A DNA stretch of 62,904 bases, filler included, from Dugesia japonica (Eukaryota): assembly GCA_001938525.1 (NCBI GenBank). It is 4 parts of 4 records of this genome, joined end to end, with 100 filler letters (N's around TTAATTAATTAA, not from the genome) between each part and the next. Parts side by side here need not be neighbours in the genome. Positions count along the whole stretch, not along the records: positions 37,554 to 62,904 come from MQRL01583123.1; 3 more parts are not named here. The stretch is one strand, 5' to 3'. Of this stretch, positions 1 through 62,904 are shown piece after piece. The first letter of the stretch is position 1. The number at the start of each line of letters is the position of its first letter. The notes below the pieces were generated by a model. The model was not told the origin of the DNA. It made no database searches and worked only from the letters and a program-made list of their open reading frames with translations. The translations under genes were made by a program, and so were the position numbers.

Positions 1-320
1 AAAACCCTATATATTTCATTCCGGATAAACTTTGGCGATTTTAGGTTTATATATTTAGAATCATCAAAGAAATCTCTATCTAATAGACATAGTTATTTTA
101 TTTAAAGATGAGAAATAATTTTTTCGAAAAATGTTTATTTGTGCAAAATAATCTCCATTGAATTCTCCATCGATTCATGTAAAAATCTCGATAAAAAATA
201 TTTTCAAAAATTTTCGAAGTTTCGGAGGTTCTCCCGGATTCCCATAAAAATTTGTTTTAAAAAATTTTTAAATTTTCATATTATTTAAACAAATGAACAG
301 TTTGCACAGATTCTTTAAAA
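1..320 (+). pseudogene. Degenerate coding fragment paralogous to 21060-21510 (possibly BTB/BACK-like)
   Basis: KTLYISFRINFGDFRFIYLESSKKSL here aligns with KTLFISSGFKFDEFKLTYLESARRSL at ~21310; the DNA motif cggattcccataaaa...ttatttaaacaaat is shared. Confidence 0.35.
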
Positions 321-329
321 AATTCCCAT

Positions 330-600
330 AAAAATTTTTTCCCAACTAAAATGTCTATAAAAAATTTTCCAAACTAAATACACATGGAAAAAGTAACACC
401 ACATTGCCACCTAAAAAGCCTAAAAAATTTTCCCAACTAAATACANNNNNNNNNNNNNNNNNNNNNNNNNNNNNNNNNNNNNNNNNNNNNNNNNNGTAGC
501 CTCTCTTAATCCTATTACTTAAAATTTCACCGATGAAATTAATCTCATGACATAATTTGTGTGCAAATACTTTTACCCAACTAAATACACAGGAAAAAAG
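330..600. repeat. Degenerate short tandem repeats (aaaattttccc-aactaaatacac), possibly Polinton subterminal repeats
   Basis: About 4 copies visible at ~333, 361, 425 and 572, interrupted by an N gap. Confidence 0.55.
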
Positions 601-851
601 TAACCTCTCTTACGTAATAATCTCACGACAAGATTAATTACATTATGTAACGCACACAAATGTGTGCCACCGCCTATTTACATTAGAAAAATACAACCTC
701 AGTTATGTAAGAATCCGATTACGTCGGGGGGGGCTTGTTAAATGTGTGCTGGCTATCACCGCTACTATCTATCTAATATAATTAATATTTCTCTAGTAAA
801 ATTTTTCAATCTAAAAACTTATTATCTTCACTTGCTTTTCAACAATCACCC

Positions 852-1568
852 TTGATTTCAGCATTGCAACAAACAGCCCACCCAACAGCGCAGGCAATAC
901 GTAAAATAAAATTACAACCAACTAATCAAATAGATAAATTATTTGAAAATAAAAATCCATTTACTCAAACAATTGAATTACAACCTAGTAATAATTTACC
1001 TCCAACAAAATTACCAGAATTAATAAATGAAATTATTTTAGAAAAAACATATTTATTAATAAAAATTAATACTAGAAAAATATATTTAGTTAAAGAAAAT
1101 GAAATACCATATTTTTTTATACTTCCAGATACACTTATTCCATATTCAGATGGTGTAATGAATTTAATCCTTGGAAATATAAAAGATACCGATGATATAA
1201 AAATAGAAGATATTAATATTTATTTGAATGGATTACAAATTACTCATGCTTATAGTAGCGCATATTATAAAATTTTAAAAAATAAAATCCAACAAAAAAT
1301 AGAACCAAAAACTCCAGAAAAAAGAAAAAAAACATCATCACAACTAGCGTTACAACCACAAGCTATTGAAGGACAAGGCGCAGCGTCACAAGGAACAGGA
1401 GGAAATCCAATAGATTTATTTGAAAAATTAATGGTTTTAATTTCAGCTAAAAAATCCGGTCATGAAAATACTAGTTCTGAGATAAAATCAGTCTGTGAAA
1501 AATTAAGAAATAGAAAATTAATTTCAAATGAGAAATATAAAAATTATCAAAAAAAATACTTTAAATAA
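852..1568 (+). CDS. Polinton conserved hypothetical protein (N-terminus uncertain)
   Basis: C-terminal NPIDLFEKLMVLISAKKSGHENTSSEIKSVCEKL resembles the DPNEL..RL.LL.ASK.AGN...NEI..I..EL motif common in animal Polintons; its stop abuts the penton ATG (TAAATG). Confidence 0.6.
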   Translation: MISALQQTAHPTAQAIRKIKLQPTNQIDKLFENKNPFTQTIELQPSNNLPPTKLPELINEIILEKTYLLIKINTRKIYLVKENEIPYFFILPDTLIPYSDGVMNLILGNIKDTDDIKIEDINIYLNGLQITHAYSSAYYKILKNKIQQKIEPKTPEKRKKTSSQLALQPQAIEGQGAASQGTGGNPIDLFEKLMVLISAKKSGHENTSSEIKSVCEKLRNRKLISNEKYKNYQKKYFK

Positions 1569-2253
1569 ATGTCTCATCAGTTTTTAGTTACTGGTAAAGG
1601 TCCAAAATTAAAAGTTAATTTAAAACGACCATTAGAGTTGAAAGATGAATATGAAATTGGTTTAATTTGCTTTTCCGTTTATAATATTATTTTTAATGTA
1701 GAAAANGGAAGATGTTAATTTCACATTTGACGGAAAAGAAGAAAAAATCNACCCAGGCGCCTATAAGGTTGAAGAAATTTCAGAGAAAATAAAAGACCTA
1801 AGAATGGAGGTAACTTTAGATCCTTCAACTGGTAAATCTTTACTTATAATTCCTGAAAAGAAAACTTTACAATTTAATGAAAAATCTTTCTTTTGTAAAC
1901 TTTTAGGTTTTAAATCTAGTGAGTATACTTCTGGAAAATATTATTCAAGTGAAAAAATTAGCATTTCTGATATAAATATGATTAACATTACTTGTAATAT
2001 AGTTAAAAGAAATTATGTAAATAATAAACCAACTAATTTATTATATTCATTTCCAACAAATACTGTAAGCTTTGGTTATAAAATTATTGATAGACCATCA
2101 CCACTTATTTACTCAAGAATATCTTCTAGTTATATTGATGGTCTAAGATTTGAAGTTGTTGATGAAAATTTAAAACCCATTGATTTTAATAATGAAACAA
2201 TGTCATTATTAATTCATTTAAGAAAATGTCCAACGATAAACCAAAAGTCTTAG
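1569..2253 (+). CDS. Minor capsid protein (penton, single jelly roll); frame broken at single-N positions
   Basis: MSHQFLVTGKGPKLKVNLKRPLELKDEYEIGLICFSVYN...INITCNIV...YVNNKPTNLLYSFP...GYKIIDRP...VVDENLKPIDFNNE matches the Polinton penton pattern. Confidence 0.8.
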
Positions 2254-2621
2254 ATTTTTTAAAAACATTTGGAATCACTACAACTACAAATTTTGATCTT
2301 TATTCCATTGCAAACTTTTTAAAAATGCCATTGGAAATGATCATGAAAAATGAGTTGCCAGATAAATTTGAAAATAATATGAATTATATTTTTAATTATC
2401 AAAATACAAATCAAAATGGAACTCATTGGGTCTCCTTAAAGAATAAACATTATTTTGATTCTTTAGGTTTAAAACCATTTCATGAAGATCTGGAGAAGCA
2501 TATTGAAAAATTTAATGAATTTCAAGTTCAATCTTTTGAAACAAGAATTTGTGGAGTACTTTGTATTTATTTTTTATATAGCTTTCAGAAAAATCTTTTG
2601 AGGATATTATTTCTGAAATAA
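2226..2621 (+). CDS. Adenain-like capsid maturation cysteine protease
   Basis: NGTHWV, YFDSLG, QVQSFETRICGVLCIYFL: His/Asp/Gln/Cys catalytic motifs of adenovirus-type protease. Confidence 0.9.
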   Translation: MSNDKPKVLDFLKTFGITTTTNFDLYSIANFLKMPLEMIMKNELPDKFENNMNYIFNYQNTNQNGTHWVSLKNKHYFDSLGLKPFHEDLEKHIEKFNEFQVQSFETRICGVLCIYFLYSFQKNLLRILFLK

Positions 2622-3346
2622 ATGAATGCATATGGAAAACACTCACAGGTGAGGAATGAAAAAAAATTATTAATGCTCTTTTTGCTAAATTAAGAATATA
2701 AGATGCGAGTAATGAAAAAAGATTTGTAAATGAAACTGGTAATACAATTAAATTTCTAAAAATTATTGATCCACCTAAAGATGACCTGGATGTGGTAAAT
2801 TTAAAATTTTTAAAAAATGAGCAAAAAAATATGAACATTCTTTACACCGGTTTAAAAAAAGAAGTTGATAAACTAAAATTAGCTGATTTGCTTAGTGAAA
2901 GTAAATTTGTAAATGTGACTGGGGACACCATTAAAACCTTAAAAATTATTTATGATCCTAAACATAATCTTGATGCTGTAAATTTAAAAAATATTAAGAA
3001 AATAAAAATTCCTAATGATCCTGTAGATGAATACGATGTAGTAAATTTTAAATTTCTAAAAAAATTTATTTTTAAGTTTTTCTTCCAAATAAAAGATGAT
3101 GTTGAAAATTTAAAAAAACAAAATGATTCTAAATCCAAACAAGAAATTCAACTTTTTAAAAAAGAGTTTAAAAAAGAAATTGAAAAATTAAAAAAAGAAA
3201 ATTTTATTTTAAAACAAAATGATCCATTATTTCATTGGGTAGAGGAATTTGAAAAGATAAAAAATCTTCTTTACCCAGAACACATAAAAAAAATTAATGA
3301 AAATTTACAAATATTTAAAACATCTACATCTCCAGAGACGCTAGAA
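2622..3346 (+). pseudogene. Fibre/adhesin-like repeat protein with coiled coil (frameshifted, runs into a gap)
   Basis: Three repeats of KI..(D)P.DD.D(V/A)VN.K; two are preceded by FVN.TG.T; followed by a heptad-rich segment. Confidence 0.5.
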
Positions 3347-3949
3347 NNNNNNNNNNNNNNNNNNNNNNNNNNNNNNNNNNNNNNNNNNNNNNNNNNNNNN
3401 NNNNNNNNNNNNNNNNNNNNNNNNNNNNNNNNNNNNNNNNNNNNNNNNATTTCCATATTATTGCGATGGCACATTTTTTGCAAGCTTAGAAAAAGTAATA
3501 ATAAGCGGTCGTTGGGAATATATTAATGAACAACTATTTTTTTTTCTTGCGGGTCCTTTAAAACTTTATTTAACAGCTAAAGATGATGTTGGTCCAGTAT
3601 GTATTTTTATTTCTGGATNNACGAAAATAAATAAATTTAGTATTATTATTAATTTTACTGGTTCTGATGAGATTGTAGATTTTACTTATGAAAAACTGGG
3701 AAAATTTAAATTAGAAATAAACACCTTAAAATTTAAGGGGGGTAGAAGCGATAGAGAACTCGACGAAGATACTTTAACAGATAAAAAATTAGAGTTTACA
3801 AAGAATGTTTTGTTAAGTGTAAGCATAAAAAATTTTTATTTAATTTTGCCAGTAAATATTTATATAAATAACCTTTTTATTCTTTATGCTTGTCCTAAAA
3901 ATCAAAGAAAAAAATTTTTTGATGAACTATAAAAATTTTCCTATATAAA

Positions 3950-4519
3950 ATGGCAGAGGAATCCTTGTATCCAGATTNAAAAAATTATCAACATGAAATA
4001 AATAATTATACAGTTGAAGACCTAAAATCAAAACTCTCATCCCTAAGAATTAAAGATTTTGAAAATGATTTATATGTTATAAATGATAAAATAAAACACC
4101 ATCGAGAAATTTATAATAAATGGAGCAATGCTGATGAAGGAATAAAAATTGCACAAATTTTAATTGGAACCGGCGTTGCTATTGTTGGTGTAATTTTTGC
4201 AACTCTTATTGGTCTTGGAATTACTACAATTGGACTTCCTATAATAACTGGAATAGGATCCACAATTCCAATTACTGGTGCGTTAAATTCATCTTTAATT
4301 CAAAAGAAGAAAAAGAAGTACATAAATTTAATTGTAAAATTAGAGGCTGTTAAAAATAAACTTTTTCTATTTCAACAAAAGGCCTTACATGATAATGTTT
4401 TAACAGATGAAGAAATTTCTACAAGTAAAACTATGATTCGTGAAGTTCAAGAAATAATTTTAAAATCTAAAAGTGAAAATCCAAATTATGAAAATTTAAT
4501 TAAAAATTTAAAAGTTTAA
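3950..4519 (+). CDS. GasderminX-like hydrophobic hairpin membrane protein of Polintons/adintoviruses
   Basis: N-terminal LYPD, helical segment, Gly-rich hydrophobic hairpin, then KKKKKY...LEAVKNKL...KALHDNVLTDEE, matching the K.KKH..I..LA..KLN.I...SKAL.D..ISDEE family pattern. Confidence 0.7.
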   Translation: MAEESLYPDXKNYQHEINNYTVEDLKSKLSSLRIKDFENDLYVINDKIKHHREIYNKWSNADEGIKIAQILIGTGVAIVGVIFATLIGLGITTIGLPIITGIGSTIPITGALNSSLIQKKKKKYINLIVKLEAVKNKLFLFQQKALHDNVLTDEEISTSKTMIREVQEIILKSKSENPNYENLIKNLKV

Positions 4520-7500
4520 AAATTTACAACCTCGTTTAAAAGTTCTAATCTTAAATGCCATGTTTCACATTCAAAACACCAAAATCGATTACCGTGTAGC
4601 CACGTCCTAATTCCATTAATTTCTATCAAAACTTTATCATCATATGCGATCATTGCAATTTTAAATTGAGAAGTTAATTCTATTTCACGACCCTTTGATT
4701 TTAATCTTAGCATCTTCGAAAATTTTATCATAATCTTTCATTTGTATGTCATTGGCTTGGGCTGAGCTTTTATGTCTTTTATGATAATTAATTAAAAGAT
4801 TTACTACATAATTAAAAGCATAACATTTTTCCCTTATAAAATCACCCTGTGTAATTTCAGCGTTTGGCATTTCATCTTTCATTTGAAAGAGTTCGCTGCC
4901 AAATAGTGTTTTCAACTTGTCCAAATTTTCTTGCCCCCTGATTTCTACAAAGAGTGAATCTGTGTCTGTATAGTGAATTTTATAATTTTCCATTCCAATC
5001 ATTGGAGCCATCTGATTATATACAAANTCATACATTACTTCTTTTGCGTATTCCAAAATAGTAAAACCAACAAATGGAAATTTATTATATTTAAGATTGG
5101 TTTTTTGCATGTGCATTGCTGCTGATTTTCTTGAAAATATTTTAAAATATTTAAATGTTGGTTTTGCTGAAATCATTTGAAAGTCTTTATTACACCCAAA
5201 AAATTCTATAACCAGTCTTTTCCTAGTATCTTCAAGAGTCTTTCCATAAAAGGAATTATTTGAAAGTTTGAAAAAGAAATCGAGAAAGCTATTATTATTT
5301 CTTTTGGCTTCATTTCTATTTTCAATGTTAAAAAAATACATGGTCTTAACCATGGGCTTGTTGGCACTTTGGCTTTATAATAAATTTTTTTCAACTTCAT
5401 GCCTAATTCGAGATATAAATCTAAAGTGCTTCCTTGGACTATGTCATTTTTTTTATCGAATTGAGTAAGTACTAATTTTATATTTTCCTTGGAAAGTTTT
5501 TTATTAAATATTTTTTGGTATGGTGTTAACATATTCTTTTGAATATTTAACCTCTCGGGAGCTAGAGGAAAATAACTCGTTTTCTCATGAATCTCCGGAG
5601 GATACTCCAAATCCACCTCATAGAGGAAATTATAGTCGTCGGTTGATTTTTCATATGTTAGTTCTTCACATTCTATGTAATCTCCTGTGGGAAGAGGTCT
5701 TGTCATACAAGCCGGATATAAACTGTTTTGATCCAAATATTTTAAAAATGTTTCTTCAAAATAATCATCTGGAATTTCTTCTCCTCGTTGTATCATGTTT
5801 AAGAGATCTTCTTTTTGTGCTTTGGTTAATCTCTTGATTGGCGTATTTTTATTAAAAAGAAAAATTTGTCTCTCGCCAGTTGCTGCAGAAACTCCACCGC
5901 GACTTCCTCGTTCATTTTTAAACAATAATCAAAACTTTCTAGTTTTGGATATCTTAACTTAACTCCTATAAATTTCATCCCTGCTACCCAAGTAAGTCCT
6001 GGAGCAGAAAAGCAATAACATGGATCGATTTAATAATATTCCATACAAATTTCTCGAAGATTTTCAAAAAGGTCTGCAAGGATTAAAACATCAAGTTTTA
6101 AGTAGAGAAGCATGTAATCCCATAGTATATTATCAAAATTGTCAAAATCTTCGAGAAATTTGTCATATTCTTCGCTGGTTATATTTTTTTGTTTTAGCCT
6201 ATTGTAAAAATCTTCTTTGTGTGGAATTCTTTGATTTTTAAACGTTCCATTGCTTCTGTAATATTGTGTTCCCTTATAAATGCATAAGGAAATTAAATTT
6301 TTTTTGCTTTTAGGTTGTGTTTCTTTAAATGATGAAAATTATCGTTTTCATTTAAAATTTCCCCCATTTTTTCTATGATGTGGTGGTACACATTCTATAT
6401 GAGTCAAGAAACCTAATTTTTTTAAATGAAAAAGAAATGTATTCCTCATCACTATGTGGTATAATTCCTTTTATATCATCTGGGTGTTTTTCTAAGAGCT
6501 CTCGGAAAAATAAGTGATTGTCATAACCAGACGCGTTGTGAAAATAAAATGAAATAAAGAAATTTTTCTTAATGTTTTTATATTTCTTGTTGCAAAATTC
6601 ATGAGCTGGTCCAATAAATTCCCCGCAAAAAAAGTTATAAACTTCTTCTACATTTCCCCAAAGTGTTTTTTTACAGTAAAAACATTCATCTTTTAAAATT
6701 TTAGGTTGTGGTTTAATTAAATTCATCTCAAGAAGCTCATCTAAATGAAAAACATTTAAATTTTCTAGGTATTCTATAAAATCATTTATCACATTTTCAC
6801 CAAATAATTCTTTATACTCTGTTGGAATAAAATCTTCACGTTTGCTTACAAGATAAACCCCGGCGCAAATTAGTTTTTGTTTTTTATCTTCTATGTTGGT
6901 CCATGCCTCAAAATCAGCATAAACCACAAATGGAATTTCTATCATAAAATTAAAATTCCTAAAAACATGAAATTCATTTGACTCATATTTAATTCCTGTT
7001 GGTTTTTGATGAACACATTCCCTTTGATGTTTCTCAAGTCTTTCTTGGGAGGAATATACATTTAAACAATTTACAAACAAATAATTTTTAATTCCTCGGG
7101 GGCTAATAAATGTGTTTAAGTTTTTACATAGGACATAGTGATTTTTATAAAGTAACAAATTACATTTATTTTCGTTTTGTGGTGCTTTACAAAGAAAATG
7201 AGAAACATTAATTGATTCAGGAGTTTTGTTTGCGTTTTTCGCCCCAAAAACATTAATTTGCCAATTATTTAATTTTTCAAACCTTTTTATATCTTCAATT
7301 TTCGCTGGAAAATTTACACCTGTTAAATTAAATTCGTTTAAATGTTTTTTATAGTTTCTTACTCGTGTTGGATGTTCATATGTATATTTATGTGCTAGAA
7401 TTGAATAAAGAAAACATTTATCATCATCGTTTTCAATGTTGACAATTCCTCTTTTAACAAATGGTAATTTTTGATATGTGGCACCCGCATGTGATTTATA

Positions 7501-8224
7501 AATACCAAGTCTTATTTTAAAATTAAGTATATAATCAAGGTTCCAATTACTTTTATTTTTATCACCATTAATTTGTGTTTCGAAATCATTTACTAATTCT
7601 CGGGTGATGTTTGGAATTTCATATCCTACTGTTATTCTTCTAATGGAGGAGTGAGATGTAAAATTTCTTTCTGCTGTAATATTATTTGTAGTATTTGAAT
7701 ATTTTGCATCCACAACAACATCAACGTAAATTCTTCCAAATCTAAAACATTTTCTAATAATAGTTTCAATCTCGTTTTTATAATTAAAAAATCCGATTTT
7801 AAAAATTCAACATCTCTTCTTAAATCAATTCCAGAATCATCAAGATATTTAATAACATAATCTTCATATTCAGGGCCTGTGAATAACTCATCTATTTTTG
7901 GTGGTACTGGTTTTTCTCCTGGAAGTTCATCAAATAAATCAGCTGCAAAATCCTCTTCATTTTTTTGTGTGGTCTTCCCGCATAATGTTTTTTCGCTTTT
8001 TTCTGTTTGGGAAATTTTATTTTACAAATATAACAATATAACCTCACACAAACATTTGAATTTAAATGTTCAATTAGCGCTTCTTCTGATATAAATCTAT
8101 CCTTACATTTTTCACACAGGTTTTTATAATTTTTTTTGCCGCATGTTTTTATGTGGGTTGAAAGACCCGATTTTGTTTTAAATGTTTTATTACAAATGGT
8201 ACATTTATGTGTTACTGCTTCCAT
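4516..8224 (-). pseudogene. Protein-primed family B DNA polymerase (pPolB) with N-terminal C2H2 fingers and vOTU-like domain; multiple frameshifts
   Basis: C2H2 fingers (7892-8224); NIENDDDKCFLYSILA and KNHYVL; exonuclease YADFE, FHNASGYD, RFLDSY; YLDQNSLYP; KLSNNSFYGK; YTDTDS. Confidence 0.95.
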
Positions 8225-8319
8225 TTATTAAATATAAATTTTAATCATATTTATAAAATTTTTAAGCCATCTTTTTTTAGCCTTGAAAAATTGGGTTAGA
8301 GCGGGGGTCCTCTTTAAGA

Positions 8320-8700
8320 GGAATTTTTTATGCGTGATTTTTTTATATCACATTGTGAAATTTTTTTTCTAGATTTTTATTTTAAATCGAAAATTTTTTA
8401 TTCACGATTTTTCTATTCTAGATTTTTATTTTAAATTTATAATCGAAAATTTTTTTTATAGCACTTCGTGAATTTTTTATTCCCAATTTTTTTATGCGCA
8501 ATTTTTTATTCCTGATTTTTCATTTTTCATGGTCAATTATTCATGTTCAATTTTTCATAGTCAATTTTTCATTTTCATAGGCAATTTTTCATGTTAAATT
8601 TTTCATTGCCAATTTTTCACTTTTCATGAAAAATCGAAAATTAGAAAATTTTCGATTTTTTTTATAAATTTTTTTTGAAAATTTTTTTCCNTGAAAATTT
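8320..8700. repeat. T-rich short tandem repeats (caatttttcat / ttctagatttttattttaaat), probable Polinton terminal region
   Basis: Many degenerate 10-25 bp units immediately upstream of pPolB. Confidence 0.55.
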
Positions 8701-9604
8701 TTTTTTGTTATCGAGAATGAAAGTTCATCGTAAATCTATCTGTCATAAAGGGCCTGAATAAATGTTCAAATTTTCATCTATTTGTTGAGTGAAAAAGCAA
8801 GGAAAACTACTGAACCCGAACCAATGGAATGCGGACAAGCACTCTAACTACAAGTTGTGAGTCACCGGCACTATTCTAAAGGTTTATCACAGGGAAGCTA
8901 GATTAAATTCTTTATTTCTATTTGAATTTCTGCTTACTTTAATTTATATATTCAATTTATCGGTTGTTGATTACAACTCATTCAATTTGATTGCACATTT
9001 TAATAGTTTTTCTTCTGATTCCTTTGACTTTCTATTTGCTTTAATTCAAATTATCAATTTATCGGTTTGGACTGGTGAATGATCCTGGACTATATCTGAC
9101 TTTAAACATACTGATAATTACTTTGTAATCTGTTGATTCGACTGTTTTTTTTCAGTGAACGATAGACTTTTTATTTATCAGACTTTCTTTGAATTAATCT
9201 ATTCCATTTATCGAATTATTTATTTAGTCTTTCATTGACCTTCATTTCATTTATTATGTCTTTTTAATTCTTTGAGATCGCAATCTCTTTTAGTTTCTTT
9301 ATTTCTCATTTCCTTATTTATTATACCAATAAAATTAATTTTCTTTGTTTTAGTCACTGAATTGTTTCTTATTTATCATTTATCATTCCTTTTCATTTAT
9401 TTTATTATCCGCATAACAATTTTATTTATTATCCTTGTTAATTAGTTAAAATTTATTAAATTCTTTTTCGTGAAATTTTTTCTTGAATTAACTCGTTTAT
9501 TTATTTCTATTTCGTAAATAACCGGATAGTAAGTGGATGCTGGTACACAAGAACAGTTGAGAAATTGTTTTTTATGAATTCTTTGCAATCTTAAAAATAT
9601 TTAT

Positions 9605-9710
9605 CGACTTCTATGTAATTTCATAAATTATTAAGCGAGTTCTATGAAATTTCATAAATTTTTTATGACTTCTAAGCAATTTCATAAAATATTTTGCGAC
9701 TTCTACAATA
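9605..9710. repeat. Minisatellite, ~30 bp x 3.5
   Basis: cgacttctatgtaatttcataaattattaag-like units in tandem. Confidence 0.7.
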
Positions 9711-9909
9711 TTACCTCTCTCTAAGTTAAAATAATCATTTTCTTTTTCAACAGCTGTTCGTCTATCTTCACTAATTAATCAATTAGTTACTAGTACAGCT
9801 TCAATTGTATATTTTGTATCTAAAAGAACTAAATTTAATAATATTGTAATTGCTTCTACGATCTAAATATTTTATAAAACAACTTGACTCAATTCTTAAA
9901 ACATGTGCA

Positions 9910-10485
9910 TCAGGAAATAATTATTAATTAAAAATTTCAGCCAATAGAAAGCGATTAAATTGTAGATTAATATTTTATCGGTTCTATTATCATATAATAA
10001 TATAAGCGAGATAGGTGTGTAAATGGAAATAAATTATGTGATTAGTTGTGATATTGAAAATCAATTGAAGAATCACCTAACATGGTGGCAGCGATAAATA
10101 CCGATTCTATTACATATAGGTTATTGCATAATGTGTTCTGCAGAGGCAACGATATTGAGAAATTCATCAAGTAGTGTAAATTATATTTTAAGGCTAAGAA
10201 AATTACTCAGGTGAAACGACCGGAGAGATAAGTCTCTTGTTTGTTAGATGATGAATTGTTGGAAGAATATGTAAAGACATTGAAAAAAGTTAAGGGTTTT
10301 CAGGCTCGTTTACGTTTGACATTTGAGAAAGAGAAAGATGTTATCAAAGACTTTCAAAATTTGATTAACTACACGCGTGGAAATGAAGGAATTCAAATTT
10401 ATTTTAAGAATGTAAAACATTTAGTGAAAAGATTATTCACAAATAAAGATTTTACAGAGAACGAAATGAAACTAAAGATGCTAGT
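9910..10485 (+). mobile_element. Gypsy 5' end: short LTR (9910-10082), tRNA-Leu PBS (10083-10093), gag fragment
   Basis: LTR ends ...caattgaagaatcacctaaCA followed by TGGTGGCAGCG; LTR homologous to 33221-33406 and 31746-31927; gag resembles the 31400-31700 minus-strand copy. Confidence 0.8.
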
Positions 10486-10585
10486 NNNNNNNNNNNNNNN
10501 NNNNNNNNNNNNNNNNNNNNNNNNNNNNNTTAATTAATTAANNNNNNNNNNNNNNNNNNNNNNNNNNNNNNNNNNNNNNNNNNNN
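10486..10585. other. Artificial scaffold spacer (N44-TTAATTAATTAA-N44)
   Basis: Six-frame stop linker at 10530-10541 centred in a 100 bp gap; same structure at two other sites. Confidence 0.9.
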
Positions 10586-11999
10586 AGTTGGTTTTGAAAA
10601 GCTTTATTTTTCTAAATTTTTTATGGAGACATTCGCGTTAAATGTAAGACATTAATTATTGCTTTATAGCAATTTCCCTTTGTTAGTTAACCGTAAATAT
10701 ATATAAGTTTAACTGTTAATTCAAAAAATCTAAATATTTAATTAATCAGATTATGCAAGTTTGTTTGCAAATTAAAAATCAAATACTTCAAATAAATAAT
10801 AAATCATACTAATTAAGTTATAAATAGTAAATTCATGCATTAAATAGATCAGTGCTTTCAAATCAGGCGATCATAATCTATCATAAAATAAAAATTTCAG
10901 AGTTAATTATTCCAAAATAAAATAGAGATTTTAAAATACATATGAAATTGTCATTGAAAATGTCCAAATTGAAAAATCAATGATTAATTGTCCTTTTTCG
11001 TGTGATAAAGCACAATTGTTAAATTTAATTGATGGTAGATTTTGAAGGAATACTCATTAATTAATTTTCTTTTTTGATGTGGATGAACACGGTATTTCAT
11101 TGAATAAAATTGTTTGAATTTTCTTTTATTCATTGGGTCAATAATAATTTTTCACGTGGCATTTGACTTATGAAGCGGTTTTTGTATTATTTATATTGTA
11201 TTTTACTAGATTTATATGTATAAATTGTTTTGTTCAATTTTGGTGCGATTTTATTTAATTTATTATTATTATTAATTCTTAAATGTGATTCCATGCCTGT
11301 TCGCTAATTCTTTAATTTTAGTCATACTCCCCTGTAATACATTTTGATTTTTTTCGGACGTAAAGCATATCAAAATTTATCCGTAAAGTTTCTTTCCTGT
11401 ATTCTAATAGTAATTCTATTCTGATGAAGTAGTTAATCCAAGTCCAAAATTGCAGGATGACTGGTTTATTAGTTGTTAGCATTATAAATAAATGGTCTCT
11501 TCTAAGAGTAAATCATCTTCGCGAATAATGATTAGAATGAAAACAAATATAAAATATAGTTTGTAATTCTTTTCGTGTGGTATTATACATGTTAATGTAG
11601 TTTTGAATTTTTTACGTATTTATGTAAATAAGTGCATATTTATTATTATATTATTTAAAATTTTATATTATAAAAAATTTTAAAATTTATACAACATGAA
11701 CTTGGTAACTGCCAATTAAATCAGAAATTAATACCATATCCAAGAAAAGATTCAAATATTATTCTGTTGCTGATATATTTCCTTAAAATTAAAATATCAG
11801 AAAATTTTAAATATTCAGCAGTAAATGAGAATTCTTGAGTAAATAATTTTTCTAGAAAATAAAATTTATTAAAATTATATTTTTGATTTGTTGTAATTGT
11901 ATTATTTTAAATGGGATAAAATCGAAAAATATTTTTGCCAAAATAATATCTAAAAATATATTCTATGTATTGCACAAATACAAAATAATCGATATAGCA

Positions 12000-12460
12000 G
12001 TCAGCTTAAGTTGATTAACTTACTCTGATTCTAAATCATTAGAAACGTCTAAATTTNGATGCAAAACAGTATTATTAGGTAATTGTAATGTATCAATTGT
12101 TTTAGCAGAGTCTTCCTTTAAAATACAGGATAAAATATCTTTTACACAAGGTTTAATAAGCGTCTCCAAAATTGCATGTGCTTCACCATTACGTGTAATG
12201 TAGTGACTCACGAAAAAAATTCTTTTGTTACATTTTCATTTTCAATTTTGCTATTTTTTAAAGATTTAAGTTGTCGATTAAAAAGATTTATCTTCTACTT
12301 TACTCCGAGGGTTTTGTTTCTAAATGTCTGCAAAATTTAACTGGGGCCATTGAGTTATTGGTTAGAATTTTGTTACACAAAACACAATCCATGTTAAATC
12401 AAAATTTAATTAACTTTCATCGTATTTTCTTTGTGAGCCACTCTTAAGTGAGACCTGACT
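12000..12460 (-). mobile_element. hAT (Buster/Charlie-type) transposase N-terminal remnant
   Basis: RKYDES, CVLCNKILTNNSMAPVKFCRHLET (BED finger), SHYITRNGEAHAILETLIKP...LPNNTV. Confidence 0.8.
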
Positions 12461-12837
12461 TTTTTGACAATATTTAATTAAATGACAATATAAAAACTAC
12501 CTTGCCTTTGATTTCAAGAAGTGGTCACTTTTTCGGAGGTGGTCATTATGAGGAAATAATTATTAATTAATAATTTCAGCCAATAAGAATTGAGATAACT
12601 AAATATTATTATTNNNNNNNNNNNNNNNNNNNNNNNNNNNNNNNNNNNNNNNNNNNNNNNNNNTAAAATAAAAAATGTCTAACAATATGAGTTCTGATTT
12701 TCAAAATGAATCAACAATTGAAGATATACCTAACAGTCATCATTTTACAATTTATGGTAAAAACACTAAATTTATTAATAAATCAGAACACAAAATGAAT
12801 ATTAAAATGTTTATTTGAATAAATACCCAATAATATT

Positions 12838-14030
12838 TTATTTGTGGGTCTTGCTTGATTTCATCAACTTATTTTCTAGGAAAAATATTTCTTGTAATTG
12901 ACCAGGGCAATACTCTGCTGAGTATTTTTTTAAATTGTACATAGTTTTATAAATATCATCTTTTTGTATAGATCTTGTATCATCAGATTTGGAACTATCT
13001 GTTACTTCATCAATATGAGTTTGAAGATCATAAATAATATCATTTAGTTCGTCCTCAATTATCACTTGTTTAACTTCTTTAGTTTTACCCACTATTCATT
13101 CTTAAGATTATTTCAAAATAATTGGTAATTGTAGTAATTTTTATTTGATTTAACGCAAGCTATGATCACATTATAGCGTCTAATATCGTTATTGACCTAA
13201 ATATTTTTTCCATGTTACTTTTCTCTGAAAGCATGAGCCTTTCCATCAATAGATTTTTGTAGTCATCTTTAAATTTTTTATTAATTTCAGCATTTAAAAG
13301 TTGAATAAGACTGGTTCTGTTAGAAGGTAAAAATATCATTGTGATATTAGATAAATTGACATCGATATGGGAGGTGCAGTTATCGAGCATCAGAATTATG
13401 TTTCTATTTTCCTTCACAAACGTTTTGTTAAGTTTCATTAATAAAAATTTCTTTTTTCATTCATGCATTTATGTTGGATTCATAATAACTATCTAAATCT
13501 TCTAAATTAAAATTTTTAAAAATTCATGGATTTTTAGATATACCAATAAACAAGGTGGGTAATATTTCTTAAATTTTTGAGCAGTATAAATTTTGCACAC
13601 TTGACATTTTTAACAATTGAGTTTCTTCTGATAAGACTTTTTTAGGTATTTTATTATAAAATAAGGCAGTTTCTTCGCAATTAAATATGTCCTTAGAATC
13701 ATATTTTTCATAGATTTCAATAATAGTATGTAGAAAATTAATCTCACCTGTGTAATCAATGGATGCTGACTCCACAACCAATTTTCTAAAATAAAGATCG
13801 TTTCTTAGTTCAAATTTATGCAACCATTCAGAAGAAGCCTTAAAATCGTCAAAATGTAACCATTAAGCTACTTTTTAAGCAAACGTTTGTAACATAGGAC
13901 CAGAAATAGGAATATTGCAGCTTCTTAGCAAATCAAATATATTTGATAAACCCCATTTTCTATTTCTAAATGAGAAATTTTATTGAAAGTTTTGACCAAA
14001 TGCTGGATGCTTTAAAAAGTTGGCAGTAAT
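12838..14030 (-). mobile_element. pogo/Tigger (CENP-B-like) transposase pseudogene
   Basis: IPISGPML, FKASSEWLHKF, DIFNCEETALFY, ILMLDNCTSH, FLPSNRTSLIQ, ITILDAI. Confidence 0.9.
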
Positions 14031-14038
14031 TTAGCTCA

Positions 14039-14415
14039 ATAGACTTGGGAAATGCAGACTATCAAGTGGAACTCAGTGAAGATTCTCAAGAAAAGATGGC
14101 TTTTTCGTCCAAGCAAGGGCAATTTTGTTTCAATAGAATGCCTTTTGGAATTGCAGCAGCACCAAATACGTTCCAGGATATGATGAATAAAGTAATCGGA
14201 AAAATAAAAGGAGCGATGGTTTATCTAGATGATATTGTCATATTTGCTTAAACAAAAGAGCAACACTATGAAATAATAAATAAAGTATTAACAGAAATTA
14301 AAAAGGCTGGTCTTAGAGTTAATCCGGAGAAATGTCAATTCATGCAAAAGGAGATCAAATTTTTGGGACACGTTATTGGTAAAGAAAGTGTCAAAACAGA
14401 TCCAACTAAAATAGT
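14039..14415 (+). mobile_element. Gypsy reverse transcriptase fragment
   Basis: DLGNADYQ, RMPFGIAAAPNTFQ, YLDD, NPEKCQF...FLGH. Confidence 0.9.
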
Positions 14416-14494
14416 GATTGGTAAGTGATTGTAACAATGGTTAATTTAGAGTCATTATCACGAATTTATCTAAGATTTATCTCAAACTGTTGTA

Positions 14495-15525
14495 ATGGAA
14501 ACAATATAAACAGACCCAAAAAACCCAGCAGGATTCAAAGGAGTGGAAAAGTTATGGAAAGCAACAAAAATTTCACAAAACCAGACGAAAAAGTGGATGT
14601 CGAACCAGTTAGCATACAGTCTGAACAAACAAATGTTGAAAAGATTCCCAACAAAACCGTATAAAACATATGGGATTGATGACTTATGGCAAATGGATTT
14701 GATGGAAATGATTCCATTTTCAAGAATTAATAAAGGATACAAGTATATTTTAACATGTGTCGATGTATTTAGTAGATTTGAAAGAGCTGTACCTATAAAA
14801 TCAAAATCATCTATCGAAATGGAAGCTGCAATCAAGATAATGTTTAACGATGGTCATCCAGACAATTTGCAAACTGATTTACGATAGGAATTTTTAATTC
14901 AAAAGTGAAGAATATTATTAATCATTTAAAAATTAACTTTTATTCCGTATTTTCACAATACAAAGCGGCATATGTTGAAAGGTTTAATCTAACATTGAAA
15001 AAGTATTTTGTGCATACCGGTAATAAGACATGGATACATGTGTTAACGAAAGTAATCAACAGTTATAATCATACAAGTCACAAGAGATTAAATGGAGCAA
15101 GACCCATTGATGTATCATCTGACAATTGAATGAAATTATGGTTATTGAAACAAAAATCAAAAGTAATTATTAAACCTTAATACAAAGTCGGTGGTCATGT
15201 AAGAATATCAAAGAAATCAGCTTCACCATTCATCAAGAATTTCAATAATAATTGGAGCTATGATGTGTTTCAAATATCAAAAACCAATATCAAGCAGAAT
15301 CCAACCATGTATTTGATAAAATATTATGAAGAAAATATCATTGTAGGAAAATTCTATGAACAGGAATTACAAGTCATTTCTCAACCATCATTATTAAGAA
15401 TAGAAAAGATTAAACGGTCAAAAGGAACTGGTAAATATAAAAAAATATATGTAAAGTGGCATGGTTACGAAAAACCTACTTGGATATCTTCATCTCAATT
15501 AGTTAACAATAAACAGCGTGAATAA
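14495..15525 (+). pseudogene. Polinton retroviral-type (c-) integrase with C-terminal chromo-like domain
   Basis: TDPKNPAGF, DDLWQMDL, YILTCVDVFSRF, LQTD, AAYVERFN, GKFYEQEL, IEKI...YVKWHGY; several stops. Confidence 0.92.
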
Positions 15526-16530
15526 TTTCCATACAATTTTAACTGGTAATAGCTGTCCTAGTATTCATCCGGATAATAATGCTAGTAATTTCATAATTGA
15601 GCTTGAAAACCCTTTTTACTTGAATGGACAATGGGAAGTAGCATTGATGGACTTTACTTTTACATATTCAACCTTTCAATTATATAGCAAATCATACATC
15701 AAATATGTAACAGGTGATGATTAAGAAAGGAATGTAGAAATCATAATCAATAACAAAGAAAAAATATTGATGGTTCATGATNTTGGTTTTGAGGTAATTG
15801 ATAAACGATCATTGTTAATCACATTAAAGCATCATGATTATGTTGTAATATTTAACAATTTAGAAGACACCAAAACATTTGGATTTAATACTTTAAGAAA
15901 TGACATAGATACAGATTCTATCATACAATATCAAGACTTTAAAAAATATGACTCGATTGATGTTATGAAAATAAAATTAGTTTATTTAATAGAAACAGAT
16001 AGATTCATATCTTTACAAAATTAATATTACATATCGAATTTGGATCAATTTAATCGTTTCATTACTAAAATGTGCAAGTATGTTTTCAAAACACTTACTA
16101 TAAATAATGATGAACCATTCCGATTTTCATTATTGGAAAATGTTAAAAGTGTTACTTTCGACAATTTCTTGGCGAAATTATAAGGATTTGACAAATAAAC
16201 ATATACTCGTGATTATAGAAATATAGTCCATACTGAATTTATTGGTATTAAATATCCAAAATTAATCACTAATCTTCATCAAATGTTCATCTATAGTAAT
16301 ATTGTTCAACCTATAATTGTTGGCGATGTTAATTTTCTTTTGTTGAAATCTGTATGGTTGGAGAATTATGATGATGATCAAGTAGCTCAGATAATAGTTA
16401 AGAATCCAATGTATTTACCAGTTGCTACTTCATGTATAAACAATATAAAAATCAATATACGAAGTGATAGTGGTGAATTTAACAACTTTGCTAAAGACTC
16501 ATTTAACTAATTTAACATTTTCGAAAAATA
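15518..16530 (+). pseudogene. Minor capsid protein (penton) with long central insertion
   Basis: NFHTILTGNS...HPDNNASNFIIELENPFYLNGQWEVAL at the N-terminus; MFIYSNIVQPIIVGD...PMYLPV...IKINIRSDSG at the C-terminus. Confidence 0.8.
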
Positions 16531-16531
16531 A

Positions 16532-16726
16532 ATGTCTAATCCCGATATTATTAAACTTTATAGTACTAGTCAAGCTGGTGGTGAATTGCCTTACTTTGTA
16601 AGTAAACAGTTTGGATCTGGATGGTTGCAAACAATTGGTCGATTTGCTTTACCTATTCTTAGACCTATCGGTGCAATTGGAATGAAAACAGCACAGGATG
16701 TAATAAATAATAAAAAAATTAATTAA
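16532..16726 (+). CDS. Small Polinton core/PW-like protein (truncated)
   Basis: YSTSQAGGELPYF..KQFGSGWLQTIGRFALPIL, the Q.GG / Q.G.G motif plus amphipathic helix typical of the small gene following penton. Confidence 0.65.
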   Translation: MSNPDIIKLYSTSQAGGELPYFVSKQFGSGWLQTIGRFALPILRPIGAIGMKTAQDVINNKKIN

Positions 16727-16734
16727 AAAAGAAA

Positions 16735-19700
16735 AAAGCTATAGTTATTGTAAAAAATACTGACGATCAACGTTTCATCTGTAGTATTCTTGCTATACTT
16801 AAACGAGAGGATGTTAACAAAAAACAGAAATTTTGAGGAACAATATAAGAAATATCTAGGAGAACTTATATTTGACCATGCCGACATGTCAATGAGGTTG
16901 TCTAATATTCCAAAGTTTGAAAAGGAAAACCCAGGTCTTTCTATAAAACTCTTGTCATGGAATTCTATTTCTGCTTGTAAAGATAATGATCTTGTAATGA
17001 AGCATCTAAATTTGGATATAATTCATAAAAGTAAGGTAATTCATAAAAGTAAGGGAGGACAAAAATTAATCTTTTATTGCTAGAAAATAAGGATAAGTTT
17101 CATTACACCGCAGTAATGAATTTAGATAGACTGATGAACCGTAGGGTCGGAGATAATTAGATGCGAATCCGATTTACTTGGTGTTCAAATTGCTTGAATA
17201 GGTTTAGGGATAAGACTTCGTTTGAAAAACATGAACCACTTTGTGAAACAATGGTTAAGATTGAGGTTTCTTTTACTCCAGTTATTGATCCCGTTGTTAA
17301 TCTGACTGTTAATTCAGTTAATGATCCGACTGTTGATATAAATAGTAATTCTATTGATTTTAATAAGAAAATAGGGGATGAATACGATGTCTTGAATAAG
17401 TTTTTACAAGAAAACCAAGTTGGCCGTTCTCTTATTCTTGATAAATTGATTGAAGAGACAGACTTACTTAAATATTATCGAGTATTAAAATTAGAGGTTT
17501 CTAATTATAATATAAGAGAAATAATACTGACTGAAAAATTTATTAAAAAATTATTTAATTTAATTAAGGAAATGAAAAATGTAAAAATACAATTTGGTAA
17601 TGAAGTTGAATTTTTTAAGGATGAGGAAATTAAGACGTGTAGGTTTTGAAATAGAGCTGTTCCATTGACCGATGATTTCTTTGATGTAAGCATTAAACAA
17701 TTGAACGAGAAAATAGTTATAAGGTCTGAATTAGGTAGTAGTTGGATCTTAAACCGAATTTTAGAAATTTCTTTTAAATTAACTAAAATAAGTAATATCA
17801 GTAGACTCTTTGGAAGGAGCTGGATCGATACTCTCAAAGATTTAAAAGATAAAAAAGCTATAGTTAACGTTAAGAAAAGTGATGATCTTTGTTTCATATG
17901 TAGTATTCTTGCTATACTTAAACGAGAAAATGTTAACAAAAAACAGAAATTTCGAGGAACAATATAAGAAATATCTAGGAGAACTTATATTTGACCATGT
18001 CGACATGCCAAAAAGGTTGTTTAATATTCCTAAGTTTGAAAAGGAAACCCCAGATCTTTCTATAAATGTCTTGTCTTGAAATTCTGTTTCTGTTGACAAT
18101 AGTGAGGATGATAAGGTTGTAATGAAACACCCTAATTTGGATATAATACATAATAGTAAGGTTAAATTGGACAAAGAATAAATCTTTTATTGCTATAAAA
18201 TAAGGATAAATATCATTACACAGCTGTAATGAATTTAAAAAGACTGATGAACAGTGATATTAAAAATAATGGGACGAGAATTTGATCTACTTGGTATCTA
18301 AATTGCTTGAATGGGTTTATAGATAAGATAGCTTTTAAAAAATATGAACCTCTTTGTGAAAGGATTCAAACTGGTACAACTCTTTATAGATCAAGATGAT
18401 ATAGATATACCTGATGAGAAAGAATTATTATTTAAGGACTACTCTAAGATGATCACTCCTCCTTTCGTAATTTACGCTGATTTTGAATCAGTTTTACCTA
18501 AAGATCCAAAATATTTTCAACGTCATGAACTAATTTCTGCTGGACTTTTATTAGTAAATAATTTTACTAATGAAACTAAGTATTATCAATTCATCGTCTA
18601 TGATTGCATTACCGATTTCTTGCAAATGATTGAGGATTTGACTAAAAACATTTTCCAACTTTATTTTGAGAAAAATAGTAAAAAGTCGATTATAATTACA
18701 CATGATGAGGAAATAAGCTTTAAAAGATCTACGATCTGTTATTTGTGCAAGAAACAAATAATTAATCCAGTTAGAGACCATAATCATTTTACTGGTAAAT
18801 AAATAGAACTTGCTTGTTCCAAATGTAATGTAAGTAGGAAAATAAGGTTTGATTCTAATAATTTAAAGGGGTATGATCTCCATCATATTTTAAAGTATGG
18901 ACTTAGTAACTTTTAGTAACTCATAACTTGGGAGATTTCTTGTATTCCACTAACTATTGAAAACTTCTTGAGTTTGACNGCATATATAGATAAAGTATCA
19001 GTAAAGTTTATAGATAGTTACCAATTTATAAACTCTTCTCTTGATGTCGCCGTTAAGACAATAAATTCAATTCCATTAACATCAAAGGAGTTTAATGATA
19101 GTAGACTTATTAAGACTAAGGGGACTTTTCCTTATAACTTTGCGACTAGTTTAGAAGTTTTAGAAGAAACATTATCATTACCACCAATTTGGGAAGGAGG
19201 TTCTGAGGAAAATTTCTTAAAAGCTGTTGAGATGTGGGAATTTTGCGGTTGTAAGAATCTTTTAGACTATATGATGGTCTATTTGAAACTTGACAATTTT
19301 TTTGGTTGATTTCTTTCAGCAATGTCGAGCTAAATCTTTAGAACATAATAGGTTAGAACTACTTAATTTCTTTGGTTTTCCTGGAATGAGTTGCGCTTCT
19401 GCCTTGGTGACTTTAAAGGAATCCATTGAGCTTTTGACTGAGAATGATATGTACACTTTTTTTGAAGGTGGAATTAGAGGAGGTCTTCCTTTTGTAAATA
19501 AACACTATGTAGCTACAGATAATAATACTTAGCTTTTGTACGAAGATATTAACAATTTATATGGTTGGGCTTTAAGCCGAAAGCTTCCTTATAAGAACTC
19601 TGAATGGATTCATTCTGACTTGGAAAGAATTCTTGTTGATTTTAGGACTTATTACTTAGATTCGTTGTCTTATGGTTATAGTGTTGAAGTTGATATGTTG

Positions 19701-20750
19701 ATTCCTAATAATTTACATAACTATTTAAGTGATTTACCAGTTGCTGCTGAGCAACAATTAGTACCAGGTACAAAATTTTAAAAATTACTACTTGCACATC
19801 ATCCAAAGAAAAACTATGTAATACATTGGAAATTACTTCAATTGTATTTACAAATCGGGGTTGAAATGACTAAAATTCATAGGGCTGTAAAATCTGACCA
19901 AGACTCTATCTTTAAGGTATATGTAAATGGAACCACTGCATTAAGATCTGAAAGTAAAATTGAGTTAGATAAAAATTATTATAAACTACTCAATAATAGT
20001 CTTTACGGTAAGACTGTTGAAAATCTTAAGAAGAGGATGAATCTCCGTCTCTGTAATTATGTAAAGAAGCTTGTGACCTATACTTCTAAACCGAGCTTTA
20101 GGAAAACTTTTAAAATCGATAAGGATCTGATCGCTGTTCAACTTAATAAGGATGTTGTTTGTTAAGATCGTCCGAGTTATATTGGACAATCTGTACTTGA
20201 TTTATCTAAGCTTAGAATGTATCGTCTTCATTATATAGATTTAGAAAAATATCGTAGGGAATAAAATTGTTGTATAAATATTTTTGCGGGCGACACAAAT
20301 AGCTTCTTTCTAGAAGTAAAATATATTAAATTTGAGAAAATGTTATAGTTAATGGTTTAAGATAGGTTGTTAGGCACGTCTAATTATAGTAAAAATCATC
20401 CACTTTTGAATAATGACTTAAATTTGGTTGTAGGTAAATTTAATGACGAGTCCAAAGGCATAAAGTATAAAGAATGGATGTTTCTGAGACCAAAATGTTA
20501 CAGTCCCCTTAGCGAAAAAACATCTATGAAGGCTAAAAGTGTAACATTAAAAGGTACTGTCATAAATCATCAGTCATACCTTGATTGTTTTAATAATAAT
20601 CAAAATGTTTCAGTAAACCTATTAAGAATTTTTAGTAAAGGCCACCTAATATTCAGTTCTAATAATTCTAAAATAGCTCTAACAAACACTAATGACAAAC
20701 GAGTATGGGTAGATAAAAATGTAAGTCTACCATACGGAAATTGTGATATA
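16735..20750 (+). pseudogene. pPolB with duplicated N-terminal vOTU-like/Zn-finger module
   Basis: PFVIYADFES, VRDHNHFTG, NLKGYDLH, FIDSY, TKGTFPY, YLKLD, GIRGG, DINNLYG, KLLNNSLYGK, GDTNS, RPKCY, NDKR. Confidence 0.95.
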
Positions 20751-21059
20751 CCACTTTGTAGTGAAGACAATCAGAATCAAATCAGACAGTGTAAAGGTAA
20801 TGATTTGTTATTTATTAAATTTTAATTAATTTATTTTTACAGTATTTTTAAACAAACCTACTATTGCAAAAAATAGTTAGACATTGGATTTCTTAAATAA
20901 ATTTTAGTTTTAAAAAAATGTATTATCTTTTTTACTTTGTTAATCACTTTATTTTAATGTTCATCGAGTCACACTTCAATATTTCGTGTTTGTTTTTTCA
21001 ATAAAACTTTTTTTGTAAAAAATTTGCTGATTTTAACTGTGTTATTCATAATGAGCATA

Positions 21060-21510
21060 AAAAGATCTATAGAATAGATATTTTAATGGTTAAATTTGAG
21101 TTACTTTTGAAAGTTTTGGAAAAAGTTACCAAGTTCAAGAAGACAGCTGAATATCTTCGTTAAGAATCATTTTTCCGAAGACGATATTTTAAATTTATCC
21201 AGTTACTTTTTTTCTCTTGAGTTAAATAATATCAAATTTGAGTCAATAGCTGTTATCTGCACACATAGGTCTGAGCACTAAAATCTGAGTTTTGAGATTT
21301 TTCATCACAAAACCTTATTTATTTCATCGGGGTTTAAATTTGACGAATTTAAGTTAACATATTTGGAATCAGCAAGAAGGTCTCTTGAAAAGACAAATTT
21401 TTAACCTATTCTGAGAAAATGGTCATTCGGATTCCCATAAAAGATTTCAACTATTTGAATTATTTAAACAAATTCGTCTATTTCCCACGAATTTCTTGAA
21501 AAATTCAACG
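21060..21510 (+). pseudogene. Degenerate coding fragment, possibly BTB/BACK-like
   Basis: ILRKW...DSHKRFQLFELFKQIRLFPTNFL resembles a BACK-domain end; paralogous to 1-320. Confidence 0.3.
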
Positions 21511-21584
21511 CAAACAGACAAACCCGAGGAAATAATTACCTAAAATTAATTTTCTCGAAGAATTCCCTGAATTTTCTTTATCTT

Positions 21585-22190
21585 TTCAAATGCTTTTATA
21601 ATTTCAAAAGCTTCGACAACGGTTTTTCCAAAACCTTACAACTTAGTGTTAAGTTGATTTAGATATAAAGTAAAATCTGTAAAGAACATTAGTTTGCTGA
21701 GCCAGTAAACATCAGTTAATTTCGGATAAATCTGTTTATTGAGTTCCAAACAGAATTTCCTCAAGGCATTCTACAAAACGTTCCAACACACGATCTCTGC
21801 TAAGCCAGCGAACACTATTGTACATTAATTACCCAGAGAAAACTGACTGGACTTCATTAAACTGTAAGTCAAATTTTCTCTTATGTAAAGCACGTGAAGT
21901 AATGAATTTTTACAATTTTTGTTACAATTTTCATAACACCTTCAAGTTCTTTCAACCCAACTTTCACACATAAACCTTCTTGGTGCACAATAAAATGAAA
22001 TGCTACTAGTGTTTGTCCAACATTGCTTGTAAACCAATAAATAAAACCAACATCTTTCCAGTTATACTTGGTACATCTTCAGTAGTTACGGAGACTATTT
22101 TTTGGCATCTTAATCTGCATGTTTGAGTTCATCCACAAAATTTTGGCATATTTCTGCACCCGTTTTAGTTCCAGATAAATTTCTTAATCA
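21585..22190 (-). mobile_element. hAT transposase catalytic-region remnant (SPIN/GTF2IRD2-like)
   Basis: SGTKTGAEI, IVSVTTED, FHFIVHQEGLC, VRWLSRDRVLERF, WLSKLMFFTD, LNTKL*G...IKAFE. Confidence 0.85.
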
Positions 22191-24889
22191 TCTCATTTAA
22201 ATACATCTTTGCATATAAATAAAGTATAAATTATGTTTAAAAATCAAATAAAATTTTAAATAATAAAGTGATGTGAATAATTAAGTAGTAATAATTAAGT
22301 ATTTAATATTTATATTTAAAGTGCATGAAATTGATTAGAATGTTTTTTATTTAAATTTCTATTGACGAATATTTTTAGTGAAAGTTTATATTTAAATGCT
22401 TCTCGTTTTTTGTTGATAAAATCAATATTTTCATTTTAGTTGTACCTACACGCACCTGAATTACCGAAAATAACTATAGTCACACCCTAAGGTTAAGCAT
22501 GTCTGTTTGCATTGATTGAATAATATTACCTGGTTATTTTGGGCGTTTGATTGTTGTTTATAATAATATATTGTTGGTTTAGTAAATAAATTTCACTAGT
22601 TCAGTTACGCAATTTATTTTTTAGAGTCAAATTTTATCCATTTAACGAAAAAAATTGTTCATCAATTGAAAGATTTAATTTTATAATTANAATTATTGTG
22701 AGAATAATTGTTGGACTTAACCATTGATCGCATTTGAGATTTCATTAAAATAAGAAAAGGCTTCGATCAAAATAAATCGATTTAAAATGAAAGATTTAAA
22801 TTCCAGAAAATATTTTTAGAACTCAACAAAGATTTCATTTTCTACATTACTAGAGCGATTATTTAGTTTTAACATTTTTTTAGGATATTTTTAGAAAATA
22901 TAATTTAATATTTGTGAAAGTGATTTTCTCCAGAATGAAATAAAACAATTTCACATCAAGTTTTTTATTAAACATGAATAACAGAAATTTAGTGATCAAT
23001 TTAATATGGTTATTCTCCAAATGATAATAAAATTTTAAGACCAATTGTGAGATGAAATATGATACGCCTTTCAGATTTATATATCGATTAATGTAATATT
23101 GACAGATATAAGTCTAATATCGGTCTGATTATGAAATTTATTCACCAATGAGTAATTAAATGTTTAATTAAGAAAGTAAATGTTATAACAATAGTTTTGA
23201 ATGATCCATTATTAATGTATATGGAGCACGATCGTTTTGATGGTGTTCATTTTGATGGTGTTCATTTTGATGTCAACGTTTTGACCTCTTTATTTTACTA
23301 TTGTCGATTTTATGATGACTTCTTAAATTCAATATGTTATTCAATCAAATATAAACCGTTTCAATTAATAAAAATTAAGTAGTAAACATGAGCTTCATAC
23401 ACTTCATATTTTCTATTTTGATAAATTTAAAACACAGTTTTTATTAATTTGTAGATTGAAATGTGCTGATTTTTAATTGAAAGTAGAATGTTAAAAGAAA
23501 GACATTATCAATGATGTTTAAAAGTTGATTAACTAGAAGCGTGTAAGTGAAGAGATTCAAGTTTATTTTAAGAACGAAAAAGATTTAGTGAAAAGATTAT
23601 TTACAAATAGTAGGTGGATAGTGGCGCACTAAGCCACCCCCACATCCGCCGGCAAACTGGCTGACGATTTCATTGGCTGAATTATGTCTAGAAAAATTTT
23701 TCAATTTCGGTTCAAAATGGTCGAATTTCCAATTTTTGGTTAGAAGTTATTTTGGTCAACTTTTATTGTATGGTTTTGAATTTTGTAATAATTGTCGTAG
23801 AATTGAATGATGAACAGTTCGCACTCATCTGAAAAGTCACAAAATAATCAAAAGTAGTGTATGTGTGTATTTTTAATTTTAAAAATTTTTGTGTTTGGGT
23901 TGTTAAGGAGGTTAATTTAAAGTAGGTCGAGTTGAGTTTGTGTGTATTGGTGTGTGTATGTGTGAAAGAATGAATTTGGACTCGAGGGAGATCTAGAGAT
24001 CATGGAAATAAGTTTTCGAAAATTTTTAAGATTTGGTTGTGGTTGAACAAAAATATTGTCCATATATTGTCTAAAGGACTTATGGATAGGATGGATGGTT
24101 TTTGTTAGAAGGGTAGTGGCGCCACGGTACAGTCGTAGGAGTTTTCGTGGTGTGTTTTTTGGGAGGGCGTATGTTTGTATGGGGTAGTTGAATTTTGTTG
24201 GTTGATGGGTTGATGGAAATGTAGTGTGATGGTAAATATTTTGTATATCGAATGTACTTTGATTTCTCATTTAATGTGGTTGAATTTGATTGGTTGATAT
24301 TTGTAAGTAGTATAAGTGTGTTAAAAGAAATTTTTGGGAGGGGGAAATGGAATGGGTTAAAAGAGTATTAATTATCGGATTTTATAAAATTTATTTGATA
24401 TTTTTTTGGCTAGAGTGTAAGACGTAATAATTCTTAGAAATCTTTATTTTGGTTACAAATGCTGTATTTTGCTTAAAATGATGAATTAGTTAAAAGTAAT
24501 GGTATTTTTGTAAAAATGATGTATTTCAGAGTATTTTTGGAGTATTTATTGTATTTTTTGATGGGAAGGGTTGTTTTTCAAAGAAGAAGGGAGCCTTGAT
24601 ATTTTTTTAGGGGAAAGGTTTTGGCAGGAAATTTAAAAATAATTTTAATGGCGGGAAATTACATTTTTTTTTGGCCATAAATTTAATAAAATTTAATTCA
24701 ATTACATTTATTTTTTTTGGTTAGACTGGATGGGAGAAGTCTCTATATTTAAAATTGTATGGGGAGCCTCTTTATTATGTATGAGATGGGGGAGTTTCTA
24801 TATTTAGCATGGGATGATGGGTGATATTATTATTATTGAAAGATATTTTTACAAGATATCGGGCAGACTAAATATTTTGCAAGGGATGA

Positions 24890-25125
24890 TCAGTGTATGT
24901 TAGTTGCAGCTGTGTTGCATTTGAGTTGCATACCTATTGCAATTATTATTTTTAAAAATCAATAAAAATTCCCAGGCACGTGATTTTCAGTGTATGTGTG
25001 TTGCATCTGAGTTGAATCTGAATTGCATACCTGTTGCATTTATTTAAAATTTATTTTTAAAAAATCATTAAAAATTCCCAGGCACGTGTTACTGTATTGT
25101 ATTCGTATTGCATCCTATTGCATTC
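24890..25125. repeat. Tandem ~100 bp direct repeat (2.4 copies) ending in cccaggCACGTG
   Basis: cagtgtatg...ttgcatacct.ttgca...aaaaattcccaggcacgtg twice, plus a partial third copy. Confidence 0.75.
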
Positions 25126-25374
25126 ATTATTAAAACATTGAGGTAGTCTTCATATTTATGTATGATATTGGGCAGTCTTGAGATTTTTTTATTTTGGTCA
25201 GTCTAAAATTTAAATAAGTTAATTAAAATTAATTAAATAATTAAATAATAATTATATATTAAATAATTGATAAATATTCAAAGTGAGTCTTTAATATAAC
25301 TACATGATAAAATATTCAAATTGAAACTTTTCACTACAAAATGACAAAAGACAGAACTTTTATCTATAAAAAAC

Positions 25375-25530
25375 ATATTAGTCCTGCAATTTTTAATAAA
25401 AGATTTTAAGAGTGATACAATTTATAATAAAAAATTTCATTAGTGTTACAATTTTTAATATAAAATATCATTAGTGAAGCAATTTTTAATAAAAAATTTC
25501 ATTAGCGATGCTATTTTTATTAAAAATTCT
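25375..25530. repeat. Minisatellite, ~31 bp x 5
   Basis: cattagtg..acaatttttaataaaaaattt units. Confidence 0.7.
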
Positions 25531-25959
25531 TATTAACCGAGAACATTTCTTTACGAAAGGATAAAAACAGAACTTTTTTCATAAAAATCATAAATTCATG
25601 GAACCTTTTTTATATAACTAATAAGTCTATATAAAAACTTATAAGAAAATATTTTTATGATTGCATACGGTTAATGAGTATATAGGATTTATTTGTATAT
25701 TATTTGTATAGTTACCTTGTATTATTTACATAGTAACCCTGTAATATAGTGCTTATAAGGCTATTATTTACATATTAACCATGTAATAATAAGTCACCAC
25801 GCAAAATTTATGATCATGAAATTAGTTATCACAAATTAATTTATTCAAAATATTGTTTTTTGTTTACTTAGTATTATAAAAAACCTTATTTATTTACTAA
25901 TTATACAAAAAATAAAAGAAAACAATTATCCAATAAAACATTTATTAATATAAAATTTA

Positions 25960-26505
25960 TTAATGTAACATTTTTTTATGATATTCTTCAGTCATCTTCA
26001 AAATTNTTTCTTTTAAGATTTCATAATGGTTCTTGTTTTCATTGAAAGGGAAATCCGATTGAAGTTCTTTAATGAAATTGTTCACAACTTGAAACATGTC
26101 TTTTGATTTTGTCTGCAAGTAATGATTAAAATATTCATTCATCATCAACAGCATATATTTATGAAGTAATTTTGGAAATTTTTCGTGTAATATCTCTAAC
26201 GCTAATTCTAAAAAAAAGAAAATTAAATAAAATTATAATAAATTAAACTCTTACCATAATAATTTTCATAATTTTTGTCTTCAATTTTAGTATAACCATC
26301 ATCACTATCACTGTCATCACCATGACATGTATATTCCATCTTTTCATCTTCAAGAGTTTTTTCTTCATTTATTTCTTCATTAATATTGATTTTCCGTTAT
26401 TATTGACTTCTATCATATTTTCTATTCCTTCATGGTTAATGTCATTTTCAAGTCCTTCCTCTCCTTGGGCAGTGTTTTCAAAAAACATTTCACAAGTATT
26501 CATTT
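25960..26505 (-). pseudogene. Small two-exon gene of unknown function (intron 26208-26254); 5' part disrupted
   Basis: A 47 bp GTAAG...TTTTTTAG intron joins DDSDSDDGYTKIEDKNYENYY in frame to ELALEILHEKFPKLLHKYMLLMMNEYF. Confidence 0.5.
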
Positions 26506-26559
26506 TGTAAAAAGTGAATTTATTTTAAAAAACAAGTCCTATTTGTGTAAACACGGTAA

Positions 26560-26760
26560 CCAATCATATCATTTATAGTAAATAATAACCAATAGGAACT
26601 CACAAATAGCGAGTATGTGTGTATCACAACTAATATATTAACCCAGTAACTAATCATAACTGTTAAAAAATATATTAACAAATCATATCAATTATAGCAA
26701 ATATTAACTTGTAGGAACTCGCAAAAAACGAGTATATGTGTATCACAACTAGTATATAAG
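26560..26760. repeat. Direct repeat pair (~78 bp core, ~119 bp period)
   Basis: aatcatatca...taggaactc.caaa...cgagtat.tgtgtatcacaacta occurs twice. Confidence 0.7.
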
Positions 26761-53384: not shown

Positions 53385-53664
53385 ATCATATGGCACTTTC
53401 CCCACACCAATATAGAAATACTTACCTTGTTACTTTACATTCCCTCACCTTTGTCTTGTAATAATCTGACTCTTGGTACACAAAATAACTCAGCGACTTT
53501 TGTACTACTTCCAACTTCTCTGGATTTGCTTCTGGACATTCTTCTGCGTCGATTAATGAATACACCGTTTCCCCGATATCCATGTGATCACAATCATAAG
53601 CTCGGATTGCCGCACTTCGGCCCATTAAGAACATTAATATTAACACCATGAAAATGGATTGCAT
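53385..53664 (-). pseudogene. N-terminal fragment of a chuvirus-like (class III) envelope glycoprotein
   Basis: Signal peptide MQSIFMVLILMFLMGRSAA, then IRAYDC...YSLIDAEEC...VYQESDY...VRECKVTR*VFLYWCG. Confidence 0.75.
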
Positions 53665-53889
53665 ACTGCTGGTTCTTGTGCTGCGATTCGTTTCGGTTCC
53701 GTACTCATCGATATAGTCTTTTAATAATGCATGAACCCGTTCGTTTAATTTGTGACTTGAATTAGTTTTTGGTTTCATCCTTTCGATTATCCCATTCGAC
53801 TCTCCGACAGTTACTAATATCAGCTCGATTTGATCATTTTTTATACCGATTATTGGCAGATTACTCAATTGAAATTTCATTCCTGGCCT

Positions 53890-56800
53890 TCAACGAGCTA
53901 CTGCTATTTGCGTTTGCTTTACCAAATATGCAAATGCCACTAGTAATTTTGGAATTGTCAGGCGATTCGACAATACCCTTTGTACTTCTTTTTCCATCTT
54001 TTCTCGATCCTTGAGGAGTGTATGTTTGGCAACTGGTAATTTGGTTATGATTGGTTCTAATATCGCTGCTAATTGTTTGCTTTCCGTAGACAAAATTGTA
54101 TTTCCGATCCATAGTTTTAAATTTGGATACAGCGCTATTAATATCTGATGTACTCGTTTCTTGGTTGGTAGCGTTTGTGGTTCTAATTTCTCCATTATTT
54201 CCGACGATATCTCAGTCATTTTTTCATCTCTTGTTGGCTTTCGTTTTGTTGTAATACTTGCTGTTGCTCCTTTTTGTTGACCTCTGGGCTTTTTATCCAT
54301 CCATGTCTCCGCATCACGCATGACTTGTTGATGGGTTTCATTATCTGTCGTGTCATCTGTGTTATCCGTTGTCGTTTTCACTTCTTCAAACATTGTGGCT
54401 GGTGGTATTATTTCGTCCGCTACTTCATCTAATTTAACTGATATATCATCGTCCTCCATATCCAAATCCGCTTGGTTTGGATTAAATATTTTCGACTTCT
54501 TTGGTTTATTAGTATTTCCGACTCTGACATTGTCGCTGGTTCCATTTGGGTGATCTCGATTTCTTCATCACTCACACTATCTTCAAGATCCAAAATCTGC
54601 TCGATAATCTCATCCTTAGTGGTATTCTCGGTTGTTGACTCCTTGATTGGTGATTTTCTCGGCCGTCCTCTTGATTTGGCAACTACTTCACTCGTATTAC
54701 TTGGTGTCATTGGTTGTACAAATGATTTTATCGATGTCTGACTTGATCCTAATCCGGATTGTAATTTATTTTTAATTTCCTTGGCTAATTTTCGTCTGAT
54801 CAATCGTTTACTACCTTCCGGTTTGATATACATTTTATTTTCTACCTATTGTCGGATATCCAACGTTCCAATGATATCGTTATTCAATAATTCCATATTG
54901 TTTAATAGTAGTACATATGGCAACTCGTATGGTATTTTAGATTCCATTTGCTCTACTGTCTCATATGCCAAATTCGAGATTCTCGTTTCATGACCATCTG
55001 GTTCTACTATTCTGAAGCTAAATCTAAGCGGTAATACTTCATTTTGTTCGCCTTTTCTCCATCTTGATATCAGCAGTTTGAATTGTTTTGGTCTATCCTT
55101 TGCATTCCTCTTTACATCTGGATATTTCATAGGTCAATGATCTCAACTCCTCAATGGACAAATCACTCTGCAATAATTGATCCGCTATATGCTCCACGCT
55201 GGTTTTGTTTATACTTTTTTCTTGAATTTTTGATATAAAGTGGTCTACTATATCGGCAGAATCTCCACTACACTTTTTCGATTTACCGGACATTACCGCC
55301 ACCATTTCTTGTGATCGACTCAACTCTTNNNNNNNNNNNNNNNNNNNNNNNNNNNNNNNNNNNNNNNNNNNNNNNNNNCCGCCACCATTTCTTGTGATCG
55401 ACTCAACTCTTGATTTGATTTGTATTGTCGATGTAATCTCGGTCTCTGCTGTTTTACCGCTATCGTTTCTCGATTTGCTAATTCACTTTCCTCATTATGT
55501 AGTTGCAATCCCCATGGCAACTTTGGATTGATATTATCGACATAATATCGTATTGTCTTTCTACATAAATTCTCTCTAATTGACTTTAATATATATGGGT
55601 TTTTCTCATTTTCTTCACTTGCGAAAACATAAAAATTCATCATATGACCTGGCCATATGCCAAATCTCTTTATTGGATACTCATCGTGATCCTCTGTGAT
55701 CTCTCCTCCACAATAAACTACAACATACTTTCGTTTGGTAATTGGAGTACTCTCTTTTACTCTCGCCGTTTGTTTATTCAAATGTTGGATAATTTTCTTT
55801 ATTAATTTATCCCCACTTGTCGTCGTTTTAATATCGAAATCTTTACTTGATTCATCCGGAAAATGTACGGTTACCTGCACATTTTGTTTTGATATGCTAT
55901 CTGCATGAGTTATCGTTAACGTATGTATAAGCGTGTACAACGCTTTTCCTCCGATCATACACAATTGATTCAATCTGTTTATTATCTCTTGAAGATTCAA
56001 TTCTGTCATTTGACTATAATTCTCGTAAATTGTTAACGCCATTTTTGCCATAGTCTGTTTCAAACTCTTCCACGGTTCACTCTCACTTTCACCATCTGCA
56101 ATCCACCTGATCTCCTCATCAGTGACGATTCTCAAATATTCCATTTTATCTATTTCGTTTACATACACATTTCTCATTTTTGTTCTAATTCGACTAATTA
56201 ACTGTAATTCAAACTTTTTTGGTTTTCCGTCATCTAATTCCAACATTAATTCAGTAATCTCTCCTGGTCTCAATCGGAACTGACTCACATGTTGATCCCC
56301 TTTATTCAACTTGTTCCTTTGTATAATCATATAATCACACATAAGCCGATACTTCTCAAAGGTTTTCTCTAAAGGTAATTTACTCAATATTGCTAGCAAC
56401 TCACCCACTCTGGTGGTTTGAAGTTTCTCAACTATTTTCGTATGCATGGTCATGCACAAATTATCATCCATCGTAGGATAGTGGATTTTTACCCCAAAAT
56501 CTGATCTAACGGTTGTTGCTACGATCATATCTTGATACTCTTTAATTAATTCAGACCAGTTTCTTCGATGATCCAATAATATATCATAATGATAGTGTGC
56601 ATCCCAAACTAAATTCAGCATCATCCAATAAGTTTGTTTCGGAATTAATTCCTTCCTCTCCAATGTGATACCCACGTATTTGTTTATTGCAGCTAAATTA
56701 TGGTAGTAATCATCATTGCGGTCCTCGTTGGCAGTAGTTGATGTTTCACTCGGCTCATTCACACTTCCTTCTCCCACAGTACTTACTTGTTTACCCCCCT

Positions 56801-58050
56801 TTTTACCTCTATTTATTATTTTACTCGAAAAGTATCTCATCATAAAAACTCTGGCTGGTCCTGGCTGCGTTCTAGACAACTGTTCATCATTAACGTCTGT
56901 AATAATTTTAATTAAAACGCTCGGTATTTCAACTTTTGGTAATTCACTTGGCTGGATTGCCAGTGGTGCCCTCTTTTCTGACAACGGCGCGAGATATTTG
57001 ATTTGGCATTTATTCAACGAAATCATTATATTTTCAGTTGTTCTAAAGTAGGAATGAGGCCAAATTAGTTCGTTATATAAACGCATTCTCCGACTCTCCA
57101 ACAACGTAATTACTATAGTAGTTCCAGGTTTTAGACCATATTCATAAATATGGGCGCCTACATCATTGATGCTAACTACTGACACGGGGGTACAAAACAA
57201 TATAATCGCCTATGGGTTTTGCCCACTCAACCTCTTTCAACGCATTGAGTAAATCTTTTACCGTCGTTGCTTTCAGTTTTAACACTCGTGAGATGTTCCA
57301 CTTGGTCGCCACTGGTACTTTCTTTAAAACCTGATCCATCGTAATGTATGCAGTTCTATCTTCATCCGGTCTCCAGGCTTCCATTGCTTTGATTTTATAA
57401 TCCTCCACGGTTGTATTTTCTAACAATTCTTTCTTATACTCAAGAATTATTGGTCTCCACTTTTGATTGGTCAACGTGTCCATATGTCCTGGTTCCGCTA
57501 ATTCAACCAAATTATTCATTAATTTCCAATAAGCCTTTCCGGTTAATTCATCTTTTAATAATTAAGCATCCTTTATGACTGTTTCTACATAATTATACAC
57601 TCTTGTTTTGTTTCGAATTCTCCTCGTTGTCTTTTTCTTTACCGGTGGTTGACATGGTATCAGTATCACTTGATTTCGAACTTGATTCCGAGTATTGTCG
57701 AATTCTACTTGACGCTCGGATTGTAGGTACACTTTTACTAGCTGATTTAGATTCGTAAAAACTTTCTAGATCAAGGTCTTCTACCGAATTGGCTCTTGAG
57801 TGATTTGGTTCGGTTATGGTATCAAATTCTCCTTGTACGTCGTCGTTAGACGGGAATGAATTGGGTGATTTGGATGCTGAAATTGATAGAGATTGGTCGA
57901 ATTTTCGAGACGGCCTGTTGTAGGAGACCGATCGCTTGATTTTAGCTGGATTGAATCGTTTAATTACAAATGATCTTCTATGTTCGGTGCTTTCTCTAAA
58001 ATTATATCGGGATTCTTGATTATCTATGATTGTTTATTTGGTTGATTCGC
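53890..58050 (-). pseudogene. Long upstream polyprotein region: Ser-rich N-terminus, three ubiquitin-like domains, helical region, AT-hook, acidic/Thr-rich linker
   Basis: Consecutive same-strand frames joined by single frameshifts or stops; Ubl patterns at ~57100-57325, ~55620-55880 and ~54820-55022; KSRGRPRKSP. Confidence 0.65.
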
Positions 58051-58500
58051 AGATTGATTGGTTTATCTCGATTTTTGGGATATTGGAATGTTGATTGTTT
58101 TGGTTTCTGAAATTAAATAATATGGCCCTATGGCTTCTGCACGCATTCAAATANNNNNNNNNNNNNNNNNNNNNNNNNNNNNNNNNNNNNNNNNNNNNNN
58201 NNNNNNNNNNNNNNNNNNNNNNNNNNNNNNNNNNNNNNNNATTACCATACTTTATTTCTATCACTTTAGCAGCGTATTTACGTAATTTACTTTTATTACT
58301 CATTCATTTATTATACATAAGTAACAATTTTATTCGATTATGTCTACTGGAAGCCCCACTTCAATATTTATTGTTCTGGGGCAGCTCCACTCAGATTAGT
58401 GATTCCAATTATAATTTATAAAGGTTACAACTTACAATATTCCCATACTGATTTGTCTGGGCATTTTCAGATGTGCCTTTGACATATTACTCCACTAAAC

Positions 58501-58822
58501 AGAACATTTCCGCCTGCTCTTGGCAATTTGTCTTCCGGACAAATTTCGCAAATTTATCAATACTCAACTTATCTCCCTTTCCTTTTCCTTTGGTAGAACA
58601 CTCCAGCCGGTTCCTGTCAATTTAGCTTCCAAATAAATTTTTTACTAATTGACGATTAATTCAATTCGACTCCTTTTCTCACGTTGGGACAATCCCACCT
58701 GCCCCTGGTAGTTTATCCTCCGGATAACTTTTAATATCAATTAACAATTACTTTATTTTAACTCCACTTTCATTTGGAAACCTTTCCGCCTGTTCCTGGC
58801 AGTTTATTCCATTGATAAACCT
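58501..58822. repeat. Four diverged ~45 bp cores at ~91-94 bp period in the element leader
   Basis: Cores start at ~58501, 58595, 58686 and 58777. Confidence 0.75.
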
Positions 58823-59956
58823 TTCCCAACTAATCAATCATGAAAAGAAATATCACAATGATTCCATTATCTCAATTTTACATTGCCTATATATAGGATC
58901 ATTTAATCATTTTGACACCATTCATTTTCACTTCGATTTGTTTTCATTTGCTAATAATTTCATTTGCTAATTATTTTCCTAACTCTCTGCCTGTCTGTAT
59001 CAACTAATATTATGTACTAAACCAACTCAATACTTCTATTGTACTTCTATTTTATTTTAATAATTATTATTTACGAGTAGATTTTAAATTATCTATAATT
59101 ACAAAAGAAATAAAATTGAAATATCTAAATTACTCGACTTTCACTTTGTTTAAATTAGGTAATTTTAATCTATGATACATAGATCGAATTTAAAATATTT
59201 ATATAATATTAATAATATAAATCGATTAAAATATAAAATATAAGAGTATTTTCGGCAGTACAATCATTATTTTATTATTAATAACAGTATTACTAAAATA
59301 ATTACCCAAAATTGGGTTCTAATCCCGTTATTTATTAAAATTTATTCAAATTTTACCAAACTGTATCTATTAAAGCCGTTTACAAAAATCATTTACTGCG
59401 AGTTATTATGAAAATTTACTGACCGAACAATAATAATAATAAAATAAATTATTAATTATACTGCGCATGCTATAAAGTACATTAATAAAATATTAATGCG
59501 CAAAATTACGAACATTATTAGATAATTCACAAAATTAAATCTTACATGATCCGAGTGCCCGCATAAAATTTAAAGAATTCATCAGTATTTAGAAAATTTA
59601 ATTTTCCTATTAAGCCAAATCGATAACCATGCTCACGAAAACCACTTAATTTATAATTTAACACCTGAAAGTTTGGATATTTATCACATTCTATTACAAT
59701 TTTATCGGATTTCAAAATTTCAATTCTTTCAAATAATCATTTATCTCGTAAATACTATTCAATTCTGACAGCATTTCATCAATTAGCAAAATTTCTGACT
59801 TCTAAATAATCATTTATTTTCATGATTCCTATTTCACACTAATTTAACGAAACAATTTTACATTTTATTATTTCATTATTTTTATTTCATATTTTTTTGC
59901 TGATTGCAGACTATTTATCCATATGATACAGATTTTATTTGAAACGATTAGTATAG

Positions 59957-59974
59957 ATCCCGGCTGAGCCCCCA
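59957..59974 (-). promoter_or_regulatory. Primer-binding site, tRNA-Pro type
   Basis: TGGGGGCTCAGCCGGGAT, 16/18 identical to the canonical Pro PBS TGGGGGCTCGTCCGGGAT. Confidence 0.85.
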
Positions 59975-60335
59975 AAATACTTTTTGGGTTTTTAGAATTT
60001 TAAATAATTTGAGTTTAATGTCTGCATGCCTCGACCTCAATTATTTTCCTAAATACATAAGTGCGATCTATTTTGTCTAGGGGCATACCTAAAAACCACA
60101 AGCATTTGAGTCACCTCTGTGACATGTCCCTCTTTCCACGGGTTCAGCGCGACTTTGCGGTATCGCGTCTTACGTTTCCTTTTCATGAACCCCCATCTCA
60201 ATCACTCTTAATTGCTCTGTATTGATTCTACATAAATCAGGTTTGATAAAATTAAACTGGTCATACATAACCGCGAATAAACACAAAAGAATCAATCACA
60301 TTGAGAACTATTTATTCGCATCTATTCACATGCAT

Positions 60336-60646
60336 CTAGATCCTTCGCGGCATTCCCTTCGAAGGCTCATCCACTAGGTTTCGGTACAACAACCACAGTG
60401 CCCTCAAATTGTTGAACACCACGGCCTTTTTATCCGCATAAATTTTGATAATTTCGGACATCAATCGATTGGCTTGCTGCAAGGCCAACTCTTACTCTTT
60501 TAATTGTTGATATTTGCTACTATGCTCGGTAGCCTGGCTTTTCAGTTGCAGCTCTTCATTTCTTAGCGCCCGGCGCTCCTCTTTCCATTTCTTCTGTAGG
60601 GCTAGAATTTCTTTCGATGGAGTCTTATTATCTTTTATCTGATTCA
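60336..60646 (-). pseudogene. Coiled-coil exon-like frame upstream of the PBS (within the putative 5' LTR)
   Basis: tttcAG acceptor followed by NQIKDNKTPSKEILALQKKWKEERRALRNEELQLKSQ...; one internal stop. Confidence 0.35.
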
Positions 60647-61156
60647 CTGAAATAATCAAAATAGTTTATTTTTACATTAATTATTAAACTAAGTAACAGC
60701 TGAATTATAAATCAAGAAATTATTAAATTATTTCAATTATTTACAGCGTTAAATCTTATACTTCTTATTAATGCTAATACTGAAAATAAAAGTCGATTGT
60801 ATACCCCAGTATTATTCAAATAAAATTTTTTTCACGACCACGACTCAATGATGTTTTCCTGATTCGATAAAAAAAATTGTCCGATGGTTACCCCGTCTCC
60901 TCGTCAATAATCATAACCACAGTGAACTCGTGATGTTTCAATATGCTCTAATTTGCGCATGCATTTCTCATCTTCGTTCTTATTTTTGTTTATTTAATTA
61001 ACGAAAACGTTCTATTTAGCTAACAATTAAAAATTAAAATCATTCAAAGATTGCCTCTGCAATCATCGTGACATACATATCACTTTAATTTTTCATACTA
61101 AAAATGCAAACAAAACAAAACAGCAAAACAACTCTCATTTGACAACGCTACACATT

Positions 61157-61552
61157 TTATTTAGTGTTATTNACAGGAGATTTCGGGATGGAACCGCTCA
61201 GGCCCATCAAATCCCGAATAATCGAGACTTCTTCTTCTTCCGCTTGCGACTTCAGGGTATTTTTCTCAGTTGCACCACTCTCTACAGCAGCTCCAGGCAA
61301 TTGGGTCTCTTCAATGACATCTTCCGCATTACTCTCTTCGAGGGTCGTCATCAGTCGATCTCGTTGCGACGTGAGTAGCTTATTATTCGCCTCGAGTATG
61401 GTAACCCGCAAGTTGGCTACCTCGAGATCCGCCCTNNNNNNNNNNNNNNNNNNNNNNNNNNNNNNNNNNNNNNNNNNNNNNNNNNCTACCTCGAGATCCG
61501 CCCTCAAATCATCTGCCTCTTCTTTCCGGGCTATCTTCTCGTCACGGATCAT
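61157..61552 (-). CDS. Coiled-coil ORF (within the putative 5' LTR region)
   Basis: LRADLEVANLRVTILEANNKLLTSQRDRLMTTLEE heptads; GC level like the giant element. Confidence 0.4.
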   Translation of the reverse strand: MIRDEKIARKEEADDLRADLEVXXXXXXXXXXXXXXXXXRADLEVANLRVTILEANNKLLTSQRDRLMTTLEESNAEDVIEETQLPGAAVESGATEKNTLKSQAEEEEVSIIRDLMGLSGSIPKSPXNNTK

Positions 61553-62573
61553 TGTCTGGACCTCCGACCATTCAATATAGTAACAACCGTTAGTGTCGAT
61601 GTATGGCCATATATATAGCGTGGTCTTTTCGAATTTCTTCTGCCTTTTGCCATCTAGTAATTATAATCATATTTATTAATTTACTCTACATACAATAACG
61701 ATTAAAATACAATAAAATTAGATTTTTTGAACCTCCCATGATTTACACGATTTCATCGGCCTACGGCCTATCATCATTTCCCACGTCTCATAACGCGAAC
61801 CAGAGAAGATACCCGCTGGTAATAGGTATCTTTTTTCGTTCCCGCTATCGTTCAATACTGCTGGTTATTCCCTACTCATTAGTAAACAGTTGCATTACGA
61901 TTTATTTTGTACGAAAAATGGATATTAATAATTAAAACACATATGTTGATTAAAAGAAAATAATCACATAAAATAAATAATAATAAATAAATCAATAAGA
62001 ATAATGGATAATGTTTTTAATTATTTATTAAATATTNNNNNNNNNNNNNNNNNNNNNNNNNNNNNNNNNNNNNNNNNNNNNNNNNNTAATAATAAATAAA
62101 TCAATAAGAATAATGGATAATGTTTTTAATTATTTATTAAATATTCATATGACTTTTGACCAAACAAAAAATGATTTTCCCACTCAAAATATAATAAACC
62201 AAACAATAATCCCATCGGGGAATCAGAAAANNNNNNNNNNNNNNNNNNNNNNNTTGAAATCTGACAAAACCTAATTCCGATCTACAATTCTCGGCTTCAC
62301 CTGCACCCCTCCATGCGTGAACGACACCCAGCGAATTCCTCTGAATTCCCGTGATTTCTCAATTCATACTTCTTAAGCCACATTACGAAATTTGTCTCAA
62401 CCTTACATCTTCATCTCATTTTTAAATCAAAAGGATTCTGGTGGCGGCACTCAGACATGATAATTTTATTTCATTTAACAACAAACAAAATTTGATTTTA
62501 ATTTAAAAATACTACAATAAATAAATAAACAAAATTTACTCTGTGGTAGTTGTCGATAAAATGTTCTGGAAGC

Positions 62574-62748
62574 TTCTGTAAAAATAATTTCGATAACTTA
62601 AAAAATTTCAAATGATTTTCCCAAAATGTTTTTAAGTAAAAAATTCTTTAAATTCTTCTGCTCCTGTCAAAATAGTTTCGATGACTTACAATTTTAAATG
62701 ATTTTCCGAAAAATGTTTTCTAGTAAAAAATTTTTAAATTATTCTTTT
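62574..62748. repeat. ~88 bp tandem duplication
   Basis: ctgt.aaaata.tttcgat.actta...aatgattttcc.aaaatgtttt..agtaaaaaatt occurs twice. Confidence 0.7.
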
Positions 62749-62904
62749 TGTTTTTTCCAAGTAATCTGGTTTTATCATTTCATCGACACTATGACTGGGA
62801 AGCTTTCATTACTCGCCCAATCGTCGATTCGCATTTCAAAATCTCGTCCGTTCATTGGTTCCTGGAGTTAGATTTTCTCGAATCTCGGGAATGATCGCAC
62901 CACA

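Follow-up and report, generated by a model that had tools for sequence, protein, structure and literature searches.

A dead copy of a Burro-like Ty3/Gypsy element with the GAG-ENV-POL order very probably lies (at a probability of roughly 0.85) on the minus strand of a 62,904-nucleotide stretch of the Dugesia japonica genome (GenBank assembly GCA_001938525.1). This whole stretch, which consists of four parts joined end to end, is called the window below, and all coordinates are positions along it; the part from 37,554 to 62,904 comes from MQRL01583123.1 and contains the locus in question. The locus is a divergent, decayed member of a known Gypsy lineage in which env precedes pol, and no new capture of an env gene is shown by it.

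An env fragment of the gB type

On the minus strand, 53664-53389 reads as a hydrophobic segment followed by the motifs AYDC (53601-53590), SLIDAEEC (53559-53536), YQESDY (53478-53461), VRECKV (53448-53431), and YWCG (53412-53401). The hydrophobic segment, whose best 13-residue Kyte-Doolittle mean is 2.67, is the putative core of an internal signal peptide or signal-anchor of the env protein (53602..53664); it aligns with the equivalent segment in relatives, and the coverage of the Pfam profile described below starts at profile position 4. Cleavage would take place just before AYDC. A first-pass annotation, made from the sequence alone, had read the same series of motifs after an internal signal. 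All of these motifs are present, but the spacer after AYDC is 10 residues rather than 9, and an in-frame TAA before YWCG had been missed.

The fragment matches positions 4-87 of the 653 positions of PF24664 (Monjiviricetes_fusion) with 45.1 bits and an E value of 4.9e-12, where the curated cut-off is 27 bits. This score was read with an X at the stop codon, and the natural open frame alone reaches 34.1 bits, which is also above the cut-off. Against a profile of 10 relatives the fragment scores 94.6 bits while the best of 500 shuffles scores 6.8; this control is partly circular, since the relatives were found with the same query, whereas the Pfam test is not. A word-based search of the 92-aa fragment against longer proteins (17 candidates) gave no match; the HMMER search succeeded. 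Judging from its sequence, the glycoprotein N-terminus at 53389-53664 is real, and Pfam, phmmer, alignment, and tblastn end points mark 53389..53601 as the pseudogenised N-terminal part of a mature class III fusion glycoprotein of the gB type (Monjiviricetes/chuvirus-like).

A gB-like class III fold is predicted for the full-length relative P0146, while the window fragment itself is known from sequence. The P0146 model (pLDDT 69.9, pTM 0.48) matches herpesvirus gB (HSV-1 gB) in the PDB with an E value of 2e-12. Among viral models, it matches chuvirus and xinmovirus glycoproteins, of which the Tacheng tick virus 4 G gives an E value of 5e-37, at an identity of at most 22%. As the global TM-scores reach only 0.2-0.46, the folds agree at the level of domains. 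When PDB sequences were searched with the env alignment, the 60 matches listed were all integrase or Gag-Pol chains; the search is uninformative on env because whole polyproteins were in the alignment. Thus, the first-pass annotation was right in taking the fragment for the N-terminal part of a class III fusion glycoprotein that is chuvirus-like and of the gB type, as both the profile search and the P0146 fold matches agree with it. What the locus has in common with the class III fusogens of Chuviridae and other Monjiviricetes (G) and of herpesviruses (gB) is the PF24664 match and the fold matches of its relative. In contrast to such viruses, no viral polymerase or nucleoprotein was found near the env fragment.

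Relatives of the env fragment and of the reverse transcriptase

A phmmer search with the env fragment against 1.84 billion representatives gave 38 matches at E 0.001 or better, and 35 of them also match PF24664. The identity to the fragment is 32-51% over 62-67 columns in the 20 of the 38 matches that were aligned; the scoring covered all 38. Eleven matches are longer than 700 aa. In these predicted proteins, from which alone the architecture of the relatives is taken, a protease lies downstream of env in the same ORF in eight cases (P0126, P0127, P0130, P0132, P0137, P0139, P0150, and P0153), while pol lies upstream of env in none of the eleven. RT-RH-IN continues after the protease in four of the eight. 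Repeated proteases, with two or three motifs, are found in P0016, P0127, P0130, P0132, and P0137. In five of the eight relatives scanned, env is directly preceded by a weak Bcl-2 match below the threshold, and one of the eight has a ubiquitin match. By eye, C2H2-like zinc-finger motifs are seen beside the repeated proteases of P0137, P0130, and P0016, which a strict pattern missed. The env N-termini of P0128 and P0124 are fused to host domains (MRP-L47; FAD-oxidase C-terminal) in the predicted proteins, and these fusions are probably gene-prediction chimeras.

A separate search with the RT/RNase H region found P0017 among the closest matches (53% identity), and this protein carries env positions 248-627, in frame before PR-RT-RH-IN. 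The named matches of the window RT are Gypsy-type, and it groups with Gypsy-type proteins. An RT/RH tree was made of 56 sequences, namely the window and 55 proteins chosen from 119 that were eligible (numbers 1-22, then every third, plus the env-bearing ones); it contains no named Burro or Smed RT and no BEL/Pao reference. The window falls in a 12-member clade with a FastTree support of 0.979, which contains all five env-bearing proteins, and it is the outermost branch of this clade. Six of the 11 other members have no env in the predicted protein, and several of these six start near the protease. Within the window, the gB-type env lies upstream of pol on the same strand, across a scaffold gap (52508-52572), and hence the env-RT link rests on scaffolding. 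Since the nearest relatives of the fragment and of the RT belong to one lineage, both sides of this gap point to the same lineage.

The first-pass annotation had proposed an independent env capture, or recombination with an env-bearing element, and had compared the locus with BEL/Pao elements of insects. It is very unlikely that an env-less Gypsy element captured a chuvirus glycoprotein here, or picked one up from a BEL/Pao (Anakin-type) element. The glycoprotein family does include chuvirus glycoproteins, which are the top viral structural matches of the P0146 model, and the available texts on such elements describe the GAG-ENV-POL elements as not monophyletic (PMC13524379) and report no clear Gypsy capture in insects (Dezordi et al., PMC10084718). 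However, the top matches of the fragment with readable context are retroelement polyproteins, 34-51% identical over the fragment (in a library of proteins without names), the identity of P0146 to viral glycoproteins is low, and the window RT already groups with env-bearing elements. The independent-capture view is therefore largely refuted. The mosquito BEL/Pao elements are the wrong reference group. Moreover, the order in which env precedes pol is published (PMC6431247 and, as far as its available text goes, PMC13524379), so that the premise of novelty fails.

Decay of the env gene

The in-frame TAA (53422-53424) separates ECKVTR from VFLYWCG and leaves only 59 mature codons open. As it occupies one aligned column without any indel, it fits a nonsense change in a decaying gene. 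Upstream of the fragment, the env frame is open for 75 codons up to a TGA at 53890-53892, and 224 more codons are open beyond it. Thus, the first-pass statement that the fragment is in frame with upstream coding sequence is true for 75 codons, where the TGA breaks the frame. On the other side, the env similarity ends and the frame of the protease ORF takes over at a junction within 53389..53404 (about 53392-53401 by tblastn end points), and the env fragment is not in frame with the downstream protease. The distance from the CG motif to the first protease is about 95 codons in the window versus 619-849 residues in seven relatives whose protease was found by motif search. Accordingly, at least about 520 codons (about 520-570) are missing, including the transmembrane anchor. 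In the window copy the ectodomain is incomplete, the transmembrane segment is absent, and about 85% of the env length is gone. When the window was cut into 2100 pieces in six frames, none of them turned out to be another part of env, the next best reaching E 0.9. The first-pass annotation had noticed the truncation correctly, although its figure of about 70 mature residues overlooks the stop codon. An internal deletion would be the simplest cause of the loss; this is put conditionally because the sequence after the junction matches the post-transmembrane env tail of relatives at E 1.6.

The env stop overlaps a perfect splice-donor consensus, AG/GTAAGT, at 53427-53420. If this were a functional donor, the truncation would be programmed and a short secreted N-terminus would be the functional product. 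Such a reading is scarcely credible. The donor octamer occurs once in the window, where 1.13 occurrences are expected by chance, and at least one occurrence was found in 66 of 100 shuffles. Moreover, the env homology runs in frame past the donor site up to the CG motif, and the window has no env remainder for the donor to splice to. The splice-donor idea was dropped in view of this chance-level frequency.

Anatomy of the element

The approximate extent of the element by composition is 46800..58800 on the minus strand, where the GC content is 31-43% and the coding strand is A-rich throughout, as compared with 21-26% GC outside. Both composition and strand are uniform over 46.8-58.8 kb. The minus-strand order is as follows: ORFs of unknown nature (57561-54432), a stretch in the env frame, the env fragment, the frame change, protease 1 with CCHC knuckles, the scaffold gap, protease 2, a linker, RT, RNase H, integrase, and three further ORFs.

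An ORF of 129 codons (57175..57561) lies at the position expected of the Gag capsid; it has no Pfam family, no named atlas match, and no match to a four-sequence gag profile. The next ORF (55323..57209) has 629 codons and no atlas match above 0.76. Inside it, 55581-55910 is hit by five ubiquitin-like or Ras-binding Pfam families, all below the cut-off (E 0.011-0.093), and this region may be a ubiquitin-like (beta-grasp) domain. No lead from the atlas searches with these two ORFs reached 0.9. A 95-codon ORF at 54849-55133 (minus strand) has a ubiquitin-like look by eye and no Pfam match. The coding stretch that precedes the signal in the env frame (53665..54564), which is broken by the TGA, occupies the position of the Bcl-2-like domain in relatives. 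Its resemblance to this domain is weak; it has no Bcl-2 Pfam match, the W-x5-GW motif is absent, and with my own profile it gave an E value of 0.18 as the second best of the 2100 pieces. Small home-made profiles of gag, ubiquitin-like, and Bcl-2-like domains gave no significant match in the window.

Aspartic protease 1 (52851..53180, minus strand, with DTG at 53114) was detected by Pfam gag-asp_proteas with an E value of 1.3e-8, and its best stored match is P0137 of the env-pol lineage (33% identity). Four CX2CX4HX4C zinc knuckles (52578..52805) are located downstream of protease 1 in the same open frame. A run of 65 N (52508..52572) separates this contig with env, protease 1, and the knuckles from the contig with protease 2 and RT, and no flank duplication was found at this gap. 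Aspartic protease 2 (52150..52506, minus strand, with DTG at 52425; Pfam RVP E 2.4e-9) is 28% identical to protease 1. The first-pass annotation was right in placing env 5′ of a protease in a Gypsy element, but this second protease past the gap had been overlooked. The segment linking protease 2 and RT (51582..52091) has no Pfam family but is homologous to its counterpart in relatives, with 24-29% identity to P0013, P0016, P0126, and P0137 in tblastn. RT, RNase H, and integrase follow in the Ty3/Gypsy order (48971..51556, minus strand; Pfam RVT_1 8e-34, RT_RNaseH 4e-38, Integrase_H2C2 5e-18, and rve 3e-14). Thus, the element has the pol order PR-RT-RH-IN with a Gypsy-type RT. Several in-frame stops interrupt pol, and its frame shifts twice on the way from protease 2 to RT. 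With env stopped and truncated and pol broken, the copy can make neither the fusogen nor Pol.

Three post-integrase ORFs (46771..48837, minus strand), which are Cys-rich, charged, and hydrophobic, have no significant Pfam family. They may be the counterpart of a long post-integrase extension in clade members P0013-P0016, P0018, P0137, and P0150, in which signal-like and transmembrane-like segments were seen by eye and no convincing Pfam family was found. A tblastn comparison of the window ORFs with these extensions gave no similarity. No LTR pair was found for the element; the stretch has no LTR-sized direct repeat, and its sole listed direct repeat is a 33-bp gap-flank duplicate. The lack of an LTR pair is expected of a truncated copy.

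Knuckles between two proteases

The CCHC knuckles follow protease 1 in the window, whereas they precede env in all four env-bearing relatives in which knuckles and a protease motif occur together. Of the 18 stored proteins that combine the two motifs, 17 have the knuckles only upstream, and the exception, P0069, is outside the env clade. A search for longer homologs of the PR1-CCHC ORF gave none at E 1e-5 or better, which is weak evidence. Nothing relevant to an env-PR-4xCCHC-PR-RT-RH-IN layout was among the results listed by a literature search, although the figures of PMC13524379 and Repbase entries may show it. This layout may represent genuine variation at the level of families, or else a chimera. 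In the former case, the copy would come from an undescribed, early-branching family of the env-before-pol lineage in which the nucleocapsid knuckles have moved from Gag to behind env, between two proteases; I regard this as a tentative proposal that is rather doubtful at present. If it is true, the layout would tie RNA packaging to the Pol side of a membrane-spanning polyprotein and uncouple it from the capsid.

As for a chimera, the env fragment and either the PR1-CCHC part or the PR2-RT part might derive from different env-before-pol elements, joined at about 53400 or across the N gap through recombination, nested insertion, or mis-assembly. It would agree with this that the similarity breaks off abruptly where the frame changes near 53400, that knuckles unusually follow a protease, that a 65-N gap is present in a gap-rich draft assembly, and that no LTRs were found. 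I nevertheless consider a chimera unlikely, since the best or near-best matches of env, PR1, and RT all fall in one lineage, and strand and composition are uniform. Even if the locus is chimeric, both partners are of a known kind.

Comparison with known elements

A dead Burro-like copy remains the preferred reading of the locus. Against it speak the scaffold gap between env and RT, the position of the knuckles, the poor match of the sequence after the junction to the env tail, the non-significant Gag, Bcl-2-like, and ubiquitin-like domains, the lack of LTRs, and the outermost place of the window in an RT clade with several env-less members. In the available text of Arkhipova and Yushenova (PMC6431247), the env of planarian Burro lies between a Bcl-2-like domain and the protease and matches mononegavirus fusion glycoproteins, Burro is called the first case of an in-frame env between gag and pol, and it is said to have a dUTPase-like domain between PR and RT. 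The window element is similar to the giant planarian elements Burro and GYPSM1 described there in that a mononegavirus-related env lies in frame between an upstream accessory region and the protease. It also shares with Burro a pol in the order of Gypsy, an additional segment that separates PR from RT, and a long upstream coding region. On the other hand, the window remnant is about 12 kb long and broken, and no LTR was found, while Burro is described as 25-30 kb in size, its LTRs being long and its single ORF running without interruption for about 4,900 aa. The CCHC knuckles of Burro are in the N-terminal Gag, unlike those of the window element with its two proteases. Of the Bcl-2, Ubi/SUMO, BIR, and MATH domains described for Burro, the window has sub-threshold Bcl-2-like and ubiquitin-like matches at most, and its env is truncated. 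For these reasons the window element is not filed as Burro proper; it is likened to Burro1-4 and GYPSM1 by their published description.

According to the available text of Chary and Hayashi (PMC13524379), such elements of Nematoda, Bryozoa, and Platyhelminthes all have a gB-type ENV in the GAG-ENV-POL order, for which Sacco et al. 2022 is cited in the case of nematodes. Chuvirus-like glycoproteins beside Gypsy pol are also reported there for arthropods, and the role of such env proteins in infectivity is stated to remain unclear. The window element resembles these GAG-ENV-POL "ancient errantiviruses" (HSV/gB-type ENV, including Smed_errantivirus_1-6) in the Ty3/Gypsy pol, the gB-type env upstream of it, and the spacing of the YQESD..K.REC...CG motif. 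When the window env is set against the Smed_errantivirus_1 row of that paper, 16 of 29 ungapped columns match by eye (about 55% identity), which points to a separate family within one lineage. The elements described in PMC13524379 are all intact whereas the window copy is broken, and its main text makes no mention of zinc knuckles or repeated proteases, both of which are present in the window. Troyka (PMC12440569) was rejected as a match because it is described as having no env and a different zinc finger.

In Anakin elements, env is downstream of the integrase. Anakin is described as a BEL/Pao element with a chuvirus glycoprotein in mosquitoes (Dezordi et al., PMC7642597). It thus has the same broad glycoprotein family inside an LTR retroelement, but its pol is BEL/Pao while that of the window is Gypsy.

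Other features of the window

The plus strand at 44919-46827 encodes two domains, a capsid domain with a double jelly roll (Pfam E 7e-7) and a PLA2 domain of the parvovirus type (E 1.5e-9), in genes that I take to be Polinton/Maverick-like. The 3′ side of the Gypsy element adjoins the PLA2 ORF at about 46.79 kb, and no LTR was found there. Part of a DNA polymerase B of the protein-primed type (E 5e-6) and the core of an integrase (E 2.5e-6) were found in the regions 4688-7806 (minus strand) and 14510-20822 (plus strand), which are presumably further Polinton-like remnants. At 37999-40251 (plus strand) lies another decayed Gypsy element, in which protease and RT are found. A 195-nt repeat is present at 37554-37748 and 60554-60748 in inverted orientation with 97% identity. 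The N runs at 10486-10585, 27569-27668, and 37454-37553 have a 12-base AT linker between them, and the two flanks of the gaps at 55296-55411 and 61978-62145 repeat each other, the assembly being a gap-rich draft. A coiled-coil-like ORF of 167 codons at 61160-61660 (minus strand) has an internal repeat across an N gap and no significant family match.

Implications

In intact members of this lineage, a gB-type env is inherited within one long polyprotein. As the predicted proteins of relatives show, gag and accessory domains come first, followed by the parts of env (internal signal, class III ectodomain, and transmembrane segment), and then by at least one protease, RT, RNase H, and integrase. 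Considering this anatomy and the biology of class III fusogens, the internal signal may direct the ectodomain into the ER, after which the chain may be led back by the transmembrane segment to the cytosol, where the protease and Pol would remain. The proteases would release Pol, so that an enveloped particle carrying the fusogen could be formed without a separate env transcript. The window copy, with a nonsense codon and a large loss in env and with frameshifts and stops in pol, is very probably a relic of such an element. The layout of protease, CCHC knuckles, and protease is the sole part that is worth specialist attention, provided that intact copies confirm it. The locus adds one divergent, decayed element to the Gypsy lineage with env before pol, and it bears on how often the retrotransposons of invertebrates were enveloped and possibly infectious.

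Follow-up and report, generated by a model that had tools for sequence, protein, structure and literature searches.

Does the region ahead of the envelope gene of a planarian Ty3/gypsy element encode ubiquitin-like (Ubl) domains and, if so, how many and for what use? The window analysed is a stretch of 62,904 nucleotides from Dugesia japonica (GCA_001938525.1), composed of four parts joined end to end, of which positions 37,554 to 62,904 come from MQRL01583123.1. Coordinates count along the whole window, and the candidate segments and the frames of the element are read on the minus strand. A first-pass annotation had proposed three Ubl domains here, and all three peptides are found where it placed them on this strand, from 57324 (segment 1), at 55880–55620 (segment 2) and from 55022 (segment 3). 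The features of the locus are collected in Table 1.

Table 1. Features of the element, from the 5' side of the pre-env region to the frames that follow integrase.
Feature	Position	Strand	Remark
Ser-rich open frame, 5' side of the pre-env region	57593..58033	-	No family match
Repeat unit 1: predicted helical part and candidate Ubl (segment 1, 57324-57096)	57096..57555	-	Frameshift at C5 run 57190-57186
Repeat unit 2: helical part and candidate Ubl (56501-56232)	56232..56657	-	26% identity to unit 1 over 149 columns, unit 1 being read through the frameshift with X
Segment 2, candidate Ubl, best supported of the set	about 55620..55883	-	Sub-cutoff Pfam matches, Atlas leads, low-confidence model
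50-N scaffold gap	55329..55378		Both flanks are an exact 33-nt duplicate
Segment 3, pattern only	54810..55025	-	TAG at 54848-54846 ahead of the candidate last strand
Basic/acidic low-complexity stretch, then stretch without family match	53890..54809	-	Weak AT-hook match (E 0.59); interrupted in this copy by a frame change and a stop
Hydrophobic signal-like segment and first ~77-80 residues of gB/chuvirus-type fusion glycoprotein (env)	53400..53664	-	PF24664
Aspartic protease 1	53150-52884	-	Domain scan
Four CCHC zinc knuckles	52805-52576	-	Downstream of env, between the two proteases
65-N gap, then aspartic protease 2	52482-52204 (protease 2)	-	Domain scan
Reverse transcriptase, RNase H, integrase, in Ty3/gypsy order	48968..51556	-	In-frame stops present
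Three frames after integrase: Cys-rich 48837-48007, acidic 47905-47231, hydrophobic 47193-46768	46768..48837	-	No significant family match

The order of protease, reverse transcriptase, RNase H and integrase (PR-RT-RH-IN) is that of Ty3/gypsy elements (Metaviridae), and a glycoprotein of the gB/Monjiviricetes type lies upstream of the protease, which places env before pol. The env fragment matches the Monjiviricetes-type fusion glycoprotein family with an E value of 9.8e-9 over profile positions 4–78 of 653; the remainder of env is missing from this copy. In a tree built from 119 of 120 RT relatives (one was left out because of its short coverage), the element groups with seven of them with a FastTree support of 0.985. 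Among ten relatives scanned, one from the RT clade (P0018) carries a glycoprotein in frame ahead of PR-RT-RH-IN and another (P0017) has two proteases, so that the protease pair of our element is not merely the product of an assembly join. A ubiquitin-family domain is listed in none of the 120 relatives, which are at most 2085 residues long and often cut.

The first-pass annotation had called the candidate Ubl region gag-side. This is appropriate as a description of position, but domain scans of the present copy, which is gapped and truncated, found no gag domain, and between the region and pol lies the env fragment. For the same gapped and truncated copy, no pair of LTRs was found around the element. 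Just upstream of its first frame, at 58503–58805, four 27-nt repeats occur with spacings of 94, 91 and 91 bases, and these are possibly part of the LTR or leader. Two further 50-N gaps (61436–61485 and 62037–62086) are flanked by exact duplicates of 19 and 59 nt; together with the 50-N gap of Table 1, they are scaffold artefacts.

The three frames that follow integrase are unmatched among the 120 relatives. The closest pol relatives (P0014–P0017 and P0019) carry long post-integrase extensions in which signal-like and transmembrane-like segments are seen by eye, with no significant Pfam match. The 3' side of the element adjoins a Polinton/Maverick-like remnant at 44919–46830 (plus strand), and another such remnant is present at 4685–7806 (minus strand); these remnants carry a double jelly-roll domain, a phospholipase A2-like domain and a type B DNA polymerase. 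A further retroelement protease remnant is located at 37999–38442 (plus strand), and a 195-bp element occurs twice in opposite orientation with 97% identity (37554–37748 and 60554–60748).

In the present copy, the pre-env region is spread over three frames: A (57561–57172), B (57209–55320) and C (55133–54846). The interval 52600–58150 belongs to a high-copy family, with 30 of 30 bins covered in each of four runs by 11402 (run X1), 6103, 5158 and 1266 contigs. Individual contigs connect parts of the Ubl region with the pre-env stretch, none of them spanning the whole, and the break near 55.1 kb and the stop before env are not common to most of the contig depth. At the env–protease junction, loose ends on either side indicate that some other copies have a different sequence there. 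The highest hydropathy value over 15 residues is 1.6 upstream of env and 2.2 at the env signal, and a strongly hydrophobic segment is absent before this signal. Given the contig joins and the hydropathy, the region is most likely the cytosolic front of a long precursor extending into env.

Differences to other copies were taken from the best 40 of 541 rows, of which 32 were classed and 8, lying outside the frames used, were dropped. Among these best rows, one of the 15 differences listed for frames A and B is synonymous, and purifying selection is therefore not supported. Four RNA runs contributed 4, 198, 145 and 146 reads on the region; none is 99% alike, so the reads derive from relatives only and at a low level. 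An RNA peak at 55584–55617 was not taken as element expression, since an unrelated transcript matches there over a short length.

Segment 1 is split by a frameshift at its C5 run, as had been noted at first pass. Up to the frameshift, frame A resembles residues 184–295 of frame B (E = 4e-5). When unit 1 is read through the break, its alignment with unit 2 reaches an E value of 1e-7, and none of 2000 shuffles attains the same score. The 31 residues after the break also match the duplicate by themselves (1 of 2000 shuffles is as good). Because the alignment crosses the break and the tail beyond it matches alone, the two halves of segment 1 constitute one domain. Judged from sequence, a unit of about 150 residues, with a predicted helical part followed by a candidate Ubl, is thus present twice, and its second copy provides a fourth segment (56232–56501) as the duplicate of segment 1. 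This segment, the TAG in segment 3 and the glycoprotein gene before pol were all absent from the earlier description.

Segment 1 has no Pfam, PDB or ubiquitin match of its own, and it is solely via its duplicate that it may be read as a Ubl. The ESM Atlas search covered segment 2 and the unit 2 segment, with all scores below 0.9; a score of 0.8 is the level reached by a third of shuffled proteins, and the matches serve as leads only. For the unit 2 segment, seven of the ten rows shown carry β-grasp families, with scores of 0.76–0.79: PI3K_p85B, Kindlin_2_N, Rad60-SLD, ubiquitin, FERM_f0 (20% of members), USP7_C2 and Plexin_RBD. Ranks 1–4 correspond to four different β-grasp family sets; a clan is common to just five of the ten best named matches, which the tool itself reads as 'probably wrong'. 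The aromatic-x-L-x-PG-strand pattern at the end of segment 2 recurs at the ends of units 1 and 2. A β-grasp fold for the duplicated pair is fairly likely, that of segment 1 by way of its duplicate.

Segment 2 is the strongest candidate. Seven Pfam families match it with E < 0.1, all below the cutoff, and four of the seven are β-grasp families: FERM_N (0.0086), PI3K_rbd (0.013), ULD_3 (0.026) and RA_2 (0.038). FERM_N, PI3K_rbd, RA_2 and the families so named in the Atlas lists we take to be β-grasp families. The β-grasp matches span just the first 30–60 residues, and the best match overall is Viral_FcR (E = 0.0031), which is not a β-grasp family. With tighter borders, β-grasp families account for four of six matches. 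Five of the nine Atlas rows shown for this segment carry CLU_N, Rad60-SLD or ubiquitin, at scores of 0.77–0.81; the scores of the whole list are 0.77–0.82, and ranks 1–3 have no family in common. Rad60-SLD (PF11976) is found in the Atlas lists of both segment 2 (0.81) and unit 2 (0.78), and hmmscan gives no match to PF11976 in the candidate segments. Single-sequence folding, there being no homologs to align, produced two models with pLDDT values of 33.7 and 47.5, which is too low for a fold test; at this low confidence, both place the elements of segment 2 in the order strand-strand-helix-strand. The likeness of segment 2 to units 1 and 2 is marginal (101 and 128 of 2000 shuffles are as good). 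Taken together, segment 2 is likely to adopt a β-grasp fold.

Segment 3 had been put in register with ubiquitin, and this does not go beyond chance: against ubiquitins, its score is equalled or exceeded by 1990 of 3233 retroelement tiles and by 272 of 500 shuffles. It runs from 55022 into the TAG, and its candidate last strand lies beyond that stop. It shows no likeness to the other segments (1146–1559 of 2000 shuffles are as good), no Pfam match and no PDB Ubl match. A β-grasp fold for segment 3 is unsupported and appears doubtful. Of the three domains proposed at first pass, segment 2 is thus upheld as likely and segment 1 as fairly likely through its duplicate, but segment 3 is not.

None of the four segments exceeds background in its similarity to ubiquitin. 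The reference was 8 of the 96 distinct ubiquitins that 121 viral loci contain; with the 3233 retroelement tiles as background, 327 tiles score as high as segment 1, 338 as high as unit 2 and 512 as high as segment 2. A Pfam profile search yields the four sub-cutoff β-grasp families of segment 2 but none for the other three segments, with none of the four reaching the Pfam cutoff. Sequence searches of the PDB give no Ubl match, and a profile of the four segments against the PDB is also empty. MAFFT does not bring the helices of the four segments into register. Foldseek with the low-confidence models finds no match at E ≤ 0.001, and the best Z in VIA is 3.7. Matches to staphylokinase and SidD (E 0.24–0.27) were judged to be due to chance. 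No BCL2-like or dUTPase-like domain was detected in domain scans, for which a profile–profile search may be needed.

Homologs of the 608-residue frame are found neither in a word-indexed search nor among metagenome or viral contigs, and the piece comprising the pre-env region and env has no homolog among longer proteins. The pre-env region is likewise unmatched in the 120 RT relatives and 91 integrase loci, many of which are short or N-terminally cut. A search of 1.84 billion cluster representatives likewise yields no relative of the 608-residue frame, so any Ubls here would have diverged strongly. Overall, the sequence evidence for Ubl domains is convergent but weak.

With a probability of roughly 0.5, we regard the locus as a degenerate copy of a Ty3/gypsy element that has env before pol and a high copy number, and the pre-env region of which likely contains at least two to three ubiquitin-fold domains as built-in, non-conjugated modules that bind proteins of the host ubiquitin system. 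Two or three such domains are likely, and possibly there are four. GG is absent after the last strand in all four segments, as the first-pass annotation had stated for its three, and the domains could consequently neither be conjugated nor act as ubiquitin-type cleavage sites in the usual manner; its proposal of integral modules instead of conjugated modifiers would fit. Partners from the host ubiquitin system are putative; the presence of cargo of this kind in related elements is the reason for ranking them first. In working copies, the pre-env region and env would be translated as a single precursor, in which an internal signal peptide would route env into the ER while the upstream part stays in the cytosol. 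Signal peptidase or the protease of the element may release this upstream part, and the Ubl domains could then bind ubiquitin, SUMO or proteasome receptors or act as decoys for them, as proposed for the cargo with which Burro elements would address ubiquitination and apoptosis.

A more far-reaching reading, which we consider tentative, is that three or four divergent Ubls stand in tandem, in an array that would have grown by duplication of the helix and Ubl unit and would form a transposon-encoded scaffold engaging the ubiquitin system of host stem cells, by analogy with the arrays of USP7 and nsp3. It is rather unlikely that segment 2 alone is a true Ubl, corresponding to the one Ubi2/SUMO-like motif published for Burro, with the duplicated unit and segment 3 representing different α/β domains or look-alikes. 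The confinement of Ubl-type Pfam matches to segment 2, the absence of significant similarity between it and units 1 and 2, and the low clan count of unit 2 all agree with this, but the four β-grasp family sets that head the Atlas list of unit 2 and the strand ending that both units share with segment 2 argue against it. In pestiviruses, ubiquitin inserts act as polyprotein cleavage signals, and the location of our segments between polyprotein modules would suit ubiquitin-type signals cut by host deubiquitinases for polyprotein processing; the missing GG and the lack of similarity to ubiquitin proper make this highly improbable.

The main mechanistic rival of modules directed at the host is that the β-grasp domains serve the element itself, as adaptors to nucleocapsid, RNA or the env tail during particle assembly, which would resemble the role of Ubl1 of coronavirus nsp3. 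Integral Ubls are often plain scaffolds, and the gag capsid is not found in the present copy, both of which are in line with such adaptors. A complex of nsp3 Ubl1 with nucleocapsid has also been solved, going by the entry title (PDB entry 7wzo). We nevertheless consider this role unlikely, since the Burro motif, in the accessible text of its description, is accompanied by MATH, BIR and BCL2-like cargo that targets host pathways (PMC6431247). Still less probable is that no segment is a Ubl and that too much has been read into short strand-helix patterns of a long orphan protein. All Pfam and Atlas scores are sub-threshold and the ubiquitin scores are at background level, as this would predict, but two different methods indicate the same fold for segment 2, and Burro, as a related element, is described with a motif of this kind in the corresponding place (PMC6431247, accessible text).

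The reading as modules that bind host ubiquitin-system proteins is preferred. Should the region be an array of several Ubls, segment 2 and unit 2 would be small intact domains open to structural and partner work.

Several GG-less β-grasp domains are found within one large protein in coronavirus nsp3 (Ubl1 and Ubl2) and in the Ubl array of USP7. For neither array has a match in sequence or fold to the present region been established, the one belonging to a different virus class and the other to a different, host protein. In the Anakin elements, a chuvirus glycoprotein has been captured by an LTR element (PMC7642597); they share the glycoprotein family with our element but are BEL/Pao and not Ty3/gypsy, and no Ubl region is seen in the accessible text. 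Troyka (PMC12440569, accessible text) was considered as a comparison and found not to be relevant. Closer are the GAG-ENV-POL Ty3/gypsy 'errantiviruses' of nematodes, bryozoans and flatworms (PMC13524379, accessible text), which also have an env of the HSV/gB type before pol. The env motifs VYQE, YQES and KVREC are confined to the six planarian rows of the env table of that paper, but none of the rows listed is identical to the present env fragment, and the present copy has no gag match. The words ubiquitin, SUMO, Burro and accessory do not occur in its main text as accessible.

The closest known system is Burro (GYPSM1), described in the accessible text of PMC6431247 as giant planarian Ty3/gypsy elements of more than 30 kb with LTRs and high copy number. 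Their polyprotein begins with an N-terminal gag followed by CCHC knuckles; after gag and before pol it includes an in-frame, mononegavirus-like env. The cargo includes MATH, BIR, ankyrin and BCL2-like domains; MATH and BCL-2 flank a Ubi2/SUMO-like motif (PF11976). Interference with host ubiquitination and apoptosis has been proposed. According to a summary in PMC13465017 (accessible text), the RING-BIR cargo of Burro1 protects stem cells of planarians. About half of the Burro polyprotein was left without annotation. Our copy differs in that it has no gag, MATH, BIR, ankyrin or BCL2 match and no LTR pair, and its zinc knuckles lie after env, between the two proteases, instead of after an N-terminal gag. 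Three BURRO1 primers have no match in it at up to three mismatches, which is a weak test. As the gag position and the MATH/BIR/BCL2 cargo are not seen in the present copy, we take the element to work in the manner of Burro without classifying it as such.

Several Ubls or a duplicated helix and Ubl unit in such elements were not found in the literature searched, and Repbase entries or the original Burro studies and supplements may annotate more than one. The first-pass view that Ubls here would be highly unusual is overstated, since a Ubi2/SUMO-like motif ahead of env has been described in Burro (PMC6431247, accessible text). Env ahead of PR-RT-RH-IN and a high copy number are common to both elements, and a motif of this kind ahead of env would be a further likeness; Burro has one named motif in that text, whereas the present element has up to four candidates and a duplicated unit. 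With one motif already published, it is in the number of domains and in this duplication that any novelty may lie, and a multi-Ubl array, if real, would be a new type of cargo that grows by internal duplication.
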